From: an uncultured Bdellovibrionales bacterium | Lineage (GTDB): Bacteria > Patescibacteriota > Minisyncoccia > Moranbacterales > UBA2206 | Assembly: GCA_964438025.1 (NCBI GenBank) | Contig: CAYTIK010000001.1 | Location: forward strand, 47,557 to 101,584 | Direction: 5' to 3' | Length of the DNA: 54,028 nucleotides | In this document: positions 1 to 54,028 of the stretch, one piece after another | Layout: every line of letters starts with the position of its first letter | Position numbering within the stretch: position 1 is the first letter of the stretch | The notes under the pieces: generated by a model | What the model saw: the letters and a program-made list of their open reading frames with translations, nothing else | The model's database searches: none | What the model was told of the DNA's origin: nothing | Made by a program: the position numbers and the translations under genes

Positions 1-1230
1 ATGGGAGGGACGTTTTCGGCGTTACCGAAAAATTATCAACAAAAATTCATTTCTGAATGTTTTCGGGCTTGTAATGACTACCCTAAAAAGTTCAAAGTTC
101 AAAGTTCAAAGTTCAAAGATTTTAATTTATTATTATCTAAAGAACAAAAAAGAAGCGAAAAAGCCAAACACCGGATTATTGGACTGACTTTGGAAACTCG
201 GCCGGATTTTATTAATGAAGCAGAAATTTTAAATTTTCGCCAGCTTGGTTGCACGCGCGTAGAACTGGGCGTGCAAAGTATCTTTAATGATGTTTTGGAA
301 ATTAATAAGCGCGGCCATAAAATAGAGGCCTCTATAGAAGCCACTAAATTATTGAAGGATGCCGGCTTCAAAATCAATTACCATATGATGCCTGGTCTCC
401 CCGGCTCTAATCCCAAAAAAGATTTTTTGATGTTTCAAAAATTATTTTCCAACCCCAATTTTCAACCGGATATGCTGAAAATTTATCCGACCGTGGTTAC
501 CAAAAATAGTGCGTTATATAAATTATGGCGCCAGGGAAAATATCAACCGCTCAATGATAACCAATTTAAAAAGTTGATTTTAAAAATTAAAAAAGAGGCC
601 ATTCCACCTTACGTTCGCATTTCCCGCCTGGTGCGCGACGTTCCCGCGACTTCCATTGTGGCCGGGCCGAAAATTTCCAACTTGCGCCAACTAATTATTC
701 CCGAGTCGCTTTGCCAGTGCATCCGTTGCCGGGAAGTGGGCAGTAATTATGCTTTAAAAGAAAAAATAATTCTCGACCGCATTGATTATCCAGCTTCCGA
801 TGGAAAAGAAATATTTTTACAGTACATTTCTAAAGATAAGCAGAAACTGTTTGCCCTGCTTCGTTTACGCATACCTAGCCTTTGCCATTCCGGACTTAAT
901 CCGGAATCTAGAGAAAAAAAAGAAAAATATTTTCTGGATTCCCGCATTCGCGGGAATGACAAGTTGTATGGATTACTACCTATTTTAAAAAATGCCGCCC
1001 TCATCCGTGAAATCCATACTTACGGCCAGCTGACCCAAATAGATAAATATGATAAGAAATCTCCCCAGCATTTCGGCCTGGGAAAGAAATTAATGGCCAC
1101 AGCAGAAAAAATCGCCAAAAAAGAGTTTCAGTTAAAGAAAATCGCCGTGATTTCCGGCATCGGCGCGCGCGGGTATTACCGTAAATTGGGTTATAGTCAA
1201 AAAGATGGCTATATGGTAAAATCGATTTAA
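1..1230 (+). CDS. elp3: Elp3-family radical-SAM/GNAT tRNA modification enzyme; N-terminus lies outside the window
   Basis: ORF is open from base 1. Radical-SAM core motifs RIIGLTLETRPD, GCTRVELGVQS, HMMPGLPG, LKIYPT. C-terminal GNAT-like FGLGKKLM...GARGYYRKLGY. Confidence 0.8.
   Translation: MGGTFSALPKNYQQKFISECFRACNDYPKKFKVQSSKFKDFNLLLSKEQKRSEKAKHRIIGLTLETRPDFINEAEILNFRQLGCTRVELGVQSIFNDVLEINKRGHKIEASIEATKLLKDAGFKINYHMMPGLPGSNPKKDFLMFQKLFSNPNFQPDMLKIYPTVVTKNSALYKLWRQGKYQPLNDNQFKKLILKIKKEAIPPYVRISRLVRDVPATSIVAGPKISNLRQLIIPESLCQCIRCREVGSNYALKEKIILDRIDYPASDGKEIFLQYISKDKQKLFALLRLRIPSLCHSGLNPESREKKEKYFLDSRIRGNDKLYGLLPILKNAALIREIHTYGQLTQIDKYDKKSPQHFGLGKKLMATAEKIAKKEFQLKKIAVISGIGARGYYRKLGYSQKDGYMVKSI
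91..118 (+). repeat. Perfect tandem heptanucleotide repeat (TTCAAAG)x4 inside the elp3 CDS
   Basis: Read directly: ttcaaag ttcaaag ttcaaag ttcaaag, translated as FKVQSSKFK. Confidence 0.9.
887..957. repeat. About 71-nt element with two 8-bp-stem GC-rich hairpins, in frame inside elp3
   Basis: ATTCCGGA-cttaa-TCCGGAAT (887-907) and ATTCCCGC-attc-GCGGGAAT (938-957), separated by an A-rich spacer. Encodes HSGLNPESREKKEKYFLDSRIRGND in the variable LRLR...ALIRE(I/L)H segment. Confidence 0.75.
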
Positions 1231-1253
1231 GTTTATAAATTAAACTTTAAGAT

Positions 1254-1652
1254 ATGAACTCTAAGATAATTATCGCTTCCGGACCGGTTATTGTAGAAGA
1301 TAATAAAGTACTTTTAGACAAGGATAAAAAAGAAGATTTGTGGAAATTTTGCGGTGGAAAAGTATCTGAAAATAATTTAGATCTTATTAACACTGCCAAA
1401 AAAAGAGCTCAAGAGGAAATGGGAATAACTATTGAAATTCTAGATGAAAATCCTTTTGTTATGTATCTAAAAAGAAATATACAAGGAGAATTAATTGATG
1501 TTCTTTTGGTTCATTATCTAGCCAAAAGAATAGATGAAATTAATCCCGGAGGAGAAACAAAAGAATGGAGTTGGTTTGAGCTGAATAATTTACCTTCTAA
1601 TCTCGGACCCAACATTATTCCCGCTTTAAAACATTTTGGCTTTATTAAATAA
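1254..1652 (+). CDS. NUDIX hydrolase
   Basis: Nudix box GGKVSENNLDLINTAKKRAQEEMGI (GX5EX7REUXEEXGU pattern). Confidence 0.8.
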   Translation: MNSKIIIASGPVIVEDNKVLLDKDKKEDLWKFCGGKVSENNLDLINTAKKRAQEEMGITIEILDENPFVMYLKRNIQGELIDVLLVHYLAKRIDEINPGGETKEWSWFELNNLPSNLGPNIIPALKHFGFIK

Positions 1653-1656
1653 ATTC

Positions 1657-1795
1657 ACCCCGTTAAATAATTTTGCTAAAGCAAAATTAAGATTTGAATG
1701 CTTTCAAAAAAACAGGGTATATTTATTAAAGATAAATTTTTAATTTAAAAATAAGCTTGCATTTCTAAGGGAAATTCAAATCTTATTTAACAGGG
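1657..1795. repeat. Nested inverted-repeat element in the NUDIX-yjbQ spacer
   Basis: Outer IR CCCCGTTAAAT (1658-1668) / ATTTAACAGGG (1785-1795), 10/11. Inner IR AAGATTTGAAT (1689-1699) / ATTCAAATCTT (1774-1784), 11/11. Side hairpin AATTTTGC-taaa-GCAAAATT. The 16-mer ACCCCGTTAAATAATT recurs at 36325-36340 on the minus strand. Confidence 0.6.
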
Positions 1796-1798
1796 TAA

Positions 1799-2242
1799 AT
1801 GAAAATTATCCATCACGTTATCAAGATGAAAACCGCCGCGACTTTGGATTTCATCGACATTACCGAAAAAATCCAGCAAAAAATCAAAGAGACTGGCATT
1901 AAAAATGGTGTAATTAATATCCAAAGCTTGCACACGACCATGGCCATCATTATCAATGAAGCCGAACCACTGCTCATTTCTGACATGAAAACGCTGCTGG
2001 AAAAAATGGCGCCGCGGACTTTTAAGTATATGCACGATAATTTCGAAATCCGCACTGTCAATATGTGCGATGGAGAATGCCAAAACGGCCATGCCCACGC
2101 CAAGGCTATCCACTTGCCAAGTTCCGCTTTTTTAAATATACTACAAAACCATCTGCAATTGGGCCGATGGCAGCGGGTTTTCGCGGTCGAACTCGACCGC
2201 TCGAGAGTGAGAGAGGTTTCACTGCAAATTATAGGTCAATAG
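1799..2242 (+). CDS. YjbQ/UPF0047 family protein (secondary thiamine-phosphate synthase-like)
   Basis: Family-typical SLHTTMAIIINE..., NGHAHAKA..., LQLGRWQRVFAVELD pattern. Confidence 0.8.
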   Translation: MKIIHHVIKMKTAATLDFIDITEKIQQKIKETGIKNGVINIQSLHTTMAIIINEAEPLLISDMKTLLEKMAPRTFKYMHDNFEIRTVNMCDGECQNGHAHAKAIHLPSSAFLNILQNHLQLGRWQRVFAVELDRSRVREVSLQIIGQ

Positions 2243-2258
2243 AAAGGAGGATTCGAAA

Positions 2259-2402
2259 ATGTTCCTTAAAATTCTGTTGTTGGTTAGTTTGATAATACTG
2301 CTTATGGACATGCATTATTATCCACGTCCCTTCTTTTTAATGCGCATTGTGAACTTTATGTTAAAAAAGTGGGATAATTTCAAAGGTGTGGCTGGTTGGT
2401 GA
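2259..2402 (+). CDS. Small hydrophobic protein (47 aa), below the ORF-track size cut-off
   Basis: AAAGGAGGA lies 7 nt upstream of the ATG. Product MFLKILLLVSLIILLMD... has one predicted TM helix. Confidence 0.45.
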   Translation: MFLKILLLVSLIILLMDMHYYPRPFFLMRIVNFMLKKWDNFKGVAGW

Positions 2403-2446
2403 ATTCATATTGGATATTCTCACTATTTTGAAGAAAGGAGGAAAAA

Positions 2447-2689
2447 ATGAAGTTCTGCAATATCATATTGCCATCGGTTTTGTGTCTATCGGTCTATATT
2501 GTTCAACAAATATGGCTTGGGATCAAAAAAATCCCATCCCTCAATGTGGGCAGGATTTTACTTTCCCTTCTCATAATTTGTTTATGCATTCCCGCATCGG
2601 CAATTTGTGAGATATTCCTGCTTCCCAAAACAATCCCCGACATTTTCCGATCTTGGTTTCCCAAACTCCTGCAATACGACTACCCATAA
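2447..2689 (+). CDS. Small membrane protein (80 aa)
   Basis: GAAAGGAGGA Shine-Dalgarno 6 nt upstream of the ATG; two hydrophobic segments. Confidence 0.5.
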   Translation: MKFCNIILPSVLCLSVYIVQQIWLGIKKIPSLNVGRILLSLLIICLCIPASAICEIFLLPKTIPDIFRSWFPKLLQYDYP

Positions 2690-2779
2690 TGTCAATTGCC
2701 ATTTCATCCCATCAACTGGCCCCGGATATTTCTTGTTCGGGGCTTATTTTATTTCTCCGTTTTATTATGCAAAGCTTCA

Positions 2780-3071
2780 CCCCGCACTAATTTTTATTTA
2801 AAGATTTTTTTATTCTTTTTTTCAATTGAGCAAGCGCTTGGCCATGCTGTTTTATTTGTTTTTCTTTTTCCCATGCATCTTCTTCTGCAAAATAAGCTTC
2901 GTAATAAACAAGCTTCCATTTGTGATTTTTTGTATATAAAGAATGGCTATCATTATGTTGAAAAAATCTTTTTTTAAATCACTCGTACAGCCATAATATA
3001 ATTCGTTTTTTTCATTTTTTAGCACATAGAAGTAATGCATACGAATTAAAATAATAAAAGTTAGTGCGGGG
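2780..3071 (-). mobile_element. TIR-bounded GIY-YIG mini-element, copy 1 (ORF frameshifted)
   Basis: Arms CCCCGCACTAATTTTT (2780-2795) and AAAAGTTAGTGCGGGG (3056-3071) are 15/16 complementary. Same architecture and size (292 bp) as 37624-37914. Confidence 0.7.
2787..3040 (-). pseudogene. GIY-YIG (YhbQ/UPF0213-like) nuclease gene, interrupted by a 1-nt frameshift in an A7 run
   Basis: MHYFYVLKNEKNELYYGCTSDLKK continues in another frame as RFFQHNDSHSLYTKNHKWKLVYYEAYFAEEDAWEKEKQIKQHGQALAQLKKRIKKSLNKN*. The shift is at A7 (plus-strand T7, 2969-2975). About 65% identical by eye to the intact paralog at 37631-37885. Confidence 0.7.
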
Positions 3072-3112
3072 CAAGCTGTCCACAAGCGCCTTGGATATCA
3101 TTGCCAAAGCTT
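3061..3112 (-). pseudogene. Relic of an rlmN-like 3' end fused to the element arm
   Basis: Encodes KSFGNDIQGACGQLAPH*. The resident rlmN ends KSLGTDIQGACGQLTSGK* (5199-5255). The last codons and stop lie inside the TIR. Confidence 0.55.
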
Positions 3113-3133
3113 TTTTTATTTTTGAATATCAAA

Positions 3134-3173
3134 AGGACTTGAGAAAATATTTCTCTCAAGTCCTCATTTTTTT
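3134..3173. terminator. Bidirectional hairpin terminator
   Basis: AGGACTTGAGA (3134-3144) / TCTCAAGTCCT (3154-3164), with a T-run on the plus side and an A-run on the other. Confidence 0.6.
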
Positions 3174-3182
3174 ATAACCTTG

Positions 3183-3749
3183 TCATTTCTTATCAATTAT
3201 GTCTATTACGTTTTTTGGTAAGGGAATCTTTTTCATATAGCTCCATATAAAATTACCCTTCGCCATTATCGCATGCATAATCAAGCGCAGTAGAAACAAA
3301 ATTAACGCTTCAATGCCTAAGAGTATATAATAATCCGCCCAAACAATACCCGCGACAGCGTTTATTATTATCTTAGGTAAGGGCCCTGAAATAATCATTA
3401 TATAGATATATGCTACGCTTTTATTGTATTTGATTTCTTCTTCCAATCCCAACGATATTGGCCGCATTATGAATGGCATGCTTTTTGATTTGTTTTTTGT
3501 GGTCACAAGTATGTCAGTAATTGCTATCGCATAACCAGCGACAGAATTAATGATGATACATAACACAAATTTGTAAGGCTGATTAGTAATCGCCAATAAC
3601 AGCCAGTCCGCCACGCCTGTCCACCATTTTGATTCAACGCTAAGCTGAAGAATGTACATAACAGCAACAAATTCAATTGAAAGCAATGATGCTAACAAAA
3701 TTATAAGCACACCCGCACTAAAACCTCTACGATCATCCATTTTTTTCAT
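3183..3749 (-). CDS. Multi-pass membrane protein, unknown function
   Basis: Start moved to the internal MKKMDD: AGGAGG lies 6 nt upstream, and the longer ORF would run through an upstream hairpin. Several hydrophobic helices. Confidence 0.6.
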   Translation of the reverse strand: MKKMDDRRGFSAGVLIILLASLLSIEFVAVMYILQLSVESKWWTGVADWLLLAITNQPYKFVLCIIINSVAGYAIAITDILVTTKNKSKSMPFIMRPISLGLEEEIKYNKSVAYIYIMIISGPLPKIIINAVAGIVWADYYILLGIEALILFLLRLIMHAIMAKGNFIWSYMKKIPLPKNVIDIIDKK

Positions 3750-3829
3750 GACTTTCCTCCTTTTTTTAGAGAAGGCTTGAGAAAAAAAATCTCTCAAGTC
3801 TCAAGCAACTTAATTTACCCAGAAAACTT

Positions 3830-4249
3830 TCAAGGAGCTTTCATGTCTTGTTTCTTTTGCTCCTCCTTGATATCTGCCAGAATTTTCTTGCGTTTTTCGG
3901 TTTCCGAAATCCACTTTTTAATTTTTTCTCCTTGGTTATAAAAATCATTGAATTCTAGCCTGGACAAAACAACTACTCCATCGGGAAATTCAACCACAAA
4001 GTATCTGATATCTTTATACCTTTCGCTAGGTTCACTAGGTTCGATGTCTCCATGTTTTGAATGTCTTATTATTTCAAGAATGCGGACCCTTTCAATCTTG
4101 CCATTTCTCGCAATCTCAAAATGCGCTCCTACCATTTTTTCTACCCGATCAATTTCTCGGTCGGTTAATATATGCTCACCAACAAGCATAGCTAGCACAA
4201 ACACAAAAAAAACCACCCATATCTTATATTTCCTGATCCAATTTTTCAT
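3830..4249 (-). CDS. Single-pass membrane-anchored protein, unknown function
   Basis: Start moved to MKNWIRKYKIW (GGAGAAGAGG upstream). N-terminal TM helix. Confidence 0.55.
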   Translation of the reverse strand: MKNWIRKYKIWVVFFVFVLAMLVGEHILTDREIDRVEKMVGAHFEIARNGKIERVRILEIIRHSKHGDIEPSEPSERYKDIRYFVVEFPDGVVVLSRLEFNDFYNQGEKIKKWISETEKRKKILADIKEEQKKQDMKAP

Positions 4250-4461
4250 AACCTCTTCTCCTTTCATTGGTTGTTGCGTTTTTGGGTTAATTGTCAAAAA
4301 ACTGCTTAACGGCTTATTGTAAACTAAATGAATTAATTTAGGTCATTTTTCAGCATTTTTAATATATCGCTGTTTATTTTTCTCATTTTTGGCTCAACAT
4401 TGACATTATTTATCCTTTATGCTATCTTTTTAAAAACGACCTTTTTGGCGACAAAAAAACT

Positions 4462-5196
4462 ATGCTTAAAAAAGAATTGGGAAAATTGAATCTTACGGAT
4501 AGAGAAGCCGGCGTATATATGGCTCTTTTGGAGCTGGGCGAAACCTCTATTGAAAGAATTTCCATGAAATCAAAGATAAAGAGAACCACAGTATATGATG
4601 TAATTGAAACGTTAAAAGACAAGGGCCTTATTGGAACCATTAAAAAGAAAAAACGAACTTTATATTATGCTGAGGATCCCCGAATTCTCGGGAATCAACT
4701 GGAAGAAAAGAAAACCGTCTTGAATAACATCCTCCCCCAGCTATTGTCTATCGCTAATTTCATAGATAAAAAACCTGATATCAGATTTTTTGAAGGCGCT
4801 GAAGGAATAAAAAATGTTTACCAAGATACGCTGAATTATCCCGGACAAGAAATTCTTATGTGGGGATCGACCGATGTATTTAAATATTTCGATGAAGATT
4901 TTATGTGGAATTATTATCTGCAAAAAAGAATTGAAAAGAAAATTTGGATGCGGGCCATCGGACAAGATTTGGAAGTTGTACGCAAGATTAAATCCGCTGA
5001 TAGTAAAAGCCTGCGCCAAACGCGCCTGCACAATTTCAAAGAATTCCCCTTTGATGTGGAAATTAATCTTTATGGAAAAAGTAAAATAGGCGTTATGGCA
5101 TTTCAAGAACAGATCGGGCTGATCATCGAAAGCGAAAAAATTTATAATACGCTAAAAAGCATCTTCGAATTGAATTGGAAAATGCTGGAAAAATAA
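4462..5196 (+). CDS. TrmB-family transcriptional regulator
   Basis: N-terminal winged-helix LTDREAGVYMALLELGETSIERISMKSKIKRTTVYDVIETLKDKGLI. Confidence 0.8.
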   Translation: MLKKELGKLNLTDREAGVYMALLELGETSIERISMKSKIKRTTVYDVIETLKDKGLIGTIKKKKRTLYYAEDPRILGNQLEEKKTVLNNILPQLLSIANFIDKKPDIRFFEGAEGIKNVYQDTLNYPGQEILMWGSTDVFKYFDEDFMWNYYLQKRIEKKIWMRAIGQDLEVVRKIKSADSKSLRQTRLHNFKEFPFDVEINLYGKSKIGVMAFQEQIGLIIESEKIYNTLKSIFELNWKMLEK

Positions 5197-5198
5197 AG

Positions 5199-6284
5199 CT
5201 ACTTGCCAGATGTTAGTTGTCCGCAAGCGCCTTGGATGTCAGTGCCGAGACTTTTTCTGATTGTCGTTTTGATACCATTGCGCAAAAGCAGATTTTGAAA
5301 TTTTTTGATCCTTTGAAAATCCGACGGTTGGAAACTACCCTTGGTCGTATTGGCGGGAATCAAGTTTATGTGCAAGAGATAACTATCTTTGATGGATTTT
5401 AAATAATCAATAAGGCTATCCGCGTCATATGGAGAATCATTGAGACCCTTGAACATCGCGTATTCGATAAAAACTTTTCTCCGGCTTTCTTTAAAATAGC
5501 CTTGCAGGGCGTAGCGCAAGTCCCGTAGATCGTATTTCCGGCTGACCGGCATATACTTATTCCTTTTTTGCTCGTCGGCAAAGTGGAGAGAGATGGCCAG
5601 ATTAACTTGCGGAAATTCTTTGACCAGTTTTTCTATTCCATCGGGAATGCCGGCGGTCGAAACCGAAATACTGCGCGAACCAAAACCGAAAAGTTCCGGA
5701 TTGATAAGATTTTCGATACTTTTCCTCACTTCTCCCCAATTTAAAAACGGTTCGCCCATGCCCATGAAGACGATGTTGTTTAGTTTGTAGTTTGTAGTTG
5801 GTAGTTTGTGGTTTGTGCTTTGTGTTTTGTTTGTGTTTTGGATTTTGTGTTTTTGTGTTTTATTCAGATAATTTTTCCAAAACAAAATTTGGTCCGTGAT
5901 TTCTTCGGCCGATAAGTTTCTCTGAAACCCGCTTTGGCCGGTGGCGCAGAAAGCGCATTTGAGCGAACAGCCAACTTGGCAAGAAAGACACACGGTCCAA
6001 TTATCAACTTTCGAAAAAATAATTACGGATTCAATATATTTTCCGTCGTTAAGTTTTAAAAGCGCCTTGATGGAATCTTTATCTTTGGAGACTAAAACTT
6101 TTTCTGTTTCGAAAGACAATATTTTAACTTGTTTTTCGAGTTTTTCTCTTAATTCCTTGGAAAAAGTCGTAATTTCGGCAAACGAAATAGCGCTGTCTTT
6201 ATAGACTGCTTTTTTGACTTGCTCCAGCCGATACTTTGGCTGATTAGTCTCTTTTAAAATTTTCGCTATTTTTTCAATATTCAT
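5199..6284 (-). CDS. rlmN: 23S rRNA/tRNA adenine-C2 methyltransferase RlmN (radical SAM)
   Basis: CxxxCxxC cluster GCSLKCAFCATG, VFMGMGEP, and C-terminal DIQGACGQL. Confidence 0.9.
   Translation of the reverse strand: MNIEKIAKILKETNQPKYRLEQVKKAVYKDSAISFAEITTFSKELREKLEKQVKILSFETEKVLVSKDKDSIKALLKLNDGKYIESVIIFSKVDNWTVCLSCQVGCSLKCAFCATGQSGFQRNLSAEEITDQILFWKNYLNKTQKHKIQNTNKTQSTNHKLPTTNYKLNNIVFMGMGEPFLNWGEVRKSIENLINPELFGFGSRSISVSTAGIPDGIEKLVKEFPQVNLAISLHFADEQKRNKYMPVSRKYDLRDLRYALQGYFKESRRKVFIEYAMFKGLNDSPYDADSLIDYLKSIKDSYLLHINLIPANTTKGSFQPSDFQRIKKFQNLLLRNGIKTTIRKSLGTDIQGACGQLTSGK
5778..5861 (-). repeat. Degenerate 7-nt-period repeat (TAGTTTG / TGGTTTG / TGTTTTG ...) in frame inside rlmN
   Basis: Plus strand reads tagtttg tagtttg tagttgg tagtttg tggtttg tgctttg tgttttg.... 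Encodes the low-complexity NKTQKHKIQNTNKTQSTNHKLPTTNYKLNN just before IVFMGMGEP. Confidence 0.7.
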
Positions 6285-6304
6285 ATTCTAATTTTCTTCA
6301 TTCC

Positions 6305-6342
6305 ATACTACATTTTATTGCATATGCAATGATTTATAGTAT
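6305..6342. promoter_or_regulatory. 38-nt composite palindrome immediately 3' of the PaaX-like gene
   Basis: ATACTACATTTTATTGCATATGCAATGATTTATAGTAT. Central perfect 14-bp palindrome ATTGCATATGCAAT plus outer 8-nt arms. Confidence 0.8.
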
Positions 6343-6912
6343 TTAGTTTAATCTAAAAAAGGATCTTACATTTTGATCATTTTCTATTTCACAAGCAGTT
6401 ATAATTTTAATTTCTTCTTTGCTTAAATTAAAGAAATTTCTTAAAACCCCTGCTTCCTTTTGAAAATCATATGGATAGACCCAAACACTTTTTTGCAATT
6501 GAAACAATCCCAATTCTTTGATTTTTCCTCTTAAATATTCTCTCTTTATATTATCTCTGTTTTTTATATCAAATATTAAAATTCTCCATTTTTTATCCCA
6601 TCTTTCTGGTTTTTGTATTTTCAAATCATCAATTTGATATTTCCCCGCTGCTTTTTTTCCTTCTTTGGTGAGAGAAATATAAATTTGCTTACCTCTATAT
6701 TCAAATTTTATCATATCCCTTTTTTTCAAACGATAAAAAGTATCGTAAAATTCTTTCTTCTTTTTCGCGCTGTTTACTTTATAAGAAATACTTTTTATTA
6801 TTTTCGGAAGCACACGCATGAAAAAATGCGGATCATTAGCTGAGATAATTATAGCACCCCCAATCAAAAGACTTTTAAAAATTGTTTTAGTTATTTCTTT
6901 TTTATTCAACAT
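6343..6912 (-). CDS. PaaX-like / Cas2-fold domain protein with an N-terminal hydrophobic segment and a winged-helix-like region
   Basis: WDKKWRILIFDIKNRDNIKREYLRGKIKELGLFQLQKSVWVYPYD matches the PaaX central Cas2-like pattern. Paralog at 35502-36080. Confidence 0.6.
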   Translation of the reverse strand: MLNKKEITKTIFKSLLIGGAIIISANDPHFFMRVLPKIIKSISYKVNSAKKKKEFYDTFYRLKKRDMIKFEYRGKQIYISLTKEGKKAAGKYQIDDLKIQKPERWDKKWRILIFDIKNRDNIKREYLRGKIKELGLFQLQKSVWVYPYDFQKEAGVLRNFFNLSKEEIKIITACEIENDQNVRSFFRLN

Positions 6913-6938
6913 AATCCAATATATTATTACTACTAATT

Positions 6939-6976
6939 ATACTACATTTTATTGCATATGCAATGATTTGTAGTAT
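6939..6976. promoter_or_regulatory. Second copy of the 38-nt composite palindrome, 5' of the PaaX-like gene
   Basis: ATACTACATTTTATTGCATATGCAATGATTTGTAGTAT, 37/38 identical to 6305-6342. Confidence 0.8.
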
Positions 6977-7006
6977 TGATAAAAAATGCCTTCCCTAAAT
7001 TAAAAA

Positions 7007-7036
7007 GGGGGCAGGATCGTCAGACGACCTGCCCGC
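7007..7036 (-). terminator. Rho-independent terminator after the 7045-7437 gene
   Basis: GGGGGCAGG...CCTGCCC stem followed by a T-run on the minus strand. Shares the 11-mer TTGCGGGCAGG with the 36-nt hairpin family. Confidence 0.6.
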
Positions 7037-7044
7037 AAGATTCG

Positions 7045-7437
7045 TTAGATTGTTACCTCCCACACATAGCCACACTCCTTACATTTATACCACACATCTT
7101 CACTGCCAACTATCTTTTCATTGGCTTTTCTTTGGAATATTTCCCCGGCTAACTTCCAGCATTTTAAGCAAAGGTACCAGTTTTTTACCAAGGTTTCTCC
7201 GGAGAAATCCTGCACTATGTAAACATTTTTAGGATCGTCAAAAGTCTTGATAAACCCATCCGTTCCTGGGAACTTTGCCCACAAAAGCCCTACTGCTTCT
7301 CCCTCGGGTATTTCGATTATTCTCAGCACTTCACAGGGAAGCAGAAAGGGTCTGAGAAGCAACTTTTGATATTCCAGAAGAATTGGAAGCAATGGAGCTT
7401 TTGGATCAACAACAATTTGAATTCCTTTCGCAGACAT
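7045..7437 (-). CDS. Hypothetical protein with a C-terminal CxxC...CxxC zinc ribbon
   Basis: AAGGAGGTG lies 6 nt upstream of the ATG. CLKC ... CKEC. Confidence 0.5.
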   Translation of the reverse strand: MSAKGIQIVVDPKAPLLPILLEYQKLLLRPFLLPCEVLRIIEIPEGEAVGLLWAKFPGTDGFIKTFDDPKNVYIVQDFSGETLVKNWYLCLKCWKLAGEIFQRKANEKIVGSEDVWYKCKECGYVWEVTI

Positions 7438-7522
7438 AGTTTCACCTCCTTGTTATTTTATTGGATAAGAACTTAAAAAATCTTCCATCAAATCTAGCAG
7501 AGCTATGCTAAAAAGTCAATTT

Positions 7523-9352
7523 TTATTCTACTGTCACACTTTTAGCTAGATTTCTAGGCTTGTCCACATCCAAACATCTAGCTATCCCAACATAGTAAGC
7601 AAATAATTGCAAGGGAATGACGGAAAGCAATGGCGTCAGCATTTCCAAGGTTTTGGGAATATACATGACATCATCCGCCAGTTTCTGAATTTTTTTATCG
7701 CCCTTGGTCGCGATGGCGATGATTTTTCCTCCGCGTGCTTTGAGTTCCTGGAGGCCGCTTAAATTTTTTTCATAGACACTGTCACTCGGAACGATGATTA
7801 TTGAAGGAAAATTACCATCAATGAGCGCAATCGGACCATGTTTCATCTCCCCTGATGGATAGCCTTCGGCATGGACATAAGAAATTTCTTTGATTTTCAA
7901 TGCGCCCTCCAAAGCGATGGGAAAATTATATTTTCGTCCGAGATACAGCATATCTTGATACTTGGCGTATTTTTTAGCAATTTTTTTAATGTCTTTATCT
8001 TGTTTTAATATTTCTTCGATCAACCGAGGAATCCTACTCAACTCTGCGGCAATTCTTTTGCCCATTGTCAGCGCCATATCTCTTTGACGTCCTAAAAACA
8101 AAGTCAGCAAGACAAAGATTACCAGCTGTGAAGTAAAGGCTTTAGTCGAAGCCACGCCGATTTCCGGTCCAGCATGATTATAAACTCCAGCATCCGTTTC
8201 CCGCGCAATAGTTGAACCGACCGTATTAACAATTCCCAATGCCAGTGCACCTTTGTTTTTTCCTTCCCGGATAGCCGCTAAAGTATCGGCGGTTTCACCT
8301 GATTGGGAAATGGCAATAATGGCCGTGTTTTTATCCAGTTGTGTTTTACGATAACGGAATTCGCTGGCATATTCCACTTCCACGGGAATCCCGGCGTACT
8401 CTTCCAGCATATACTCGCCGACAAGTCCCGCGTGATAAGAAGTCCCACAACTGACAATAATAATCCTTTCGATGTTCCGTAATTTTTCGGAAATATCTTT
8501 GAGTCCTCCTAACTTAGCCAAACCATCTTTGACAACCAACCGACCCCTTAATGCATCAGCAATGCTGGTCGGCTGTTCAAAAATTTCCTTGAGCATAAAA
8601 TGCGCAAAGCCTTGCTTCTCCGCTTTTTCCAAAGACCAATCCAATTCCGTCGCGTCCTTATTTACCACTTTGTTTTTCGCGTTAAAAATTTCGTAATTCT
8701 CCGGCGTGATAACCGCCATTTCCCCATCTTCCAAAAAAATAACTTTATTGGTATGCCGGATAATCGCCGATGCGTCCGAAGCCACAATATATTCCTCTTT
8801 TCCGATGCCTAAAATCAGCGGGCTACCTAATCTGGCAATAATAATTTTCTGTGGTTCTTTTTTATTGATAATGGCCAAGCCGTAAGTACCCTTGATAACT
8901 CTTAGAGTTTTAATGACGGCATTTTTAAAATCGGTTTTTTTATTGAATTCTTCAATCAAATGCGCGATAACTTCCGTATCCGTTTCAGAAGAAAATTTAT
9001 GTCCTTTTTTCTCAAGACTATCTTTGAGTTCTTGATAATTTTCCACTATCCCATTATGCACCAAAAGAATATCTCCCTTGCAATCGGAATGTGGATGAGA
9101 ATTTTTGTCGCACGGTTTGCCATGAGTCGCCCAGCGCGTATGGGCGATACCTAAAAAACTGGCAATTTCCTTGCCATTAATTTTCTTTTCCAATTCCGCG
9201 ATTTTCCCAACTGCCTTAAAAGTAAAGATATTTTTTCCTGCAAAAACAGAAATTCCAGCACTGTCATAACCACGATATTCCAACCTCTTTAAGCCTTCAA
9301 TTAGGATGGGAACGGCTTGTTGTTTGCCGATATAACCAATAATTCCACACAT
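7523..9352 (-). CDS. glmS: Glutamine--fructose-6-phosphate aminotransferase
   Basis: MCGIIGY N-terminal nucleophile, two SIS domains, C-terminal KSVTVE. Confidence 0.95.
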   Translation of the reverse strand: MCGIIGYIGKQQAVPILIEGLKRLEYRGYDSAGISVFAGKNIFTFKAVGKIAELEKKINGKEIASFLGIAHTRWATHGKPCDKNSHPHSDCKGDILLVHNGIVENYQELKDSLEKKGHKFSSETDTEVIAHLIEEFNKKTDFKNAVIKTLRVIKGTYGLAIINKKEPQKIIIARLGSPLILGIGKEEYIVASDASAIIRHTNKVIFLEDGEMAVITPENYEIFNAKNKVVNKDATELDWSLEKAEKQGFAHFMLKEIFEQPTSIADALRGRLVVKDGLAKLGGLKDISEKLRNIERIIIVSCGTSYHAGLVGEYMLEEYAGIPVEVEYASEFRYRKTQLDKNTAIIAISQSGETADTLAAIREGKNKGALALGIVNTVGSTIARETDAGVYNHAGPEIGVASTKAFTSQLVIFVLLTLFLGRQRDMALTMGKRIAAELSRIPRLIEEILKQDKDIKKIAKKYAKYQDMLYLGRKYNFPIALEGALKIKEISYVHAEGYPSGEMKHGPIALIDGNFPSIIIVPSDSVYEKNLSGLQELKARGGKIIAIATKGDKKIQKLADDVMYIPKTLEMLTPLLSVIPLQLFAYYVGIARCLDVDKPRNLAKSVTVE

Positions 9353-9437
9353 ATTTTTAAGAATTACGAATTAGGAATTATGAATTAAGAATAAATTTTT
9401 AAAAATATTTGAATTTTTACTGCGGGGCACATATATT

Positions 9438-10091
9438 TTATTTATTTCCTTTTATTATTCTCAAAGCTTTCTTTAAATTTTTCGCCGTAAAGTTGCAATA
9501 ACAGTTTTTTTGGTCCCAATAGCGCCCTTCTGGTCTTTTGATCAAGATAGTTATTATCTCCGGCAAACATTTTTTTACTTCTTCTATATAATGAACGCGG
9601 TCATCCAAAAATAAATATTTTTCTTTTTTTCTAGAACAATCACTTTTGTTAATAATTTTTTTAATTTCTTGGGATTTAAATATTCTAGAAATTTTAACCA
9701 CACCAAAAAAGTGGCTGATTCCTGAATTATTTATTTTTTTCTTTTGAAAATTAGGATCGCCGTGAGAAATCAAAAAAAGTTCTTTGCGGGAAAAATTTTG
9801 AAGAAGCGATTCGACATCAGAAAAAACATATTTTCGGGTATCCTTCAGAAGATTTTGAATTTTTCTCTTGAGCGCTATCTCATCGAAAGAAATAATTTTA
9901 CCGATTTTTTTCAAATGTTCCTCCAAAATATAAATTGTTTCCGGAAAATTCTGGTTATTAGGAGGATAATTATAATAATTTCGAGTATAAATATCGTCTG
10001 CTATGCCGAATTGAGAAAAAATATTCTGAAAATCAGCCCTAAAATTCCGAGTATCAAAAAGCACATCGTCGAAATCAATAAAAATTTTCAC
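9438..10091 (-). CDS. HAD-superfamily hydrolase-like protein
   Basis: Motif I IFIDFDDVLFDT near the N-terminus; otherwise weak. Confidence 0.5.
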   Translation of the reverse strand: MKIFIDFDDVLFDTRNFRADFQNIFSQFGIADDIYTRNYYNYPPNNQNFPETIYILEEHLKKIGKIISFDEIALKRKIQNLLKDTRKYVFSDVESLLQNFSRKELFLISHGDPNFQKKKINNSGISHFFGVVKISRIFKSQEIKKIINKSDCSRKKEKYLFLDDRVHYIEEVKKCLPEIITILIKRPEGRYWDQKNCYCNFTAKNLKKALRIIKGNK

Positions 10092-11086
10092 CTCGTTAAA
10101 ATTTTAATGATTATTTTGGCCAACTTCTCGCCGTCATGGCGGATAAATGACCGATGCCGGGCAATGGCATCCAGCGCGTTGCCCTTTATCTTAACTACTT
10201 TTTTACTTAATAAGTCGGCACTAATTACTTTAAATTCTTTTTTTTCTTTCCCCCATAAAACCAGCGAGTTTTTTCCTTCTTGTTTCTCATATTTTTTTAT
10301 CAAATCGACAGTTGGTTTTTTATTATTAAAGAGAATCCGATTAATTCTATTTTCCCCAATGAGTTTGTTTATTTCTCCGGCATATCTATCCAAGTCAAAT
10401 CTTTCCGTCTGTCCTTTTTTATTGGTCAGATTACAGATAAAAATTACTGGTGCCTTAGCTTTTTTAACCGCTACACTAATCCCTTTTATTAAAAGATTGG
10501 GCAAAATAGAACCAAAAAAATCTCCTGGTCCGATAATGATAACATCCGCTTTTTTTATTGCCGAGATAGCTCGCAGGTTTGGTCGTACTTTTGATTTGAG
10601 ACCAATATTTTTAATCCCAATTCTCCGAATTTCTTCATTGCTGTCCAATTCCTTTTCTCCATTAAGAATCTTGCCATTTTTAAGTTTTATCAGCAGACGC
10701 ATATCGCCTTCTGACACTGGAATAATTTCTCCGTTAACTTTTAATATTTCTGAAGCAGCAATGATTCCTTTTAAAAAACTTCCATTTGTTTTTTCCAGCG
10801 CAGAAAGAAAAAGATTGCCAAAATTATGTCCTTTCAAATCTCCACTTTCAAACCGATAATTCATCAGTTCCCGCAAATTTTTCGGCGAATTAGATAAAGC
10901 TACCAAGCATTGGCGCACATCACCCGGCGGCAAAACGCCTAACTCATCGCGCAATCTTCCGGTCGAGCCGCCATCGTCCACCATCGAAACAATAGCCGAA
11001 ATGTTAACTGGATATTTTTTCAGGCCCGAAAGTAAAGTAAAGCTGCCTGTTCCGCCTCCAATAGTTACAACATTTTTCATTTTCAT
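10088..11086 (-). CDS. yvcK: YvcK/CofD-like gluconeogenesis factor family (UPF0052)
   Basis: VVTIGGGTGSFTLLSGLK, VSMVDDGGSTGRLRDELGVLPPGDVRQCLVALS. Confidence 0.85.
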   Translation of the reverse strand: MKMKNVVTIGGGTGSFTLLSGLKKYPVNISAIVSMVDDGGSTGRLRDELGVLPPGDVRQCLVALSNSPKNLRELMNYRFESGDLKGHNFGNLFLSALEKTNGSFLKGIIAASEILKVNGEIIPVSEGDMRLLIKLKNGKILNGEKELDSNEEIRRIGIKNIGLKSKVRPNLRAISAIKKADVIIIGPGDFFGSILPNLLIKGISVAVKKAKAPVIFICNLTNKKGQTERFDLDRYAGEINKLIGENRINRILFNNKKPTVDLIKKYEKQEGKNSLVLWGKEKKEFKVISADLLSKKVVKIKGNALDAIARHRSFIRHDGEKLAKIIIKILTR

Positions 11087-11826
11087 TAAGATTTTTTTCC
11101 GGCTACTTTTAAGTTTTTCTTTCCGCTTTTTTCGATTTTTATGCCGAATTTAGGCAATTCTTGCTCAGCTTTTTCCAAATCTTCCGGATTGCCAATCGGA
11201 TACCAGGCTCTGGCTTTTACCACTTTAATTTTATGGTCTTTAGACATCTGGGCTAAAGTTTGCGGCAAGCCTAACTCCCTGTCACCGGCTTTTTTGGGAA
11301 TCAAATCATATTCAAAAAATTTCTTGTTCAAAACAAAGGCGCCCGTATTTACCAATTTGTATTTATTATCTTTAGGGAATTCAATCACTTCAATCATATT
11401 TCCCTTTTTATCAGTTTTAATTACTCCGAAACGGCTAGGATTGTCTACCTTGAAGCCCAGAATTGAAAAATTATGCTTCAACATTTTTTTCAGATCTTGT
11501 TTATGGTAAAAATCATCTCCGTTCATCACGAAGAATTTATTTTTCAACATTCCCTTGGCCAGATGCAAGGCTCCACCGGTTCCATTAAGCTCTTTTTGGA
11601 AAATATATTTTATTTTTTTACCTTTAAAACAGCAACCGAAATAATTCATTATGCATTCTCCGTAATAGCCAACAATAAAAATAATCTCATCCACTTCTTT
11701 GGGCAAAATATCCAATTTATGTTCCAAAATCGGCTTGCCATCAATCTTGACCATTGGCTTAGGAATATTGTCAGTGAGGTGCAACATCCTCTTTCCCCGG
11801 CCCGCGGCTAAAATAACTGCTTGCAT
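11086..11826 (-). CDS. Sugar-phosphate nucleotidyltransferase
   Basis: MQAVILAAGRGKRM...PKPMV...GKPILEH signature. Confidence 0.85.
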   Translation of the reverse strand: MQAVILAAGRGKRMLHLTDNIPKPMVKIDGKPILEHKLDILPKEVDEIIFIVGYYGECIMNYFGCCFKGKKIKYIFQKELNGTGGALHLAKGMLKNKFFVMNGDDFYHKQDLKKMLKHNFSILGFKVDNPSRFGVIKTDKKGNMIEVIEFPKDNKYKLVNTGAFVLNKKFFEYDLIPKKAGDRELGLPQTLAQMSKDHKIKVVKARAWYPIGNPEDLEKAEQELPKFGIKIEKSGKKNLKVAGKKS

Positions 11827-11863
11827 GAAAATTAATTAAAAAATGAAAATGAAAAATAAAAAA

Positions 11864-14326
11864 TTAAATTACAATATTTATCAGCCGATTTTTAACAAAG
11901 ATGGTTTTTTTAATTTCTTTTCCGGAAAGATAATTTTGGATTTTTTGGCTTTTTTTAGCCAATTCTTTCGCCTCGGCTTCGGCTGTATCTACAGAAATTT
12001 TTATCCTATCCCGCACTTTTCCGTTGATCTGAACCACTAATTCTATTTCCTCATCCCGAATAAGCGCGGGATTATACTCCGGCCATTTTTGTTTGAAAAT
12101 ACTATCCTTATGCCCGAGTCTTAACCATAATTCTTCCGCCAGATGCGGTGCGAATGGCGCTAAAAGTTTCAAAAAATTTTCTAGCGCCCTTTGCGGCATT
12201 TCATTAAACTTGCTGGCAAAATTTACGAATATCATCATCTGGGAAATGGCCGTATTGAAACGCAGCTTTTCTATGTCTTCGGTTACTTTTTTTATAGTTT
12301 TATGCAGCATTTGTGGCAAGCCTGATTCTTTCATCTGACAATTCTCGCCTTGACAATCGTATAATTTTTTATCTTTTAATTTATAAACATTTTCCAAAAA
12401 TCTTTTTATCCCCACGATGCCTTGGGTGTTCCAAGGCTTAGCATCTTCCAATGGTCCCATAAACATTTCAAACATCCGCAAACTGTCGGCGCCGAATTTT
12501 TTAACCACTTCGTCCGGATTGACGACGTTACCCTTGGATTTCGACATTTTATTTCCATCTTCCGCCAAAATTATACCTTGATGGCGCAGTTTTAAAAAGG
12601 GTTCATCAAAATCAATATAACCCAAATTATGGAGCACTTTGGTAAAAAAGCGGGAATATAGAAGATGCAAGACGACATGTTCCGCTCCGCCGACATACAA
12701 ATCCACCGGCAGCCATTTTTTCAGCATTTTTTTGGAAGAAAATTCTTGAGTGTTCTGTGGATCGCTATAGCGGAAATAATACCAAGACGAGCAGACAAAA
12801 GTATCCATCGTATCCGATTCTCTTTCGGCTTTGGTGCCACAAATAGGACATACGACATCCTGGAATTTTTTAGAATACTTCAGTGGCGATTCTCCGGTCG
12901 GATTAAAATCCACATCACCTGGAAGTAAAACCGGCAAATCTTTTTCCGGAACGGGAACTTCGCCGCATTTTTTGCAATAAATGATCGGAATTGGAGCGCC
13001 CCAATAACGCTGTCGTGAAACCAGCCAATCGCGTAATTTATAATTTATCGTACCCTGGCCAATTCCCTCTTCTTCTAGCCATGCGGTTAATTTTTTTCGC
13101 GCTTCGGCTGAAGTTAAAAAATTATATTTTCCGGAATTATTCAAAACTCCGTCATCAATATAAGCTTCTTCTGCAATTGAAGATTTTTTGTCCACACTCT
13201 TAATAACTTCCTCAATTGGCAGATTAAATTTTTTGGCGAATTCCCAATCGCGTTGGTCGTGCCCTGGCACTGCCATGACCGCGCCCGTGCCGTAATGTGC
13301 CAACACAAAATCGCTAGCAAAAAGCGGGATGGATTTTTTAGTAAAAGGATTAATAATTTCAATGCCTTTAAGCTCGACTCCAGTTTTATCTTTGACTTCC
13401 GTTTGGCGCTGTAAATCAGTTTTTTTCTTGGCTTGCTGGATATATTTTTCTACTTCTGGCCAATTGGTAATTTGCGGTTTTAATTTTTGCACCAATCCGT
13501 GCTCGGGTGCAATTAAAGCAAACGTCATACCAAAAACCGTATCTAAACGAGTAGTAAAGACTTCCATCTTCAGATCGCTATTTTTTATCGACATTTTGAA
13601 TTGCGCGCCTTCACTTTTCCCAATCCAATTGCGCTGGCCAGCCTTAGTCGATTCCGGCCAATCGATTTTATCTAGACCGCTAAGCAACCCGGAAGTACGT
13701 ACCTCAGAGGCTTCTATAGAATCCTCTATAAAATCGGTTATCTTGAAATACCACTGCTCCAACTCTTTTTGCACGACTGGTTTACCGCAACGATCGCACA
13801 CTCCGCCTTCAGCTTGTTCATTAGCCAAAACCGTTTGGCAAGAATCGCACCAATTGACCTGGCCTTTCTTTTTATAAGCTAAACCATTTTTATAGAGCAG
13901 TAGAAAAAACCATTGTGTCCATTTATAATATTCCGGAGCGGAAGAATTGATTTCGCGCGACCAATCATACGAAAAGCCCATCATGTTCATCTGTTTTTTA
14001 AAGGTAGTGATGGCTTTTTTGGTCGTTTCCGCCGGATGTATCTTAGTCTTAATAGCGTAATTTTCCGCTGGTAAACCGAAAGCATCCCAGCCTTGTGAAT
14101 GTAAAACCTCGCAACCTTTCATCCTTAAGTAGCGAGAGACTATATCCGTGGCTGTGTAGCTTTCCACATGCCCCGTGTGCAGTCCTTCTCCCGAAGGATA
14201 AGGAAACATATCCAAGATATACTGCTTCTCCCCTTTTTTGGTTTCAGAGGCTTTATTTAAGCCAGAATCTTGTTCCCAAACTTCCTGCCATTTAGATTCA
14301 ATTTGTTTTGGATCGTATTTTTCCAT
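11864..14326 (-). CDS. leuS: Leucine--tRNA ligase
   Basis: HTGHV (HIGH), KMSKSKGN, CP1 editing domain; 820 aa. Confidence 0.95.
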   Translation of the reverse strand: MEKYDPKQIESKWQEVWEQDSGLNKASETKKGEKQYILDMFPYPSGEGLHTGHVESYTATDIVSRYLRMKGCEVLHSQGWDAFGLPAENYAIKTKIHPAETTKKAITTFKKQMNMMGFSYDWSREINSSAPEYYKWTQWFFLLLYKNGLAYKKKGQVNWCDSCQTVLANEQAEGGVCDRCGKPVVQKELEQWYFKITDFIEDSIEASEVRTSGLLSGLDKIDWPESTKAGQRNWIGKSEGAQFKMSIKNSDLKMEVFTTRLDTVFGMTFALIAPEHGLVQKLKPQITNWPEVEKYIQQAKKKTDLQRQTEVKDKTGVELKGIEIINPFTKKSIPLFASDFVLAHYGTGAVMAVPGHDQRDWEFAKKFNLPIEEVIKSVDKKSSIAEEAYIDDGVLNNSGKYNFLTSAEARKKLTAWLEEEGIGQGTINYKLRDWLVSRQRYWGAPIPIIYCKKCGEVPVPEKDLPVLLPGDVDFNPTGESPLKYSKKFQDVVCPICGTKAERESDTMDTFVCSSWYYFRYSDPQNTQEFSSKKMLKKWLPVDLYVGGAEHVVLHLLYSRFFTKVLHNLGYIDFDEPFLKLRHQGIILAEDGNKMSKSKGNVVNPDEVVKKFGADSLRMFEMFMGPLEDAKPWNTQGIVGIKRFLENVYKLKDKKLYDCQGENCQMKESGLPQMLHKTIKKVTEDIEKLRFNTAISQMMIFVNFASKFNEMPQRALENFLKLLAPFAPHLAEELWLRLGHKDSIFKQKWPEYNPALIRDEEIELVVQINGKVRDRIKISVDTAEAEAKELAKKSQKIQNYLSGKEIKKTIFVKNRLINIVI

Positions 14327-14450
14327 AATGGCGCTGAAATACCTATTTTAAAGCTTTTTTAGATTACCCTTTCACTTTACCTTATTTCGGGTTAATTTTC
14401 AACTTTTGGATTCTTTTGGCTCTTTTACTTTTTTTGCGCTTTTTTATCCA

Positions 14451-14503
14451 AAAAATAAAAAGACCTGGACATCTGTGAGTGGTGATTCACAAACATCCAG
14501 GCC
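14451..14503 (-). terminator. Strong hairpin plus T-run ending an unassigned minus-strand transcript upstream of leuS
   Basis: GGCCTGGATGT...ACATCCAGGTC-type stem, followed by TTTTTATTTTTT on the minus strand. Confidence 0.5.
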
Positions 14504-14869
14504 CTTATTCGAAAAAAGAGATTAGACTCTTTTTTCTGGGAAACGAAATCTCCAGATTTCCCATCCGCCCGTCAGAACAAAACAAAGTGGGAAGTAAAAC
14601 CATTTAATCCTCCATTTGCTTTTCAAAACAAAGCAAAAAATGCGATCGAAGGATCCGCTTAAGTCCTTCCGCGCGATATGCCACAATCGCTCTCGAGCTT
14701 TTTTATCATTGGCATATCTTTCGGTTACATGGAGACTTGCCTTAATAATTCTCCTGCCCTGGCAGCATCTTTTCCTAAAGCAAATGACAAAGAGTTGATA
14801 CTTTCTTCCTTTTTTCACAGATTCTCCTTTCTCAGGCTTCCAAAATAAAATTGCGTGAAAAAACAATCG

Positions 14870-15322
14870 CTAAGGAATAACTATGAACCCGACATTATCT
14901 CCGTCATCGACCAGCTTAGCGTAAATCAAAATTACTTCTTTATCTGGATATTTTGCCAAGATTTTTTCTTTGGCTTTTTGCAGTTCGTTTTCATGGAATT
15001 TTTGTTCCGCTTCAATATCTCCGTCAAATTTTTCCGCTCCGCCATAAGCTCCGCAATCAGCATGATTTACGATAATTATTTCCTCGGCATGATGTAAATC
15101 GCAAGGAACGCTGATACATTTAAGGGAAATATCGTCTTCGTTTTGGCATTCATTGATCGCTTTAGCCGCTCCAGGAAGTGAAGGAAAATCAAAATCTTGA
15201 ATCTTCAGTTCAGTTTCCGCAAAATCAACCGTCTCTCTCCAAAATCGAAAATCGATACAAGTTAGAAGAACTGCTTTACAATGGTGAATTCCCTTGTGCT
15301 TAAACGGATACTTTTTTGCCAT
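14870..15322 (-). CDS. Beta-carbonic-anhydrase-like superfamily protein
   Basis: CIDFRF ... HADCGAYGG resembles the CxDxR / HxxC zinc-ligand pattern. Confidence 0.45.
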   Translation of the reverse strand: MAKKYPFKHKGIHHCKAVLLTCIDFRFWRETVDFAETELKIQDFDFPSLPGAAKAINECQNEDDISLKCISVPCDLHHAEEIIIVNHADCGAYGGAEKFDGDIEAEQKFHENELQKAKEKILAKYPDKEVILIYAKLVDDGDNVGFIVIP

Positions 15323-15391
15323 AAATTTTTCTCTCCTTTTTAAATTTTAATTTTCAAACAACAACATTCAATAATATTCTAAAAAACCAAT

Positions 15392-15829
15392 TTAGTCAAT
15401 CTTCATCCCGTGCCGGCTGTGGTGTTTTTTAGCCACTTTAACCCGCGCCATTTCTTTTTCAATCGCCGCCGCCACACGCGCATAATCTGTTTCGTCCATC
15501 GACGCTTTTTGTTGCATCGCTTCCTGGGCCCGTTTCTTGGCTTCCTCTGCCCGCGTCAAATCAATTTCCTCCGCCATTTCCGCCGTATCCGCTAAAATCA
15601 CCATCTCATTTTTATTGAATTCCACAAAGCCGCCGGAAGTCGCCAAATTAAATTCCTTGTTTTCTTTTTTAATCATAATTTCCCCAGGCTTTAGTGAAGC
15701 GATATACGAACGGTGATTCGGCAAAATCGTCACTTCCCCGTCCGTCACCGGCAGCGTCGCTTGATCAATTTCCTCTTCTAAAACCGTCCGTTCGGGAGTA
15801 ATAATCTTAAATTTTATTCGTAAACTCAT
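15392..15829 (-). CDS. atpC: F1 ATP synthase epsilon subunit
   Basis: Position after atpD; typical ...TILPNH...L.PG.... Confidence 0.85.
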   Translation of the reverse strand: MSLRIKFKIITPERTVLEEEIDQATLPVTDGEVTILPNHRSYIASLKPGEIMIKKENKEFNLATSGGFVEFNKNEMVILADTAEMAEEIDLTRAEEAKKRAQEAMQQKASMDETDYARVAAAIEKEMARVKVAKKHHSRHGMKID

Positions 15830-15962
15830 AAAATTAATTTACAATTTTCAATTCACAATTTTCAATGAATTTTCAATTTTCAATTAAAAAAATTTGAAAA
15901 TTAAATCATTGTAAATTTATTGTAAATTGATCATTAATCATTGAAAATTCTGAAATCAAAAA

Positions 15963-17441
<1,479 letters not shown>

Positions 17442-18401
17442 CTAATTTTCTAACGCCGCTCTGCCAGCTGAAATTTCCGCAATTTCCTGCGTAATCTTCA
17501 TTTGCCTAATCTGGTTGAAAGCCAGCATCAAATCATCCGCCATTTCGTTGGCCGCGTCGGTCGCATTGCGCATGGCCAGCATCCGGGAAGCTTCTTTGGA
17601 AGCGTTGGATTCCAAAATCGCGTGATAAATCTGCATCTCAATCAGGCGCGGAAAAATAGATTGCAAAACTTCCTTGGGACTGGGTTCCACTTTATACTCC
17701 GTCGCCGGTTCCGTGAGTCCGTATTCCTTGCCTAAAACTGTCATCTCCGCGATTTGTTTTTCCAAATCTACTTTGGAAATAGGCAAGATCTGCCGGACTT
17801 TAGTAGTTTGCTTAATCGTTGAAAGAAAATCCGTATAAAAAATAACCACTTTGTCATATTTCTTGGCTACATATTCATCCATCGCCATCTTGGCAATATC
17901 CCGCGCATCAATCATCCGCGGCACGAACATCGATTCAGGGAGAGCGGCCACGATGGTCTTGCTCATTTTTTTCACCATATTCTCACCTTTGCGTCCGACA
18001 GTAATAAAATCAATCATTAATTTCTCGTCCGAAATGCTGGATTCGATTCTTTTTTCGCCCGCCCGGTTGATTTTTAAATTCTTGGGATTAGCCAATTCGT
18101 CTTTCACTTTTTTATAAATCTGGGAATTAAAAGAGCCGCATAATCCCCGGTTAGAAGTTATCAGAATCGCTAAAATATTTTTAACTTCGCGTACTTCTAA
18201 AAGCCCTTCTTGATACCGGCTAAAAGCTCTGGCCAGATTGGTCAAAATCCCCCAGGCGCTCTGCGCGTAAGGCCGGATTTGCAAAACACTAGCAATGGCT
18301 TTGCGCATTTTCGCCGCCGAAACCATTTCCATCGCCCGGGTAATCTTCCCCGTGTTTTTGGTGGACTTTATTCTTCTTTTGATATCTTTAACGCTGGGCA
18401 T
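17442..18401 (-). CDS. atpG: F1 ATP synthase gamma subunit
   Basis: Operon position, N-terminal IK.RI.S..NT.KIT.AM..VSAAK, C-terminal ITQEI.EI..GA.A. Confidence 0.9.
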   Translation of the reverse strand: MPSVKDIKRRIKSTKNTGKITRAMEMVSAAKMRKAIASVLQIRPYAQSAWGILTNLARAFSRYQEGLLEVREVKNILAILITSNRGLCGSFNSQIYKKVKDELANPKNLKINRAGEKRIESSISDEKLMIDFITVGRKGENMVKKMSKTIVAALPESMFVPRMIDARDIAKMAMDEYVAKKYDKVVIFYTDFLSTIKQTTKVRQILPISKVDLEKQIAEMTVLGKEYGLTEPATEYKVEPSPKEVLQSIFPRLIEMQIYHAILESNASKEASRMLAMRNATDAANEMADDLMLAFNQIRQMKITQEIAEISAGRAALEN

Positions 18402-18524
18402 AAATAGGAAATTTTATAATTTTTAATTTTGAATTTTGATTGAATTTTTAATGTTTTAATTTTTAAACATTCTATTATTCGAAATTGATTCGAAATTGTA
18501 AATTCGAAATTCAAAATTGCGCGT

Positions 18525-20030
18525 TTATACAGATTGGCATGTCTCTTTAAAATCTTTTATTGCCTTCTCTAGTTTTCCCACAATATCTTCCGTCAATTCT
18601 TTCTTTTCGGCCAGTTCCTGCATAATTTTTTTCTGTTGAGTATTCAGATATTTATGAAAATCGGCTTCCCATTTCCGGATTTTTTCTACCGCCACTTCAT
18701 CCACAAAACTATTAGTCAGAGCATATAATATCGCTATTTGATTTTCCACCGACATCGGCTCATATTGGTTTTGTTTCAAAATTTCCACTGTCCGTTTGCC
18801 TCTTTCAATCTGCTTGCGCGTCGCTTCGTCCAGATCCGATCCGAATTGCGCGAAAGCTTCCAATTCTCTATATTGCGCCAAATCCAAGCGCAACTTGCCC
18901 GCTACTTTTTTCATAGCCTTATTTTGCGCCGAAGAACCGACGCGCGAAACTGACAGACCGACATTTAAAGCCGGACGCACACCCTTATAAAATAAATCAG
19001 ATTCGAGGTATATTTGTCCGTCCGTGATAGAAATCACATTGGTCGGAATGTAAGCCGAAACATCGCCGGCTTGCGTTTCAATGATTGGTAAAGCCGTGAT
19101 GGAACCGCCGCCGTATTCTTCGCTTAAGCGCGCCGATCTTTCCAGAAGCCTTGAGTGCAGATAAAAAATATCTCCGGGATAAGCTTCGCGTCCCGGCGGT
19201 CGGCGCAGAATCAAAGAAATCTGGCGGTAAGCCCAAGCATGCTTGCTTAAATCATCGTAAATAATCAAAACGTCTTTGCCTTGGTCCATAAAATATTCGC
19301 CCATGGCACAGCCGGCATACGGCGCGATAAAAGACAACGCCGCCGGATCGGAAGCGCCGGCAATGACTATAATAGTATGTTCCATGGCTCCATTTTTTTC
19401 CAATTCTGCTCTAATTCTGGCAATGCGGGATTCTTTCTGGCCGATGGCGACATAAATACAAATTAAATCTTTACCTTTTTGGTTAATTATGGCATCAATC
19501 GCGATGGCCGTTTTTCCGGTCTGCCGATCGCCAATGATCAATTCCCGCTGTCCGCGGCCAATCGGAATGATGGCATCAATGGCCTTGATACCGGTTTGTA
19601 CCGGCACGCTCACAGATTTTCGGGAAATAACTCCCGGTGCGATTTTTTCCACCGGATAAAATTTATCCGATTCTATTTTCCCTTTGCCGTCGAGCGCTTC
19701 TCCCAAAGGACTAACTACCCGGCCGATCAATTTTTCTCCGACCGGCACCGATAAAATTTTTCCGGTGGATTTAACCGTGTCGCCTTCTTTGATATTTTCG
19801 AAAGCGCCCAAAATCATCGCTCCAATTTGTCCTTCTTCCAAATTGAGCGCCACACCGTAAATTTCCCCCGGAAACTCCACCATTTCCGAAGCCATCACGT
19901 CGGACAATCCTGATATCTTAGCCACGCCGTCCCCGACTTCCAAAACCGTTCCAACTTTTTCGGTTGTCGTCGTGGTTTCAAAATTCTCAATCTGTTTTTT
20001 GAGTTGCTCGATTATGTAATCCTTATTCAT
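18525..20030 (-). CDS. atpA: F1 ATP synthase alpha subunit
   Basis: Walker A GDRQTGKT; 501 aa. Confidence 0.97.
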
Positions 20031-20035
20031 AAAAA

Positions 20036-20472
20036 TTAATTAGATAAATTATTTTTTAACTCTTGTAATTGCCTCAATACACTACTATCCAAAATTTCAT
20101 CTCCGACTCGAATAATGATTCCGCCCTTGACTTTTTCATCAATAATATTATGCAAAATCACTTCCTTAGCCTGACCCGCCTGCTTTGCTACGCGAAGCGT
20201 TGCAGACAGGTATTTTTCTTTGATATATTTACTTACCTTATTACGTAATTCAGTATGTAATTCTTCATGGCTAGTAATCTCCGCTTCCACAATGCCTTTC
20301 TCTTGATTCCAGATTTCACCAAATTTTTATAAATTTTTGGAACTAACTTTAGTTGCCTATTTTTTTGCAAAATTTTCGTTAAATTTAAAACAGCCTCGCC
20401 AATTTCTTTTTGACTCTTATCTACAGTCGCTGCGTATAAACTTTTGGCGTATTGATTGACGGTAATCTTCAT
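20036..20472 (-). CDS. atpH: F1 ATP synthase delta subunit, split into two frames at an A5T3 run
   Basis: ORFs 20233-20472 and 20036-20290 together make a delta subunit (...[13 protein letters not shown]...[16 protein letters not shown]). The frames meet at plus-strand aaattttt, 20321-20328. Confidence 0.7.
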
Positions 20473-20591
20473 ATTTATAATTTTTAATTTCCAATTTTTA
20501 ATTTCGAATGAATTTTGAATGTTTTAATTTTAAATTTTTAAACATTTAGTCACTCAATTTTGATTCAAAATTCGAAATTCATAATTCAAAA

Positions 20592-21080
20592 TTATTTAAT
20601 TGCTTTAGCAATTAAATCTCTGTCCCTGCCAGAATCCATCTTCTCCCCGATAATTTTTTCCGTCGCCGACATTATGAGCTCCGCAATTTCCGTCTTGGCT
20701 TCTTTGACGGCTTTATCCTTTTCCTGCTGGATCTGTTTTTTGGCGTCTTCCAAAATTTTACCCGATTGAACTTTCGCCGTTATTTCCAAATCTTTAGCAT
20801 TTTGCAGAGCGGTTTTTTCTGATTGTTGGATAATTTTTTGCGCTTCTTCTCTAGCCTTCTGCAGCACTGCTTTTTCTTTTTTCTCCATCTCGGCTAACTT
20901 TATTTGAGAATTTTCCGCATCCTGGATGCCTTTTTCAATTTTGGAACTTCTGTCGTTAAGCGTCTTAAGAATCGGTTTGTAAGCGAATTTCCACAGCACG
21001 AATAAAACTATCCCAAAATTCACGGCTTGCGCGATAATTAACTTAATGTCGATGTGAAATGTTTTTATGAGTTCTTCCAT
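20592..21080 (-). CDS. atpF: F0 ATP synthase b subunit
   Basis: N-terminal TM helix followed by a long charged coiled coil; operon position. Confidence 0.85.
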   Translation of the reverse strand: MEELIKTFHIDIKLIIAQAVNFGIVLFVLWKFAYKPILKTLNDRSSKIEKGIQDAENSQIKLAEMEKKEKAVLQKAREEAQKIIQQSEKTALQNAKDLEITAKVQSGKILEDAKKQIQQEKDKAVKEAKTEIAELIMSATEKIIGEKMDSGRDRDLIAKAIK

Positions 21081-21195
21081 AGTTTAAATTGTTAGATGGT
21101 TATATTGTTAAATGGTTTAAAATTTATTTCAGCCATATGACAATTTAGCAATTTAGCCTTTTCTAATTGATTGCTAATGGCCTTAATCTGATCCC

Positions 21196-21211
21196 TCCGC
21201 CAGCTGGCGGA
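21196..21211. repeat. Perfect 16-bp palindrome TCCGCCAGCTGGCGGA between atpE and atpF
   Basis: Read directly. An identical 16-mer is at 53188-53203. Confidence 0.9.
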
Positions 21212-21233
21212 TTGGGACCAAATAAAGTCACTA

Positions 21234-21521
<288 letters not shown>

Positions 21522-21607
21522 TTAACAATGGTTAAATAGCTAGATTGTTAAATGGTTTTTTTAATTTTATCTTAACAATTTAACAATATAACAATTCAAC
21601 AATATAG

Positions 21608-22450
21608 TTAATGATTTTCCGCGTGATCTTGAGTGGCGATGGTCATAAAAACCAATGTCAGCATGGAAAAAATCAAAGCCTGAATAATGCCTACAATGAT
21701 TTCCAAAAAGATAAACGGCAACGGCAAAATGAAAGCGAACAATGCCATCATGGAAGCCAGCAGCACTTCGCCGGCAAAAATATTCCCAAACAACCGGAAA
21801 GACAGCGAAGCTATTTTTGCCACTTCTCCAATCACTTCCACCACTCCCACAAAAGCCTTGATAGGATTGATTAAAATTACCGCCGGATCTTTTTTAATTT
21901 TTTTGGGTATTTCCCAGAAAACTTCCAGATTGATAAATTTATTCAAATGTTTCCAAGCGCCCACCGCGACTACTCCCATAATATGTGAAAGGATGACGGC
22001 AATCAGTGCGATGGCTAAAGTTGTATTGAGATCGGCCGTCCCTCCGCGTAGCAGTGAAACAAAAACATTGTGGCCATTTCCGCTTTCTATAAATCCGATT
22101 GTGCCGATACCGGGCAAAAGTCCCAGCCAATTATTCACTAAAACGAAAAGGAATAGTGCCAGCGCTAATGGTAAAAATTTTTCGGTTTTTTTTCGTTCTC
22201 CCGTCACCGAATCGCCCAAGTTTAGCGCGCTTTCCAATAAAAATTCAAAAATGTTTTGGATGCCTCTGGGCACTTTCTTTATTTTTTTTCCGATTAAAAT
22301 AAAAAGGGTTACGAGGATGATGACCGTAACCCAACTGGTAATGAGCGAATTGGTGATGGTGAATTTTCCGATTTCCATAATCGGTTCCGCGAAGAGAGTC
22401 GCTTCGTGAGAAATTTCCGTTGACGCTAAATTGTTATTATCTTCGGTCAT
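21608..22450 (-). CDS. atpB: F0 ATP synthase a subunit
   Basis: SLSFRLFGNIFAGE motif with the essential Arg. Confidence 0.92.
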   Translation of the reverse strand: MTEDNNNLASTEISHEATLFAEPIMEIGKFTITNSLITSWVTVIILVTLFILIGKKIKKVPRGIQNIFEFLLESALNLGDSVTGERKKTEKFLPLALALFLFVLVNNWLGLLPGIGTIGFIESGNGHNVFVSLLRGGTADLNTTLAIALIAVILSHIMGVVAVGAWKHLNKFINLEVFWEIPKKIKKDPAVILINPIKAFVGVVEVIGEVAKIASLSFRLFGNIFAGEVLLASMMALFAFILPLPFIFLEIIVGIIQALIFSMLTLVFMTIATQDHAENH

Positions 22451-22730
22451 ATTTAATTGCTTCCAAATCTTTAGCTTTTTTTAATCTAGCTTCCTTTTCA
22501 ATATCTTTCATGGCTTTTAAGGCATCACGCACTATGCCGAACATCGACAAGATAAACGCAACTCCGACTGATAGTAGAAATAACCAAGGTTCCGTGCCAT
22601 ATTTCCGATCTAGCCACTTTCCGACAAACACTCCCATGATAACGGGGATTCCGATCCAGCCACTCAATCTACAAAAAAGAAATATACCCGGTTGCCACCA
22701 GGGATTATTTTTTCCGCCGTTGCTTTCCAT
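22437..22730 (-). CDS. AtpZ/AtpI-like small membrane protein heading the atp operon
   Basis: Two TM helices; overlaps the atpB start; position typical of AtpZ/AtpI. Confidence 0.65.
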   Translation of the reverse strand: MESNGGKNNPWWQPGIFLFCRLSGWIGIPVIMGVFVGKWLDRKYGTEPWLFLLSVGVAFILSMFGIVRDALKAMKDIEKEARLKKAKDLEAIKYDRR

Positions 22731-22787
22731 AAAAATATTATTTTGTACCCCAGTTATTATTTTCTACTAGGATTTAAAAAAAGTCAA

Positions 22788-22852
22788 CCCCGCACTAACT
22801 TTTTACCTTTTTTATTTTTTGCGCTTTGGCGCAGTAAAAAGTTAGTGCGGGG
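22788..22852. mobile_element. ORF-less 65-bp derivative of the GIY-YIG element (TIRs only)
   Basis: CCCCGCACTAACTTTTT (22788-22804) and AAAAAGTTAGTGCGGGG (22836-22852) are 17/17 complementary. The 31-nt loop has its own TGCGC-tttg-GCGCA hairpin. Confidence 0.75.
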
Positions 22853-22861
22853 CAAGCCCCT

Positions 22862-23728
22862 TCAAAAAACTGGTAAATCAAACAGTTTCTGCGTATTTTG
22901 CGTGGTAATTTCCGCCACTTTTTCCGGAGTTATTTGCTTTATTTTAGCGATTTTTTCAGCGACATAAGCTACATACAGCGGTTCATTGCGCTGCCCTTTA
23001 AAAGGAACGGGAGTTAAGTATGGACAATCGGTTTCCACCAGTATTTTTTCCAAGGGTATTTCTTTTATCAATCGATCAAAACTGTCCGAATACGTGATGA
23101 CTCCATTAAGTCCGATCAAAAATCCCAGTTCGATAAACTTATTTGCCGTCTTATAGCCTCCGATAAAACTATGGATTACTCCTAACTTTTTAACCGGCTT
23201 ATTTTTTAATATCTCATACAGATCGTCATAAGCATCCCAGCAATGGATAATCATAGGTTTTTCTAACTCATTGGCCAGATCAATAAATTCCGCAAAAATT
23301 TCTTTTTGCTTGGTTTTTAGTTTTTCTATGTCATCTTCTGGTTCGAAGTGATGATAATCCAATCCCACTTCCCCAATCGCCACTACTTCTTTATTTTTCG
23401 CCAAGAGGCGATATTTTTCCATATCCATCTCTTCTCCGCTGGTTGTAATTTCCGTTTTTTCCAATTCGTTATTATCTTCATAGGTAAAACTTTTCGCTTG
23501 CAAATGCACTGGGTGCGTTCCGACCGCCGCCCATAACTTCCCAGGATATTCCTTAGCGTATTTGAGCGCCCGGACGCTGGTCGAATATTGCGAACCGACA
23601 TTGATAAAAAAGACGCTTTTGTCGAAAGCTCTTCTTATCACTTCTTCCGCGTCATCCTTAAACGCGCTGAAATTTACATGGGCGTGGGTGTCGATCAACA
23701 TAAACTTTTTATTTTTTTCTATATTCAA
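22862..23728 (-). CDS. tatD: TatD-family metal-dependent hydrolase
   Basis: LIDTHAHV N-terminus, ...GEVGLDY..., ...HCW..., ...ETDCPYL. Confidence 0.9.
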   Translation of the reverse strand: MNIEKNKKFMLIDTHAHVNFSAFKDDAEEVIRRAFDKSVFFINVGSQYSTSVRALKYAKEYPGKLWAAVGTHPVHLQAKSFTYEDNNELEKTEITTSGEEMDMEKYRLLAKNKEVVAIGEVGLDYHHFEPEDDIEKLKTKQKEIFAEFIDLANELEKPMIIHCWDAYDDLYEILKNKPVKKLGVIHSFIGGYKTANKFIELGFLIGLNGVITYSDSFDRLIKEIPLEKILVETDCPYLTPVPFKGQRNEPLYVAYVAEKIAKIKQITPEKVAEITTQNTQKLFDLPVF

Positions 23729-24269
23729 TTCTTTTTTGATAAAGCTTTTCGTTAAAACCTTCCTCTTTCATATGCTTATCCTTAAGAGAAATTATCAATT
23801 TATCAATCAAATAGTTGGACTGATTTATCAAAGTTATCATTAAATTAACCGCCTTTTCTTTTTCCTTAGGAAGATTGGGGAAATCAGGGTTATCAGGTAG
23901 TGCGGGATATTTTTTTATAATAACCCAAATTACTCCCATTTCCCTTATTTCCCCAATGGATTTTTCTTTTGGCCAGATTGGAATTTTATTCTGCCTAGCG
24001 TATGACAAATAATCACCCAGAAGTTCTTCCAATGAACCCCTGGCTACTCCGCAGAGTTTTATATAGCCAGCCAGGCTTTGTTGTTTGTTTCCTTCAGCAA
24101 TATTCTGCATTCCGGAACGAGCCGCTTGAACCATTTGATCAACAGTCCTGGAAAAACGGCTAACATTTTGTTCTGTAAATTGAACGGTCAAATCATAAAT
24201 CGGAACGGTTACTTTGTAAGCTAACAAATATTCATAGCCAGCTTTTTTATTTTGATTTTCGCTTTCCAT
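23709..24269 (-). CDS. Four-helix-bundle protein (23S rRNA intervening-sequence protein family) with suffix domain
   Basis: YKVTVPIYDLTVQF..., MQNIAEGN..., ARGSLEELLGDYLSYARQN pattern. Confidence 0.65.
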   Translation of the reverse strand: MESENQNKKAGYEYLLAYKVTVPIYDLTVQFTEQNVSRFSRTVDQMVQAARSGMQNIAEGNKQQSLAGYIKLCGVARGSLEELLGDYLSYARQNKIPIWPKEKSIGEIREMGVIWVIIKKYPALPDNPDFPNLPKEKEKAVNLMITLINQSNYLIDKLIISLKDKHMKEEGFNEKLYQKRIEYRKK

Positions 24270-25774
24270 TATTTAATGCGTTGAAATAAAATTTCGGTTT
24301 GTTTAGTTTCCAGGGCTTTTTTAATTTTTTCGGCAGTTTCTGGCAAAAAGGGGTTGAGCAAGACAGAATAGAGTGCTAAATGAGAAAACAAATATAATAT
24401 ACTTTCTTTAAATTGTTTATCGTTCTCTTTTAATTCCCATGGTCTATTATTTTCAATATAATCATTCATTTGTTTAATTCCTTTTAAGCTCCAATTACTA
24501 ACAACCTTCCCTGCATCATAATAGCTCCCTTGTGTCCCTAGCCAAATTGCGTAAAATATTTGTTCTAATTTAAATTCAGAAAACATAGATTGATACCATT
24601 CTTTTATGTCTTTTAAATCAATATTTTTTTCTGTGTAATCATCCATTTCTTTAAACAATTCTTCGCTATTCAACTGCAGCTTTTCACTCATTTTTACTAC
24701 CCTTGAAACTAAATTACCTAATCCATTCGCTAAATCTGCGTTATACTTCTCAATCATTCTTTCCATTGTAATATCAATATCCTGTCCGAAAGGACCAGAA
24801 GCAAGCAAGAGATAGCGCGTGCCGTCTGTGCCGAATTTTTCCAACATTTCATCAATGGAAATAACATTGCCGAGAGTCTTGCTCATTTTTTTGCCTCCGG
24901 AAAGGATATGTCCGTGCGTAAAAAGCATTTTGGGCAATGGAATGCCCAAGTGCATCAAAATGGCCGCCCAAATAGTGGCGTGGACACGTAAGATATCTTT
25001 ACCGATTAAATTAACATCTACTGGCCATTGCTTGGGAATATTTTTTAAATCGCCGTCCCAACTGATACCAGTCAGATAATTCAAGAGCGCGTCTATCCAG
25101 ACGTAAGTCGTATGTTCCACATCAAATGGCAACGGTATCCCCCAAGAAAGATTCTTTCTGGAGACAGAAACATCTTTCAAAACCTGATTTTTTAGGAAAG
25201 AAAGTATTTCATTTTTATATTTTTCCGGAGCAATTTTGAACTCGTCTGATTCTATTTTTTTAATTAGATCCTCTTGAATGGAAGTCATTTTCATCAGATA
25301 GCATTCTTCCTGCATAATTTCCGGAGCTATATCGTGATCCGGACATTTTCCGTCCACTAATTCATTTTCATTTTTAAATTGTTCACAACCAACGCAGTAC
25401 AACCCCTCATATTTACCTTTATAAATAGCCCCTTTGTCATAGAGAGTTTGCAAAACTTTTTGGATAGCAGCTTTATGTTTTTTATCTGTCGTTCGGATAA
25501 AATTATCATATTTTATATCCAATTTTTTCCATAAATTCTGAAATTCTCCGGCAATTTCATCCACAAATTCCTGTGGGTCTTTGTTTTGAGCTTCGGCCGC
25601 TTTTTTAATTTTCATCCCATGTTCATCCATGCCGGTCAAAAAGAAAACGTCGTCGCCTTGCAATTTATGAAAACGCGCCAAAACATCCGCTGCGATCGTT
25701 GTATACGCATGCCCAATATGCGGCTTAGCATTGGCGTAATATATAGGAGTAGTGATATAAAACTTATTTGGCAT
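24269..25774 (-). CDS. metG: Methionine--tRNA ligase
   Basis: PHIGHAYT (HIGH), KMSKTLGN, and zinc knuckle CVGCEQF...CPDH. Confidence 0.95.
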   Translation of the reverse strand: MPNKFYITTPIYYANAKPHIGHAYTTIAADVLARFHKLQGDDVFFLTGMDEHGMKIKKAAEAQNKDPQEFVDEIAGEFQNLWKKLDIKYDNFIRTTDKKHKAAIQKVLQTLYDKGAIYKGKYEGLYCVGCEQFKNENELVDGKCPDHDIAPEIMQEECYLMKMTSIQEDLIKKIESDEFKIAPEKYKNEILSFLKNQVLKDVSVSRKNLSWGIPLPFDVEHTTYVWIDALLNYLTGISWDGDLKNIPKQWPVDVNLIGKDILRVHATIWAAILMHLGIPLPKMLFTHGHILSGGKKMSKTLGNVISIDEMLEKFGTDGTRYLLLASGPFGQDIDITMERMIEKYNADLANGLGNLVSRVVKMSEKLQLNSEELFKEMDDYTEKNIDLKDIKEWYQSMFSEFKLEQIFYAIWLGTQGSYYDAGKVVSNWSLKGIKQMNDYIENNRPWELKENDKQFKESILYLFSHLALYSVLLNPFLPETAEKIKKALETKQTEILFQRIK

Positions 25775-25777
25775 TTT

Positions 25778-26449
25778 TTAATATACAATAATTACAAACT
25801 CCCCCTTTATCTTATCTTTATTTTCTCTAAAGTATTTCAAAACTTCATTAACTTTCCCTCGGACAATTTCTTCAAACATTTTGGTTATTTCCCGGCCTAA
25901 AATGACATTTTTTTCTGCGGAGAATTTTCCCAAAAGTTCCAGATTTTTGATGACCCGGTGCGGCGATTCAAAATACATAACCGGAAAATTCAGAGCTAAG
26001 ATTTCTTTAAAAAATTTCTCCCGGCCTTTTTTGTGCGGCGGAAAGCCCCAAAAAGCAAAGTGTTGGAGATCGATTCCCGCGACACTCGCGAGCGCCGTCA
26101 CAGCGGAAACGCCGGGAATCGGAATTACAGCAATGTCTTTTTGAATGGCTAATTCCACCAGAAGATTGCCCGGGTCGGAAATCCCCGGTGTACCGGCATC
26201 CGTCACCAACGCAATATTCTCTCCGGATTCCAAAGCTAGAATTATTTGGTCAAAACGCAATTTTTTGGAATGCTGATGGAAAGAAAGGAGCGGTTTTTTA
26301 ATCTCAAAAAGCACCAGCAGTTTTTGCGTCACGCGCGTATCTTCACAGGCGATGCGGTCAACTCGTTTCAAAGTCTCCAAGGCCCGCAAAGTGATGTCTT
26401 GCCGGTTGCCAATCGGTGTCCCGACAATGTATAATACTCCTGTAGTCAT
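25778..26449 (-). CDS. rsmI: 16S rRNA C1402 2'-O-methyltransferase RsmI
   Basis: LYIVGTPIGNRQDITLRALETLKRVDRIACEDTR. Confidence 0.9.
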   Translation of the reverse strand: MTTGVLYIVGTPIGNRQDITLRALETLKRVDRIACEDTRVTQKLLVLFEIKKPLLSFHQHSKKLRFDQIILALESGENIALVTDAGTPGISDPGNLLVELAIQKDIAVIPIPGVSAVTALASVAGIDLQHFAFWGFPPHKKGREKFFKEILALNFPVMYFESPHRVIKNLELLGKFSAEKNVILGREITKMFEEIVRGKVNEVLKYFRENKDKIKGEFVIIVY

Positions 26450-26515
26450 AAAAATTCTTAAAATAACCTTCTCTTATAAATTTATCAACAATTTAACAAT
26501 TTAGCAATTTAATTT

Positions 26516-26977
26516 ATGATCCTGGCCACTCACGCGCTGGTCGGCGCGGCTTTGGGGAAAAACCTGGAAAATCCTTGGCTCATCATTGTTCTTTGTTCCA
26601 TCGTGCATTTTGCCCTGGACGCTTTCCGCCACGGAGAATATATCGATCACCGCGAAAAATTGAAAAACTTAGGCCGCAATGTCAGTTTGGATTTATTTGT
26701 TGGCGGTTCTATTGTTTTTTCTATTTTATTTTTTCAAGACTGGGAATTGATTACCGTCCGCAATATTTTTTTAGGAATCCTTTTTTGTATGCTACCGGAC
26801 TTCTTGACTCTCATGCATTATAGATTCCCAACTTTCAAAATCCTGCGAAAAATTTACCGCTTCCATCAAAGAGTCCACCCTTACCCACACCCTTCGCAGC
26901 AAACTCAATGGAACCTGCGCAACGCCACTAATGATATCCTATTTTCTTTCATCGCCATCCTCTTCTTAATCTTCTAA
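26516..26977 (+). CDS. Membrane protein, possibly a DUF457/YdjM-like metal-dependent hydrolase
   Basis: Hydrophobic; His/Asp-rich loops; N-terminus resembles that of 45502-45939. Confidence 0.4.
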   Translation: MILATHALVGAALGKNLENPWLIIVLCSIVHFALDAFRHGEYIDHREKLKNLGRNVSLDLFVGGSIVFSILFFQDWELITVRNIFLGILFCMLPDFLTLMHYRFPTFKILRKIYRFHQRVHPYPHPSQQTQWNLRNATNDILFSFIAILFLIF

Positions 26978-27194
26978 CGCTTACGCTAGAACATCTATTC
27001 CGCTCTTAACATAGCAAAAAGCTACAATTTTGAGATGAAGCGAACGTTAAAAAACTTCTCTTTTAGCGTAGCGCTTTGAGAAGTTTTAGTGAGCAAATCC
27101 AAAGTTGTCTTTTTGCGAGTTGGAGCGAGCTTTTCTTTCTCCACTTTCTTTTCTAAAAAGAAAGTGGAAAGATTTTTGCGGAAAGAAAAAATAA

Positions 27195-28223
27195 TTAAAT
27201 CTTTTCCGGTTTTTTCATCAGATCTTCCACCACTACGCCGATAGCGGTCGCAATCGGTATGGACAGAATCACGCCCAAAACCCCTCCCAATTTCAATCCA
27301 ATCAATAAGGCCAGAATAACCGCGATGGGATTAAGGCCTAAAGCTCTTTTCATAATTTGCGGAACAATCACATGATTTTCAAACTGCTGGACGGCAAAAA
27401 CCAACAGTAATACCAGCAAACCAGTCATCGGTGAAACCGTTAAACCTAAGATTATCGCCGGAATAGCGGAAACAATCGGGCCGACATAAGGAATAATCTC
27501 CATGAGTCCCGCAAAAATCGCCAGCGATAAAGCATAAGGCACACCGATAAAATAAAGTCCGATAAAATCTAAAATAAAAATAATTACCATCAACAGCAAC
27601 TGGCTAGTCATCCAATGGCCAATCTTTGTTTTGATCCGGCTAGTAAGAGAAAGGGCGTATTCTTTATGTTTTTCCGGAACGACTAAGGCCACAAAGCTAC
27701 TGATACCATCTTGTTTGACGGCCATATAAAAAACCAGTGCAAAAACCACGATCGTCGAAACAAAACCCGAAAAAACTCCTACTGTTTTAGAAAAAATATT
27801 GCCGGAAATTTCGGAAAAACCGCCGCTTGATTGACCGATCAGCTCTTGGATATTCAGCATAGTGCCTTGAGTTTGAAAATAATCTTTCACTCCTTGCAAG
27901 GATTGTTCGACATTTTGGGAATATTCCGGCAATTTTTGATAAAGATCGCGGAATTGTTCTGTCAGTGGTGGAACTAAAAAAGATATCGATAATCCAATAA
28001 TAGAAAAAAGGAGAAAATAAATAATAATCACTCCTAAAGAACGCGGAATTTTTCGTTCATGCATCCAATTGACCGCCGGCTCAATCCCGGAAACAATTAC
28101 AAGAGAAATAAAAAGCAAGGCAATAATATCTCTGATGAGGAAAAGAAACCAGCAGCCTAAAACTACCAGCAAGATGCGAAAAATTATTCCGATAGAAATT
28201 TCCACGTGAGTTTTTTCCAGCAT
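27195..28223 (-). CDS. AI-2E family transporter (PerM/UPF0118)
   Basis: Eight-helix pattern and the conserved IPYVGP region. Confidence 0.85.
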   Translation of the reverse strand: MLEKTHVEISIGIIFRILLVVLGCWFLFLIRDIIALLFISLVIVSGIEPAVNWMHERKIPRSLGVIIIYFLLFSIIGLSISFLVPPLTEQFRDLYQKLPEYSQNVEQSLQGVKDYFQTQGTMLNIQELIGQSSGGFSEISGNIFSKTVGVFSGFVSTIVVFALVFYMAVKQDGISSFVALVVPEKHKEYALSLTSRIKTKIGHWMTSQLLLMVIIFILDFIGLYFIGVPYALSLAIFAGLMEIIPYVGPIVSAIPAIILGLTVSPMTGLLVLLLVFAVQQFENHVIVPQIMKRALGLNPIAVILALLIGLKLGGVLGVILSIPIATAIGVVVEDLMKKPEKI

Positions 28224-28227
28224 AAAT

Positions 28228-29499
28228 TTATTCTAAATTTAAAATGTTTTTAATTTCCGGCGCGTTCTTATGTGGTCCAATTATGGCTAAATTAAGCCTT
28301 TTTTTCACAAAAATCTCTTGTGCTACTTTTAGAATATCAAATGGCGTCACTTTGTCAATTTTAGTAAAAATCTCGCTAGGCGTCAGGATTTTTTTCTTTT
28401 TTATTTCCTGGCTGGCAAAAAACATCGCCACTTCATCGGAAGCTTCCAAACCCATCAAGCTCTTACCTTTGATAAAATCTTTGGCTTTTTGCAGCTCTTT
28501 TTTATTAACTTTAAAATTTGCTATTTTTTGATATTCCCGCAAAATTGTTTCAACAGTTAATTCTAAATTTTTATGTTCGACTCCGACTTGCGTGGCTAGA
28601 TAACCGCAATCTGCGTAAGCTTCCACTTCGGTTTTGACATAATAAGCCAAGCCCAGTTTTTCCCGGACTTCAATGAAAAGGCGACTAGACATATTGCCGC
28701 CCAAAATAACAGAGAGCAGCGCTAGGGAAAAACGTTTGGGATGATTCTCCGGATAAGCCCGCGTGCCTAAAATAAAATGAGTCTGGTCGGTTTTTTTAAA
28801 TTTTATCCTAATAGCCGGCTGATTCTGTTTATCTTTAATATCAGCTAATTTGGCTGTTTTCTTTTTCGGCATCCGAGAAAAATATTTTTCTATGGCTTTT
28901 AATGATTTCCTTTCATCCAATTTTCCGGCCACGCAAATTATCGTATTATTGGCCACATAAAAATTTTTAAGATACTCCACAAATTTTTCGCGCTTGAGAG
29001 TTCTGATAATTTCTTTCGTGCCGATGATTTCTCGGCCTAAGGAATTGCCGGCATACAAGAGATTTTCAAAAACATCGGCTACATTTCGGACAGGCGTATC
29101 TTCATACATATTTAATTCCTGCAAAATCGTCCCTTTTTCTTTTTCAATTTCCTCTTTTTCCAGTTTGGAATTAAGAAAGATATCCGCCACCACGTCCAGA
29201 GCCGTTTCGAAATGCTTAGCATCAGCTTTGGCGTAATAAAGCGTCCAATCTTTGGAAGTAAAAGCATTGAATTCTCCGCCGATAGCGTCCAATTCTTCCG
29301 AAATATCCAAAGTCGTCGGCCGCTTAGCTGTGCCTTTGAAAAACATATGTTCCACAAAATGCGACAATCCCGCTTCTTTTTTTGTTTCATATCGCGACCC
29401 CACTCCAACCATCACGGTTACTGTCACTGTTTGCGTCCCGGCTACCGGAACCGTCAGTACACGCAGGCCGTTTTTTAATAAAGTTCTTTTATATTTCAT
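28228..29499 (-). CDS. M16-family (pitrilysin-like) zinc peptidase
   Basis: Inverted zinc motif HFVEHMFFKGT. Confidence 0.9.
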   Translation of the reverse strand: MKYKRTLLKNGLRVLTVPVAGTQTVTVTVMVGVGSRYETKKEAGLSHFVEHMFFKGTAKRPTTLDISEELDAIGGEFNAFTSKDWTLYYAKADAKHFETALDVVADIFLNSKLEKEEIEKEKGTILQELNMYEDTPVRNVADVFENLLYAGNSLGREIIGTKEIIRTLKREKFVEYLKNFYVANNTIICVAGKLDERKSLKAIEKYFSRMPKKKTAKLADIKDKQNQPAIRIKFKKTDQTHFILGTRAYPENHPKRFSLALLSVILGGNMSSRLFIEVREKLGLAYYVKTEVEAYADCGYLATQVGVEHKNLELTVETILREYQKIANFKVNKKELQKAKDFIKGKSLMGLEASDEVAMFFASQEIKKKKILTPSEIFTKIDKVTPFDILKVAQEIFVKKRLNLAIIGPHKNAPEIKNILNLE

Positions 29500-29504
29500 A
29501 AAAA

Positions 29505-30476
29505 TTATTTCTTTCTTACCCTACTTACCCTAATCAACCCACTACACGGCACAACTTCTATCCCCCGTTTTTGCAGTTCGTCCAAAAAGAGATTCATACC
29601 GATGGAATCGGAAGAAATATGGCCCGCAATGACAACATTGATATGCGCTTTTTCCGCTTCCTTTTTGTGTTCTTCGCTCTGATGCATAGAAATAACCGTT
29701 CCGACGCCGGCTTTGGCTAGCTGTTCGTAAATTTTCGGGCTGCCTTCCGTTCCACCGGTTATTTCCGTAAAAACAATTTTCCCGGCATGGCTATCCTCCG
29801 ATCCGGTAAAAAGGCATGGTCCTGATCCTTTTTTGGCTGCTTCGCGATATTCGGGAATTTCCAAAAGCGATTCCAAAACTTCTCCCAGATATTCCGGACG
29901 GTCTTTCTGGATTTTTTTCTGCACAAACTTGGCTACTAAATTATCAGCGGGAGTATGAATATTAATGAGATTGACATTTAAAAGATTAGCCAAATCCACT
30001 GCCATAAAATGATTAATCGGATTAATACCCCGGCTAACTTCGCTGATTTTTACTTTCAAAAGATTTTCGGCAATATTGATGGGAATACCCGATTGCGCCA
30101 AAATATCGGCTTGCATCTGCATCACCTCGCTTAAATCGGCCAAGGATTTCCCTATCGGATGATGATTGATTAGCAAATCAATTTCTTTTTCGGGATTTTT
30201 ATCGTTAAGATATTTCGTAGCCAAAATTTCCGCTCCACCTAAATCAATTCCTGCCATTACTCTTTTTATTTCCTTTTTCCCGCTGTCCAAGTGGATGCGG
30301 GAATCGAGGTATGGATTGCGTAATTTTTCCAGATCAAAAAGTTTCTTTTCTTTGGGAGAAAGTTTTTCATATTTTCCCTTAATTCTTTTCAGATATTTAT
30401 CAACATCCTTGGCCGAACGGAAATCAGCCTTACGGCCCATCTCAATCGCCAGATCAAAAATTTGCTTGATATTCAT
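29505..30476 (-). CDS. Nif3-like dinuclear metal centre protein (DUF34)
   Basis: DLLINHHP and C-terminal AGHISSDSIG pattern. Confidence 0.6.
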   Translation of the reverse strand: MNIKQIFDLAIEMGRKADFRSAKDVDKYLKRIKGKYEKLSPKEKKLFDLEKLRNPYLDSRIHLDSGKKEIKRVMAGIDLGGAEILATKYLNDKNPEKEIDLLINHHPIGKSLADLSEVMQMQADILAQSGIPINIAENLLKVKISEVSRGINPINHFMAVDLANLLNVNLINIHTPADNLVAKFVQKKIQKDRPEYLGEVLESLLEIPEYREAAKKGSGPCLFTGSEDSHAGKIVFTEITGGTEGSPKIYEQLAKAGVGTVISMHQSEEHKKEAEKAHINVVIAGHISSDSIGMNLFLDELQKRGIEVVPCSGLIRVSRVRKK

Positions 30477-30481
30477 AAATT

Positions 30482-31876
30482 TTAAAATCCTAGCTCTTTT
30501 TTTAGATACTCGCTTAATTCTTTTATCGCAACTCTTTTCTGCTCCATCGTATCTCTATCTCTCACCGTCACATCTCCTTTTTCCAAGCTGTCAAAGTCTA
30601 TTGTAATGCAATAGGGCGTGCCAATCTCGTCCTGCCGGCGATATCTTTTCCCAATATTACCATTATTGTCGAACTCGCACATATACTGGGACTTCAAAGC
30701 ATCATATACTTCTTTGGCTTTTTTGACAAGCTCCGGCTTATTGCGAAGCAGTGGGAAAACCGCTACTTTAATCGGCGCTAATTTTTTGTCTAACTTGAGG
30801 ACCGTCCTTATTCCTCCCTCTATTTTTTCTTCGGTATAAGCATCGCAAAGTACGGCCAGAAACGCCCTGGCAACTCCGCCGGAAGATTCAATAATATGCG
30901 GCATGTATTTTTCTTGCGTAGTTGGATCGGCATAAGATAAGTCTTGGCCGGAAAACTTGGAGTGCTGGGTCAAGTCGTAATCTCCGCGCGCGTGGACTCC
31001 TTCCAATTCGGAAAAACCAAAGGGATAATTATATTCAATGTCGTAAGCTTCCTTGGCGTAAAAAACCAAATTCTCATGCTTGTGCCATTTGAGATTTTCT
31101 GCTTTTATGCCGAGATTCAAATAAAATTGCCAGCGATAATCTTTGAGTTTTTCGTATTCCACCATTTCCGTTTCGGGTTTGACAAAATATTGCATTTCCA
31201 TTTGTTCGAATTCCCGAGTGCGGAAAATAAATTGCCGCGCCGTAATTTCGTTGCGGAAAGCCTTGCCAATTTGCGCAATTCCAAAAGGAATCTTTACTCG
31301 GGCTGAATCCAAAACATTTTTATAATTTACATAAATTCCCTGGCAGGTTTCCCCGCGCAAATAGACTGGACTTTTCGTCCAATCTTCCGTAAAATTTCCT
31401 AAATTGGATTTAACTAAAAGATTAAATTTTTTCACTTCCGTCCAATCATTTTTACCGCAATCAGGACATTTTATTTTAGCTTTATTTTCCAAAAATATTT
31501 TATTGATTTCTTTTTCCTCTATCTTCTCGTCCGCTTTAACATTGATACTCTCCAAAAGATGGTCCACGCGGAGCCTCGAATGGCATTTCTTACATTCGGA
31601 TAGCGGATCGGAAAAACCGGACACATGCCCCGAGGCTTCCCAGATTTTCGGATTCATAAAAATACTCGAATCCAAGCCAACGATATCCTCTCGTATCTGA
31701 ACCATAGTTTTCCACCATTCTCTTTTGATGGCATTTTCCAACTCCACTCCATAGGGACCAAAATCATAAACAGCCGAAAATCCGCCATAAATTTCCGAAG
31801 AAGGATAGACAAATCCTCTTCGCTTGCATAAAGAAATAATTTTTTCCATCAAATCGTTTTTATTTTGATTGGGCAT
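30482..31876 (-). CDS. glyQS: Glycine--tRNA ligase (homodimeric class II)
   Basis: RGFVYPSSEIYGG, FRNEITARQFIFRTREFEQME, APIKVAVFPL. Confidence 0.93.
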   Translation of the reverse strand: MPNQNKNDLMEKIISLCKRRGFVYPSSEIYGGFSAVYDFGPYGVELENAIKREWWKTMVQIREDIVGLDSSIFMNPKIWEASGHVSGFSDPLSECKKCHSRLRVDHLLESINVKADEKIEEKEINKIFLENKAKIKCPDCGKNDWTEVKKFNLLVKSNLGNFTEDWTKSPVYLRGETCQGIYVNYKNVLDSARVKIPFGIAQIGKAFRNEITARQFIFRTREFEQMEMQYFVKPETEMVEYEKLKDYRWQFYLNLGIKAENLKWHKHENLVFYAKEAYDIEYNYPFGFSELEGVHARGDYDLTQHSKFSGQDLSYADPTTQEKYMPHIIESSGGVARAFLAVLCDAYTEEKIEGGIRTVLKLDKKLAPIKVAVFPLLRNKPELVKKAKEVYDALKSQYMCEFDNNGNIGKRYRRQDEIGTPYCITIDFDSLEKGDVTVRDRDTMEQKRVAIKELSEYLKKELGF

Positions 31877-31963
31877 AAAGATGTTAAATTATGAGTTATT
31901 AAAACTCCTAGGCTTATTCTAGAGGAAATTTAGTGATTTGGAAAGTATACGAAGTATTAACGT

Positions 31964-31995
31964 AAAAACCGACGGAAAAATTTCGTCGGCTTTTA
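31964..31995. terminator. Bidirectional terminator between glyQS and the accessory block
   Basis: CCGACG-gaaaaattt-CGTCGG flanked by an A-run and a T-run. Confidence 0.6.
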
Positions 31996-32035
31996 TTATT
32001 TGGTGGACATGTCTTAATTATAATTTTTTGGCAAT

Positions 32036-32485
32036 TTAATCGTTATACGGATCTTGTTCGATATATTTATTCAGATCGGAGAGCGCATCTTCAAGAGCTT
32101 CTAAGTTCTCTTGCTTAATTTTTTGACCGCTTCTTCTTGCAGAATCATAGATATTCATTAAAAATGCAAGAAGTCCATGAATATCAAGTACTTTGTCATA
32201 ATTTAACATTTTTCCATTTTCATCAAACGCTTCCGTGTATAACCCCTCTAATCTTAGGCTTAATGCCTCTAGTACTGGCGCTGTTGATTTGAAACTTAAT
32301 TCTGGTTCAATCATTACTTCTCTATTATCTCTACGACCTTCAAATACTGATGAAATAATCGGTTTTTCATGTGGTTTAAACGAAAATATTTGTTTAAATT
32401 TACCCAAATTTTTTATGGGATCTGGGATCTTTTTTTTATCCTCTTGTGACATAGGTATGCCTCCAAATATTTTTGCTTCATCCAT
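32036..32485 (-). CDS. Hypothetical protein
   Basis: Clean ORF, last gene of the accessory block; no motif recognised. Confidence 0.5.
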   Translation of the reverse strand: MDEAKIFGGIPMSQEDKKKIPDPIKNLGKFKQIFSFKPHEKPIISSVFEGRRDNREVMIEPELSFKSTAPVLEALSLRLEGLYTEAFDENGKMLNYDKVLDIHGLLAFLMNIYDSARRSGQKIKQENLEALEDALSDLNKYIEQDPYND

Positions 32486-32645
32486 ATTTTTATTCTTTAA
32501 TTATTATAATTAAACTTCGTCACAACTTAGCTAGACAGCAATAATTCCTAATTCAGCCGAAAGTTTCTTAAAAATTTTATATAAATTATTCGGATGTAAT
32601 TAAAAGTTTTTGTTTTTCCAATTAGGCAAAATGGATTATTTAGAG

Positions 32646-33692
32646 CTATTTTTTATTTTTATCCATTTTCGTTTTAATTCCCTTGATTTCTGATTTTAGT
32701 ATGTTAATTTCTCCAATCGCATTATTAAGCATTTTTCTCAAATCCTCGTTATCATGAACAAGTTCTGCGACATTTGGATCGTTAATTCTACTTTCCTGCC
32801 TAAATCCTTTTTGTCCAACACCTTCTTCTTCTAAGTCAACAAAAACTACTCTCTCCTGTTCATCGGTCCAGCTGTCAATTTTTTTAGTATAATCGGCAAC
32901 AGATTTTTGATACTTAATTATTTCCTCCAATGCAACGGCAGGATCTTTTGGCATTTCATTCCAGCGAGGCTCTTTTGGCGGCCTAGGCTTTCTGTTGCTT
33001 GGATCTCCGTAATGAGCTGTTGAAATAAGCCAATCTCCTTCAGGATCATCGATGGTTGGCCCATCAGCAGCCTCATATTTAGGGGGGTTAGAATTTGGAA
33101 TTTCGTTTTTCTGCACAATTACATATATCGATGACTCTAATTCTATCATCCATCGAGGTATATCGCTTTTTTTAATTACAAAACATTTTTTACCATGCCT
33201 AACCTTAATATCACCATTCTGATTCCAATCTGCAATGTGCTCAGCAAGCTCAGTCCCGCTTTCATTTGGAATTACAAATCGGCCTGGCATTCCGGTACCG
33301 TCAGGTAGTTCCAGCTTAAAATATCTTGAACCTACCTGCGGAGATTTAATTTTATCAGTAACCTCTTTGCCATTAACTAAACATTGAACAATATGTTTCG
33401 TATTTATTTTCTTTTCAAATAAATGACCAGCGATGTACATATTTGCAACGGCCTTTTCATTAATAGGCATCGCCGGTTTTACGCCATCTGGTAAATTTTT
33501 AATTGCTTCTGACCATTCCCCTCTAAACTCCTCGAGCAGCCGTTGTTTTTCAATTACTAACTTGGCTGTTTTTTGCATCGTTTCATATTTTTGTCTTATT
33601 GGATATACATCATCTACTTCTTGATTTATTTTCCAAGCATCTTCCTGTATTTTTTCCATTTCTACTGGTGTTGGCGTAAATTGTTCTTTCAT
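32646..33692 (-). CDS. Hypothetical protein (MKEQ N-terminus, C-terminal coiled coil)
   Basis: Clean 348-aa ORF; the 5' end ATGAAAGAACAA is shared with its two upstream neighbours. Confidence 0.55.
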   Translation of the reverse strand: MKEQFTPTPVEMEKIQEDAWKINQEVDDVYPIRQKYETMQKTAKLVIEKQRLLEEFRGEWSEAIKNLPDGVKPAMPINEKAVANMYIAGHLFEKKINTKHIVQCLVNGKEVTDKIKSPQVGSRYFKLELPDGTGMPGRFVIPNESGTELAEHIADWNQNGDIKVRHGKKCFVIKKSDIPRWMIELESSIYVIVQKNEIPNSNPPKYEAADGPTIDDPEGDWLISTAHYGDPSNRKPRPPKEPRWNEMPKDPAVALEEIIKYQKSVADYTKKIDSWTDEQERVVFVDLEEEGVGQKGFRQESRINDPNVAELVHDNEDLRKMLNNAIGEINILKSEIKGIKTKMDKNKK

Positions 33693-33697
33693 GTTTT

Positions 33698-34360
33698 TTA
33701 ATTAGCTTTTAATTGATTGTTGTTTTCAATTAATTTTAATAGTTTTTCCTTTATTTTTTCTTTATTTTCTTTTGTGTAAAAAGCGTCTTTATGAAAGTGA
33801 CCACCAATCTTTCCGAATCCTTTAATCCTTACTCCTTTCCTAATCTTTCCATGTTCTTCTATTTCTTTTAATCCTATAATTACGTCTACTAATTGATTTC
33901 CTTTAATTAAAGCTTCTTGTCCTCCTAATTTTTCTGCAAGGTATGAAATAGCCAATAGATTTTTTTCCTTAAGAATACTCTCTACTAGTAACTTTTTAAA
34001 ATCTATGCCACATTCGTCAAACTTTTCTATTTGTTTAGCAATTTCATAACCATCGCCTTTATCAAAAATTCTTTCGATTATATCTTTTTTATCAATGTCT
34101 TTAAAATATTCTAAACAATCTACTAATGGTTCGTACCAACCTTTTTCTATAAATCGACGAGCCATTTCCTGACGCATTTCATCTGGACAATACTTTAGTT
34201 TTTTAAGCATATCGGGATATTCGGCGCCGGACATAGATAATGCCGTTTTCTTTTCAGCCTCAGGATAATCCTCGGCTTTTCCTGAATCGACTAGTTTTTT
34301 TAAGCGTGAGGCTTCATCTTGTGCTTCTTCAAAAGTATATTTTGGCATTTGCTCTTTCAT
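33698..34360 (-). CDS. Hypothetical protein sharing an approximately 42-aa N-terminal module with 34408-35169
   Basis: MKEQMPKYTFEEAQDEASRLKKLVDSGKAEDYPEAEKK versus MKEQMPMPQYSHDEAREEASRMEEFIKKGEAKDCPSAEKK. Confidence 0.55.
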   Translation of the reverse strand: MKEQMPKYTFEEAQDEASRLKKLVDSGKAEDYPEAEKKTALSMSGAEYPDMLKKLKYCPDEMRQEMARRFIEKGWYEPLVDCLEYFKDIDKKDIIERIFDKGDGYEIAKQIEKFDECGIDFKKLLVESILKEKNLLAISYLAEKLGGQEALIKGNQLVDVIIGLKEIEEHGKIRKGVRIKGFGKIGGHFHKDAFYTKENKEKIKEKLLKLIENNNQLKAN

Positions 34361-34407
34361 AGAATTATTTATTTTAATTGTAAAAAAATTATATATATCA
34401 GCCTAAG

Positions 34408-35169
34408 CTATTTCTCAAAAATTATTCCAAAAGTTGGTGAAAGTTGCTTGTCGACTTTTACTCCAATTTCTTCCAATGATTTTTCCTGCGATCCGACAAA
34501 AGTAAGTTTTCCTTCCTTGACCGCAGCAAATTCTTCACCTGACCAATAAGCAGAAGCAAAACCTCGGTCAGATGTGTATATCCTCATTTTTACTCCGTTA
34601 ACTTCACCCTCTTCAAATGGAATACTAAGGATTTTTTGTAATTCTTTATCGGCCGCTTTCTTTTTTTCATCTTCCGAAGCATTTTTCAGCCAATTTAAAG
34701 CATTATGAAATTGTTCAAATTTTTTAGTAGGTGGTAAATCTGCATGAGAATTTTCATCCATTGAAACGGAAGCTAGAACTAGCCAAGGTTCTTTTTCTTC
34801 AGTTTTTAAAGAACCCGGTCCCATACGATGGGCACGCATTGTTGGCTCACTAATTTTGCCATTTAAAGCTAACTCCAAAGAAGCCGGATCTGAACCACGG
34901 GATAATACTCGATTAGCAAACATAGCCTCATTGCCTTCTAATTTAAGTGCGTCAGATACAAGATTTGCTGTTTCATTATCTATTAAACGGTTCTTCCTTG
35001 CTTCTTCTATTTTTTGTGTAATTTCCTTGATAGCCCTCTCACGCTCAACTTTTTTTTCGGCTGATGGACAATCCTTAGCTTCTCCTTTTTTTATAAATTC
35101 CTCCATGCGAGAAGCTTCTTCGCGAGCTTCATCATGAGAATATTGCGGCATTGGCATTTGTTCTTTCAT
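34408..35169 (-). CDS. Hypothetical protein, first gene of the accessory block
   Basis: Clean 253-aa ORF with the shared N-terminal module. Confidence 0.55.
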   Translation of the reverse strand: MKEQMPMPQYSHDEAREEASRMEEFIKKGEAKDCPSAEKKVERERAIKEITQKIEEARKNRLIDNETANLVSDALKLEGNEAMFANRVLSRGSDPASLELALNGKISEPTMRAHRMGPGSLKTEEKEPWLVLASVSMDENSHADLPPTKKFEQFHNALNWLKNASEDEKKKAADKELQKILSIPFEEGEVNGVKMRIYTSDRGFASAYWSGEEFAAVKEGKLTFVGSQEKSLEEIGVKVDKQLSPTFGIIFEK

Positions 35170-35373
35170 AATGTTTTTAAATTAATTATAAAAATTAACC
35201 TCTAATGATCTCGCCTATGATGGAAAAACTTTTAATTATTTCCAATAACTAGTTACATGCGAAGTATTTATAATTTAATTATACCACAAGTTCCAACCTA
35301 TTCTAAGGCAATAAAAACAAGGTCCAAGAGGCTTTATTTTTAACCCGTAATCCCACAAATTCCTGTTAAATTC

Positions 35374-35407
35374 ATAACAAATTATTGCGATAGCAAAAAT
35401 TTGTTAT
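35374..35407. promoter_or_regulatory. 34-nt composite palindrome
   Basis: ATAACAAA-tta-TTGCGATAGCAA-aaa-TTTGTTAT; the outer arms are perfect 8 bp. Confidence 0.75.
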
Positions 35408-35440
35408 TTTTATCACTTATCTAGTGCTAAAATAATCCAT

Positions 35441-35476
35441 TACCTCATTTTCATGCGATAGCAAGAATTTGAGGTA
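35441..35476. promoter_or_regulatory. 36-nt composite palindrome 3' of the second PaaX-like gene
   Basis: TACCTCA-ttttca-TGCGATAGCA-agaatt-TGAGGTA. Confidence 0.75.
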
Positions 35477-35501
35477 CATAATTTTTAGTTATCTCTAAAC
35501 A

Positions 35502-36080
35502 CTATCCTATCTCGAAATGATTTTTTAATTCCCTATCATTTTCTATCTTGCTGGCTACAATAAATTGCATTTCACTTGAGCTAAACCCAAAAAATGATCT
35601 AAGAAGTTCTATTTCTTTTTCAAAATCATAAGGATAAACCCAAACGCTTTTTTGCAGTTGAAACAGTCCTAGTTGTTTTATTTTTCCTCTTAACGCTTCC
35701 CTTTTGAGTTTTTGCTTATCTTTAATATCAAAAATAAGTATTCTCCATTTTTCATCCCACTTACTGGGTTTTTTTATTTCCAAATCGTCTATTTGATACT
35801 TCCCAGCCTTTTTTCTGCCTTCCTTAGTCAGAGAAATATAAATTTGGCCGTTTTTATTCTCAAATTGAATTAGGTCTTCTTTTTTCAGTCGATAAAAAGT
35901 ATTGTAAAATCTTTTTTTATATTTTATATTTTTAATCTTATAACCGGCATATTTAACAATTTTCGGTAAAACTCTCGAAACAAAATATGGAGAAGTTGCG
36001 GCGACTGCGATACTTCCCACCAAAAGCATACCTCTAAATATATTTTTAGCTATTTGATTTTTATTTTTTAAAGTCTTCAC
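35502..36080 (-). CDS. PaaX-like / Cas2-fold domain protein, paralog of 6343-6912
   Basis: WDEKWRILIFDIKDKQKLKREALRGKIKQLGLFQLQKSVWVYPYD. About 75% identical to the paralog over the C-terminal half, by eye. Confidence 0.6.
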   Translation of the reverse strand: MKTLKNKNQIAKNIFRGMLLVGSIAVAATSPYFVSRVLPKIVKYAGYKIKNIKYKKRFYNTFYRLKKEDLIQFENKNGQIYISLTKEGRKKAGKYQIDDLEIKKPSKWDEKWRILIFDIKDKQKLKREALRGKIKQLGLFQLQKSVWVYPYDFEKEIELLRSFFGFSSSEMQFIVASKIENDRELKNHFEIG

Positions 36081-36133
36081 GACAAAAACCTTTTTTAAAA
36101 CTTAATCCCGTCTCATATAATTTATAATTATTA

Positions 36134-36169
36134 TACCTCATTTTCATGCTATAGCAAGAAAATAAGGTA
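36134..36169. promoter_or_regulatory. 36-nt composite palindrome 5' of the second PaaX-like gene
   Basis: TACCTCATTTTCATGCTATAGCAAGAAAATAAGGTA, 32/36 identical to 35441-35476. The core TGCTATAGCA is a perfect palindrome. Confidence 0.75.
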
Positions 36170-36189
36170 TAAACAAAAGTTAATGTTTG

Positions 36190-36218
36190 TGGACCCAGGC
36201 AGAATCGAACTGCCGTCT
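36190..36218 (-). tRNA. 3' portion of a tRNA-Ala-like gene (variable loop, T-arm, acceptor 3' strand, discriminator)
   Basis: Minus strand reads AGAC GGCAG TTCGATT CTGCC TGGGTCC A. The acceptor strand pairs 7/7 (with G3.U70) with GGGCCCA at 36389-36395. Confidence 0.6.
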
Positions 36219-36242
36219 CAACAATGCGCCCCATTAAATTAT

Positions 36243-36316
36243 TGGTGGACTTAGCGAGAATCGAACTCGCGTCTCCGCAATGCGAATGCGGCGTGCTACC
36301 ACTATACCATAAGCCC
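36243..36316 (-). tRNA. tRNA-Ala (anticodon CGC), CCA encoded
   Basis: GGGCTTA TG GTAT AGTGGTA GCAC G CCGCA TTCGCAT TGCGG AGAC GCGAG TTCGATT CTCGC TAAGTCC ACCA. G3.U70 is present. Confidence 0.9.
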
Positions 36317-36350
36317 GAATAATGAATTATTTAACGGGGTAAAAATGTCG

Positions 36351-36395
36351 CGTCTGCCTGCTGGCAGGCAGGTTATACCACTAGACCATGGGCCC
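36351..36395 (-). tRNA. 5' portion of a tRNA-Ala-like gene (acceptor 5' strand, D-arm, aberrant palindromic anticodon-arm substitute)
   Basis: GGGCCCA TG GTCT AGTGGTA TAAC C, then the 18-nt palindrome CTGCCTGCCAGCAGGCAG. Only 4-, 6- or 8-nt loops are possible. No T-arm follows. Confidence 0.55.
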
Positions 36396-36400
36396 TAAAA

Positions 36401-37585
36401 TTATAAATATTTTTTTCCTTTTAATTCCTTCGGTAAATATTCTTGCTCCGAGCTATCCTCTACTGGCGTATATTTGTAGCCCTGGCCGTATTTTAAATCT
36501 TTCATTAATTTTGTGGGCGCGTTCCGGATATGGAGCGGCACCGGCAAATTACCCCATTTTTCCACATCTTCCTTGGCTTTATTATAAGCTTCATAAGCTA
36601 CGATGCTTTTCTGACTTTTGGCCAAATAAATTACGCATTGCGCCAAATGGACGTTGCATTCAGGATAACCTAACTTGTGGCAGGCGTCAAAAACCGCATT
36701 GGCTAAAAGAAGAGCTGTATTATTAGCCAGCCCGATATCTTCACTAGCAAAACGCACTAATCTCCGAGCAATATAGAGCGGATCTTCCCCGCCTTCCACC
36801 ATCCGCGCCAGCCAATAAACGGCCGCATCCGCATCGCCGCCGCGCATGGATTTATGCAGCGCGGAAATTATATTATAATGTTCTTCCCCGCTTTTATCAT
36901 AAAGCAGATGGGATTTTTGCAAAACTTTTTTGACCAATTCTTCCGTCACTTCCACCCTTTGATTTAAACACGCTTCCAAGGTATTGAGAGCCATCCGGGC
37001 GTCGCCGTTGGAAAAACGCGCAATCATTTTCAAAATATCCGTTTTGACTTTTTTCTGTATTTTCTGCAACGCTCTTTGGAGAATTTTTTCAATATCTTCA
37101 TTGCCCAATCTTTGCAAAACAAAAACTCTGGCGCGAGAAAGTAAAGCGGAGATAACTTCAAAACTGGGATTTTCCGTGGTCGCCCCGATTAAAGTCAGCG
37201 TTCCGTTTTCTACTTGCGGCAAGAGCGCGTCCTGCTGGGCTTTATTCCAGCGATGAATTTCATCGATAAACAATACTGTTTTACGCCCGATTTTTCTATT
37301 CCCTTTGGCTCTTTCAATAATTTTCAACAAATCTTTTTTACCGCTCGATACCGCGCTTAAATTCAAAAAATCCGACTGCGTTTCTTTGGCAATAATAAAA
37401 GCCAGGGTGGTTTTGCCGCTCCCTGGCGGTCCCCAAAAAATCAAAGACGGTACGCGATCACTCTTAATTGCCCCCCTCAAGAAGGAACCTTGGCCCAAAA
37501 GCTCTGCCTGCCCAAAAACCTCCTCAAGACTTTGAGGACGGATAATATCGGCTAAAGGTGCATTGAGTGCAGAGTTATTTTCCAT
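36401..37585 (-). CDS. rarA: Replication-associated recombination protein A (AAA+ ATPase)
   Basis: [21 protein letters not shown], MgsA C-terminal domain. Start moved to MENNSALN. Confidence 0.92.
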
Positions 37586-37623
37586 CAAGTCTATCTTAAG
37601 CCATAACCGCCATTTCCGCAAAA

Positions 37624-37914
37624 CCCCGCGCTAACTTTCGTTCAAAGATTTTTTGATTCTTTTTCGCAGTTGCGCCCAGGCTTGTCCGAATTGTTTAATT
37701 TGTTTTTCCCTCTCTTCAGCATCCTCTTTTGAAAGATAAGCTTCGCAATAAATAAGTTTCCATTTATGATTTTTCGTAGAAAAAGAATTGCCATTGTTAT
37801 GCTCAAAAAATCTTTTTTTTAGATTATTAGTATAGCCATAATACAATTTCTGGATTTCATTTTTAATCACGTAAAAATAATACATATAGAATAATAACGA
37901 AAGTTAGTGCGGGA
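37624..37914 (-). mobile_element. TIR-bounded GIY-YIG mini-element, intact copy
   Basis: Arms CCCCGCGCTAACTTTCGTT (37624-37642) and AACGAAAGTTAGTGCGGGA (37896-37914) are 17/19 complementary. 291 bp in total. Confidence 0.75.
37631..37885 (-). CDS. GIY-YIG nuclease family protein (YhbQ/UPF0213-like, 84 aa)
   Basis: YFYVIKN...LYYGYTNNLKKRFFEHN...CEAYLSKEDAEEREKQIK (GIY / YIG / R / E pattern). Confidence 0.85.
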   Translation of the reverse strand: MYYFYVIKNEIQKLYYGYTNNLKKRFFEHNNGNSFSTKNHKWKLIYCEAYLSKEDAEEREKQIKQFGQAWAQLRKRIKKSLNES

Positions 37915-39052
37915 CTCTTAATTTTTTCATCAAATCCAGATAAAATTTCAGATTATGGAGAGAAGCCAAGCGCATCGCCAACGGTTCTTTGGCCGCAAAT
38001 AGATGGTGCAAATAAGCCCGGCTGTAATTCCGGCACAATTCACAGGTGCAATTTCTATCTACCGGCTTAAAGTCTTTCTTAAATTTTTTATTATTGATAT
38101 TTAGCGTTTCGTAAAAATTTCCAGAAAGTGCTTTCTTTTTCCAAAGAAAAAGCCGTCCATGACGTCCCTCGCGCGTGGGAATCACACAATCAAACATATC
38201 CCAGCCGTAGGAAACCGCACGGACAATGTCTTCCGGCGTGCCAATGCCCAGCGCAAACTTAAGTTTGTCATCCGGAATAAAGCTGGCAGTTTTTTGCAAA
38301 ACTTCGGCCAAAAAATTACCTTCGCCATCCACATGGCGAGCGCCAAAGCCGTAGCCATCCCAGCCTACGGCTGGTCCGTCCGCTCCCTGGCGGACGGAAG
38401 AACCAATTTTAATCAGTTCTTCCACACATTTTTTCCTTAAGTCTAAATATTCGCCTCCTTGAATAACACAAAAAATTAACGGCCTATCCGCTTTTTTTAT
38501 TTTTCTAACTTTCAACTGCTTTTTATACTCAATCATACAACGCTCCGCCCAAATAATCGTCCGCTCCACCGCTTGCCTGATTTTTTCTTTGCTAAAGTCG
38601 TTAGGCGGTGGATCATCCAGGCACACCAGCATATCCACTCCCAAATCAAATTGAATTTGAATTGATTTTTCCGGAGTTAACTCATGATGGGAACCATCCA
38701 GCGGCGAACGGAAAACAACTTTCTGGTCCGTAATTTTTCCCACCTGCGGATTTTTGTGAATCAAAGAGAAAACCTGGTAGCCGCCGCTATCGGAAAGCAA
38801 CGGTTTCTGCCATTGCATAAATCGATGTACGCCTCCCGCTTTTTTGATAATTTCTATTCCCGGTTGGAGATATAAATGATACGTGTTAACCACCATCGGA
38901 CCAATATTAATATCTTCCAAGTCTTTTTGGCTCAAGGATTTGACAAATCCTCGCGTCGCATCCGGCATAAAAAACGGAGTTTTAATTACTCCGCTTTTAG
39001 TTTCCAATCGGCCTTGGCGATTTTTTTTTCCTGCTAGTTTAAACATGCGCAA
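37904..39052 (-). CDS. tgt: Queuine tRNA-ribosyltransferase
   Basis: TPFFMPDATRG, SDSGGYQVFSL, zinc site CTCELC...H. Confidence 0.93.
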   Translation of the reverse strand: MRMFKLAGKKNRQGRLETKSGVIKTPFFMPDATRGFVKSLSQKDLEDINIGPMVVNTYHLYLQPGIEIIKKAGGVHRFMQWQKPLLSDSGGYQVFSLIHKNPQVGKITDQKVVFRSPLDGSHHELTPEKSIQIQFDLGVDMLVCLDDPPPNDFSKEKIRQAVERTIIWAERCMIEYKKQLKVRKIKKADRPLIFCVIQGGEYLDLRKKCVEELIKIGSSVRQGADGPAVGWDGYGFGARHVDGEGNFLAEVLQKTASFIPDDKLKFALGIGTPEDIVRAVSYGWDMFDCVIPTREGRHGRLFLWKKKALSGNFYETLNINNKKFKKDFKPVDRNCTCELCRNYSRAYLHHLFAAKEPLAMRLASLHNLKFYLDLMKKLRVPH

Positions 39053-39054
39053 AA

Positions 39055-40974
39055 TTAATCGGCTGATTTAACTTTATACCTATCTTCCAATTTAATATCC
39101 TCCCTCAAGGTAGTATTTTTTTCATTTCCGAAAAATCTGATTTCTTCTCCGGTAAAAAGATCTTGGGCGCTAAAAACAGTCTCGCCTACCAAGTTAACCG
39201 GCGAACTAATCTGATCGGGAGAAGGCTTTATTTTTACTTGAAAGACCACTTCCCGGGGAGAATTAAGAATTCCCGTACCTGATTCCAGCTGGCCAATTTC
39301 CCAAACTAAATTATTAGTTCTTTCATTGAAAGTGTAATGCAGAACCGCATCGGATGGATTCTTTATTTCTGTTACAGTCGCACCAGTAGGAATAACGGCT
39401 TCCACTTTAGCATCACTTAACTCATTAAAAGCATTGGAAATTTTCCAGTGGATAGCATAAGTAGTTTCTTTTCCGACTTGGGGAGGAACCGGTCCGGAAT
39501 TTTCAATCACGGAATCGAAATAATAGCCCTTCGTTTCCAGCGAGACTTTGGAATTAAGTTTCATATCCATCCGATTGCCGGAAATAATTTTATTCGCTTC
39601 GATAGGCGTTGGCACATCCTGACTGTCAATTTTAGCCAAACTGGAAATAATAAAGTTTTTATCAGAACCTTTTTCTACCGGCAAAGAATTTCTTACCCTA
39701 ATACTGAATTTTACCGATCCTTCCTGTCCCGGATTGAATTTTTCTAACTCGGAAAAATCTGAAGCTTTCCAGGTGATTATTCTAGAATTTGAATCAAAAG
39801 CTCCGCCTTTTTCTAATTTCAAAGAGGAATAATCCAAGGCCTCTCCTTCCAATTTTTCCGTCACAATGACATCGCGCAATCCAATATCTCCATCGTTTCT
39901 GAATTTAACTTCAAATCGGAGCAATTCGCCCAAATTAACATTCAAACTATCTTTGCCATTAACTGCCTGGCGGATAATCAAGGGCGAACCAATTATTTGC
40001 GTCGCCGCATTTTCTTCGTCATAAATGACAAAATCCTTTCCGTCCATCACCCCGACATAGGCTTTAACTGTTCGAGTATAATTCCTCTCTCCGGAAAGTT
40101 TTCCGCTGATTATAATTTTCCCGCCTTGTCCGGGATTGAGCGTCCCGATGTGCCAGAAATTATTGCCTTCAGAATTAAGCGGTTCAGCTTTGGAAAAAAC
40201 AAAACCCTCCGGATAATTTATCTTAATTTTCATGTCAGCGATTTCTTTTTCTCCGTCGTTCTGGTAATTGATTTGATAATCAATGGCGTCGTCACTGGCT
40301 AAATTCTGCGGAGCGCTGATTTCCAATTTAATCGGAGAAGATTGGACGGCCACGCTTAATTGCCCTTGGGAAACAAACTGGCCGCTAAGGCTTGCAGGCG
40401 TATAATTAATTTCTGCTTTAAGATAAATCAAAGCTCCCTTAGGGCTAAAAATTTTTCCCTTAAATTCCACGCTGCCTTCTTTTCGGCCGGGAATATCGCC
40501 CAAGTTCAGCAAAAAACTATTAGATCCTTCCGGACGAAAATCCGGATTATTTTCCGGAATGAAATTTTTAGGAAAATTAATCTTTAAAACTGCATCTTTT
40601 AAAGTGCTCCGGTTGTTATTTTTGTATTTTACCTGATAAATTAAACTTTTACCGCTCAATACTTCCTGAGATCCGCTAAGAGAAACTTCTACCCGCTCTT
40701 GGCTGAAAGACATCTGGCGGAATTTAAAAAATCCCAGCAGCAGTAGAATAAATAAAACTACGCCGCCGGCAAGCATAAAGCCGGTTTTCCAAACTTTTTT
40801 CCGCGCCAAACGTGCTTGTTCCGCCTCAATAATCCAAGCATCATCCTTGACAAAGCTTTTTTTGGCAATGTCCATCGGCGCAAAACGCGGATCAAATCCG
40901 GTCTGCCCTAGCTGGGAAAGCTTCTCATCATTTTCCCGCTTATAAAGCTTATTTTTTATATCGTAAAGTGACAT
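39055..40974 (-). CDS. Membrane-anchored protein with about four repeated DUF11/CARDB-like beta-sandwich domains
   Basis: One TM helix near residue 70, then repeated ...Y.I.Y.N.G......v.i...p.g modules. Confidence 0.55.
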   Translation of the reverse strand: MSLYDIKNKLYKRENDEKLSQLGQTGFDPRFAPMDIAKKSFVKDDAWIIEAEQARLARKKVWKTGFMLAGGVVLFILLLLGFFKFRQMSFSQERVEVSLSGSQEVLSGKSLIYQVKYKNNNRSTLKDAVLKINFPKNFIPENNPDFRPEGSNSFLLNLGDIPGRKEGSVEFKGKIFSPKGALIYLKAEINYTPASLSGQFVSQGQLSVAVQSSPIKLEISAPQNLASDDAIDYQINYQNDGEKEIADMKIKINYPEGFVFSKAEPLNSEGNNFWHIGTLNPGQGGKIIISGKLSGERNYTRTVKAYVGVMDGKDFVIYDEENAATQIIGSPLIIRQAVNGKDSLNVNLGELLRFEVKFRNDGDIGLRDVIVTEKLEGEALDYSSLKLEKGGAFDSNSRIITWKASDFSELEKFNPGQEGSVKFSIRVRNSLPVEKGSDKNFIISSLAKIDSQDVPTPIEANKIISGNRMDMKLNSKVSLETKGYYFDSVIENSGPVPPQVGKETTYAIHWKISNAFNELSDAKVEAVIPTGATVTEIKNPSDAVLHYTFNERTNNLVWEIGQLESGTGILNSPREVVFQVKIKPSPDQISSPVNLVGETVFSAQDLFTGEEIRFFGNEKNTTLREDIKLEDRYKVKSAD

Positions 40975-41030
40975 AACATTAATAGCTTAGATGCCTTTAT
41001 TATAAAATTTTATCACCTTCATGGCAAATC

Positions 41031-41750
41031 CTAAATTCCTTCCATCCAAATCAAATATCTCTTCGCGATTTTTTCCAAATCCTGGATTTCTTCCGGCGTG
41101 ATTGCCAGTTTCTTCAGATTTTTGAGAAGATTTTTGGCAAAAATCCGGATAATTTTAATAGAACTGTCTTTGACTGGAAAATCATCTTCTAAGTCTTTGG
41201 GACAATTAGCACATAAAAATCCCCCTCGACTAGGACTGAAAAAATTCTTTCCCGCTTTTAATGTTTTTCCGCAAGACAAGCATTTTCCAACCTCTAATCC
41301 ATATCCTAACTGATGTGTAAATTTAAATAAAAACCCCAATCGAAGCAGCGTTATTTTTTCCATTTTTTCTCCGGTTATTTTTTCTAAAGTTTCCAAATAA
41401 CTTAAAAGCAGTTGGAAGACTTTTTCATCTGGTTGTTGCTCGGGAATTAGTTTATCCGCCAATTTAAAAACAACAAAAACATCTTTGGCCAATTCCCAAT
41501 TTGAGCGGATGGCGGGAAAACTGTTTTCAATTATCGAGCCGGAAATTTGCCCCAAGCCTTTTCCCCGAGAAACAAAAATTTCCGCAAAAGTTAAAGGTTC
41601 TAAAAAGCCGGCCAGTTTGGCGTTGATTTTCCGCACGCCTTTGCCTAAAACTCTAATTTTCCCCGCCTCCATTGTCAAAATCGTATAGACTCTGTCTGCC
41701 TCACCTACCTCCCGGCTATTCAATACGATTCCGCTATAACGATAATCCAT
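41031..41750 (-). CDS. recO: DNA repair protein RecO
   Basis: N-terminal OB fold GIVLNSREVGEADRVYTILT and zinc motif CLSCGK...CANC. Confidence 0.88.
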   Translation of the reverse strand: MDYRYSGIVLNSREVGEADRVYTILTMEAGKIRVLGKGVRKINAKLAGFLEPLTFAEIFVSRGKGLGQISGSIIENSFPAIRSNWELAKDVFVVFKLADKLIPEQQPDEKVFQLLLSYLETLEKITGEKMEKITLLRLGFLFKFTHQLGYGLEVGKCLSCGKTLKAGKNFFSPSRGGFLCANCPKDLEDDFPVKDSSIKIIRIFAKNLLKNLKKLAITPEEIQDLEKIAKRYLIWMEGI

Positions 41751-41755
41751 GAAAG

Positions 41756-42217
41756 TTAAAGCTCTTCTTTATCTGAAAAGCTTGACCATCTTTGGCGGGA
41801 ATAAAGATAAAAGAAGTATATAATTACGCCAGACTCGATGACGCAATAATAAAACCAAGGCTGCATCTCGCAAACATCCAGTTTTTTCCAAGTCCACAAA
41901 GCTAAAAGCGTTATTAATAATTCCCAAAACCACTGGATCTTCTTTTTATTTTTTAAGCCAAAAGATAAATTAAAGACTAGTAAAAACAAATACGCGCCAA
42001 AAAGAGAAATCCAGAATTTTTCCGGCCACTCCTCACAATCAATTTCTCGAGTGACATTTTCTTCCCGCACCGCGAAAGCCGCTTTTTCGTCAATCCGGCC
42101 AGAGAAAATCTTGCCCGCTGAATTTTGCGCTAAGACTGTAGTGAAAAATCCCAATATCAGGCCCACAATCGCCAAAAAAATGACTCCTCTTTTGATTGTA
42201 TTTATACTTAAATCCAT
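41756..42217 (-). CDS. Membrane protein, unknown function
   Basis: Four hydrophobic segments. Confidence 0.5.
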   Translation of the reverse strand: MDLSINTIKRGVIFLAIVGLILGFFTTVLAQNSAGKIFSGRIDEKAAFAVREENVTREIDCEEWPEKFWISLFGAYLFLLVFNLSFGLKNKKKIQWFWELLITLLALWTWKKLDVCEMQPWFYYCVIESGVIIYFFYLYSRQRWSSFSDKEEL

Positions 42218-42321
42218 AATTTTAATCTATGTGTTAATTATATGGGCAATGTTAAATAATGTAAAAGAGGCTCCAGCGCACGCGCTAAAGCCTCCCTAGA
42301 TTCCTACCTGATTTAAGGGCT

Positions 42322-42438
42322 CTACTTTCCATCGTCGGATTCTTTATTTTTTTTGATCCTTACCAATGCCATAATGGCAAGAATCAATATAAAAATAATA
42401 AATCCATACTTCATTGCAAATGCTACCATCATTTCCAT
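42322..42438 (-). CDS. Small membrane protein (38 aa), below the ORF-track cut-off
   Basis: AGGAGG lies 6 nt upstream of the ATG. Product MEMMVAFAMKYGFIIFILILAIMALVRIKKNKESDDGK. Confidence 0.45.
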   Translation of the reverse strand: MEMMVAFAMKYGFIIFILILAIMALVRIKKNKESDDGK

Positions 42439-42464
42439 GATCCGCCTCCTTGAGTTTTTGATAG

Positions 42465-45400
42465 TTAGTCTTTTTTTATCTGCAATTTTATTTTTTCTCC
42501 GTCGATGACGGATTCCTTTTCCAGATCTGCGTTTTCAATATTTTCTGATTTTAGCTCGTTGGCCAAAATCTCCTTAGCAATAATATCGCCGAATTTTTCA
42601 AAGACCTGCGACATTCCAGAATAGCTGACAATTATGCGATTGTCAACTTCATAACCCGCTTCCTTGCGCATTTCCTGGATGAAGCGGATAATTTCGCGGG
42701 CTTGGCCTTCGAGTTTTAGTTCTGGAGTAATTTTGGTATCCAGTTCGATTTCTTTAAATTTTTTATCTTGAATAACTTTTTTAACATTCACTTCTTCTTG
42801 GATGATTTTCAAAAATTCCTTGCTTAATTCCTGACTCATAATTCTTAATTCCGCTAAGGGTTGGCGCACTTTTATACCATTTTTGGCTCTAAGCTGCAGC
42901 GCTACCGTAATAATATTCCTGGTTTCCGCCATTTTGTTATTTAATTTTTCATCAATCAGTTTTTCATCCGCTTTGGGAAAATCGGTCAGATGCACGGACC
43001 CGCCTGCATCGCTATGCGAAGCATTGCGGGCAGGTTCTTCACCGGTTAGATTTTTATAGATTTCTTCCGCAATAAATGGCGTAAACGGTGCCATCAGCTT
43101 GGCCAGTTCTGTTAATACCGTCCAAAGTGTCTGATAAGCATTTTCTTTATCGGCGTCGTCTTCCGATTTCCAAAATCGCTTACGGCTGCGGCGGATATAC
43201 CAATTAGAAAGATTATCAACAAATAACTCGAATGGTTTGGTTGATTTTACCAAATCATAACCTTGCATGCTTTCATCCACTTTTTTTATCAATTTATGCA
43301 GTTCGGAAATAATCCATTTATCTAATAAGTTTTTAGTTGGTGCTTGGTGGTTAATAGTCTTTAACGGTTCCCACTTATCCACACCGGCATACAGAACAAA
43401 GAAGGAATAACTATTCCACAAAGTCGCCAAGACTTTTCTTTGAATATCCTGAATCGGTTTTTCGGAAAAATTAATATTCTGCGCATCCAGCAGCGGCGAG
43501 GATAAAAAATAAAAACGTAAGGCATCGGCGCTATATTTTTCCAAGACAACATCTGGCAAGGTGTAATTTCCCAGTGATTTAGACATTTTTTTGCCATCTG
43601 ATCCGGCAATAGTCCCTGTCGTCACAACATTTTTGAAACTTTCTTTGCCGAATATCCCTACGGAAACAACATGCAGCACGTAGAACCAAGCTCTGGTTTG
43701 CGCGATATATTCGGAAATAAAATCAGTTGGAAAACTTTTTTCAAATTTTTCCTTATTCTCAAAAGGATAATGAAATTGGGCGAAAGGCATTGAGCCGGAC
43801 TCAATCCAGGAATCAAAAACTTGCGGAATTCTTTTCATAACTCCTCCGCATTTACAAGCAAATGAAATATTATCTACCCCCGGCCGATGATAATCTTCCA
43901 GTTCTACTCCGGAAACTTCCTTCAGCTCCGCGTATGATCCAAAAACTTTAATCTCTTGGCAATTTTCCCTATCGCATTTCCAAACCGGAATGGCTGTCCC
44001 AAAATAGCGATCACGAGAAATATTCCAATCCGGCGCGCTTTCAATTCCGTTCTGAAAACGACCGTGTTTGAGAAAATCCGGAAACCAACTAATATTTTCA
44101 TTCTGAGCGATTAAATCTGGCCGCATTTTAGCAATGTTTACATACCAAGCCGGTTGTGCCTTATAAATCAATTTTGTATGACACCGGTGGCAATGCGGGT
44201 AACTATGCGTTATTTGTTCTCGTTTAAAAAGTATCTTGTATTCTTTTAGCCAAGCTACAATTTTATCATTGGCATCCCAAACTTTTTGTCCCTGCCATTT
44301 GCCTTCCGTAAGTTTTCCCTCATCATCTACATTCATAATAATTGGCAAATCGTCAGTTTTTCTGGCATTAAAGTCATCTTCTCCGAAAGCTGGCGCAATA
44401 TGCACAATCCCCGTTCCGTCTTCAGTTGTTACGAAATTAGCTACGATAACTTTGTAAGCATTTTCTTCAAGCTTATCATGTAATTCAATATTTTTGACAA
44501 CATCTTTAGATCTTTTTTTAAAATTATTATCTTCTTTAATAGCAAATACTGATTCCTTATTTTCCTTTAAATCTATATTTTTAAGTGACGGAATAAACAT
44601 CCCTGCCTTAATATTATTTTGATAATAATCAAATATTGGCTCATATTTTTTACCCATTAAATCTTTACCTTTAAATTCTGCTTCAACTTTATATTCTTTA
44701 CCGGCAAAAACTTCTTCAACCCTATCTTTGGCTAAAATATAATAATCTTCTCCGCAAATAATTTTAACGTAATTAATTTCTCCGCCTACCGCCAAAGCCA
44801 CGTTAGCTAAAAGCGTCCAAGGCGTCGTCGTCCAAACGAGAAAATAAGCATTCTCTTCGCCTCTAATTTTCATTTTCACATATACCGACGGATCGCTGTC
44901 CATTTCATAACTATTATCCATCGCAATTTCAAAATTTGATAATGGCGTTGAACAGCGTGGGCAATAAAGTGAAACGCGCACATCTTCATAAATCAAACCT
45001 TTTTTAAACAATTCCGAAAATGCCCACCAAACCGATTCCATATAACCTTTATCCATGGTCTTGTAGGCATTTTTAAATTCCACCCAGCGGCCGATGCGAT
45101 CAATAATATCTTCCCATTCGCTGGCAATTTGGGAAGTCTCAGAGAGGCAAGCTTCATTGAACTTGGCAATTCCGATTTTTTCCTCAATTTCTTTTTTGCT
45201 CTTGATCCCCAATTTTTTTTCCACCATATTTTCCGCCGGCAGACCATGGCAATCCCATCCCCAGCGCCGTTCTATTCGGTAACCTTTCATAGCCCAATAT
45301 CTCGGCACAGTATCTTTAACAATGGAAGAAAGCAAGGTTCCATAATGCGGCACCCCTGTAATAAAGGGTGGGCCATCATAAAAGCTGTAATATTTATCTT

Positions 45401-45509
45401 TGCTTCTTTGCTCAATCGACTTTTCAAAAGTTTTGTCTTCTTTCCAAAATTCGATTACCTCTTTTTCCATTTCGGAATATTTTTTTCGCGCGTCGACTTT
45501 TTTAAACAT
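42465..45509 (-). CDS. ileS: Isoleucine--tRNA ligase (type 2 / eukaryote-like)
   Basis: PHYGTL (HIGH variant), KMSKSLGN, CP1 editing domain; 1014 aa. Confidence 0.95.
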   Translation of the reverse strand: MFKKVDARKKYSEMEKEVIEFWKEDKTFEKSIEQRSKDKYYSFYDGPPFITGVPHYGTLLSSIVKDTVPRYWAMKGYRIERRWGWDCHGLPAENMVEKKLGIKSKKEIEEKIGIAKFNEACLSETSQIASEWEDIIDRIGRWVEFKNAYKTMDKGYMESVWWAFSELFKKGLIYEDVRVSLYCPRCSTPLSNFEIAMDNSYEMDSDPSVYVKMKIRGEENAYFLVWTTTPWTLLANVALAVGGEINYVKIICGEDYYILAKDRVEEVFAGKEYKVEAEFKGKDLMGKKYEPIFDYYQNNIKAGMFIPSLKNIDLKENKESVFAIKEDNNFKKRSKDVVKNIELHDKLEENAYKVIVANFVTTEDGTGIVHIAPAFGEDDFNARKTDDLPIIMNVDDEGKLTEGKWQGQKVWDANDKIVAWLKEYKILFKREQITHSYPHCHRCHTKLIYKAQPAWYVNIAKMRPDLIAQNENISWFPDFLKHGRFQNGIESAPDWNISRDRYFGTAIPVWKCDRENCQEIKVFGSYAELKEVSGVELEDYHRPGVDNISFACKCGGVMKRIPQVFDSWIESGSMPFAQFHYPFENKEKFEKSFPTDFISEYIAQTRAWFYVLHVVSVGIFGKESFKNVVTTGTIAGSDGKKMSKSLGNYTLPDVVLEKYSADALRFYFLSSPLLDAQNINFSEKPIQDIQRKVLATLWNSYSFFVLYAGVDKWEPLKTINHQAPTKNLLDKWIISELHKLIKKVDESMQGYDLVKSTKPFELFVDNLSNWYIRRSRKRFWKSEDDADKENAYQTLWTVLTELAKLMAPFTPFIAEEIYKNLTGEEPARNASHSDAGGSVHLTDFPKADEKLIDEKLNNKMAETRNIITVALQLRAKNGIKVRQPLAELRIMSQELSKEFLKIIQEEVNVKKVIQDKKFKEIELDTKITPELKLEGQAREIIRFIQEMRKEAGYEVDNRIIVSYSGMSQVFEKFGDIIAKEILANELKSENIENADLEKESVIDGEKIKLQIKKD
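42999..43034. repeat. 36-nt GC-rich hairpin element, in frame in ileS
   Basis: Plus strand CCCGCCTGCATCGCTATGCGAAGCATTGCGGGCAGG. On the coding strand it encodes PARNASHSDAGG just before SVHLTDFP. Confidence 0.85.
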
Positions 45510-45939
45510 AAATTTTAATTGAAATTAATAATAAAATTATGGTAAAAACTATTTCTGTCTTGGAAAAAATTGGCAACCAGCCTTTAATTTTTATTTTTAA
45601 GGGATAAAAATATTGCTTTTCATCTTTATCCGGAAAATCCAAAGCTAAATGCAACATATAGCCTGAAAAAAAATAAATACCCCCGGAAAAACTTATAACA
45701 AAAACGATTAGGGACAACAGTAATCCTCCTAAAATAGAATGCCCGTATTTTGTTTTATACCTGATACCGTATTTTTCTTCGTTCACTACGCTATCTACTA
45801 ATTTATTTATAGAAAATAATTTATTTTTAAAAATAATGAAAATATGATCAATGTCAGGAATTACCGAACCCAGAAACCAGAACCAGGAAAAATGATTTTC
45901 AGCAGGAAGTGTTCCGATTATAATGTGCGCCAATATCAT
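45502..45939 (-). CDS. DUF457/YdjM-like membrane-bound hydrolase, co-transcribed with ileS
   Basis: Overlaps the ileS start by 8 nt. Hydrophobic; IPDIDH and LHLALDFPD motifs. Confidence 0.5.
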   Translation of the reverse strand: MILAHIIIGTLPAENHFSWFWFLGSVIPDIDHIFIIFKNKLFSINKLVDSVVNEEKYGIRYKTKYGHSILGGLLLSLIVFVISFSGGIYFFSGYMLHLALDFPDKDEKQYFYPLKIKIKGWLPIFSKTEIVFTIILLLISIKIYV

Positions 45940-45940
45940 A

Positions 45941-46155
45941 AAATAAAAAACATCCTTAAAGTCATATAAGGACGCTTCCGCGTGGTACCACCTTAATTTT
46001 CCCGTCAGTCGTGACTGACAGGACTCAATTTTGGCTATTACGGGCCCTGCCCGCAGTTGCTACGCATAAGCGTTGCAGGCGGGCTAACCGGCGAGATCTA
46101 CTCATCAATAAAGATTTTCTTCTCGCAGCTCCGAGGTGATAGCCTCATCATCGCT
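45941..46155 (-). promoter_or_regulatory. T-box riboswitch leader (Ile) with terminator/antiterminator
   Basis: Minus strand reads AAAAUUAAGGUGGUACCACGCGG (45978-46000). Antiterminator: UAAGG / 7-nt bulge UGGUACC / ACGC-GGAA-GCGU / CCUUA. Competing terminator CGUCCUUA...UAAGGAUG plus a U-run (45941-45974). The 5' end carries a GAUGAUGA K-turn-like motif. Confidence 0.8.
46046..46083. repeat. 38-nt member of the GC-rich hairpin family, embedded in the T-box leader
   Basis: Plus strand CCTGCCCGCAGTTGCTACGCATAAGCGTTGCAGGCGGG. Both 10-nt ends are identical to the ileS copy. Confidence 0.8.
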
Positions 46156-46185
46156 TTTATATGATTTAACTATAAATTAAACCCG

Positions 46186-46230
46186 ATAAAAAAACAAGGG
46201 CACCGATACAGCAACGCTGTTGATGCCCTT
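46186..46230 (-). terminator. Rho-independent terminator after the parB-like gene
   Basis: AAGGGCA...TGCCCTT stem, then GTTTTTTT on the minus strand. Confidence 0.7.
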
Positions 46231-46237
46231 AACTTCT

Positions 46238-46852
46238 TCAAGTTACAGATCGGATTTTTTCTTCGACTCTGTCCACAAATAGCCTTATTCTTTTCATCAA
46301 TTCAGACATGTCCAACGGATGAGGATTTCTCACTTTTGCAACTTCATCATCATTAAGCGACAGCAGTTCTTTGATGCTTTGCAAAAATTCATTCCCCTTA
46401 ACGTGTGTATTGCTAAGAACTAGTTCCTCGTGAGTTTTATGACTTCTGCCCTTTTTACTTTTTTGCGGTTTTATTCCTTTGTTTTGGGCAGCTCCGCGCA
46501 GAATACGCGCCGCTTCATTAGGATGCAAGGGTTTACCCTTAGCCGTTGCCGCTTTCCATAAAACATCCAGCATAAACCCCTGATCAGCCTTCGGATATGT
46601 GGCCAATTGCAACGCTAAGCCCTTGTCTATTTTGCCCACCAGGAGCAATCCTTGGATTTCATCGTTTAATTTCAGATACTTCAAAAGATTGTAAAGAGTT
46701 CCGGCGCCTTTCCCCATCTCTTCGGCAATTTCTTCTATGCCGTAGCCCATAGATTGAAATCTTTTAACGACATGCGCTTCTTCGATGGGAGACATGTTTT
46801 CCTGATTCCAGTTGGTCTTGGCGCTAATAACAAAAACCTCGCTATCCGTCAT
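46238..46852 (-). CDS. ParB/Spo0J-like HTH protein; N-terminal domain appears disrupted
   Basis: QENMSPIEEAHVVKRF...GYGIEEIAEEMGKGAGTLYNLLKYLKL matches ParB box III plus HTH. The RRWRAA arginine patch is encoded upstream of the first Met. Confidence 0.6.
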   Translation of the reverse strand: MTDSEVFVISAKTNWNQENMSPIEEAHVVKRFQSMGYGIEEIAEEMGKGAGTLYNLLKYLKLNDEIQGLLLVGKIDKGLALQLATYPKADQGFMLDVLWKAATAKGKPLHPNEAARILRGAAQNKGIKPQKSKKGRSHKTHEELVLSNTHVKGNEFLQSIKELLSLNDDEVAKVRNPHPLDMSELMKRIRLFVDRVEEKIRSVT

Positions 46853-47095
46853 TTCCTCTCGGATAAAACAAGAAATTACTTTAAGATTAGCCTTTTTTGC
46901 CGCCCTCCAACGTCTTTGGGAAGTTTAACTATTGATCCCACACGCGCCGTGATCTTTCCGTTTTCAAAAACACCAGGAATGTCATTCGTATTTATCATGA
47001 AACATAGTCTCCTTTCTCATTTTATTTGTCAAAGAAAACAAAAACATTTTGGCTAATTTAAGCACGTGTCTTGAGATAAGTCAACTTTTATCAAA

Positions 47096-47138
47096 TTTTG
47101 TGATAATTGTAATTTCAAAAGTTGTTTTTATCACAAAA
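47096..47138. promoter_or_regulatory. 11-bp inverted repeat upstream of the parB-like locus
   Basis: TTTTGTGATAA (47096-47106) / TTATCACAAAA (47128-47138). Confidence 0.5.
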
Positions 47139-47160
47139 AAATGGCATGAATTACTGCCAT
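47134..47160 (-). terminator. Terminator after the glycosyltransferase gene
   Basis: ATGGCA-gtaattca-TGCCAT followed by TTTTTT on the minus strand. Confidence 0.6.
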
Positions 47161-47193
47161 TAAAGATCTGAGGCATCCTTAACTTACTTTAAA

Positions 47194-48357
47194 TCATTTT
47201 TTAAAGTTTTTGTAAATCTCTAAAGTCTCCCGAGCGCATTTTTCCCAATTGAATTTTTCGAGCTGTCTGAAGCCTTTTTCCCGATAAGTTTGCTTTAATT
47301 CTTCACTGCGAGAAAATTTAGTCATGGCCTGGGCGATATTTTGCACATCGATGGGATTGACCAATTCGGCCGCGTCCCCCGCAATTTCCGGAATGGAAGA
47401 AACATTGGAAACAATCGCCGGAGTGCCGGTCGCGAAAGCTTCGAGCACGGTCGTACCAAAACCTTCATAGAGAGACGGCATCACAAAAAAATCCGCATTA
47501 TGGAACAATGGAACTAAATCGTCTCCGATAACATAGCCGGTAAAAATAATATCTTTGGCTAAACCTAAATCCTTGGCAATTTGCCGATATTCTTTAGCCA
47601 GCCAGCCTCTTTTTCCAGCTAGCACTAATTTATAGTCGCCAGCAATTTTATCTTTTTTATTCCTTTCTTTAAAAATTTTGAAAGCTTCAAGAAGACGCGT
47701 AATATTCTTAACCGGTTCCAGCGTTCCCAAGAAAAGCGCGTATTTGTCCTTGATAGAATATTTATCCAAAACTTTCTGGCGGCCTATTTCCGGATTTTCA
47801 AACATTCGTTTGTCAAATCCGCTATAGATCACTTGGATTTTTTCTTCCGGACATTTGAGAATTGACTGCAGATCATTTTTTATCGATTGGGAAACCGCAA
47901 TCACTTTTTCCGCTTTACTGACCATCAGGCTGATCAGTGCCTTATTTTTGGCTTGAAAAAGACTAGGGAAAACGTCATTTAACTTATAGACTGCCACATC
48001 ATGAATAGTCACGATGGTTTTTCCTCTATAGCTCACTGGAATCCGACTAGTGTGGGAAGTTGTATGGATCAAATCCAATTTTTCCTTGCTCAAAATCGCC
48101 GAACCTAAAATTTCGTTATATATTCCTGGCAAATATTTTTTATAGTCGGAAAAAGGATAAAATCTGATTTTCACATTCGGCTGAGAAAATTTTTTGACAT
48201 CTTTTTCCCGGACGCGGAAATCAAAAAACAAAACATACTCGTTTTCTTTGTCGATTTCCAAAAGATGGCGGATGAGCTGATACGTATAGTGGCCGACTCC
48301 GATGGCGTCGCCTTTTTCTGGATTTAAAATTGTTCTGGCATCGATACCGATTTTCAT
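47194..48357 (-). CDS. GT4-family (group 1) glycosyltransferase
   Basis: C-terminal EGFG...LEA..G.P motif: PSLYEGFGTTVLEAFATGTPAIVS. Confidence 0.85.
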   Translation of the reverse strand: MKIGIDARTILNPEKGDAIGVGHYTYQLIRHLLEIDKENEYVLFFDFRVREKDVKKFSQPNVKIRFYPFSDYKKYLPGIYNEILGSAILSKEKLDLIHTTSHTSRIPVSYRGKTIVTIHDVAVYKLNDVFPSLFQAKNKALISLMVSKAEKVIAVSQSIKNDLQSILKCPEEKIQVIYSGFDKRMFENPEIGRQKVLDKYSIKDKYALFLGTLEPVKNITRLLEAFKIFKERNKKDKIAGDYKLVLAGKRGWLAKEYRQIAKDLGLAKDIIFTGYVIGDDLVPLFHNADFFVMPSLYEGFGTTVLEAFATGTPAIVSNVSSIPEIAGDAAELVNPIDVQNIAQAMTKFSRSEELKQTYREKGFRQLEKFNWEKCARETLEIYKNFKK

Positions 48358-48405
48358 AAAATTGCATACGTCGTATATGTCATATATGACTTATACGACA
48401 TACTT

Positions 48406-50139
48406 TTACATTTTTTCTGGTGCAGATACGCCCATAAGCCTCAATGTTTCCGCCAACACTATTTTAACAGCATTTATGAGCTTTAGTCTAGAGCGGGAAA
48501 CTGCCAAATTATCCTCATCGATAACTTTCAAATCGTTGTAAAAAGAATGGAATTTATCAGCCAATTTTATGGCGTAATGAGGCAGTTTATGCACCGTATA
48601 ATCCTGAACTATTTCTTCCACTAATTCCGGAAATTTATGTAATTCTTTAACCAAGCTTAGCTCTTTTTCCTCCGCAATTTTAGCATAATCCGCTTGGGAA
48701 AAATCCAGATTTTTTTCTTGCGCTTTGCGCAAGATGCTGCAGATCCGCGCGTGCGCGTATTGCACGTAGGGACCGGTTGCGCCTTCCAATTTTATTGATT
48801 CATCAATGTCGAATTCTATTCTGGTTCGACTGGAAACTTTCAGCAAGGAAAAGCGGATAGCTCCCAGCGCGATCTCTTCAGGGTGTGGAGATTCGGGAAA
48901 TTTCTGCTTGATTTTTTCTATTACTTCCGCAATAAGTTTCTTGGCCGGAATAACATTACCTTTACGAGAAGACATACTTTCTCCATCTTTCAAAGAAACA
49001 AACTCATACGCCACATGAATCAAATTTTTTTTAAATCCTAAAAGTTCCAGGATTTTGAATATTTGCTTGAAATATAATTCTTGCCGGACATCAGCCACAA
49101 TAATGCTTTTACCAATTTTATATTCACTAAATTTCTTTTGCGCCAATGGCAAATCTTTCAGCCCATATAAAATACTACCGTCTTTTCTTACTAAAACAAT
49201 CACTCCCAAATTATATTCTTCCAGATTGGCAATAATTGCGCCCTCGCTTTTTTCAATATGCGCTTTACCTAAAAGTTCCGGCAGAATTTTCTTTCCGGCT
49301 TGTTCTTCTTCGCTTTCGTAAAAATAAACATCAAATTTTACCCCTAATCCTTCGTAAATGGCCTTGAATTCATCCAAACTCCATTGGCGCGTTTTTTGCC
49401 AGAGAGCAACTAGCTCAATATCCCCTCCTTCAAGTCTTTTTTGTACCAGTTTGAATTCTTCCTGATTTTGCGGATCAGCTTCTATTTTTTGCACCGCTTC
49501 CGAATAAATTTTTCCCAAAAATTCTGTTTTATTTTCTCTGGCGTCTAAATTTTCCTCTGGATGGAATTTTTCCAATGCCCACAGACATTTGGCAATGTGC
49601 GTTCCGGTATCTCCGATATAATTGGCCGCCATGACTTCGTTGCCATTTTTTCTCAAAACATTAACTAAAGCATCGCCGATAAAAACATTCCGCAGATGGC
49701 CGATGTGAAATTCTTTATGCGTATTGGGCTGGGAATATTCAATCATCACTTTTTCTTTTTTCTTTTCTAAACTTCCCCAATCGTTTCCTCGCTGATTAAT
49801 TTCTTCGATTTTTTCTTGAAAATATTCCGGTTTTAAATAAAAATTCAAATAACCTGGCGCTGCTACTTCGATTTTCTCCAAACTTAACTTTACGGAGTTC
49901 GACTCCAAATCGGAGTCGAACTCCGTTTTCAGCGTTGTTTTTAATGTTTCCGCAATTTCTAATGGTTTTTTTCCGACTTTTTTGGCTAAAAGCATGGCAA
50001 TATTGCTGGCATAATCTCCAAATTTCTCCTCACTGGGATAATCCACCTGAATCTCTTCCAATGTAAAATCCGGCCAAGCTTTAGCCTTTTGTAGAGCCTT
50101 AACCGCTTCCGTTAAAATTTTTTGGATTTCCTCTTTCAT
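48406..50139 (-). CDS. argS: Arginine--tRNA ligase
   Basis: SQPNTHKEFHIGHLRN (HIGH) and the C-terminal DALR anticodon-binding domain. Start moved to MKEEIQKIL. Confidence 0.93.
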   Translation of the reverse strand: MKEEIQKILTEAVKALQKAKAWPDFTLEEIQVDYPSEEKFGDYASNIAMLLAKKVGKKPLEIAETLKTTLKTEFDSDLESNSVKLSLEKIEVAAPGYLNFYLKPEYFQEKIEEINQRGNDWGSLEKKKEKVMIEYSQPNTHKEFHIGHLRNVFIGDALVNVLRKNGNEVMAANYIGDTGTHIAKCLWALEKFHPEENLDARENKTEFLGKIYSEAVQKIEADPQNQEEFKLVQKRLEGGDIELVALWQKTRQWSLDEFKAIYEGLGVKFDVYFYESEEEQAGKKILPELLGKAHIEKSEGAIIANLEEYNLGVIVLVRKDGSILYGLKDLPLAQKKFSEYKIGKSIIVADVRQELYFKQIFKILELLGFKKNLIHVAYEFVSLKDGESMSSRKGNVIPAKKLIAEVIEKIKQKFPESPHPEEIALGAIRFSLLKVSSRTRIEFDIDESIKLEGATGPYVQYAHARICSILRKAQEKNLDFSQADYAKIAEEKELSLVKELHKFPELVEEIVQDYTVHKLPHYAIKLADKFHSFYNDLKVIDEDNLAVSRSRLKLINAVKIVLAETLRLMGVSAPEKM

Positions 50140-50613
50140 GGCTTCATCATACCGCAAAAAGCAAAAAAAGTAAAAATAATCAAATAATTTAAACTCTAAA
50201 TCTATCCGATTCTTCATCTCTCGCTACTTCATTTAATTACCCTCTATCTTCCTTTTCTCATCTTAAAATTACGACACACTTTCAGCCTAGGCTAAAATTG
50301 TGTAGTAATATTTTTTGAGTAATATGCACTGTTATGCTAAGAATTGCAATAAGATCCTGCCCTACTAGACAGGATATTAAGAATCGAGGATTTTTAGTTA
50401 AAAACTGCTCAGCCTACTGACGGAAAAGTTTCTAAAAATTACCGAGAATTTAAAATTCTAAAGCTCTAACTTGCCTACCTCACCGGCAGATGGGCGGAAC
50501 CGAAAAACAAACTCGTGGGCAACATACCATCTGCTGTCGGACCTGGCGCCGTGGCCACTTCGGGAGTGTTGTGCAGGTCGTATTTTTGTTTGAGGAAGTT
50601 AGGGTTTTCCATA

Positions 50614-51198
50614 TTATTTATTTTTAAACCCAATTACTTTTGTCATATCGTCTTTTGGATTAGTTTTTAGAAATTTAGCGAGCACCTTAAAGACAATCTT
50701 GAAATTTTTATCGTATTTTCCTTCCATTTTTTCAATTTTTTCTTGTAGCTCTTTATGGGTCATCAGCATTTTTCGCATTTGCGTAAATGTCCGCATAATC
50801 TGAATATTAACCTGAACAGCTCGATCGGAATTGAGAACGCTAGAAAGCATAGCCACGCCTTGTTCGGTAAAAACAAAGGAGAAGTATTTTGAATACCTCC
50901 CTCTACCCCGACCTTTTTCTAAGGTCACAAATTGTGATCTTAGAGATTTACTATTGAAACTTGAAGTCACAAATTGTGACTTCAAAAACAAATCAGCTTC
51001 TTGTTTGTTTAACTGGAACATAAAATCATCAGGAAATCTTTTTATATTTCTTTTTACCGACTGATTTAAAACCCTCGTTTCTACTCCATAAAGTTCCGCG
51101 AGGTCTTTATCGAACATTACTTTCTCGCCGCGAATGAAATATATTTTTCCGATAATCCGCTCGTTAGGTATGATGGCTAATAATTTTTGTTTTGACAT
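50614..51198 (-). CDS. ORF6N (KilA-N-like) domain DNA-binding protein
   Basis: VMFDKDLAELYGVETRVLNQSVKRNIKRFPDDFMFQL ... FTEQGVAMLSSVLNSDRAVQVNIQIMRTF. Confidence 0.8.
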   Translation of the reverse strand: MSKQKLLAIIPNERIIGKIYFIRGEKVMFDKDLAELYGVETRVLNQSVKRNIKRFPDDFMFQLNKQEADLFLKSQFVTSSFNSKSLRSQFVTLEKGRGRGRYSKYFSFVFTEQGVAMLSSVLNSDRAVQVNIQIMRTFTQMRKMLMTHKELQEKIEKMEGKYDKNFKIVFKVLAKFLKTNPKDDMTKVIGFKNK

Positions 51199-51329
51199 TA
51201 GTTTTTTTTATCAATACTTTTTTAGCTCTAAGCGCCAAAAAATCAAACTTTTGACTATTTAAAATATAGCATAAATTTAGAGAAAAAACATACTTGCATT
51301 GCTTCGTAAGCAAGCTATATACTAAATAT

Positions 51330-51884
51330 ATGACTACCGTAGCCACTAATAAAAGAGCCCATTTCGACTATCTCATCTCGGATAAATATGAGGCGGGTTT
51401 GGTTTTGACTGGCCAGGAGGTAAAATCAGTTAGAGCGGGACATATTAGCCTTAAAGAAAGCTTCGTCACCATCAAAGAATCTGAATTATTTTTAACCAAC
51501 GCCCATATCTCTTTTTACAAGCAAGCGGGTGAGATAAAAAGCTATAATCCGACCCGCCCGCGCAAGCTGCTCCTCAAAAAATCGGAAATCAAGCATTTAA
51601 TCGGAAAATTAAGGTTGCTTGGCTTGACACTCGTCCCTCTTCGCGTGTATACTAAAAAGCGTCCTGCCCGCAATGTTTCGCCTTTAAATAAGAACTTTTT
51701 TAACAAAACACTTGGTTCTAATTCAAAAAAAGAGTACTATCCAGAAAGTAAACATAGCGATGCAGGCGGGCTACTGAAGCTCGAATTCGGTATCGGCAAA
51801 GGAAAAAATAAGTTTGATAAACGGGAAGATCTGAAGAAGAAAGATGCGGATCGAGATATGCGGAGAGCTTTAAAAAATTACTAA
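51330..51884 (+). CDS. smpB: SsrA-binding protein SmpB carrying a 36-aa insertion
   Basis: NKRAHFDYLI...EAGLVLTGQEVKS...LLLKKSEI...LTLVPLRVY...KGKNKFDKRED. Start moved to MTTVATNK. Confidence 0.92.
   Translation: MTTVATNKRAHFDYLISDKYEAGLVLTGQEVKSVRAGHISLKESFVTIKESELFLTNAHISFYKQAGEIKSYNPTRPRKLLLKKSEIKHLIGKLRLLGLTLVPLRVYTKKRPARNVSPLNKNFFNKTLGSNSKKEYYPESKHSDAGGLLKLEFGIGKGKNKFDKREDLKKKDADRDMRRALKNY
51663..51770. repeat. GC-rich hairpin element with a nested 72-nt AT-rich insert, in frame in smpB
   Basis: CCTGCCCGCAATGTTTCGC + 72 nt + ATAGCGATGCAGGCGGG. The ends match the 36-nt ileS copy (reverse complement) at 35/36. Confidence 0.85.
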
Positions 51885-51922
51885 CTAAACATCCGCTGTT
51901 TGTTACGCTTGTAGTGTGAGGG

Positions 51923-51958
51923 CCCGCCCGCATCGCTACGCGAAGCGTGGCGGGCGGG
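51923..51958. repeat. 36-nt GC-rich hairpin element abutting the tmRNA 5' end
   Basis: CCCGCCCGCATCGCTACGCGAAGCGTGGCGGGCGGG, 31/36 identical to the ileS copy. Confidence 0.85.
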
Positions 51959-52371
51959 GGTTGTTAAGTTTCGACAATTTGTACTTTCCAAACAAGCAAG
52001 CCGAGGATGATAATAGCTCGCTAAACCTTTATCAAAAGTTATAAGTGCCAACTTCATAACTAAAGCAAAATCGGTATTAGCTAACGCTTTTACCGCAAAT
52101 TTTGCCCTAGCCTTAGCCTAACCGCTTCCAAGCGGAGTTAAGGTTCATCGAATTGCCGATTTCTCATAGGCAAACCTCGGTGTCATATATGAGGATAGTC
52201 AAATAAGGCGTTCTAAACTTTTTTGGCGAAGCTAAATTTAGAAATAGATTGAGAAGGTTTTGTCCGCTTTCCACTTCCTAATCGAAGCTCGCAAGGCTTT
52301 AAAGCTGAATACGCTTGTAGAATGTTTTGAAAGAATAAATTTGGACGCGAGTGCAATTCTCGCCAACTCCA
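51957..52371 (+). ncRNA. ssrA: tmRNA (SsrA)
   Basis: 5' GGGGUUG...UUCGAC. 3' T-arm GCGAG-UGCAAUU-CUCGC and acceptor CAACUCC-A, giving a 7-bp stem with G3.U70. Tag ORF ends ...ANAFTANFALALA-UAA (52065-52121). Lies directly after smpB. Confidence 0.88.
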
Positions 52372-52382
52372 CTAATCATTAA

Positions 52383-52931
52383 ATTAAAACTATAAAAATA
52401 GGACCACGCAGATTTTTTACACAAAGAGCTCCACGCGAAAGGATTAATGAACAAATTAACTACCCACAAATCCGGGTAATTGATGATGATGGCTCGCAAT
52501 TAGGCCTAATGAGCTCTTTGGAAGCGCTACAAATTGCTAAAGAAAGAGAAACTGATTTGGTGGAAATTGCCCCTTTAGCCAAACCGCCGGTCTGCAAGAT
52601 CATGGATTATGGAAAATTCCAGTATCAGCAATCTAAAATCAAACAAGGCAGCAAAACCAAGCAAAAAAATGTTGAAGTCAAAGGCATCCGCATCGGTTTC
52701 CGCACGGATGTCCATGATTTGGAATTTAAAAAGAATCAGGCGGAAAAATTTTTAAAAAAAGGCAACCGCGTCCGAATTGAAATCCGGCTCAAAGGCCGGG
52801 AAAAAGCCCACCAAAATATCGCCCGCGCTAATTTGGAAGAATTTTTAAAAGCTATCGCCCTCCCCTATAAAAAAGAGCAGGAAATTAAAAGAATGCCGGG
52901 AGGGTTTAACACATTGATTACTCCAGAATAA
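52383..52931 (+). CDS. infC: Translation initiation factor IF-3; non-AUG start (AUU 52383, or AUA 52392/52398)
   Basis: The conserved N-terminal RINEQINYPQIRVIDDDGSQLG lies upstream of the first ATG (52509). The frame is open back to TAA at 52380-52382, with no ATG/GTG/TTG in between. Confidence 0.8.
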   Translation: MKTIKIGPRRFFTQRAPRERINEQINYPQIRVIDDDGSQLGLMSSLEALQIAKERETDLVEIAPLAKPPVCKIMDYGKFQYQQSKIKQGSKTKQKNVEVKGIRIGFRTDVHDLEFKKNQAEKFLKKGNRVRIEIRLKGREKAHQNIARANLEEFLKAIALPYKKEQEIKRMPGGFNTLITPE

Positions 52932-52956
52932 AAAATAATCCACAATTTTAGAATTT

Positions 52957-53154
52957 ATGCCTAAATTAAAAACCAACAAATCTGTCGCTAAAAAAGTCCG
53001 CCTGACGAAAAAAAGAAAAGTTATGCGCCGCATAACCGGCCAGAACCATTATAATTCTAAAGATAATGGCCGCGAAGGACGCGTCAAAAGAACGGATGTT
53101 CGGCTTTTTAAAGCCGACGAAGTCAATGTCCTTAAGGCGCTGCCTTATTGTTAA
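52957..53154 (+). CDS. rpmI: Ribosomal protein L35
   Basis: MPKLKTNKSVAKK...; operon position. Confidence 0.9.
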   Translation: MPKLKTNKSVAKKVRLTKKRKVMRRITGQNHYNSKDNGREGRVKRTDVRLFKADEVNVLKALPYC

Positions 53155-53187
53155 TTAAATTTTAAATTCTAAATAGATTTCATTGAA

Positions 53188-53203
53188 TCCGCCAGCTGGC
53201 GGA
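53188..53203. repeat. Perfect 16-bp palindrome TCCGCCAGCTGGCGGA between rpmI and rplT
   Basis: Identical to 21196-21211. Its 3' half overlaps a GGAG that could serve as the rplT Shine-Dalgarno. Confidence 0.9.
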
Positions 53204-53226
53204 GAAAATTGAAAATTACCGATAAT

Positions 53227-53574
53227 ATGACTAGAGTAAAAAGAGGCGTCGCCGCTTCCAAGAGAAGAAAAAATCTTTTAAAAGACGCCAAAGGCTACCG
53301 CTGGAAAAGAAAATCCCTCTATGCCGCCGCTAAACAAGCGGTGATTAAGGCCGGCAGTTACGCTTATCGCGACCGCCGCCAGAAAAAAAGAGCGATGCGC
53401 GCGCTGTGGATTACCCGTCTCAATATCGCCGCCCGGGAATTTGGCATTAAATACAGCCAATTGATAAAAATCCTCGCGGAGAAAAAAATTGGTTTAGACC
53501 GCAAAGTGCTTTCCCAATTAGCCGTCGAAAATCCCGCCATTTTCCAGAAATTCATGGAAGAGGTCAAAAAGTAA
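53227..53574 (+). CDS. rplT: Ribosomal protein L20 (alternative TTG start at 53209)
   Basis: MTRVKRGVAASKRRKNLLKDAKGYRW.... Confidence 0.9.
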   Translation: MTRVKRGVAASKRRKNLLKDAKGYRWKRKSLYAAAKQAVIKAGSYAYRDRRQKKRAMRALWITRLNIAAREFGIKYSQLIKILAEKKIGLDRKVLSQLAVENPAIFQKFMEEVKK

Positions 53575-53597
53575 TAACTAACTCATAAAAAATTACA

Positions 53598-53625
53598 AAA
53601 ACTCCGTAAAAAACGGAGTTTTTTA
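53598..53625 (+). terminator. Rho-independent terminator of the infC-rpmI-rplT operon
   Basis: ACTCCGT-aaaaa-ACGGAGT followed by TTTTTT. Confidence 0.8.
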
Positions 53626-53660
53626 AATTCGTTTGATTTTTTAATTTTCAGTTGTTTCTC

Positions 53661-53990
53661 TCATTTCAATAAATCTTCAATTTTCTTTTGAATATTATAG
53701 CCCTTACGATGTTTCAAAATTCCCAAATACGATTGCAAACTTTGGTTAAAAGATTCTTCAGAAATAATACTGTCTTTTAAATCTTGCCGCCTGTGTTTTA
53801 TTTTATTAATAACCCTTCTCTTCGTTTTTGTTCGTAAAACTCTATGCTGTGGCAAAACAATGTAGCCAAGAAAATCTATTCCTTGTCTATATTTCTTGAT
53901 CAAAATTTTTTCAGGATGCAAATTTAATTTTAATTTACTTTGCAAAAATTTATCAATCTCATTAATTAAGCCAAATAAATATCCCCGAGC
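53661..53990 (-). pseudogene. C-terminal part of a reverse transcriptase (RVT_1-like), cut off from its upstream part by a stop-containing hairpin
   Basis: ...LKLNLHPEKILIKKYRQGIDFLGYIVLPQHRVLRTKTKRR is the post-YxDD RT region. The frame is open only back to TAA at 53991-53993. The window ends at 54028. Confidence 0.6.
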
Positions 53991-54002
53991 TTACGCTCGG
54001 GG
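53983..54002 (-). repeat. 8-bp GC hairpin with a GNRA loop, inserted in the RT reading frame
   Basis: Minus strand CCCCGAGC-GUAA-GCUCGGGG. The loop contains the in-frame TAA. Confidence 0.8.
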
Positions 54003-54028
54003 TTTTCTATCCGAGTGCAAGCTTCGCT

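Follow-up and report, generated by a model that had tools for sequence, protein, structure and literature searches.

A decaying GIY-YIG nuclease unit beside an rlmN 3'-end relic and its apparently undescribed transposon-like family in Patescibacteria

According to parts of the report by Chenal et al. (2025, PMC11893778), the Ssn proteins are GIY-YIG nucleases associated with NTS/SRM repeats and classified under cd10448 (GIY-YIG_unchar_3), they were shown in 2025 to cut single-stranded DNA at the repeats flanking their genes, and the NTS-ssnA-NTS arrangement is insertion-sequence-like in the view of the authors themselves. GIY-YIG homing endonucleases are present in CPR rRNA genes (Tsurumaki et al., 2024, PMC11270868). 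Here we describe a transposon-like family, apparently undescribed so far and found widely in Patescibacteria, in which a small GIY-YIG gene lies between inverted repeats and for which Ssn/NTS and RAYT/REPIN appear to be the closest analogues. The family bears on a wider question: in Patescibacteria, including inside their rRNA genes, few unexplained genes are as common as the small stand-alone GIY-YIG genes.

The window (the whole 54,028-nt stretch of DNA analyzed) contains three units of this family. Copy 1, described in an earlier note as a second, frameshifted GIY-YIG unit between inverted arms, proved to be just that. Its 5' arm in gene orientation (3053..3071, minus strand; plus-strand sequence AATAAAAGTTAGTGCGGGG) is complementary at 18/19 positions to its 3' arm (2780..2798, minus strand; plus-strand sequence CCCCGCACTAATTTTTATT), and the 16-mers originally recognized within these arms pair at 15/16. 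The GIY-YIG ORF (2787..3040, minus strand, read 3040->2787) has its stop codon (TAG, 2787-2789) inside the 3' arm and is one nucleotide short. On our reading of the sequence, the frame breaks in an A7 run (plus-strand T7, 2969..2975, minus strand), where it had been placed before: one added base recovers an 84-aa ORF (MHYFYVLKNEKNELYYGCTSDLKKRFFQHN...) whose product matches Pfam PF01541 (GIY-YIG) with E = 1.4e-12 (48.1 bits; cut-off 22.6). In the 0 frame the run reads A_AAA_AAA, a slippery heptamer, and the frame continues into ...LKKRFFQHN... after a -1 slip or with an additional A.

The second, intact unit (copy 2; 37624..37914, minus strand) has arms at 37624-37642 and 37896-37914 and an 84-aa GIY-YIG ORF at 37631-37885, the product of which scores 52.9 bits against PF01541 (cut-off 22.6), with the domain covering residues 1-69. 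The identity of copy 1 to this copy had been put at about 65%; computed values are 69% for amino acids and 76% for nucleotides, and after repair of the frame pN is 0.15 and pS 0.67. As had been proposed, the stop codon of tgt (37904-39052) falls within the arm of copy 2, so that the encoded protein ends in ...RVPH*. The third unit is an ORF-less 65-nt derivative (22788..22852) whose two 19-nt arms are perfect and enclose a 27-nt loop; it folds as single-stranded DNA at -26.9 kcal/mol (z = -8.6). Overall, the arm core CCCCGCACTAA occurs eight times in the window with at most one mismatch, vs. 0.47 expected.

A typical unit is about 290 bp long and consists of one 84-aa stand-alone GIY-YIG gene between two 19-bp terminal inverted repeats with the consensus (C/T)CCCGCACTAAyTTTnnnn. 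Both repeats contain a stop codon (CTAA / TTAG), and the right arm overlaps the last codons and the stop of the ORF. Across 39 elements the arms are 95.9% paired, with pairing ending at position 19. Compensatory changes were found at 13 of the 19 arm pairs (137 double-change cells vs. 37 in shuffles), and the pairing is strictly Watson-Crick, G-T (G-U) pairs being almost absent from the 733 cells. ORF-less hairpin derivatives accompany the gene-bearing units. Perfect 4-bp direct repeats, including TTGA, TCAA, TGAA, and TGTG, border 19/41 arm pairs (9/16 ORF-bearing and 10/25 ORF-less units; P ~4e-35), while inverted matches number 0 and offset controls give 0-1. The family thus displays two of the features by which insertion sequences are recognized, terminal inverted repeats and target-site duplication, although a clean 4-bp duplication is absent from the three units of the window (copy 1, TTCA/CAAG; the 65-nt unit, TCAA/CAAG; copy 2, AAAA/CTCT). 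A transposase of known class (DDE, HUH, serine, or tyrosine) was not found in the units, where the GIY-YIG nuclease gene is the only ORF.

The GIY-YIG ORFs are under purifying selection, with a pN of 0.10-0.25 compared to a pS of 0.6-0.9. Among 25 GIY-YIG loci examined in genome contigs, close relatives have the same arms; in more distant ones (45-55% amino acid identity) the arms differ in sequence but are analogous and begin with CCCnCAC, and arms and protein diverge in step across the family. The suggestion that the element tends to gene 3' ends holds for 9 of 14 GIY-YIG-bearing units, which lie at -37 to +9 nt of a co-directional stop codon, and insertions occur even within rRNA genes. Such units persist for a long time at gene ends, and the arm becomes the final codons and stop of the host gene. 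Some arm pairs bracket tRNA genes (tRNA-Leu, tRNA-Ala, and others) and some a conserved cargo of about 145 nt at apparently orthologous sites; both kinds lack direct repeats. In a search of 19 loci at Rfam gathering thresholds, matches were confined to tRNA, rRNA, and group I introns, the arms and cargos having none.

With 3,408 representatives at 50% identity (E <= 1e-3), the protein family is large, and the 150 best relatives mostly have lengths of 80-110 aa. Viral contigs contained no relative of the GIY-YIG protein. Near-identical copies of a unit were not found anywhere and synonymous sites are saturated (pS 0.6-0.9), giving no indication that units moved recently; a precise empty site was not recovered either. 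Some metagenome-assembled genomes labeled Bdellovibrionales or Gammaproteobacteria carry the element, and their tgt genes are Patescibacteria-like (60-75% identity), which makes the labels doubtful and does not indicate a wide host range.

Several features are shared with Ssn. Both involve a single-domain GIY-YIG protein (about 85-95 aa in Ssn, 84 aa here) whose gene lies between inverted cognate repeats, as in a gonococcal locus (L154) where the NTS copies are oppositely oriented around ssnA, and in both the repeats are also scattered over the genome without the gene, as parts of the Ssn report describe (PMC11893778). A TCCCGC core is also shared (NTS, ATTCCCGCG; arms here, (C/T)CCCGCAC). However, each NTS/SRM forms a hairpin of its own, whereas the arms described here are not self-complementary and pair with each other, placing the gene inside the hairpin. 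The window contains one canonical NTS/SRM, at 934-961, and this is the only match to the SRM pattern (HGTCWY...RNCYNB) in the window; none lies beside either GIY-YIG gene, and the arms do not fit the pattern. Similarity at the protein level is modest, with 31% identity to a gonococcal SsnA homolog over 59 aa (BLASTP E = 3e-9, single comparison), the Ssn criterion given in part of PMC11893778 being homology to N. meningitidis SsnA with E < 1e-10 or assignment to CDD cd10448. Against a family profile, SsnA (51.6 bits) is not favored over the UPF0213 protein BH0048 (51.1 bits). Finally, neither target duplications of 4 bp nor ends fixed at 19 bp appear in the Results, Discussion, and SRM methods of PMC11893778. 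The present data give the association of GIY-YIG genes with repeats a testable transposon-like anatomy of fixed 19-bp ends that compensatory change keeps complementary, 4-bp duplication, and ORF-less derivatives.

As in RAYT/REPIN systems, there is a single small nuclease gene with inverted repeats on both sides and there are non-autonomous, hairpin-forming doublets dispersed in the genome; the copies are ancient, passed on mostly by vertical inheritance, and conserved in position, and compensatory change keeps the two halves complementary. In contrast, the enzyme is a GIY-YIG nuclease and not an HUH/Y1 transposase, a single genome region holds several gene copies (two within 54 kb), and there are target-site duplications, which transposition of the single-stranded IS200/IS605 type does not make. 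A related candidate, a link between the inner arm and the 4-bp repeat in the style of IS200/IS605 guide pairing, was rejected: three loci (L131, L133, and L132) all have CGTT, yet their repeats are TGTG, TGTG, and TTGA, respectively. Free-standing GIY-YIG homing endonucleases (I-TevI and the T4 Seg proteins) share the catalytic domain and the use of a specific site in a conserved gene, here the rlmN end, in several lineages. They differ in that the present protein, at 84 aa, has neither linker nor DNA-binding domain, and in that the present units are bounded by inverted and direct repeats and occupy many unrelated sites. The best relatives of solved structure by sequence are UPF0213/YhbQ-type proteins (PDB 1ywl and 1zg2; E = 1e-3 and 3e-3), similar in size and motifs, for which we know of no inverted- or direct-repeat context.

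We tentatively propose, at somewhat less than even likelihood, that the units are a new prokaryotic transposable element whose sole protein, the 84-aa GIY-YIG nuclease, recognizes the 19-bp end stem and mobilizes itself and the hairpins with a 4-bp duplication. The nuclease would recognize the arms, probably when they form a stem of single-stranded DNA, in the manner of Ssn and its flanking hairpin repeats, and would make the breaks that move both its own gene and the ORF-less hairpins; most present copies would be old and vertically inherited. If so, this element inserts into gene ends and even into rRNA genes across Patescibacteria, the units are a GIY-YIG counterpart of RAYT/REPIN and IS200/IS605, and the existence of Ssn-type genes bordered by their own recognition repeats is accounted for. 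A mobilizing role of the nuclease would also add a catalytic class to bacterial transposition and offer natural pairs of protein and recognition site for single-stranded DNA tools. The proposal is weakened because target duplication is not the natural outcome of a mechanism based on single-stranded DNA hairpins, and a simple transposon model does not predict the arm pairs that bracket tRNA genes or the 145-nt cargo at apparently orthologous sites without repeats. To our knowledge, there is no case of strand transfer by a GIY-YIG enzyme.

The 19-bp repeats could instead be MITE-type ends moved in trans by a conventional transposase encoded elsewhere, with the GIY-YIG gene as a passenger, like the tRNA and 145-nt cargos, or as a domesticated host gene, a reading that we consider unlikely. 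It would explain why ORF-less and ORF-bearing units do not differ in their ends or in the 4-bp duplication, which is typical of DDE transposition, and why the cargo is so diverse; moreover, GIY-YIG enzymes are hydrolytic nucleases and not known transposases. However, across about 240 loci, mostly of 4-8 kb each, no transposase was found between arms, and nothing there exceeds the size of a GIY-YIG unit (maximum about 320 nt), except for a 648-nt span at L065 that covers two separate hairpin units. The divergence of arms and protein in step, the overlap of the right arm with the end of the ORF, and the strong purifying selection on the ORF at conserved sites also argue against a passenger gene, as does the recognition by related Ssn nucleases of the repeats bordering their own genes, described in part of PMC11893778.

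Adjoining the 5' arm of copy 1 is a short coding stretch (KSFGNDIQGACGQLAPH*) that the earlier note had taken for a relic of an rlmN 3' end, ending at 3112. The stretch is present, and its end is corrected to 3114 (read 3114->3061). This 'type A' allele of the rlmN end (3072..3114, minus strand; KSFGNDIQGACGQL plus the first base of A) continues directly into the arm, which encodes P, H, and the stop TAA (3061-3069), so the final codons are indeed provided by the arm (PH*). The 42 nt of the relic match the homologous position in the 3' end of the resident rlmN at 33/42 sites ungapped and 35/42 in a local alignment; with both strands of the window searched (about 108,000 positions), the runner-up reaches 24/42. 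The relic matches the rlmN of a relative (L124) at 39/42 nt, and when KSFGNDIQGACGQL is aligned with 120 RlmN C-termini it shows the motif of the clade, ...RKSLGxDIQGACGQL.... On these alignments the adjacent 14-17 codons are a genuine rlmN C-terminal fragment. The resident gene itself (5199..6284, minus strand; TIGR00048, 302.7 bits) has a 'type B' 3' end, ...GACGQLTSGK*.

Alleles of rlmN carrying the element exactly at GQL|, which the earlier note had anticipated, were located through RlmN C-termini ending in H. In L122 (...GACGQLVPH*) and L158 (...GACGQLAAH*), both from other Patescibacteria, rlmN is intact and the arm and then the GIY-YIG ORF directly follow its last codons, and both flanks of these insertions are shared with the relic and copy 1 (CAGCTTG| ... 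|TGAAGC). Window positions 3114-2774 are colinear with 4964-5304 of L122, comprising the rlmN 3' end and the element (76%, 342 nt), and the copy 1 protein falls in a subclade with the proteins of both loci (70-71% identity). In three further relatives (L123, L125, and L126; RlmN 79-85% identical), rlmN ends in degenerate solo arms (gtttcgcactag, gcttcgcgctag, and gcttcgcgctaa, respectively). Across relatives, the rlmN site is occupied, vestigial, or empty. Searches with the rlmN::arm junction gave no match in genome contigs (TGYGGNCARYTNNCCCCGCACTAA) and one in metagenome contigs (TGYGGNCARYTNNYCCCGCACTAA), on an unrelated high-GC contig (L157), which was set aside as chance.

The gene order glmS-rlmN-(variable)-UPF0047-NUDIX-ELP3-like is common to the window, L123-L128, and L158. 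In the window, the relic and copy 1 follow the resident rlmN on its own strand at a distance of 2.1 kb, separated from it by a block of three genes and a terminator (3115..5198). These are a TrmB-like HTH gene (4462-5196, plus strand), a 155-aa ORF (3830-4297, minus strand), a 204-aa membrane-like ORF (3183-3797, minus strand), and a terminator-like hairpin with a 15-bp stem (3133..3165, minus strand), which closes the block and lies between the upstream genes and the relic with copy 1. The block was found in none of the relatives examined, no integrase or other recombinase was found in it, and its genes gave weak HTH matches only against PHROGs and PADLOC.

Copy 1 might still be functional, the A7 run being an assembly error for a true A8 or A_AAA_AAA allowing full-length protein through transcriptional slippage or a -1 ribosomal frameshift, but we regard this as doubtful. 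In its favor, nearly all divergence of copy 1 from copy 2 took place under constraint, given the pN and pS values above, and only one base is missing, from a homopolymer in slippery register. The ORF of L158 likewise needs one additional A, in another A7 run of the same register. On the other hand, intact relatives have the site encoded in frame, and with a terminator-like hairpin upstream and no promoter-like site in a scan upstream of the ORF, little transcript of copy 1 is expected. In AT-rich genomes, deletions in A runs are the commonest indel, and two independent breaks, in copy 1 and in L158, are therefore unsurprising. Contigs with the UPF0047 neighbor numbered only two, both short and ending before 2969, so that none covers 2969-2975.

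Most likely, judging from sequence comparison, the relic is the original rlmN end left in place, because it occupies the syntenic slot on the same strand, rlmN::element alleles are colinear with it, and close relatives retain solo arms. Copy 1 would then still occupy its old site within the last rlmN codons, with the arm giving the final codons and stop, a state still seen in L122 and L158. The three-gene block and its terminator, together with a different rlmN 3' end, would have come to lie between the body of rlmN and its original end, leaving a 14-codon relic still attached to the element. Severed from read-through of rlmN, the copy 1 ORF would have lost expression and later one base of the A run, or may be decaying there. 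As a joint explanation, a decaying copy of an insertion-sequence-like Patescibacteria family at an old rlmN residence site, a block that arrived later, and mobility driven by the nuclease seem to us moderately probable. The presence of a 42-nt rlmN stretch twice is a point against an origin in place.

Alternatively, the element could have come from an rlmN::element donor, bringing along about 45 nt of flanking rlmN sequence, through either imprecise transposition or homing co-conversion. Both a hitch-hiking relic and homing-like gene conversion that dragged flanking sequence along had been suggested earlier, and neither is supported; we consider such an origin highly unlikely. The relic does abut the arm exactly as in the occupied rlmN alleles and is closer to other alleles of the clade (39/42, L124) than to the resident rlmN (33-35/42). 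However, it sits in the syntenic interval downstream of its own gene, 2.1 kb away and in rlmN orientation, with flanks common to L122 and L158, so that a jump would have returned home: transposition with a captured flank must re-land in that slot in the right orientation, whereas a remnant in place needs no coincidence. Foreign gene fragments occur at the edge of no other unit among the 41 examined. Homing requires homology on two sides, and the element would be expected at the resident rlmN end, not behind three genes; further points against it are the many unrelated sites bordered by 4-bp direct repeats and the lack of a DNA-binding domain in an 84-aa protein. Read as an end left in place, the relic is a clean example of a locus that records a past rearrangement.

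A host role at the RNA level, with the arms serving small genes as processing stems, terminators, or attenuators, is scarcely credible: the arms bracket tRNA genes and sit in rRNA genes, like RNase III-processed intervening sequences, and are found at gene ends, but an RNA stem is rejected because G-U pairs are nearly absent from their strict Watson-Crick pairing, the 4-bp direct repeats at 19/41 units are a strong counter-argument, and the same ends recur at many unrelated sites in distant lineages.

Two further candidates were dismissed. Unpaired 15-mer matches to the arms in diverse phyla showed no extended consensus and occurred at about the chance rate. The arms as a sigma-70 promoter (TTGACC as the -35 box) have inconsistent spacing to -10-like boxes and yield no promoter for copy 1. 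The tgt site of copy 2 is occupied in 2 of 77 lineages (76 tgt loci), namely the window and its closest relative (L161).

The window, a Patescibacteria contig of 38% G+C whose tgt is nearest to that of a Candidatus Moranbacteria MAG (74%) and whose RlmN is nearest to that of a 'Patescibacteria group bacterium' (87% identical), contains three units bounded by 19-bp inverted repeats ("arms"). As the earlier note had described, copy 1 (2780-3071) carries a frameshifted GIY-YIG gene: its arms (2780-2798 and 3053-3071) are complementary at 18 of 19 positions, and its minus-strand ORF (3040 to 2787) breaks in an A7 run (plus-strand T7, 2969-2975). Insertion of one base repairs the frame to give an 84-aa product with a Pfam GIY-YIG match (E = 1.4e-12); the repaired ORF and the intact ORF (37631-37885) of copy 2 (37624-37914) share 69% protein and 76% DNA identity. 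The stop of the adjoining tgt does lie inside the copy 2 arm (...RVPH*), as reported there. The third unit, ORF-less and 65 nt long (22788-22852), has two perfect 19-nt arms and folds as single-stranded DNA at -26.9 kcal/mol (z = -8.6). Near-matches to the arm core that have no partner arm occur at 9417-9427 (minus strand; CCCCGCAGTAA), ~65 nt upstream of glmS, and at 3711-3721 (plus strand; ACCCGCACTAA), within a 204-aa ORF; these are possibly chance matches or decayed solo arms.

A scan for arms and a search for relatives of the protein, with one genome per species, yielded 41 usable arm pairs; unpaired matches to the arm motif look like chance. Close protein relatives have the identical arm type, and those at 45-55% identity have different, analogous arms starting CCCnCAC (e.g., TCCCACACATAACTTACAC, CCCCCACACCAATTGAGCTT, and CCCCTCACCCTTTATTCCA). 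Arm length is exactly 19 bp, with pairing ending at position 20. Watson-Crick pairs make up 95.9% of arm cells (38-50% in slid controls), and compensatory changes affect 13 of the 19 positions, with 137 double-change cells vs. 37 in shuffles. Since G-T pairs are almost absent from the arms, the constraint acts on DNA, not RNA. Perfect 4-bp direct repeats lie directly outside the arms in 19 of the 41 units (TTGA in 7, TCAA in 4, TGTG in 3, TGAA in 2, and TTCA, CAAA, and CTTG in 1 each; P ~4e-35), compared with 0 inverted matches and 0-1 matches in offset controls; they flank 9/16 ORF-bearing and 10/25 ORF-less units. Unit sizes fall into classes of 28-78, 114-189, and 284-319 nt, and nothing longer than 319 nt was found between arms except one 648-nt span between two hairpin units at L065, a locus from another genome. 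Strong purifying selection acts on the ORFs (pN 0.10-0.25, pS 0.6-0.9), and although their synonymous sites are saturated, the outermost 11-15 nt of the arms remain identical. The protein family numbers 3,408 representatives at 50% identity (E <= 1e-3; 247 at E <= 1e-10), and most of the best 150 relatives are 80-110 aa long.

Next to the copy 1 arm lies a relic of an rlmN 3' end (KSFGNDIQGACGQLAPH*, 3114 to 3061). The relic is genuine: aligned with the corresponding end of the resident rlmN (5199-6284, minus strand), its 42-nt core is identical at 33/42 positions ungapped and 35/42 in local alignment, against 24/42 for the runner-up across all window positions. Several RlmN homologues have a C-terminal H, and the two followed up proved to be occupied alleles with the element at GQL|, as the earlier note had anticipated. 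At L122 (protein P0079), an intact rlmN ends ...GACGQLVPH* with its final codons and stop inside the arm TCCCGCACTAACTTTTGC, followed by an intact 84-aa GIY-YIG ORF and the second arm; L158 (P0033) has this arrangement too: its rlmN ends ...GQLAAH*, and its arms CCGCGCAC / GTGCGCGG are compensated. Copy 1, L122, and L158 all have CAGCTTG as left flank and TGAAGC as right flank, and window positions 3114-2774 are colinear with L122 4964-5304 (76% over 342 nt). Relatives closer than these two (L123, L125, and L126; RlmN 79-85% identical) have no element and carry dxs after rlmN; by sequence, their rlmN ends (gtttcgcactag, gcttcgcgctag, and gcttcgcgctaa) resemble decayed solo arms. A second type of rlmN end is found in L124 and the resident gene, and a third in L127 and L128.

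The suggestion that the relic had hitch-hiked or homed with the element is not borne out. Relic and copy 1 fill exactly the variable slot of a conserved gene order (glmS, rlmN, variable slot, UPF0047, NUDIX, ELP3-like) on the rlmN strand, with the flanks shared with L122 and L158; relic and frameshift are most likely ordinary decay at an old insertion site. On the simplest reading, the relic would be the original rlmN end left in place: the ancestral rlmN would have run straight into the element, and a 2.1-kb block and a new rlmN end would later have intervened between the gene body and the old end. The 42-nt duplication could have come from replacement of the allele with an illegitimate join downstream, or from a block that integrated together with its own gene end. 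The block contains a TrmB-like HTH gene, two uncharacterised ORFs, and a terminator-like hairpin (3165-3133), and no recombinase. Similar hairpins at 3133-3165 and 3773-3805 (..CTTGAGAGA...TCTCTCAAG..), each 3' of a minus-strand ORF of the block, may be a duplicated terminator module.

In the 0 frame the copy 1 run reads A_AAA_AAA, and the canonical ...LKKRFFQHN... results after a -1 slip or with an additional A in the transcript. The rlmN-associated GIY-YIG ORF of L158 (~2300, GAGAAAAAAACTT) likewise lacks one A, in an A7 run of A_AAA_AAA register at another codon. Most simply, mutational bias in A-runs accounts for both deficits; an assembly error, or expression that depends on slippage, is a less likely alternative. 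The upstream hairpin, together with the absence of any promoter-like site in a scan upstream of copy 1, suggests that read-through transcription, which copy 2 and L122 keep, has been lost at copy 1. A recent frameshift fits this loss, and also the pN of 0.15 vs. pS of 0.67 for repaired copy 1 against copy 2.

A tendency of the elements toward gene 3' ends, previously proposed, is seen in 9 of 14 ORF-bearing units, which lie 0-37 nt past, or overlap, the stop of a co-directional gene; in several units the TGA of the duplicated TTGA or TGAA is the host gene's stop. Some old sites are shared, rlmN in at least three lineages and TGTG|TGTGGATAAC in four MAGs. Among 76 tgt loci, only the window and its nearest relative carry a unit at tgt. 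Units also occur in rRNA genes: three lie in a single 23S rRNA gene of L065 and a fourth just downstream (1033-1096, 1318-1504, 1617-1680, and 4716-5034), beside a group I intron, and a Wolfebacteria MAG has a GIY-YIG-bearing unit within a 16S rRNA gene (L149, ~2440-2790). At four loci (L007 7143-7271, L008 6366-6493, L121 3086-3226, and L067 1532-1668) the arms enclose whole tRNA genes, namely Leu-tag, Leu-cag, Leu-caa, and Ala-tgc beside tRNA-Ile. The three tRNA-Leu cases have common flanks (GCGCG| ... |TAAAT) and no 4-bp direct repeat, and a simple transposon model does not explain such bracketed genes. A cargo of ~145 nt lies between arms in Saccharibacteria and Parcubacteria MAGs (L017 4876-5020, L025 1860-2005, L042 4535-4678, L104 4281-4424, and L043 5621-5767); it has a conserved internal hairpin (..GCGCG..GGCGAATAGCC..CGAAGCGC..) and left flank (CTACAAAYA), has no match in Rfam, and may be a small RNA gene. 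The same elements are found in 'TPA_asm' MAGs labelled Bdellovibrionales or Gammaproteobacteria (including L129, L134, L163, and L164), and these labels look wrong because the MAGs carry a Patescibacteria-like tgt (60-75% identical to that of the window).

Chenal et al., 2025 (PMC11893778) describe Ssn as single-domain ~94-aa GIY-YIG enzymes that cut single-stranded DNA adjacent to hairpin repeats (NTS/SRM); the repeats flank the enzymes' own genes, and the authors remark on the IS-like appearance of this architecture. Compared with a gonococcal SsnA homologue that has seven NTS copies around it, the window protein is 31% identical over 59 aa (E = 3e-9, a single comparison), and a 22-member family profile scored SsnA at 51.6 bits and UPF0213 protein BH0048 about equally, at 51.1 bits. 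The arms depart from the SRM pattern. The family is a possible member of Ssn, and the working analogy is strong. As in RAYT/REPIN systems, inverted repeats flank a nuclease gene, hairpin doublets are dispersed, and the units persist over long vertical descent; the elements differ from those systems in catalytic class and in having a target duplication. GIY-YIG ORFs are also reported from CPR rRNA insertions that are neither introns nor homing-like, with no mention of inverted repeats (Tsurumaki et al., 2024; PMC11270868), and the papers searched contain no description of inverted-repeat and target-duplication boundaries for such genes. A single canonical NTS/SRM, an almost perfect Neisseria-type motif (TGTCATTCCCGCGAATGCGGGAATCCAG), occurs in the window at 934-961 (minus strand), in frame within the ELP3-like ORF (1-1230) and translated as ...FLDSRIRGNDK...; the window has no cognate SsnA-like gene.

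The anatomy of the unit and its conservation are established, and we infer a role for the nuclease in recognition and breakage. It would recognise the arms, plausibly when they snap back into a stem in single-stranded DNA, and supply the breaks for moving ORF-bearing and ORF-less units, with host functions finishing the joining. This model is weak on two counts: strand transfer is not known for any GIY-YIG enzyme, and a 4-bp duplication points to staggered cleavage of a duplex target. In the main rival model, the ends are moved by a conventional transposase encoded elsewhere, and the GIY-YIG gene is a passenger. With its clear transposon hallmarks, the element family appears to be a variation on the Ssn / REP-like theme.

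Other repeats occur in the window. A PaaX-like gene (6343-6912), whose product has weak Cas2-like matches at its C-terminus (E = 1.8e-5), is flanked by direct repeat copies (6302-6342 and 6939-6979), and a second, recognised from a PaaX_M call in L001, by copies at 35441-35476 and 36134-36169. These repeats are ~36-41 nt long and internally palindromic. Because the first pair and its gene (6302-6979) are missing between glmS and rlmN of relatives, PaaX gene and repeat pair may form a second kind of cassette. Hairpin repeats of the GACCCGCCTGC...GCAGGCGGGT type (20173-20211, 42997-43035, and 51921-51959) form a dispersed family unrelated to the arms, and some RlmN homologues (P0066) contain a related sequence inserted in frame (...MPAGRQE...). 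In-frame low-complexity insertions of short tandem G/T-rich or AAGTTCAAAG units are also present in rlmN (5780-5870) and the ELP3-like ORF (88-118), where they translate as KTQKHKIQNTNKTQSTNHKLPTTNYKLNN and KFKVQSSKFK, respectively.

Follow-up and report, generated by a model that had tools for sequence, protein, structure and literature searches.

A truncated PaaX-like protein family of Patescibacteria encoded between paired copies of its own palindrome class

A gene for a small PaaX-like protein lies between two nearly identical 38-nt palindromes in a 54,028-nt window (the whole stretch of DNA analysed here) of a 914-kb genome with 39% G+C, whose relatives are labelled Moranbacteria. The same bracket surrounds most related genes from many lineages of Patescibacteria, the class of palindrome follows the clade of the protein, and across the family a promoter-like element accompanies the upstream copy only. 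The explanation that we favour, and consider probable with some reservation, is an autorepressor that has two private operators and acts through them by looping or roadblock.

The bracketed gene and its product

The window contains ATACTACATTTTATTGCATATGCAATGATTTRTAGTAT at exactly two places, 6305-6342 and 6939-6976, and 100 shuffles gave no match. Both copies have the layout ATACTACA-TTTT-ATTGCATATGCAAT-GATT-TRTAGTAT, differ from each other at a single base (37/38 identical) and delimit, from palindrome to palindrome, a span of 672 bp (6305-6976), confirming the pair and the span described in the original prediction. The first copy directly adjoins the stop codon of a 189-aa open reading frame (ORF), as had been stated, while the second ends 26 nt upstream of its ATG rather than the 27 nt given earlier. 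We refer to this gene as P1; it and the surrounding features are listed in Table 1.

Table 1 Features of the P1 and P2 loci (positions in the window)
Feature	Position	Strand	Description and basis
RlmN-like radical SAM gene	5199..6284	-	Pfam Radical_SAM and RlmN_N; directly downstream of P1
Downstream palindrome of P1	6305..6342	.	Adjoins stop codon; 20 nt upstream of the rlmN-like ATG; predicted second operator (loop partner or roadblock)
Mini-PaaX gene, paralog P1	6343..6912	-	189 aa; Pfam PaaX_M, AlphaFold2 model, Foldseek
Inferred sigma-70-type promoter of P1	6936..6963	-	TTGCAT (6963-6958), 16 nt, TATAAT (6941-6936); direct reading
Upstream 38-bp composite palindrome of P1	6939..6976	.	ATACTACA-N4-ATTGC-ATAT-GCAAT-N4-TGTAGTAT; predicted operator over the gene's own promoter
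Intrinsic-terminator-like hairpin and U-tract	6998..7034	-	Between the 130-aa zinc-ribbon ORF and the upstream palindrome
Orphan-class palindrome P2b	35372..35409	.	ATAACAAATT-TTGCGATAGCAA-AATTTGTTAT; 68 nt from the P2 downstream copy
Downstream P2-class palindrome	35440..35477	.	Sequence match
Paralog P2	35502..36080	-	60% identical to P1; tblastn and ORF with flanks
Upstream P2-class palindrome	36133..36170	.	ATACCTCA..TTGCTATAGCA..TGAGGTAT; then TATAAT in gene direction

The putative promoter of P1 is built into the upstream palindrome, its -35 element lying within the palindrome core and its -10 element straddling the palindrome arm. A consensus promoter scan of positions 5100-7600 made no call for TTGCAT-16-TATAAT, because TTGCAT matches TTGACA at only 3/6 positions. 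The downstream copy is followed by TATGGA, not TATAAT. On the far side of the upstream copy, RNA folding of 6985-7045 on the minus strand gave a stem, with CCUUUUUAAUUU after it, at -22.5 kcal/mol (z -2.6). A simple terminator scan of 5100-7600 did not call this hairpin, which is identified by folding and direct reading and which would separate the P1 unit from the preceding ORF, insulating it against read-through. The neighbours of P1 are the rlmN-like gene, the zinc-ribbon ORF, glmS and a TrmB-like gene.

The P1 protein comprises a winged helix (approximately residues 3-80), a linker helix and a Cas2-like PaaX_M domain (approximately 104-184). PaaX_M (PF20803) matches residues 103-177 with 55.9 bits against a cut-off of 24 (E 4.7e-15); the Pfam model of the PaaX N-terminal domain gave no match at E <= 0.1, and two NCBIfam models stay below threshold, the PaaX equivalog TIGR02277 (30.8 bits, cut-off 264.55) and the Cas2 model TIGR01573 (19.4 bits, cut-off 24.5). 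An AlphaFold2 model of the monomer, built on 73 homologs, has a pLDDT of 85. Its N-terminal half forms a canonical winged helix, a1(3-17)-b1(19-23)-a2(30-40)-a3(48-63)-wing(67-80), and its C-terminal half, after the linker helix, a beta-alpha-beta-beta-alpha-beta domain. The top Foldseek match of this model is E. coli PaaX (8a39; E 5.7e-6, 192 columns), followed by 3l09 and 3kfw; further matches are to Cas2 structures for the C-terminal half and to AspA/AF1382-type winged helices for the N-terminal half. The PaaX/Cas2 fold with a winged helix, proposed earlier from the letters of the sequence, is thus supported, the Cas2-like part by the Pfam domain, the model and the structure search, the winged helix by the model and the structure search. 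P1 ends at residue 189, directly after the Cas2-like domain, and lacks the helical, ligand-binding C-terminal domain of PaaX; family members are uniformly about 180-230 aa. Judged by domain matches and the predicted structure, P1 is a truncated PaaX, made of a winged helix and a Cas2-like domain, which we call mini-PaaX.

The N-terminal hydrophobic segment noted earlier is present in P1, but the model assigns it to the first helix and the first strand of a canonical winged helix (pLDDT 66-79). With a hydropathy of only 1.55 and this placement by AlphaFold2, a membrane anchor in P1 was rejected. In the other subfamily, represented here by paralogs P3-P6, the matching segment has a hydropathy of 2.2-2.3 and low pLDDT, values that would still allow an anchor there.

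Cas2 is a stand-alone protein of about 90-100 aa encoded beside cas1 and a CRISPR array. The C-terminal domain of mini-PaaX has the beta-alpha-beta-beta-alpha-beta fold of Cas2 and VapD, with an Asp at the end of strand 1; unlike Cas2, its domain is fused to a winged helix and scores below the Cas2 threshold. This Cas2 catalytic-type Asp, D114 in the motif ILIFDI, is invariant, and an enzymatic role is on that sequence evidence conceivable. Among the six full paralogs of the genome, invariant residues number 28 in residues 101-189 versus 7 in residues 1-100, a split that appears to parallel the conserved core and variable arms of the sites described below.

Paired palindromes across the family

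In order to ask how far the bracket extends, 80 related loci from many Patescibacteria lineages were sampled, 74 of which were testable. For each, the best 24-mer common to the 250-nt upstream and downstream flanks was scored, with a threshold of at least 20/24. This level was reached by 61 of the 74 loci, compared with 1 of 134 displaced-flank controls, and 55 loci contain clear 38-bp palindromes at both copies. In these 55, the median spacing is 54 nt from upstream copy to start codon and 30 nt from stop codon to downstream copy, and the centres of the copies are 618-946 bp apart. The 15-nt flanks beyond the palindromes match at 5.2-5.4 of 15 positions, which is the random level, and the two copies align about as well in direct as in inverted orientation, neither being preferred. 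It follows that each copy is a discrete site, kept similar to its partner, and that the pair is not left over from a segmental duplication; a larger duplicated unit or terminal repeats were rejected on the same two grounds.

The family is large, with 1126 clusters at 50% identity (E <= 1e-30), and patchy: of 120 genomes sampled from the phylum, 25 carry it, with 1-7 copies each. Close relatives in a maximum-likelihood tree of 55 proteins have a common half-site consensus; one clade, for example, has TTAGTCA arms along with the derived arms TGTTGTCA or CTATGTCA, and two others are characterised by AATTGAAA and by GGGAATATAAT. The preferred site centre differs between the two main subfamilies. 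Site class thus tracks protein clade.

The same correspondence holds within a single genome. A tblastn search of the genome studied here recovered six full paralogs, 32-60% identical, and one fragment at a contig end, and all six are bracketed by two copies of their own palindrome class. A central TTGC-N4-GCAA-like core is common to all classes, while the arms are paralog-specific: ATACTACA for P1, ATACCTCA for P2, GAGATGTAAAAT for P3, TTAGTCA for P4, AGTTTACTAT for P5 and ATTTCA for P6. The core that had been proposed as the shared element is therefore borne out across six classes, and the proposed linkage of palindrome to gene family holds for 6/6 paralogs here and about 80% of the 74 related loci. 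The copy behind the stop codon, which the original prediction had singled out as more than ordinary autoregulation, likewise proves to be a conserved part of the unit and not an accident.

The two copies differ in their association with promoters. A -10-like hexamer, defined as at least 5/6 of TATAAT with A2 and T6 and starting 14-32 nt past the dyad, follows 34 of 55 upstream copies in the gene direction compared with 13 of 55 downstream copies, and 10-11 of 55 in the opposite directions. Promoter association is thus, family-wide, a property of the upstream copy only. As palindromes the copies are equal, with 796 (upstream) and 783 (downstream) Watson-Crick cells of 935.

Constraint on the site is strongest at the central GC (1 mismatch in 110 cells) and in the arms, and weakest at six AT-rich positions between centre and arms, a pattern that looks like protein contacts, not a stem, as far as alignments can tell. 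Differences between the two copies of a locus fall at mirror positions on both arms 65 times, versus 37 +/- 4.5 expected from a position-aware null, a count with some ascertainment risk since both copies had to be palindromic to be counted. Fully compensatory changes make up 29 of the 65, and class P6 contains two clean compensatory pairs. We treat this excess symmetry as real, and the autorepressor reading does not explain it.

A proposed autorepressor model with two operators

In the model that we favour, a mini-PaaX dimer would bind the 38-bp palindrome. Its two winged helices would read the paralog-specific 7-8-bp arms, 22 bp apart, while the conserved Cas2-like dimer would sit over the conserved TTGC-N4-GCAA centre, each paralog and its site forming an orthogonal pair. 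The upstream site lies across the putative promoter of its gene, from -35 to -10, and a dimer bound there would shut the gene off by negative autoregulation, as PaaX does at Px; presumably a physiological signal is involved. For the downstream site there are two candidate roles. It may support DNA looping with the upstream site around the gene of about 0.6-0.9 kb, or a protein bound there may act as a roadblock that stops transcription leaving or entering the gene. Looping or insulation through the two copies, both raised in the original prediction, is plausible. At the P1 locus the downstream site may affect rlmN as well, which makes the rlmN-like gene a possible second target of this copy.

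PaaX is the phenylacetyl-CoA-responsive repressor of E. coli and Pseudomonas. Like PaaX (8A39; relatives 3L09 and 3KFW), mini-PaaX has a winged helix followed by a Cas2-like middle domain, with a common WDxKW start. The E. coli PaaX operator is TGATTC(N27)GAATCA, and PaaX autorepression works by obstructing RNA polymerase at the promoter (PMC9493321). The mini-PaaX sites resemble this operator in having two short inverted repeats far apart, with 7-8-bp arms and N22 giving a similar span, and the overlap of the upstream copy with a promoter-like element would fit autorepression of the same kind. The differences are substantial. Mini-PaaX has 189 aa and no C-terminal domain, versus about 305-316 aa in PaaX, and its score is far from the equivalog cut-off given above; no paa genes are among the neighbours of P1; the predicted operator has the extra conserved centre TTGC-N4-GCAA and a predicted second copy after the stop codon; and 1-7 orthogonal paralogs occur per genome, so far in Patescibacteria.

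Looping repressors offer a second precedent. Lambda CI (OL/OR), the CI proteins of phages 186 and TP901-1, and the lac (O1/O2) and gal (OE/OI) systems act through operators some distance apart, and cooperative looping sharpens autoregulation. Their identical or near-identical operators on both sides of the regulated or regulator gene have a counterpart in the two predicted operators of mini-PaaX; in the mini-PaaX loci, by contrast, the distance between the copies is set by the gene itself (618-946 bp) and there is no phage context.

Several observations count against autorepression, namely the absence from a same-genus genome of orthologs of the six paralogs and of solo copies in the orthologous spacers, orphan sites in a related genome and an insertion at the rtcB junction (all described below), together with the excess symmetry and the invariant D114. 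In addition, in most genomes a class has only its two bracket copies, which leaves the protein without a target other than itself.

To our knowledge, Patescibacteria have very few recognisable regulators and their gene control is almost unstudied. The family described here is large (1126 clusters; present in about a fifth of the genomes sampled from the phylum, with as many as 7 copies in one genome), and because each gene carries two copies of its own site, predicted binding sites can be read straight from the genome. It would supply a ready-made set of repressor-operator pairs that are orthogonal to one another, together with a natural code by which winged helices recognise arms, and it lends itself to the question why a regulator should retain an operator past the end of its gene. 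A literature search turned up no publication on PaaX-like proteins from Patescibacteria or on a regulator gene bracketed in this way. The six predicted orthogonal pairs in one genome, the promoter asymmetry, the convergent neighbours, the traced imprecise loss, the inserted solo copy and the orphan-site genome appear to be new.

Solo copies, turnover and the downstream copy

The genome contains 36 sites of these classes, at 2-9 copies per class, of which 35 are intergenic although about 83% of the genome is coding (P ~2e-26). Outside the brackets, solo copies typically lie just past one stop codon and 17-130 nt before the next start. Their neighbours include dprA, rtcB, a comF-like gene, a clpB-like gene, a GT4 glycosyltransferase gene and rarA, all confirmed by Pfam, and uvrA, dnaB and tyrS, named by eye from translations. 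A conserved regulon was rejected as an explanation of these copies, which stand beside unrelated housekeeping genes and are not kept in a same-genus genome.

That genome (G001), whose RlmN is 82% identical, has only two family genes and no orthologs of the six paralogs, and the solo sites tested are absent from its orthologous spacers. At the P1 locus it lacks window positions 6395-7509, and with them the bulk of the P1 gene along with the upstream palindrome, the terminator and the 130-aa ORF, and it keeps 50 nt of the 3' end of the P1 gene and one palindrome copy upstream of rlmN with a mutated core and a broken arm. The G001 locus has thus undergone an imprecise deletion and has since decayed. 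Excision exactly at the palindromes was rejected, as the sole traceable loss leaves the 50-nt remnant, and the suggestion of a mobile cassette fails in the synteny comparison as far as precise mobility is concerned.

Gains are seen too. The solo copy at the rtcB junction lies within an 88-nt spacer; in 11 relatives with this gene pair, the genes overlap in 4, have spacers of 13-34 nt in 5 and longer ones in 2, which points to an insertion in this lineage. Copy number of the TTAGTCA class is lineage-specific, with 9 sites in the present genome and 4 in G008; G009 and G020 have just the 2 sites of the bracket. G008 is rated 100% complete and contains four well-kept TTAGTCA-N22-TGACTAA sites, and no family gene was found in it. 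Palindromes widespread and unlinked to the gene, which the original prediction had named as evidence against itself, are thus seen to a weak degree, in the same-class solo copies and in the four sites of G008.

Such a distribution recalls the RAYT-REPIN systems, in which REP-associated tyrosine transposases of the HUH/Y1 fold are paired with palindromic repeats present in tens to hundreds of copies. By analogy, the palindromes would be short elements that move or are copy-pasted, with the Cas2-fold protein as the cognate factor that binds or processes them, and the flanking pair would be a hallmark of the element and not a matter of regulation. A selfish or mobile pair of this kind has, in our estimate, a small though real chance of being right. 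The two systems share a single-copy gene flanked by cognate palindromes with the same palindrome dispersed intergenically (6/6 paralogs; 35/36 sites), several orthogonal pairs per genome and compensatory changes that preserve dyad symmetry, and the patchy occurrence of the family and the full turnover of paralogs and solo sites between same-genus genomes fit as well. They differ in that mini-PaaX is a winged helix with a Cas2 fold, not an HUH/Y1 transposase, and that the unit is a single 38-bp palindrome in 2-9 copies. Further arguments run against mobility: Pfam and NCBIfam found no transposase, recombinase or HUH domain in P1; flanks beyond the 38 bp are unrelated and no target duplication was seen; the one traced loss was an imprecise deletion with a 3' gene remnant, not excision at palindromes; copy numbers are tiny; and the promoter association of the upstream copy together with the PaaX-like operator geometry fits a regulator. 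Turnover, inserted solo copies, orphan sites, excess symmetry and the invariant Asp keep the RAYT-REPIN-like reading alive, as an unlikely one. Somewhat more doubtful is the stronger form, in which mini-PaaX and its private palindromes would be self-propagating units, a Cas2-fold counterpart of RAYT-REPIN whose protein copies or maintains the palindrome via its conserved Cas2-type acidic site or by recruiting host repair. If true, this would account for several features at once, namely the paired flanking copies, the lineage-specific insertion of solo copies into operon junctions, the orphan sites, the complete turnover and the selection for dyad symmetry as such, and a selfish pair would be a new protein-repeat symbiosis built on the Cas2 fold.

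An ordinary local regulator could also leave a bracket as a by-product of gene order, the upstream copy autoregulating and the downstream copy serving as operator of the next co-directional gene, here rlmN. The locus itself invites this reading: the downstream copy ends 20 nt before the rlmN ATG, a bracketed family member lies directly upstream of rlmN in G003 as well, and G001 kept one copy upstream of rlmN after losing the regulator. The last of these copies, however, is the one with the mutated core and broken arm, and 18 of 20 rlmN loci of relatives lack both gene and palindrome. Across the family, when genes of at least 90 aa are counted, the neighbour beyond the downstream copy is convergent in 21 of 51 bracketed loci, so this copy is not simply that gene's operator, and -10-like hexamers follow downstream copies at the background rate (13/55). 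With convergent neighbours and no -10 enrichment, the idea was rejected as a general rule, and as the account of the bracket we regard it as improbable.

Least probable of all, and by our estimate quite improbable, is an effect at the RNA level, in which the palindromes would form a hairpin at either end (5' and 3') of the transcript and influence its stability, processing or termination, with the Cas2-like (RRM-like) domain as a possible binding partner. Folded as RNA, the P1 copies reach -9.6 kcal/mol (z -2.9) and -11.5 kcal/mol (z -4.3), the 19-bp arms are perfect in many relatives, the two copies show the excess of symmetric differences described above, and the solo copy at dprA lies downstream of a TGCTATATT promoter-like element and would therefore be transcribed. 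The upstream copy, however, covers -35 to -10 and is thus mostly outside its own transcript; sense-strand mismatches comprise 52 GT versus 46 AC, with no bias towards G.U-compatible pairs; mismatches cluster in mid-stem, unlike those of a hairpin selected for stability; a T-run follows only 13 of 55 downstream copies; and as DNA the P1 copies fold at -3.4 and -6.8 kcal/mol, the downstream one (-3.4) no better than shuffles. Selection for an RNA hairpin was rejected on the missing G.U bias, the mid-stem mismatches and the weak downstream DNA hairpin, and the structured RNA at both transcript ends that had been offered as one explanation of the bracket is not supported, the upstream copy being mostly untranscribed from its own promoter and the hairpin of the two P1 copies weak.

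Beside the P2 bracket lies one further palindrome, P2b (Table 1), for whose class no cognate paralog was found in this genome. Arms resembling those of P2b flank mini-PaaX genes at two of the related loci (L022 and L023).

Family members upstream of rlmN and at a contig end

A second genome (G003) encodes a palindrome-bracketed member of the mini-PaaX family, the truncated PaaX-type proteins, immediately 5′ of rlmN. Its palindromes belong to a class (GTGCTTACA..GCGTAGGC..TGTAAGC) that differs from the one at the rlmN locus of the window, and the protein shares 57% identity with P1 and 67% with P2, the paralogs encoded in the window. The placement before rlmN may reflect either positional conservation or repeated choice of the same site. 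In the genome of the window, a seventh paralog is truncated by a contig end; its 44 visible amino acids are 50% identical to P1. On its 5′ side lies a P2-class palindrome, itself followed by TATAAT. This palindrome sits just 3′ of an ORF read by eye as rpoC.

The 130-aa ORF of the window, for which no family match was found, carries a zinc-ribbon-like CxxC..CxxC at its C-terminal end. In the same-genus genome, this ORF and the mini-PaaX gene are lost together.

Coordinates of related genes, palindromes and repeats (G000, genome of the window; G003 and G008, compared genomes; C, contig; L, locus)
Feature	Location	Locus
Bracketed family gene, rlmN directly downstream	G003 C54:2343-2921	L114
Seventh paralog	G000 C13:25871-26002	
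P2-class palindrome before seventh paralog	G000 C13:25766	
130-aa ORF	window 7045-7437	
P2b palindrome, ATAACAAATT-TTGCKATMGCAA-AATTTGTTAT	window 35372-35409; G000 C13:9183-9220, C28:124-161	
TTAGTCA-N22-TGACTAA	G008 C4:97102, C4:99319, C4:111734, C8:4340	L124, L129, L134, L190
TACGACA-N..-CAGCCTAGGCT-..-TGTGTAGTA	window 50269-50306; G000 C32:7062-7099	
ACATTCTCACATTCTCGAGAATATGAGAATGT	G000 C6:30171, C19:16504, C25:13278, C39:2409, C39:2832	
TTTCATCCATTCAACCATTAATGGATGAATGGATGAAA	G000 C2:36406, C2:40224, C23:7291	
AATGTTCCACGTGGAACATT	G000 C28:1764, 2360, 2664	
~85-nt repeat	G000 C20:9756-9840, C9:20909-20994	L142:1757-1841, L144:1210-1295

Palindromes apart from a cognate gene

The P2b class is an orphan, its cognate paralog being absent from the genome of the window, where all three copies lie at 47-68 nt from a P1- or P2-class palindrome. 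Arms resembling P2b flank family genes of other Moranbacteria (L022, L023). G008, which lacks a mini-PaaX gene, has four well-preserved palindromes with the TTAGTCA arms of the P4 class, two of which bracket a 2.2-kb unit containing a TrmB-like regulator gene. A P4-class copy in the genome of the window lies 21 nt past a TrmB-like gene (C11:28835-29563).

Other palindromes and repeats

Three additional families of multi-copy palindromes (ACATTCTCACATTCTCGAGAATATGAGAATGT, TTTCATCCATTCAACCATTAATGGATGAATGGATGAAA and AATGTTCCACGTGGAACATT, the last present three times on a single contig) are probably operators of other regulators. The TACGACA composite palindrome has a core unlike that of the mini-PaaX palindromes; its window copy is 52 nt 5′ of an ORF read by eye as arginyl-tRNA synthetase. 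The ~85-nt repeat, unrelated to the mini-PaaX palindromes, matches on both strands, occurs in more than 10 copies in the same-genus genome G001, and probably constitutes a separate palindromic miniature repeat family.

Follow-up and report, generated by a model that had tools for sequence, protein, structure and literature searches.

We found that the 65-bp hairpin between tatD and the atp operon is one ordinary member of a repeat family that appears to be undescribed in the literature. From comparison of the copies and their insertion sites, we put at about three in four the probability that this family represents hairpin-ended mobile DNA cassettes of Patescibacteria, with the 65-bp copy as a non-autonomous, MITE-like member inserted at the -35 box of the atp promoter. 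The hairpin lies in a stretch of 54,028 nt (the window; coordinates without a contig name refer to it). The source genome, G000, has 914 kb in 40 contigs, a G+C content of 39%, and is ~86% coding. It was compared with a sister genome, G001 (Candidatus Moranbacteria).

Structure of the hairpin element at the tatD-atp locus

The element and its surroundings comprise the following features:

22788-22852, canonical orientation on the minus strand (inner hairpin beside the 5' arm): whole gene-less hairpin element, 65 bp
22788-22806, plus strand: arm 1, CCCCGCACTAACTTTTTAC, 19 nt, with GC changed to TT relative to the family consensus ...CTTTGCAC
22807-22819, plus strand: A/T-rich linker, C-T6-A-T5, between arm 1 and the inner hairpin
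22820-22833, plus strand: inner hairpin TGCGC-TTTG-GCGCA, the conserved module of genus-type copies
22834-22852, plus strand: arm 2, GTAAAAAGTTAGTGCGGGG, perfect complement of arm 1, with a compensating GC to AA change
22785-22787, plus strand: left flanking direct repeat CAA, within GTCAA (TTGAC on the other strand)
22853-22855, plus strand: right flanking direct repeat CAA, inside CAAGCCCC
22862-23728, minus strand: tatD (Pfam TatD_DNase), with its stop codon 9 nt from the element
22437-22730, minus strand: atpZ/atpI-like gene (Pfam ATPase_gene1), first gene of the atp operon
22782-22787, minus strand: putative -35 hexamer TTGACT of the atp operon promoter, flush with the element
22759-22764, minus strand: putative -10 hexamer GAAAAT, 17 nt past the -35 hexamer; GAAAAT(A/T)A in relatives

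The initial annotation had described a 65-bp inverted-repeat hairpin between tatD and the atp operon that contains no ORF, and both the sequence and the Pfam assignments of the neighbors agree with this. The AtpZ-like gene is followed by genes for the a subunit (ATP-synt_A) and c subunit of ATP synthase (Pfam). The arms are perfectly complementary as described, over 19 of 19 nt rather than 17, and the TGCGC-TTTG-GCGCA inner hairpin is present within an enclosed length of 27 nt rather than 31. The right flank CAAGCCCC and the arm end GGGG together form a small hairpin, GGGG-CAAG-CCCC. A 16-mer, GTTAGTGCGGGGCAAG (reverse complement CTTGCCCCGCACTAAC), recurs beside copy 1, one of the two GIY-YIG-bearing copies in the window; this recurrence had been noted before at 3061-3076 and lies at 3060-3075. 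The 12-mer core of the arm occurs six times in the window, against 0.09 occurrences expected. The hairpin region has a predicted RNA fold of -44.5 kcal/mol (z = -5.7), which none of 200 shuffles equaled. On the minus strand, the stem is followed on its 3' side by UUGAC and then by U7, so that the U-run begins 5 nt past the stem. The upstream neighbor of tatD (23709-24269, minus strand) encodes a protein of the 23S_rRNA_IVP family, the four-helix-bundle proteins of rRNA intervening sequences; here it lies outside any rRNA gene.

A family of paired arms around variable interiors

A genome-wide census of short versions, a check that the initial annotation had suggested, returned 23 paired copies in the source genome with arms YCCCGCACTAACTTTGCAC...GTGCAAAGTTAGTGCGGGR, 21 of them gene-less and two with a GIY-YIG gene between the arms. 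We refer to this family as family A. The gene-less copies fall into size classes of about 62-71, 84-85 and 129-134 bp. All 23 copies are intergenic, after stops or before starts, and five are located between divergent gene starts. Many contigs of this assembly (C6, C13, C19, C22, C23, C25, C26, C30) start or stop within ~100-1,200 bases of a family copy. The assembly thus seems to break at these repeats, making the copy numbers for G000 lower bounds, and because it is so often broken there, a larger partner element could be missing from the 40 contigs.

Outside the source genome, the arms were found as plus/minus pairs in 17 of 41 related genomes from several families of the order (18-mer, up to two mismatches). 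In a scan of 185,579 species (one genome per species), in which ~17 single exact hits are expected by chance, paired exact arm matches were restricted to Patescibacteria. A scan of IMG/VR for the family arms found none.

The arms covary. In the alignment of arms 96% of cells are paired, and both sides are changed in 11 of 19 pairs; none of 500 shuffles scored as high and slid controls collapsed. The studied copy carries a compensated arm change of its own, with CTTTTTAC/GTAAAAAG against the consensus CTTTGCAC/GTGCAAAG. Within the genus the interior comprises one hairpin, TGCGCC-N3/4-GGCGCA, placed against one arm and followed by ~13 A/T-rich bases. Copies of the 85-bp class have a longer inner hairpin, and those of the 130-bp class an additional A/T-rich stretch. 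In other genera a ~68-bp form contains two inner hairpins and so makes a three-way junction. Between copies the inner hairpins vary in sequence while their structure is kept (26 of 37 interiors with z < -2). When the gene-less interiors were compared with those of the GIY-YIG-bearing copies, we found only chance 8-14-mers, so that the two forms have only the arms in common. The earlier description of the element as a derivative of the GIY-YIG element is therefore correct for the arms and fails for the interior, where the similarity to the GIY-YIG copies is not significant.

Target duplications and empty sites

In G000, 10 of the 23 copies stand between exact 4-bp direct repeats; over all 12 genomes the figure is 26 of 54 copies. 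When flank pairings were permuted 10,000 times, the mean was 3.3 and the maximum 10, compared to the 26 observed. The duplicated words are TCAA (8), TTGA (5), TTTA (4), CAAA (3) and single others, roughly T-N-N-A. The two sister genomes, with TatD proteins that are 84% identical, yielded six clean filled/empty orthologous pairs in which the empty site holds a single copy of the word:

Filled in G001, contig C16: word TTTA
Filled in G001, contig C15: word TTTA
Filled in G000, C14:22985: word TTGA
Filled in G000, C8:9679: word TAAA
Filled in G000, C34:5977: word CAAA
Filled in G000, C7:27025: word TTA

Two sites are occupied in both genomes, C5:8155 and that of the intact GIY-YIG copy. The family is thus short, non-coding and multi-copy, has terminal inverted repeats, and shows both target duplication and insertion polymorphism. 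The MITE-like, non-autonomous reading offered by the initial annotation is upheld by these observations: gene-less copies carry GIY-YIG arms, have 4-bp duplications and are polymorphic between sister genomes. The studied copy itself has a direct repeat of 3 bp only (CAA/TTG; CTTG vs TTGA). This is a weakness of the insertion reading and a point against it.

Probable insertion at the -35 box of the atp promoter

A promoter scan returned TTGACT-17-GAAAAT (22787-22759, minus strand) abutting the element, and a terminator scan of the locus made no call on the hairpin. The initial annotation had proposed that the hairpin and the T-run behind it also serve as the terminator of tatD, and that the tatD-atp spacer should be compared in relatives. 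That comparison uncovered no hairpin conserved at this spacer in distant relatives. In ~12 relatives tatD is followed directly by TTGACTTTTTT...GAAAAT(A/T)A without a hairpin. The T-run is part of the promoter TTGACTTTTTT in these hairpin-free genomes and is therefore older than the insertion, which leaves the terminator reading unsupported; TTGACTTTTTTT comprises the putative -35 box of the atp promoter together with its spacer. When the element and one TTG are taken out of the locus, AGGGGCTTGACTTTTTTT is left, which resembles ...GGGGTTGACTTTTTT of the relatives. For annotation, a T-run after such a hairpin is insufficient for scoring a terminator.

This arrangement is not limited to the atp locus. 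An outward-facing TTGAC[AT] abuts 14 of the 54 copies. Seven of these sites are in G000; at six of them a -10-like hexamer follows after 17-18 nt, frequently preceded by TG, and all five sites with the downstream gene assembled point towards the gene start. These sites indicate that the usual target of the family is TTGA inside a -35 box. Since the duplicated TTGA lies within TTGAC(A/T), the -35 box is rebuilt or kept intact on the gene side. Such a preference for TTGA in -35 boxes, with the box restored, would account for the dozens of insertions that are tolerated in a streamlined genome with ~86% coding sequence. It would also position the elements where transcription of core operons such as atp can be reshaped. 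At the atp site, the studied element is probably in the main a tolerated passenger and at most a leaky barrier to read-through from tatD.

A second hairpin family at the same sites

The tatD-atp spacer of G001 contains a hairpin in the same TTGA, arranged as GGG-TTGA-[CCCTATAGTAGATTTTTGGCTT ... AAGCCAAAAAATCACTGCGGGG]-TTGA-CTTTTT. We considered whether this is a decayed orthologue of the studied copy and rejected this possibility; it is an intact-looking member of a different family (family B) with arms CCCCGTAGTRRATTTTYGGC. What is new at the tatD-atp site is that the same promoter word holds a different hairpin family in each of the two sister genomes. There are ~10 family B pairs in G001 and four in G000 (C16:6974-7040, C20:3918-3983, C33:1039-1095 and C10:~7440-7500). 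TTGA/TCAA repeats beside TTGAC were found at all four family B copies of G000 and at all three G001 copies at orthologous sites. No nuclease gene with CCCCGTAGTRRATTTTYGGC arms was seen.

Shared sites are not restricted to this locus. At 4 of the 10 family A sites of G000 that could be read in the sister genome, G001 holds a different hairpin family, three of these within the same TTGA/TCAA duplication. The G001 sites that hold another family than G000 are:

C39: tatD-atp spacer
C6:~990-1120
C17:~10056-10120
C24:~8540-8620

Family B is present in G001 at the sites of the G000 family A copies C27:5969 and C6:13474, and at the site of C29:6932 G001 holds a further arm type. Arm relics were also observed beside the atp -35 box in two other genera (G002, G014). 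These shared sites may reflect either repeated hits on a few promoters or the replacement of a resident cassette at an occupied target.

GIY-YIG-bearing copies and candidate movers

Two copies in the window have the same arms around a GIY-YIG gene:

37624-37914, minus strand: intact 84-aa ORF (37634-37885, minus strand), with the stop codon within the arm
2780-3071, minus strand: ORF frameshifted in an A-run (A7, compared to A8 in the intact copy)

The 84-aa product is a single-domain protein (Pfam GIY-YIG, E = 4.7e-14) with no NCBIfam or PADLOC match; the nearest solved structures are UPF0213 proteins, at E = 1e-3. GIY-YIG copies that are 65-85% identical to those of the window occur in six other genomes, all with the same arms and four of the six with 4-bp repeats (TTGA twice, TGTG twice). 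With the same arms and the same 4-bp repeats, the coding and gene-less forms have common ends and a common insertion signature, and the nuclease would be a candidate mover of both. Homologues at 40-50% identity have different arms, suggesting that the arms change along with the GIY-YIG subfamily. A GIY-YIG nuclease is the only protein ever found within the arms. G023 and G026 contain many family copies without a close arm-bounded GIY-YIG gene.

Other small GIY-YIG genes and other cargo were also seen. Three more small GIY-YIG genes of G000 lack long arms and each adjoins a tRNA gene (C2:538-780, C6:24309-24566 and C19:1670-1864). At C7:854-971, related 18-nt arms (CCCCGCACCAAAATTTGC...GCAAATTTGGTGCGGGG) with CAAG on the flanks enclose a complete tRNA gene.

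Searches of the genome with the DDE Pfam families DDE_Tnp_1, rve, DDE_3, Transposase_mut and ISL3 and with the TnpB zinc-ribbon gave no match. G000 does encode three tyrosine recombinases and three Y1_Tnp proteins above the Pfam cut-off, plus one weaker Y1_Tnp fragment. The Y1 transposase genes are:

C7:15332-15700: IS200-type, with its own terminal hairpins
C20:2091-2318: RAYT-like
C17:11587-11823: RAYT-like

The palindromes around the genes at C20:2091 and C17:11587, TTGAGGACGGTCCTCAA and GTAGCGGTCCGACCGCTAC, are unlike the family arms.

Alternative explanations

The position and strength of the stem could suggest that the element serves primarily as an intrinsic terminator of tatD, or insulates tatD and atp from each other, and merely resembles the GIY-YIG arms. 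A GC-closed stem of -44.5 kcal/mol that starts 9 nt past the tatD stop and has U7 5 nt behind it would fit such a role, as would the presence of a (different) hairpin element at the same spot in the sister genome. We nonetheless regard it as unlikely. The U7 belongs to the spacer of the atp promoter TTGACTTTTTT, and the ~12 relatives do without any hairpin after tatD. The terminator scan made no call, and 5 of the 23 copies are between divergent starts. At least five of six bases directly after the arm are T in only 8 of the 54 copies, and identical arms at 22 other loci, together with the target duplications, would be left unexplained. Another candidate is a small structured RNA gene or a cis-acting RNA, with the closing stem and inner hairpins forming a three-way junction and the copies being paralogous RNA genes. 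In its favor, the inner hairpins are kept with differing sequence, often with TTCG or GAA-type loops and in 26 of 37 cases with z < -2, and the arms covary. Against this, no Rfam family was recovered (searches at the gathering threshold and by E-value matched miRNA-type hairpin models only, by chance), the orientation relative to neighboring genes is mixed (~9 sense to 5 antisense), and A.C and G.T mismatches, seen on both strands, favor neither. The duplicated targets and the empty sites indicate insertion as DNA, and the interior can be a protein gene. We consider it very unlikely that the copies are RNA genes. A point against the cassette reading is that the inner hairpins retain their structure despite sequence change, which could also mean an RNA or ssDNA function beyond mobility.

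The other reading put forward by the initial annotation, that the element is the excision or internal-deletion footprint of a GIY-YIG copy formerly at the tatD-atp site, draws on the arm core, which is that of the GIY-YIG copies, and on the 16-mer, including the CAAG flank, common to copy 1. It is hardly credible in light of the interior, a module of hairpin and A/T-linker that is common to ~20 other gene-less copies. These copies fall into size classes and have target duplications of their own, and the lack of significant similarity between their interiors and those of the GIY-YIG copies led us to reject the idea that they are footprints or deletion remnants. The family could also be mobile through another agent (a Y1/RAYT-type transposase, a host recombinase or an unassembled element) with the nuclease as one cargo among several. 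The cargo does vary, given the tRNA gene between related arms, and the Y1_Tnp and tyrosine recombinase genes of G000 provide candidates. The many copies in G023 and G026 that lack a close cognate nuclease, and family B with no nuclease, are also consistent with such an agent. However, the Y1 genes have their own unrelated palindromes and IS200/IS605 Y1 transposition produces no target duplication. The arms change together with the GIY-YIG subfamily, the nuclease is the sole protein within them, and Ssn relatives are hairpin-specific nucleases (PMC11893778). We judge movement by another agent to be rather improbable, though less so than the terminator or RNA readings.

Proposed mode of movement

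In the model that we favor, a member has complementary arms of 19 bp each (YCCCGCACTAACTTTGCAC), and what they enclose varies: small hairpins (one or two), A/T-rich DNA of ~90 nt, or the gene for the 84-aa GIY-YIG nuclease. Insertion generates a 4-bp target duplication, most often of TTGA within TTGAC(A/T), and rebuilds the -35 box on one side; the studied copy would have come to lie 9 nt after the tatD stop and flush with the TTGACT -35 box in this way. We lean slightly towards an arm-specific, Ssn-like GIY-YIG nuclease that recognizes the hairpin and supplies the cutting in trans, with host repair presumably filling a 4-nt staggered break. We know of no GIY-YIG enzyme that performs transposition. 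More tentatively, the cassettes might form a transposon class whose sole enzyme is an Ssn-like GIY-YIG nuclease that reads TTGA plus the foot of a hairpin, with -35 boxes and already occupied sites as targets, leading to cassette exchange. If a GIY-YIG nuclease does move the cassettes, transposition would extend beyond DDE, HUH, serine and tyrosine enzymes and the Ssn family would have a biological role outside Neisseria.

Comparison with known systems

Bacterial MITEs, such as the Correia/NEMIS elements of Neisseria, are small non-coding elements in many copies that end in inverted repeats and duplicate a few bases of their target. Elements of the Correia/NEMIS type are intergenic, occur near promoters and can alter transcription. 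Known MITEs have ends in common with IS elements that encode DDE transposases. The gene-less copies resemble MITEs in being short, non-coding and multi-copy, in their terminal inverted repeats and short target duplication, and in their intergenic positions near promoters. They differ in that the only coding partner of the family is a GIY-YIG nuclease, that the target is TNNA (chiefly the TTGA of a -35 box), and that only the arms match the coding form. The family is also reminiscent of REP/BIME sequences with their RAYT (Y1) proteins and of IS200/IS605 elements, where dispersed extragenic palindromes are linked to a small, hairpin-recognizing enzyme of nuclease type. Neither REP nor IS200-type elements duplicate their target; they insert 3' of a fixed tetranucleotide. 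By contrast, the family described here does duplicate its target, and the Y1 genes of this genome have other palindromes.

A literature search turned up no account of bacterial GIY-YIG elements that have inverted repeats and duplicate their targets. Small GIY-YIG ORFs have been reported as non-intron insertions in the rRNA genes of CPR bacteria, with a spread judged not to occur by homing (Tsurumaki et al. 2024, PMC11270868). We found a comparable case in a GIY-YIG homologue that is 51% identical (L088, G030 C1:307319-307576), which is located in a 16S rRNA gene between 20-nt inverted repeats, ATGCCACACCATTCAGCTTT.... Arms, target duplications and gene-less copies are not described in that study (PMC11270868).

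The closest parallel is with Ssn, single-domain GIY-YIG proteins of the cd10448 clade that cut ssDNA beside a short hairpin repeat (Chenal et al. 2025, Nat Commun, PMC11893778). This repeat, called NTS or SRM, brackets the Ssn gene and is scattered through the genome (PMC11893778). The same work demonstrated ssDNA cutting and an effect on transformation and remarked on the IS-like layout, with no target duplication or transposition shown (PMC11893778). As with Ssn, a single-domain GIY-YIG protein of roughly 85-95 aa is encoded by a gene bracketed by a hairpin repeat, and this repeat is also dispersed in many copies that lack a gene. The outer 8 nt of the family arms (TCCCGCAC/GTGCGGGA) are the stem of a genuine short SRM, TGTCATCCCGCACTTGATGCGGGATCCAG, at C18:10301, and GTCAA precedes many family copies in the way that GTCA precedes the NTS. 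The difference is in geometry. SRMs flank the gene on either side with one hairpin each, of 20-50 nt and with a loop of 0-5 nt, whereas the family arms pair across 27-250 nt.

The SRM pattern HGTCWYN(0-2)YYVSBRHN(0-5)WNVSBRGN(0-2)RNCYNB had four matches in the genome, none of them at family A. The element misfits the pattern because 27-250 nt separate its two halves, which pair with one another. The same search recovered three genuine NTS-like short hairpins. One of them, TGTCATTCCCGCGAATGCGGGAATCCAG, at window position 934-961 (G000 C1:48490-48517, minus strand), matches the Neisseria NTS consensus almost perfectly and lies within a long ORF (1-1230); two more SRM-like short hairpins are at C18:10301 and C22:1956. 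The latter is contained in a copy of an ~85-bp repeat that recurs in the genome and also precedes the GIY-YIG gene of contig C19. A further SRM-like short hairpin, TCCCATGCTTAGCGTGGGA, lies at C29:~6900-6931, three bases before the family A copy at C29:6932. On these comparisons we would not file the element as an SRM; it appears to work both like an Ssn/repeat pair and like a MITE.

Follow-up and report, generated by a model that had tools for sequence, protein, structure and literature searches.

The comparative analysis presented here points to the interruption, at the DNA level, of a resident tRNA-Ala(CGC) gene, and we consider it probable (roughly 80%) that the arrangement is a snapshot of recurrent, site-specific replacement by inverted-repeat-bounded cassettes that carry a tRNA gene of their own. 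The stretch of DNA analyzed (hereafter, the window) spans 54,028 nucleotides. The anatomy of the locus, its orthology with an uninterrupted gene, the repeated use of the same insertion site, the presence of relics and the recurrence of an inverted-repeat arm are all direct observations. The same event at the same spot in close relatives points to an undescribed mode of tRNA gene replacement, and literature searches returned no description of such tRNA nests.

In order to define the insertions, comparison loci were anchored by RarA homologues with 83-93% identity to that of the window. The closest relative, L087 (RarA 93% identical), harbors an uninterrupted 71-nt tRNA-Ala(CGC) gene, located 5 nt past the rarA stop codon and presenting the same T-arm (GGCAG/CTGCC) as the interrupted gene of the window. 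The interrupted, resident gene is referred to as the outer (N-type) gene and the complete gene within it as the inner (I-type) gene. The features of the region are as follows.

36401 to 37585, minus strand: rarA, encoding replication-associated recombination protein A (Pfam RuvB_N, AAA and MgsA_C), the upstream syntenic anchor.
36372 to 36395, minus strand: outer tRNA-Ala(CGC) positions 1-25, acceptor 5' strand and D-arm; the same 24-mer is the 5' part of ordinary 72-nt tRNA-Ala(CGC) genes in L081-L084 and of the L087 ortholog.
36352 to 36371, minus strand: insertion 1, between tRNA positions 25 and 26, comprising palindrome CTGCCTGCCAGCAGGCAG (36371-36354) and AC (36353-36352); absent from L087, L096 and L081-L084, present in L086.
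36344 to 36351, minus strand: outer tRNA positions 26-33, comprising G26, the anticodon-stem 5' strand CGACA, U32 and U33; GCGACATT is the same in L087 and L096.
36229 to 36343, minus strand: insertion 2, the 115-nt cassette, which separates U33 from C34 within the anticodon loop; defined against the uninterrupted L087 gene, with the same site and terminal motifs in L096.
36243 to 36316, minus strand: inner I-type tRNA-Ala(CGC), complete, with G3.U70, A73 and encoded CCA (ARAGORN; Rfam RF00005, 62.7 bits).
36190 to 36228, minus strand: outer tRNA positions 34-73, comprising anticodon CGC, A37, U38, TGTTG, the AGAC variable loop, T-arm, acceptor 3' strand and A73; 38 of its 39 bases equal positions 33-71 of the L087 gene.
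32009 to 36189, minus strand: island of ~4.2 kb between the tRNA locus and glyQS; absent from L087, L090, L097 and L123, which present the order rarA-tRNA-glyQS.

The initial annotation of this DNA had read the ends of the outer gene on the minus strand as GGGCCCATGGTCTAGTGGTATAAC (36395-36372) and AGACGGCAGTTCGATTCTGCCTGGGTCCA (36218-36190). Both strings agree with our reading in letters and coordinates, as does the pairing of the acceptor strands at all seven positions, G3.U70 included. The 3' piece had, however, been taken to begin at the variable loop, whereas it spans 36228-36190 and includes the anticodon CGC (36228-36226), followed downstream by the T-arm GGCAG/TTCGATT/CTGCC and the acceptor 3' strand TGGGTCC, with no encoded CCA. 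The anticodon-stem halves CGACA (36350-36346) and TGTTG (36223-36219) flank the cassette, BLAST maps N positions 23-32 to 36353-36344, and the anticodon hairpin of the outer gene reads CGACATT^CGCATTGTCG (here and below, ^ marks the junction). The sole change in the 3' piece with respect to the L087 gene is C42 to T, which leaves the stem paired at this point through G.U. Once both insertions are taken out, the outer sequence of the window equals the L087 gene at 70 of 71 bases and is identified by ARAGORN as a tRNA-Ala(CGC). Joining the halves at the boundaries first proposed yielded only 'tRNA-???' calls with 6- or 8-nt anticodon loops, because the palindrome is a separate insertion. As judged from sequence, the outer halves represent the tRNA-Ala(CGC) gene that is resident in this lineage of Patescibacteria (Moranbacteria-like), located directly after rarA. 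The outer tRNA is redundant, because the inner tRNA carries the same anticodon, and we infer that the halves are a recent relic yielding no tRNA any more; with the 20-nt hairpin left in place at the 25/26 hinge, ARAGORN no longer calls a normal tRNA. Against a non-functional outer gene stands the state of its halves, which are hardly decayed, with one substitution in the window and an anticodon stem that is still paired.

The first of the two insertions had been described as an 18-nt perfect palindrome occupying the place of the outer anticodon arm. It is in fact an additional insertion of 18-20 nt at 25/26, and its symmetry is broken by a CA centre between the arms CTGCCTGC and GCAGGCAG, the fold being a 7-bp stem with a 4-nt CCAG loop. 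The adjoining AC is possibly a 2-nt duplication of positions 24-25. The palindrome occurs once in the window and presents one loop change in L086; as a terminator for rarA it was discarded, the terminator scan having found none. The tetranucleotide AGAC, earlier reported at both junctions, corresponds to the palindrome end plus the duplicated AC in one instance and to the variable loop in the other. It was rejected as a target-site duplication, since the true junctions lie elsewhere, between 36344 and 36343 and between 36229 and 36228.

The cassette itself is non-coding and consists of TTTA, the left arm CCCCGTTAAAT (36339-36329), 12 nt of spacer, the inner tRNA, ATA and the right arm ATTTAATGGGG (36239-36229). 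The arms form the 11-bp bracketing helix already noted in the initial annotation, which contains a single G.U that pairs on the tRNA-sense strand only. The sense strand of the locus folds to -74.9 kcal/mol (z = -3.3), and none of 200 shuffles folds as well, versus z = -1.4 for the antisense strand, so that the structure exceeds chance expectation. The junctions read CATT^TTTA on the left and GGGG^CGCA on the right, with no direct repeats and no target-site duplication. The inner gene (36316-36243), likewise recognized from the outset, was confirmed by ARAGORN and by Rfam, its score of 62.7 bits comparing with a gathering score of 29. It combines a cloverleaf with G3.U70, A73 and anticodon CGC, as expected of a functional tRNA-Ala, and is presumably the working tRNA. 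Its acceptor strands (GGGCTTA/TAAGTCC) match each other and not those of the outer gene (GGGCCCA/TGGGTCC). At a relaxed threshold, Rfam searches of the window locus, L096 and the dispersed inverted-repeat element described next returned only the inner tRNAs, together with weak tmRNA and plastid hits that reflect T-arm similarity. The 16-mer ACCCCGTTAAATAATT of the left arm has an exact second copy within the 54 kb, at 1657-1672 of the window, with an inverted partner at 1781-1796, and inverted-repeat elements related to the cassette arm occur in L051 and L015, which suggests that the arm is a member of a dispersed inverted-repeat family. A 17-mer at 34585-34601 resembling the left junction lies inside a coding region and was judged a chance occurrence.

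A second nest was identified in L096 (RarA 86% identical), where N positions 1-33 are followed by TTTATCCCGTACCAAAATTAT, a complete D-type tRNA-Ala(CGC), CATTTAATTTTTGGTGCGGGG and N positions 34-73, the junctions being U33^C34 as in the window. The flank helix of L096 spans 13 bp, is unlike that of the window in sequence and shows four double compensatory changes relative to it; the cassette termini TTTAYCCCG ... YGGGG are common to both. Pairing between leader and trailer is exceptionally strong for both nested tRNAs, at -25.8 kcal/mol in the window and -28.3 kcal/mol in L096, versus a median of -11.2 kcal/mol for 38 tRNAs in related loci. The outer gene of L096 differs from the L087 gene at only two positions, both in the T-stem, and the locus also contains an outer decayed D-type 3' relic. 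The initial annotation had named, as grounds against its own readings, a simple unexpressed pseudogene, unique to this genome, at a site where relatives carry two ordinary tandem genes. Relatives present instead a single ordinary gene, and L096 provides a second instance of the arrangement.

Further loci harbor decayed forms. In L091-L095, L099 and L112, a D-type tRNA is followed by a segment ending in TTGGTGCGGGG^CGC with a decayed N 3' part, and then by a segment ending in TTGGTGCGGAA^CGC with a decayed canonical-type 3' part. These relic 3' parts start at the same junction, GGGG^CGC, and the relic form is present in at least six assemblies. In L091, two cargo tRNAs (D and N) have near-identical right ends, TTTTTGGTGCGG(GG/AA), and the intact gene at that locus has a 5' half that does not match the 3' relics. 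In all, three types of outer gene (N, canonical and D) account for five junctions at 33/34, to within 2 nt. The converse loss is seen in L086, where the 3' half is gone and the N 5' piece is retained together with the palindrome, a left flank in decay and the I-type tRNA; this I-type gene is the sole intact tRNA at the locus and is identical to that of the window at 69 of 71 bases, and a variant of it is found in L124. Comparison of the window with L086 gives 39 of 41 identical positions for the N 5' fragment together with the palindrome, and only 21 of 39 aligned columns for the adjacent flank, a high identity of the outer 5' piece that hints at residual constraint or some function.

The gene type at the locus varies (N, C, D, E, I) among genomes with RarA 83-93% identical to that of the window, and the distribution of the insert is at odds with RarA/GlyRS relationships: the insert is missing from L087, although L086 is more distant from the window than L087 is, and lateral allele exchange or precise loss is therefore required. 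We infer mobility of the cassette by comparison among loci, because the complete nests found number only two (window and L096, both in the orthologous N-type gene) and no cassettes with the same ends were found at unrelated sites. No circular or empty-site intermediate was seen. Beyond the anchored loci, no tRNA-Ala was found after rarA in 50 species-level RarA relatives (60-73% identity), which are too distant for synteny, the closer relatives having been reached via protein clusters. Scans of metagenomes returned no matches to the 5' fragment with its palindrome (TCTAGTGGTATAACCTGCC) and 24 to the right junction (GGGGCGCRTTGTYGAGACGG), of which 22 are chance matches in high-GC coding DNA and two the L091-type relic. 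Viral contigs scanned for each of the three tRNA types (I, D and N) likewise gave no hits, and the 209-nt unit had no BLAST match in phage or plasmid collections, and hence no support was obtained for a phage or plasmid origin.

The host is an uncultured groundwater bacterium in which a tmRNA is present (Rfam). In its genome, rarA ends with a stop codon 5 nt upstream of the outer tRNA, and the 4.2-kb island starts directly after the outer tRNA 3' end (..GGGTCCA) and stops directly before a second tRNA 3'-end remnant, GTCCACCA (32008-32001), past which the native terminator and glyQS promoter resume, as established by comparison with L087. The island shows that the tRNA locus between rarA and glyQS is an insertion hot spot. 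No integrase was found in the six neighboring ORFs (Pfam, PHROGs), and no transposase or recombinase in the 54-kb window or beside the nests. In L124, an ORF between rarA and the I-type tRNA-Ala matches Y1_Tnp (IS200-like) with 31.5 bits versus a cut-off of 23, its REP-transposase NCBIfam score being under cut-off. By GC skew, the sense strand of the nest is the lagging-strand template; the G.T wobbles occur on this strand only, and the insertion point is a hairpin loop, 3' of ATT. Among recombination models considered and rejected, an integron attC-like reading of GTTAAAT/ATTTAAC presents the boxes in reversed order, and the junction sequences do not fit the overlap of tyrosine recombinases or the dinucleotide of serine recombinases.

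Of the rival explanations, the one that fares best operates at the RNA level, although we regard it as improbable. It holds that the inner tRNA behaves as an intron or divides a two-piece tRNA: excised by RNase P and a 3' nuclease from a transcript of the whole unit, it would leave outer halves that are either ligated or kept together by pairing in the acceptor stem (7 bp), in the anticodon stem and in the 11-bp helix, giving a second alanine-accepting tRNA or tRNA-like RNA. The sense strand does fold as fully nested cloverleaves (z = -3.3), as does the L096 nest (z = -4.5). The restriction of G.U pairs to the sense strand, the covariation of the helix between window and L096, the near intactness of the outer halves, with their one substitution compensated as G.U, the insertion after U with a terminal G, as in group I introns, and the unusual conservation of the outer 5' piece in L086 are also what this explanation would lead one to expect. 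The region nevertheless contains no group I core, the inner tRNA being its only Rfam family at gathering score, the junctions lack bulge-helix-bulge geometry, and we know of no set of bacterial enzymes able to carry out excision and rejoining at sites of this kind. Such a product would moreover duplicate the inner anticodon and carry the hairpin at 25/26, while the gene is uninterrupted in the nearest relative and its 5' or 3' half is lost or decayed in others. The same observations weigh against the split or intron-like tRNA proposed as one reading in the initial annotation, and we found no evidence for another, a tRNA-like decoy; its third reading, a tRNA gene disrupted by a tRNA-carrying insertion, is borne out by the uninterrupted L087 ortholog and by the 70/71 match and ARAGORN call obtained once the insertions are removed.

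Marginally less credible is a one-off local rearrangement that involves no dedicated mobile cassette, for instance the repair of a break, a template switch at the anticodon hairpin or the uptake of a stray DNA fragment, with the likeness to L096 due to shared ancestry and later conversion of the inner gene. Such an account would draw on the finding of just two full nests, both in the same orthologous N-type gene, and of no enzyme, and has difficulty with five same-position junctions in three outer gene types, with two different cargo tRNAs sharing near-identical right ends in L091, and with a cassette arm that appears to belong to a dispersed inverted-repeat family.

A shade less likely again, the nest could represent leftovers of an island or prophage integrated by an integrase of the anticodon-loop class, most of the element having been deleted later and the tRNA fragments displaced. 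The locus is an island hot spot, with the 4.2-kb island lodged between ..GGGTCCA and the remnant GTCCACCA, and 3' fragments starting in the anticodon loop are reportedly the classical signature of class I tRNA integration. Integration of this kind, however, would create a hybrid gene, with its 5' part from the resident and its 3' part from the element, and would leave the crossover segment directly repeated, whereas the inner gene is complete and self-consistent and the junctions lack direct repeats. The insert is only 115 bp and inverted-repeat-bounded, the six neighboring ORFs gave no integrase, and the L091 3' relics do not correspond to the 5' half of the intact gene there. Finally, the nest is real and no artefact, because an independent ENA assembly (L085) is 100% identical over the 320 nt of the locus, so that the misassembly raised in the initial annotation, which would here be a chimera of two strain alleles, conceivable in metagenomic data with several tRNA-Ala alleles in related strains, can be given almost no weight, the more so as the junction sequences TTTACCCC.. 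and ..TGGGG are in neither allele, an analogous nest comes from an unrelated sample (L096) and the relic form recurs across assemblies.

Under the preferred reading, replacement of the resident gene from within, hairpin-ended tRNA-Ala(CGC) cassettes would target the anticodon loop of whichever tRNA-Ala(CGC) occupies the rarA-glyQS locus in this Moranbacteria-like clade. In the window, the 115-bp cassette would have entered between U33 and C34, bringing a complete tRNA-Ala(CGC) of another sequence type, and the 18-20-bp palindrome would have entered the outer gene at 25/26 in a separate event. Ordinary 5' and 3' tRNA processing (RNase P, 3' trimming) would free the inner tRNA from the transcript, and the outer shell would then decay or be deleted. 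As to the enzyme, a transposase of HUH/Y1 type, single-strand and hairpin-loop-directed, acting on the lagging-strand template is a candidate only, hinted at by the loop target, the lack of target-site duplication, the strand bias of the wobbles and the Y1_Tnp ORF of L124. More tentatively, and at somewhat below even odds, we propose that these loci represent a new class of tiny non-autonomous tRNA replacement cassettes, each composed of a hairpin and a tRNA-Ala(CGC), that would open at the hairpin loop and insert at U33/C34 of a gene for the same isoacceptor through loop-to-loop single-strand transfer by an HUH/Y1-type enzyme in trans. Insertion would be harmless because the cassette brings a spare tRNA, and successive rounds would leave Russian-doll nests with decaying shells. 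In this more tentative view, transcripts of a nest may in addition give rise to a nicked, tRNA-like by-product of the outer gene.

Genes for tRNAs are classic landing sites of mobile DNA, but the elements known to use them measure kilobases and make good only the part of the tRNA that they displace; here, a protein-free insert of 115 bp carries a whole tRNA and sits precisely in the anticodon loop of a gene for its own isoacceptor. If the cassettes are mobile, they would constitute a new, minimal kind of selfish element that neutralizes its own damage, and a concrete mechanism for the rapid replacement of one tRNA gene variant by another observed here between very close relatives with the reduced genomes of Patescibacteria. 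They would also offer a bacterial, DNA-level counterpart to the idea, developed for archaea, that conflict with mobile elements gives rise to interrupted and split tRNA genes. Nests and relics stay unannotated because tRNA finders report the inner gene only.

Disrupted tRNAs of archaea include bulge-helix-bulge introns, split and tri-split tRNAs and transposing tRNA introns (Fujishima 2009 and 2010, as cited in PMC10714607). The nest resembles them in that halves are parted by an insert whose ends pair beside the anticodon stem, with signs of the interrupting sequence moving between tRNA genes. It differs in its bacterial host, in an insert that is a tRNA of the same specificity, and in evidence pointing to a DNA-level event with decay of the outer gene. 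A bulge-helix-bulge motif, defined by two 3-nt bulges, a 4-bp helix between them and both splice sites on the motif, is absent from the window nest, where the predicted fold presents an asymmetric 6/5-nt internal loop followed by the 11-bp helix; manual pairing of i2-i5 with positions 35-38 gave two of four pairs only. Split tRNAs of the Nanoarchaeum type come from separate, distant transcription units with no intact gene, whereas the outer halves lie 115-135 nt apart on one strand, with an intact tRNA of the same anticodon in between.

An interrupted anticodon loop in a bacterial tRNA gene is also seen with group I introns, as in cyanobacterial tRNA-Leu(UAA) and Azoarcus tRNA-Ile (bioRxiv 10.1101/2020.01.27.920355). 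The cassette obeys their end rule (U last in exon, G last in intron) at ..CGACATT^TTTA.. and ..TGGGG^CGC.., an agreement expected by chance in ~1 of 16 cases. A group I catalytic core (P3-P9; Rfam RF00028) was found neither in the window when searched at gathering threshold, nor in 35900-36700 when searched at E<=10, nor in L096; the cassette is instead 115 nt of helix and tRNA, and the host gene is redundant with the insert.

Integrative elements that target tRNA genes (genomic islands and prophages) share the anticodon-loop sublocation, the compensation of disruption by insert-borne sequence and the displaced tRNA fragments left behind, and the 4.2-kb island beside a tRNA 3'-end remnant adds to the likeness at the window locus. 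Such elements, however, restore the gene with a matching 3' segment, whereas the cassette is 115 bp, non-coding and provides a whole independent tRNA gene, with inverted-repeat ends, no direct repeats and no integrase found.

From REP/REPIN and IS200/IS605-derived palindrome-associated elements, mobilized by Y1/HUH enzymes, the cassette differs in the very low copy number seen and in the lack of a cognate transposase in the window, and to our knowledge neither a functional tRNA cargo nor insertion inside a hairpin loop has been described for them. The likeness to these elements extends to small size, non-coding content, hairpin-forming inverted repeats, a hairpin target with no target duplication, and arms at or near the ends as in REP/REPIN or MITE-like elements (CCCCGTTAAAT and ATTTAATGGGG, 11 bp, in the window; 13 bp in L096), as well as to a strand asymmetry fitting single-stranded DNA, an arm that recurs elsewhere and a Y1_Tnp ORF at the homologous locus of L124.

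All sequence strings quoted by the initial annotation were recovered at their positions on the minus strand, and the complete inner tRNA-Ala(CGC) at 36316-36243 was called by ARAGORN, as the only tRNA of the 54-kb window, and scored 62.7 bits against Rfam. RarA homologues place the window in the Patescibacteria, near Moranbacteria/Moraniibacteriota, and an ordinary tmRNA (51957-52374; Rfam) identifies the host as a bacterium. The 24-nt outer 5' string also occurs in four other Patescibacteria genomes, as the 5' part of a plain, uninterrupted 72-nt tRNA-Ala(CGC) without encoded CCA. The decisive comparison is with L087, a locus from a relative whose RarA and GlyRS are 93% and 91% identical to those of the window. 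Its tRNA-Ala(CGC), 5 nt past the rarA stop, reads GGGCCCATGGTCTAGTGGTATAAC-G-CGACA-TTCGCAT-TGTCG-AGAC-GGCAG-TTCGATT-CTGCC-TGGGTCC-A, has the T-arm seen in the outer 3' half of the window's gene, and lies ahead of a terminator and glyQS. Re-reading the window's outer gene against this uninterrupted gene places both insertions.

Anatomy of the outer tRNA gene, from alignment to the L087 gene
36395-36372, minus strand, outer tRNA positions 1-25
36371-36352, minus strand, insertion 1, the palindrome CTGCCTGCCAGCAGGCAG plus AC
36351-36344, minus strand, outer tRNA positions 26-33, GCGACATT
36343-36229, minus strand, insertion 2 (115 nt), comprising in order TTTA, CCCCGTTAAAT, a 12-nt spacer, the complete tRNA-Ala(CGC), ATA and ATTTAATGGGG
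36228-36190, minus strand, outer tRNA positions 34-73, CGCATTGTTGAGAC...TGGGTCCA

Once both insertions are taken out, the outer gene agrees with that of L087 at 70 of 71 bases and is called by ARAGORN as tRNA-Ala(CGC); the sole substitution, C42 to T, leaves a G.U pair in the anticodon stem. This bears out the suggestion of the initial annotation that a tRNA gene was disrupted by a tRNA-carrying insertion, but the same alignment revises its anatomy: the palindrome, which had been read as standing in for the anticodon arm, is an insertion of its own at the hinge between D-arm and anticodon arm, the tRNA-bearing insert lies in the anticodon loop at U33/C34 and not in the variable loop, and neither AGAC motif is a junction repeat. 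A cassette with hairpin ends that bears a whole tRNA of the same specificity interrupts the anticodon loop of a resident tRNA gene. Independent assemblies and samples rule out misassembly; L085, an independent ENA assembly from a groundwater metagenome, has a 320-nt intergenic region identical to that of the window.

The inner tRNA is of a different sequence type from the outer one (acceptor GGGCTTA/TAAGTCC, G3.U70, A73, encoded CCA). The cassette junctions share no direct repeat (CATT|TTTA versus GGGG|CGCA), and in a circularised insert the two ends would pair perfectly over 11 bp, as a hairpin with TTTA in its loop. The left-arm 16-mer, ACCCCGTTAAATAATT, has an exact second copy at 1657-1672 of the window and an inverted partner at 1781-1796, and related small inverted-repeat elements, with arms TTCACCC[C/A]GTTAAATA and TATTTAACAGGGT around variable hairpins and without a match in Rfam, occur twice in L051 and also in L015, two other loci. 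The cassette ends look like a repeat family. The dispersed element, one arm of which is common to the tRNA cassette, lies in intergenic regions (window 1650-1800; L051 5002-5071 and 7148-7217; L015 2820-2875 and ~2986), often ending at a start codon, and its hairpins vary in sequence but are alike in shape.

The rarA-linked locus was compared across genomes with RarA 83-93% identical to that of the window. L096 (RarA 86%; a Logan assembly from a different sample) is a second nest, ordered N(1-33), then TTTATCCCGTACCAAAATTAT, a complete D-type tRNA-Ala(CGC) (Rfam 64.3 bits) and CATTTAATTTTTGGTGCGGGG, then N(34-73). Its junctions are identical to those of the window, U33|C34, and its outer halves, which lack the palindrome and are broken by the cassette only, match the L087 gene at 69 of 71 bases when joined, both differences lying in the T-stem. 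Most positions of the flanking helix, UCCCGUACCAAAA/UUUUGGUGCGGGG, are changed relative to the helix of the window, with pairing retained; the two helices share the start TTTAYCCCG and the end YGGGG. The outer N gene of L096 is itself bracketed by a further helix, CGATAAATTTGG/CCAAATTTATCG, and followed by a decayed D-type 3' fragment, and therefore has a third shell around it. In the L091 group (L091-95, L099 and L112; RarA 90%, at least six assemblies) a D-type tRNA directly follows rarA, and 3' of it lie ..TTTTGGTGCGGGG|CGC with a decayed N-type 3' part bearing a T-loop insertion and then ..TTTTGGTGCGGAA|CGC with the 3' remains, likewise decayed, of a canonical-type tRNA-Ala. L086 (RarA 85%) retains the N 5' piece with the palindrome (39 of 41 bases as in the window), a left flank that has degraded (matches in 21 of 39 aligned columns) and an I-type tRNA (69/71), and has lost the 3' half. 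The other loci each carry a single plain tRNA-Ala(CGC), and five sequence types were found overall.

Sequence types of tRNA-Ala(CGC) at the compared loci
N type: L087, L123, L081
Canonical type: L090, L088, L122
D type: L091 group, inner gene of L096
E type: L097
I type: L124, L086, inner gene of the window

This turnover is very high for such close genomes. A total of five junctions, in outer genes of three different types, lie at or within 2 nt of 33/34, and among the Patescibacteria loci examined orphan tRNA-Ala halves occur only at these nests. For the two nested tRNAs, leader-trailer pairing reaches -25.8 and -28.3 kcal/mol, well beyond anything seen in 38 other tRNAs (median -11.2, next best -16.4). 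The anticodon loop has been interrupted at least twice at this position, and outer shells have been lost with time. At L088 (3222-3301) and L122 (2686-2741) the canonical-type gene has an encoded CCA, and between it and rarA lies a hairpin-like insert of 50-80 nt (TTGTCATTGC ... GGGCGTGGYAAT) that may be a further cassette flank.

The most surprising reading would be an RNA-level intron or a two-piece tRNA. The 209-nt sense strand has a predicted fold of -74.9 kcal/mol (z = -3.3; antisense unremarkable, z = -1.4), fully nested from outer acceptor stem and T-arm through a stem and the 11-bp helix to the inner cloverleaf. Besides this sense-strand structure, helix covariation, the near-intact state of the outer halves and the boundary nucleotides U...G favour that reading, but neither a group I core nor a bulge-helix-bulge motif was found, the outer tRNA would be redundant with the inner one, the palindrome occupies the 25/26 hinge in the window, the L087 orthologue is uninterrupted, and outer pieces are lost or degraded in relatives. 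Classical integrase integration into a tRNA gene fails, since the inner gene is complete and self-consistent, a crossover repeat and an integrase were not found, and in L091 the 3' relics and the 5' half of the intact gene are mismatched.

For the interrupted resident gene, we infer that the inner gene is the functional one, freed by normal tRNA processing, that the outer halves are relics and that the cassettes are mobile. The best candidate enzyme, a weak one, would be a single-strand, hairpin-directed HUH/Y1 transposase or nickase, because target duplication is absent, insertion is into a DNA-hairpin loop 3' of ATT, a hairpin is also formed by the ends of the cassette itself, G.T wobbles occur on the sense strand only in all three helices, that strand being the lagging-strand template by GC skew, and a 215-aa Y1_Tnp ORF (IS200-like, weakly REP-transposase-like) lies at the homologous locus in L124 (2765-3412), inserted between rarA and an I-type tRNA-Ala(CGC). 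No such gene was found in the window or beside the nests.

Between the window and L086 the N 5' fragment and palindrome are conserved to the same degree as the functional tRNA, in contrast to the diverged flank next to them; if neutral divergence there were 20-30%, two or fewer differences in 41 nt would have a probability of 0.007 to 0.00008. The fragment may have acquired a role; its D-loop, TGgTATAAC, has some likeness to an extended -10 promoter element, a purely speculative link. The allele occurs in the window and L086 and not in L087, which is closer to the window, a distribution that implies either precise loss or lateral exchange. The GC-rich palindrome has near-copies (CCTGCCTGCCGGCAGGCAGG) at other Patescibacteria loci: L042 (4323-4342), L043 (3155-3172; apparently between 6-nt direct repeats, AATCTT) and L010 (1429-1449; with the look of a bidirectional terminator).

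Between the tRNA locus and glyQS lies a ~4.2-kb island (32009-36189, minus-strand genes), not found in the closest relatives, which starts directly after the outer tRNA 3' end (..GGGTCCA) and ends directly before a second tRNA 3'-end remnant, GTCCACCA (32008-32001), beyond which come the ancestral terminator and the promoter of glyQS. The island genes code for one PaaX_M/Cas2-like and four hypothetical proteins, with no integrase among them. In three genomes the 189-192-aa PaaX_M gene (Cas2-like domain) is bracketed by palindrome copies of ~36-42 nt with the core TTGCTATAGCAA; the arrangement has the look of a gene cassette in its own right or of an operator pair.

Palindrome copies around the PaaX_M gene
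Window: 36134-36169, 35441-35476, 35373-35408
L088: about 3385-3430, 4020-4060
L096: about 4000-4045, 4640-4690

A second PaaX-like copy lies at ~6322-6888 of the window. An 84-aa stand-alone GIY-YIG nuclease-domain ORF (37631-37885, minus strand) sits between tgt and rarA in the window and L085 only, and not in L087, L088 or L090. The GlyRS of L090 (3403-4704) is only 58% identical to the window's, though RarA is 90% identical, which suggests that glyQS next to the tRNA hot spot has been replaced there too.

The closest known systems are tRNA-targeting integrative elements that compensate the disruption, hairpin elements of the REP/REPIN and IS200/IS605 types, bacterial group I introns in anticodon loops (bioRxiv 10.1101/2020.01.27.920355), and interrupted or split tRNAs of archaea, whose introns transpose (covered, with introns in CPR rRNA genes, in PMC10714607). 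The nested locus does not fully share the defining features of any of these four phenomena, and neither a tRNA gene lodged in the anticodon loop of another nor tRNA-carrying mini-cassettes were found described in full-text literature searches. We put at somewhat below even odds the substantial possibility that such cassettes are minimal mobile elements of a new class; the locus itself is rated as a compensated insertion into a tRNA gene, a known phenomenon in a new form.

Follow-up and report, generated by a model that had tools for sequence, protein, structure and literature searches.

The 54,028-nt stretch of DNA analysed in this study (hereafter the window) carries, between tgt and rarA, a compact unit in which the gene for a small GIY-YIG nuclease occupies the loop of a hairpin formed by two inverted arms; the features of this locus, and those of two further copies in the window, are listed in Table 1. 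The ORF, the arms, the neighbouring genes and the additional copies all lie where the initial annotation had placed them, and its description of a discrete, inverted-repeat-bounded unit with an intact nuclease gene is supported by the comparison of the two ORF-bearing copies, which are 85% identical in a match that starts and stops exactly at the arms. An inverted-repeat search of the intact copy recovered 18 nt of the arms at 94% complementarity. The three copies, all bounded by CCCCGCACTAAC…/…GTTAGTGCGGGG arms, comprise one with an intact ORF, one with a broken ORF whose two half-frames are open apart from a 1-nt deletion, and one gene-less hairpin that shares the same arms, as the initial annotation had recognized. 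This gene-less copy is situated 10 nt past the stop codon of a tatD-like gene, right on the promoter that reads into the atpZ-like/atpB genes, has CAA on both sides, and folds as single-stranded DNA (ssDNA) with an energy of -26.9 kcal/mol (z=-8.6). Arm-bounded copies occur at a density of about one per 18 kb. A search with a 12-mer from the arm core, allowing up to two mismatches, returned 10 matches in the window against 1.66 expected, a count reached in 0 of 100 shuffles; the four arm-core matches that have no partner arm in the window are near chance level.

Table 1. Features of the hairpin-nuclease unit at the tgt-rarA locus and of the two additional copies (window coordinates).
Feature	Position	Strand	Details
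Intact element: hairpin unit with nuclease gene in loop, between tgt and rarA	37624..37914		291 bp; homology to the 2780-3071 copy ends exactly at the arms
Left arm CCCCGCGCTAACTTTCGTT (+ coordinates)	37624..37642		Holds the ORF stop codon, CTA at 37631-37633 on the + strand
Right arm AACGAAAGTTAGTGCGGGA	37896..37914		Provides the three final codons of tgt (V-P-H) and its TAA stop
Nuclease ORF, 84 aa, single-domain GIY-YIG	37631..37885	-	Pfam PF01541, E=4.7e-14
-10-like hexamer TATTAT	37891..37896	-	18 nt inward from the outer end of the arm, 5 nt before the ATG; consensus match only
tgt, queuine tRNA-ribosyltransferase	37904..39052	-	Pfam TGT, E=2.8e-114; 11 nt at the 3' end shared with the element
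rarA/mgsA, AAA+ ATPase	36401..37621	-	Pfam; adjoins the element on its downstream side
Second ORF-bearing copy, 292 bp	2780..3071		Arms 2780-2798 / 3053-3071, 19 nt, 95% complementary
Broken GIY-YIG ORF of the 2780-3071 copy	2787..3040	-	Single 1-nt deletion in an A8 run (T-run 2969-2975, + strand)
Gene-less hairpin copy, 65 bp	22788..22852		Perfect 19-bp stem 22788-22806 / 22834-22852; apical mini-hairpin TGCGC-TTTG-GCGCA
Host promoter adjoining the 65-bp copy	22759..22787	-	TTGACT 22782-22787, 17 nt, GAAAAT 22759-22764; reads into the atpZ-like/atpB genes

The 3' end of tgt, which reads GTC CCG CAC TAA, lies inside the right arm, and a comparison of 80 orthologous loci shows how it came to have this form. 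None of the 80 orthologous Tgt proteins ends in VPH; all of them stop one to eight variable residues past a conserved ...LMKKLR. In the 93% orthologue, Tgt ends in ...KKLRAPH*, read from the same arm, and the Val of the window protein corresponds to a C-to-T change at the first arm base. Two relatives (L302 and L340) represent element-free loci, with rarA located 111-130 bp after tgt, without arms and without a GIY-YIG gene. Given the absence of VPH from the orthologues, the APH ending read from the same arm and the arm-less tgt-rarA relatives, the arm therefore supplies the terminus of Tgt, and the best explanation is that the insertion replaced a short, variable C-terminal tail. The proposal that the element landed in the 3' end of tgt holds as far as the supplied terminus is concerned, but the intact copy lacks a target duplication, its flanks being aaaa on one side and ctct on the other. 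The insertion is common to two diverged genomes, namely the window and L429/L132, with L429 showing the orthologous arrangement with rarA downstream, and is thus old and stable; the exact window nuclease protein was found on one contig only. Transcription of the intact copy probably reads through from tgt.

PF01541 is the only Pfam domain of the 84-aa nuclease, and the AF2 model (pLDDT 90) adopts the beta-beta-alpha-beta-alpha arrangement of the GIY-YIG fold. The best matches among solved structures are UPF0213 (1zg2 and 1ywl), followed by the nuclease domains of Slx1 (Foldseek; TM ~0.5, 24-28% identity). As a reference for SsnA we used the 94-aa Methylotenera orthologue (L202, found by a scan for NTS repeats) as a proxy for the N. 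meningitidis enzyme. Residues Y5, Y15 and E60 of the window protein align in hhalign with the catalytic Y6, Y17 and E64 of this canonical SsnA, and the Y/Y/E triad is invariant in the family. Overall similarity to the reference amounts to 34% over 59 aa in BLASTP (pairwise E=3e-8) and to 97% in hhalign. Against UPF0213, a single-sequence phmmer search gave E=1e-3 and the family profile E=6e-13, with 51.8 bits for BH0048 compared with 43.6 bits for canonical SsnA; the earlier label YhbQ/UPF0213-like is only approximate, the distances of the family to UPF0213 and to canonical SsnA being about equal. No meaningful NCBIfam model matched the nuclease. At E<=1e-5 the family exceeds 7,500 proteins, and contigs of 0.5-1 kb carry many of these, as expected of a repeat that breaks assemblies.

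Pairwise dN/dS values among copies in different loci and genomes range from 0.04 to 0.13, with dS above 1.3 and hence near saturation, and the ORF of the 2780-3071 copy, once its frame is repaired, gives a dN/dS of about 0.1 against other copies. Judged by these substitution ratios, the nuclease ORF is under strong purifying selection. The 15-bp arms are invariant despite the near-saturated synonymous sites.

To characterize the stem, 49 non-redundant elements were compared in a fixed-register alignment. The stem consists of 15 conserved base pairs, (C/T)CCCGCACTAACTTT, followed by about 4 base pairs that are variable yet complementary: positions 1-19 pair in 82-100% of cells and pairing collapses past position 19, positions 1-15 are conserved, and positions 16-19 vary freely with their complementarity kept. 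Compensatory changes are present in 18 of the 22 pairs, and the covariation score is 0.37 versus 0.06-0.09 in slid controls, a value reached by 0 of 500 shuffles. Folded as ssDNA, the short copies have energies of -21 to -31 kcal/mol (z -7 to -9). What the loop contains is either the 84-aa GIY-YIG gene or an unrelated short sequence, and the gene is closely fitted to the arms, with its stop codon built into one of them and a -10-like box at the inner end of the other, just before the ATG. In many copies (L082, L136, L139, L141 and others) this hexamer is found 18-19 nt inside the upstream arm, with 5-7 nt separating it from the ATG. In copies flanked by duplicated TTGA, the TTGA together with the first CC of the arm makes up a TTGACC -35 box at the right spacing, as a consensus match. 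These motifs suggest a putative element promoter inside the arm, giving a leaderless transcript without the upstream arm. If the predicted promoter is real, the element's own mRNA would be leaderless and would carry one arm only, which argues for a role of the stem at the DNA level and not at the RNA level.

Scanning genomes for a 14-mer of the arm gave many single matches attributable to chance; opposite-strand pairs 36-292 bp apart were all located in Patescibacteria MAGs, and arm-bounded interiors span 36-309 bp across Patescibacteria. Gene-less copies outnumber gene-bearing ones by 18 to 2 in this unbiased scan. Further copies of the unit therefore exist, relatives that lack the ORF at the tgt-rarA locus do not carry the arms there as ordinary terminators, and no Tgt ending in VPH was found without the element. 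A search that started from the nuclease family showed nearly all ORFs of the clade to be enclosed by inverted arms, the downstream one containing the stop codon; between protein lineages, which come from Patescibacteria, Omnitrophota, Nitrospirales, Planctomycetota and Acidiferrales, the arm sequences differ in step with the protein. Arms are missing from the sister clade, whose C-terminus is of the GREKFLKSGSGW type: inverted-repeat scores there reach 6-10 at best, versus 14-20 in most loci of the arm-bearing clade. A copy in L092 brackets a tRNA; in-silico excision of this copy, with 0-6 nt trimmed per side, restored no tRNA, and no rRNA lies nearby.

The initial annotation had called the gene-less copies derivatives and noted a resemblance to autonomous/MITE pairs; an origin by deletion from ORF-bearing copies is not supported, as blastn comparisons of the short-copy interiors with the ORF copies, and with one another, revealed no convincing homology. 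The narrower idea that the 65-bp copy retains the 3' end of the ORF was rejected on the same comparison of interiors. Several other searches were negative: no plasmid matched the nuclease in tblastn; viral contigs gave 63 single 14-mer matches and no genuine paired element; and Rfam, applied to the whole window, reported a tmRNA and one tRNA only, with nothing at the hairpins. Among the fetched loci there was no longer element with the same arms and a transposase; where two arms were separated by up to 3 kb, the DNA between them contained host genes, such as ftsZ, and no transposase. Integron attC sites, DNA-uptake sequences and retrons were considered as identities and dropped, on the grounds that the gene lies within the palindrome, copies are as sparse as about one per 18 kb, and no reverse transcriptase or integrase is nearby.

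Evidence of insertion comes from the element junctions. An exact 4-bp direct repeat is present at the junction of 24 of 55 elements (22 of 52 before loci were added), corresponding to an estimated 17 or so independent events, as some of these counts perhaps reflect shared ancestral insertions. For the set of 52 elements, off-register offsets yielded 0-2 such repeats, permutation of the flanks averaged 2.9 and never exceeded 8, and inverted flanks were found in only one element. The duplicated 4-mers are of five kinds, TCAA/TTGA (12), TAAA (4), TGTG/CACA (4), TGAA/TTCA (3) and CAAA (1), and the duplication rate is equal in ORF-size copies (11/24) and short copies (11/28). A reading of the TCAA flanks as a conserved NTS-like motif was rejected, because the variety of 4-mers, their direct rather than inverted orientation and their register specificity identify a target-site duplication and not a conserved flank. 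In 13 of the 55 elements an outward promoter (TTGAC[AT]-16/17-TATAAT-like) has its -35 box starting exactly at the junction, compared with 0.27% of random positions, and the predominance of TTGA among the duplications can be attributed to these insertions on promoter -35 boxes. The 65-bp copy of the window is among these 13. Owing to the duplication, one side of the insertion retains an intact host promoter.

Relocated copies complete this picture. The 93% nuclease homologue (L429/L430) occupies the same locus, just upstream of rarA, and the 85% (L431) and 83% (L432) homologues share the arms and the inner stem but are found in unrelated surroundings. Both of the latter are flanked as TTGA-element-TTGA, with a host TTGACT-17-TATAAT promoter immediately outside. 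Gene-bearing and gene-less hairpins alike are inserted copies, and the unit is mobile, as the initial annotation implied.

The closest precedent is the Ssn/NTS system described by Chenal et al. (2025, Nat Commun, PMC11893778), and the central idea of the initial annotation, which knew of no description for YhbQ-like proteins, is therefore already published in kind. Ssn enzymes (CDD cd10448) measure about 94 aa, consist of a GIY-YIG domain alone, bind the NTS/SRM hairpin (core TTCCCGCG...GCGGGAA) only as ssDNA and ignore RNA; SsnA cuts a few nucleotides upstream of the NTS, and in vitro still does so when the stem is split and arbitrary DNA serves as the loop (PMC11893778). The ssn genes have the repeat on both flanks, with hundreds of gene-less copies genome-wide, and the authors likened the NTS-ssnA-NTS unit to an insertion sequence and to REP/RAYT; they also reported that SsnA lowers transformation about 5-fold for NTS-bearing DNA (PMC11893778). 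Several features are common to that system and our element: the protein is a lone GIY-YIG domain of 80-95 aa with identical catalytic residues (Y/Y/E), and the gene is bracketed by a hairpin-forming repeat that has a CCCGC...GCGGG core and is dispersed without the gene too.

The two systems differ in anatomy. The canonical unit, as seen in L202, consists of a 94-aa protein with Y6/Y17/E64 between two complete, short and perfect NTS hairpins in inverted orientation, whereas the gene described here lies inside one split hairpin with a 19-bp stem, each flank of the window gene being half of that long hairpin and neither containing a complete SRM hairpin. The arms gave no match to the published degenerate SRM pattern, only some right half-sites fitting it. 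The C-termini also diverge, with KQ(F/Y)GQA(W/L)AQLKRRIKKSL here versus K(K/N)WxRxWKxxLIExxNPxW in canonical Ssn, and Ssn homology was defined in the original study by BLAST E<1e-10 against N. meningitidis SsnA (PMC11893778). We conclude that the element probably works like the Ssn/NTS system with a distinct protein clade and a different anatomy, and that in its entirety it corresponds co-linearly to a single NTS, the loop of which has expanded to hold the extended stem and the gene. What is new relative to the published Ssn is the distinct clade, the gene nested in a split hairpin, the target duplications and the promoter targeting; target duplications, -35 box targeting and Patescibacteria find no mention in PMC11893778. 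Both system types occur in this lineage, as the window also holds one perfect canonical NTS and other Moranbacteria have a canonical SsnA-type gene directly after tgt.

Comparisons with other known systems reveal partial similarities. REP/BIME repeats with their RAYT enzymes likewise combine a small nuclease gene flanked by its own palindromes with copies scattered genome-wide, and hairpin recognition on ssDNA is their presumed mode of action. RAYT proteins (TnpA-REP) are HUH Y1 transposases related to IS200/IS605 and proceed through a covalent tyrosine intermediate, whereas the window protein is a GIY-YIG enzyme by Pfam and predicted fold, for which hydrolysis is expected; moreover, REP and IS200/IS605 elements make, to our knowledge, no target duplication, in contrast to the 4 bp observed here. 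Terminal inverted repeats with a short target-site duplication, the hallmark of insertion sequences and MITEs, are present in the form of 19-bp arms and of the 4-bp repeat in 24/55 elements, and MITEs such as Correia elements, RUP and Nezha resemble our hairpins further in their intergenic or promoter-proximal positions and many gene-less copies. They differ in that no DDE transposase partner was found among the fetched loci, the gene-less interiors are unrelated and the autonomous candidate measures only 291 bp. With UPF0213/YhbQ and Slx1 the likeness is confined to the shared domain, and we know of no hairpin-repeat association for YhbQ. Homing enzymes of the I-TevI type share the character of a selfish GIY-YIG gene promoting its own spread; they possess a separate DNA-binding domain, home to cognate alleles and have neither inverted-repeat ends nor target duplications, while the window protein is a bare catalytic domain and its element is chromosomal and intergenic, unlike an intron or a free-standing phage gene.

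We consider it probable, although by no means assured, that we are dealing with a small mobile hairpin and that its arms, when folded in ssDNA, are recognized by the nuclease it encodes, with the host completing insertion and gene-less copies being mobilized in trans. By analogy with Ssn, we infer that the nuclease is the agent of mobility and where it would cut. Recognition of the stem would take place once the arms fold in ssDNA, whether at replication forks, in a cruciform or in incoming transforming DNA, and the enzyme would then cut just beyond the foot of the stem, at a distance of a few nucleotides. As the stem is palindromic, the same site is presented on both strands, and we propose that either end would thereby receive staggered cuts 4 nt apart. 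Movement into similarly cut TTGA sites might then be completed by the host through ligation or repair, and gene-less hairpins could be mobilized in trans. GIY-YIG nucleases hydrolyse DNA and carry out no strand transfer, so integration would need host functions, which are assumed here. Some observations weigh against a nuclease-driven mechanism: the intact copy and about half of all copies are without a duplication, the similarity to canonical SsnA is remote, the short-copy interiors are unrelated to the ORF copies and their origin does not follow from this mechanism, and the cut mapped for SsnA (PMC11893778), several nucleotides upstream of the NTS, is not shown to fall 4 nt from the stem.

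A bolder version of this scheme, which we regard as conceivable but doubtful, would make the 291-bp unit a fully autonomous transposon and the smallest known, with an 84-aa GIY-YIG enzyme as its sole protein, moving by hairpin-guided staggered cleavage and host ligation and homing onto the TTGA of -35 boxes. If this were true, the duplication would at once preserve the host promoter and create one for the element.

Other accounts of the same data were weighed against the nuclease-mobilized hairpin. The pair could be a domesticated host system comparable to Neisseria Ssn/NTS, one that cuts incoming ssDNA at hairpin 'marks' and modulates transformation and recombination in bacteria reliant on DNA uptake, with mobility being mostly historical. 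The roughly 5-fold effect of SsnA on transformation by NTS-bearing DNA (PMC11893778) fits this possibility, as do the age and stability of the tgt-rarA insertion in two diverged genomes and the canonical NTS in the window; strong purifying selection on the ORF points the same way, although it is equally expected of an active selfish nuclease. Because domestication leaves the target duplications, the promoter targeting and the relocated 83-85% homologues unexplained, we deem it unlikely, while noting that it is compatible with the best explanation. Alternatively, the hairpins may be primary and spread by other means, with the GIY-YIG gene cutting empty hairpins and being copied into their loops by repair, in which case the short copies would be its targets. 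Such homing would account for the short interiors that bear no relation to the ORF copies, for the 18-to-2 excess of gene-less copies and for the precise fit of the ORF to the arms, with the stop in one and the -10-like box in the other. It is nevertheless at odds with the identical frequency and spectrum of duplications in gene-bearing and gene-less copies, and with the inner variable stem bases, which differ between the gene-bearing and the gene-less copies of the window; the protein also lacks the DNA-binding domain typical of homing GIY-YIG enzymes, and the spread of the hairpins would still require another agent. We therefore find it distinctly improbable.

If the hairpins were MITEs of an unlinked transposase, for instance from a DDE IS family with 4-bp duplications, the GIY-YIG gene would be a passenger, and terminal inverted repeats with a 4-bp target duplication are indeed classic traits of DDE transposition. 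This is very hard to reconcile with arms whose sequence follows the GIY-YIG clade from phylum to phylum and which the sister clade lacks, with the ORF stop codon and predicted promoter embedded in the arms, and with the covarying inner 4 bp of the stem, which a protein-bound terminal repeat would not require; nor did the fetched loci include a longer element with the same ends and a transposase. A function of the arms in transcripts, as a terminator or processing stem, could be read into the position of the 65-bp copy, which follows a stop codon by 10 nt and is itself followed by TTGAC and a T-run, and into the L092 copy that brackets a tRNA. The sole terminator-like site in our scan lies outside the element, however, that T-run begins 5 nt beyond the stem of the 65-bp copy, and Rfam returned no match. 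An RNA stem also sits poorly with a symmetric palindrome that carries target duplications, with a predicted promoter inside the upstream arm that would leave the element's own mRNA with one arm only, and with the indifference of the related Ssn enzymes to RNA (PMC11893778), so that this account appears scarcely credible.

If the nuclease mobilizes its own hairpin, transposition would here depend on a GIY-YIG domain that acts by hydrolysis, and the Ssn field would gain what it has lacked, namely direct genomic footprints (target duplications, relocated copies and unoccupied tgt-rarA loci in more distant relatives) of nuclease/hairpin pairs that are, or were, mobile. The clade also offers new candidate hairpin/nuclease pairs with long, programmable 19-bp stems for the design of ssDNA-cutting tools. 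For the organisms themselves, insertions on -35 boxes and at gene ends give these elements the capacity to redirect transcription and to change the ends of proteins, in Patescibacteria whose genomes are very small.

We searched the window with the published pattern of the NTS/SRM, the hairpin repeat of the Ssn (SsnA) GIY-YIG single-stranded DNA nucleases (Chenal et al. 2025, PMC11893778), and a single match was found, the perfect canonical repeat TGTCATTCCCGCGAATGCGGGAATCCAG, for which 0.03 would be expected by chance. This repeat lies within an ELP3-like radical-SAM ORF (1-1230, plus strand), where it is translated in frame as ...FLDSRIRGNDKL..., and a second SRM-like hairpin, CCATTCCGGACTTAATCCGGAATCTAGAG, is located approximately 20 nt upstream of it in the opposite orientation. 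The region holding both resembles an in-frame palindromic insertion such as those known in Rickettsia. The window contains no canonical ssnA gene.

In the frameshifted ORF-bearing element at 2780-3071, the sole defect is the loss of one base from an A8 run (a T-run on the plus strand, 2969-2975), which encodes the conserved KKRFF motif and has its equivalent in the intact ORF at 37631-37885. Because this run is conserved across the nuclease family, slippage (phase variation) or a homopolymer assembly error is as likely an explanation of the missing base as true decay.

Loci retrieved from other genomes provided further arrangements of the arm-bounded elements. At L119, L120, L121, L123 and L126, ORF-bearing elements with a TGTG target-site duplication adjoin TGTG(G/C/T)ATAAC at their right junction, a sequence that reads as a DnaA box on the opposite strand (TTATNCACA); these junctions may reflect either one ancestral insertion near an origin or dnaA region, or a second preferred target. 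At L124 (1402-1770), the upstream arm of an ORF copy is missing its outer, conserved portion, and a 65-bp hairpin, complete and separate, lies ahead of the copy. The 7-nt repeat TCAATAC occurs 3' of both this short hairpin and the downstream arm of the ORF, an arrangement that suggests recombination between elements or nested insertion. In the Patescibacteria MAG locus L092, the same arms as in the window, with a stem extended by 8 bp, enclose (1531-1669) an intact tRNA-Ala(TGC) (1565-1638) that is part of a tRNA cluster. The flanks beyond these arms resemble the 5' and 3' portions of another tRNA, with a T-arm and CCACCA immediately downstream of the arm pair; in silico excision of the element restores no tRNA.

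The window itself contains two ordinary RNA genes, two near-identical 38-nt palindromes approximately 630 bp apart (ATACTACATTTTATTGCATAT / ATATGCAATGATTT(A/G)TAGTAT), and clustered AT-rich repeats, both inverted and direct, composed of AACAAT(T/A)TAAC-like units, the latter unrelated to the arm motif.

Coordinates of repeats and RNA genes in the window
Feature	Position	Strand	Remark
Canonical NTS and SRM-like hairpin	884-961		NTS at 934-961, minus-strand reading
38-nt palindromes	6305-6342; 6939-6976		
AT-rich repeat cluster	20485-21606		just upstream of the end of the atpB-like gene
AT-rich repeat arms (examples)	21085-21117 / 21574-21606; 21528-21557 / 21574-21603		
tRNA-Ala(CGC)	36243-36316	-	just downstream of rarA; ordinary RNA gene
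tmRNA	51957-52374	+	ordinary RNA gene

In other Moranbacteria (L341 and L352), a canonical SsnA-type gene (…REKQLKNWHRDWKINLITKSNPNW…) is positioned directly 3' of tgt, 74-78 nt past its stop codon, and is bracketed by complete GTCATCCTGAAC-TTGT-TTCAGGATCTC hairpins, one of which contains the tgt stop codon in L352. Both types of system, the arm-bounded element and the canonical SsnA type, have thus struck the tgt 3' end independently.
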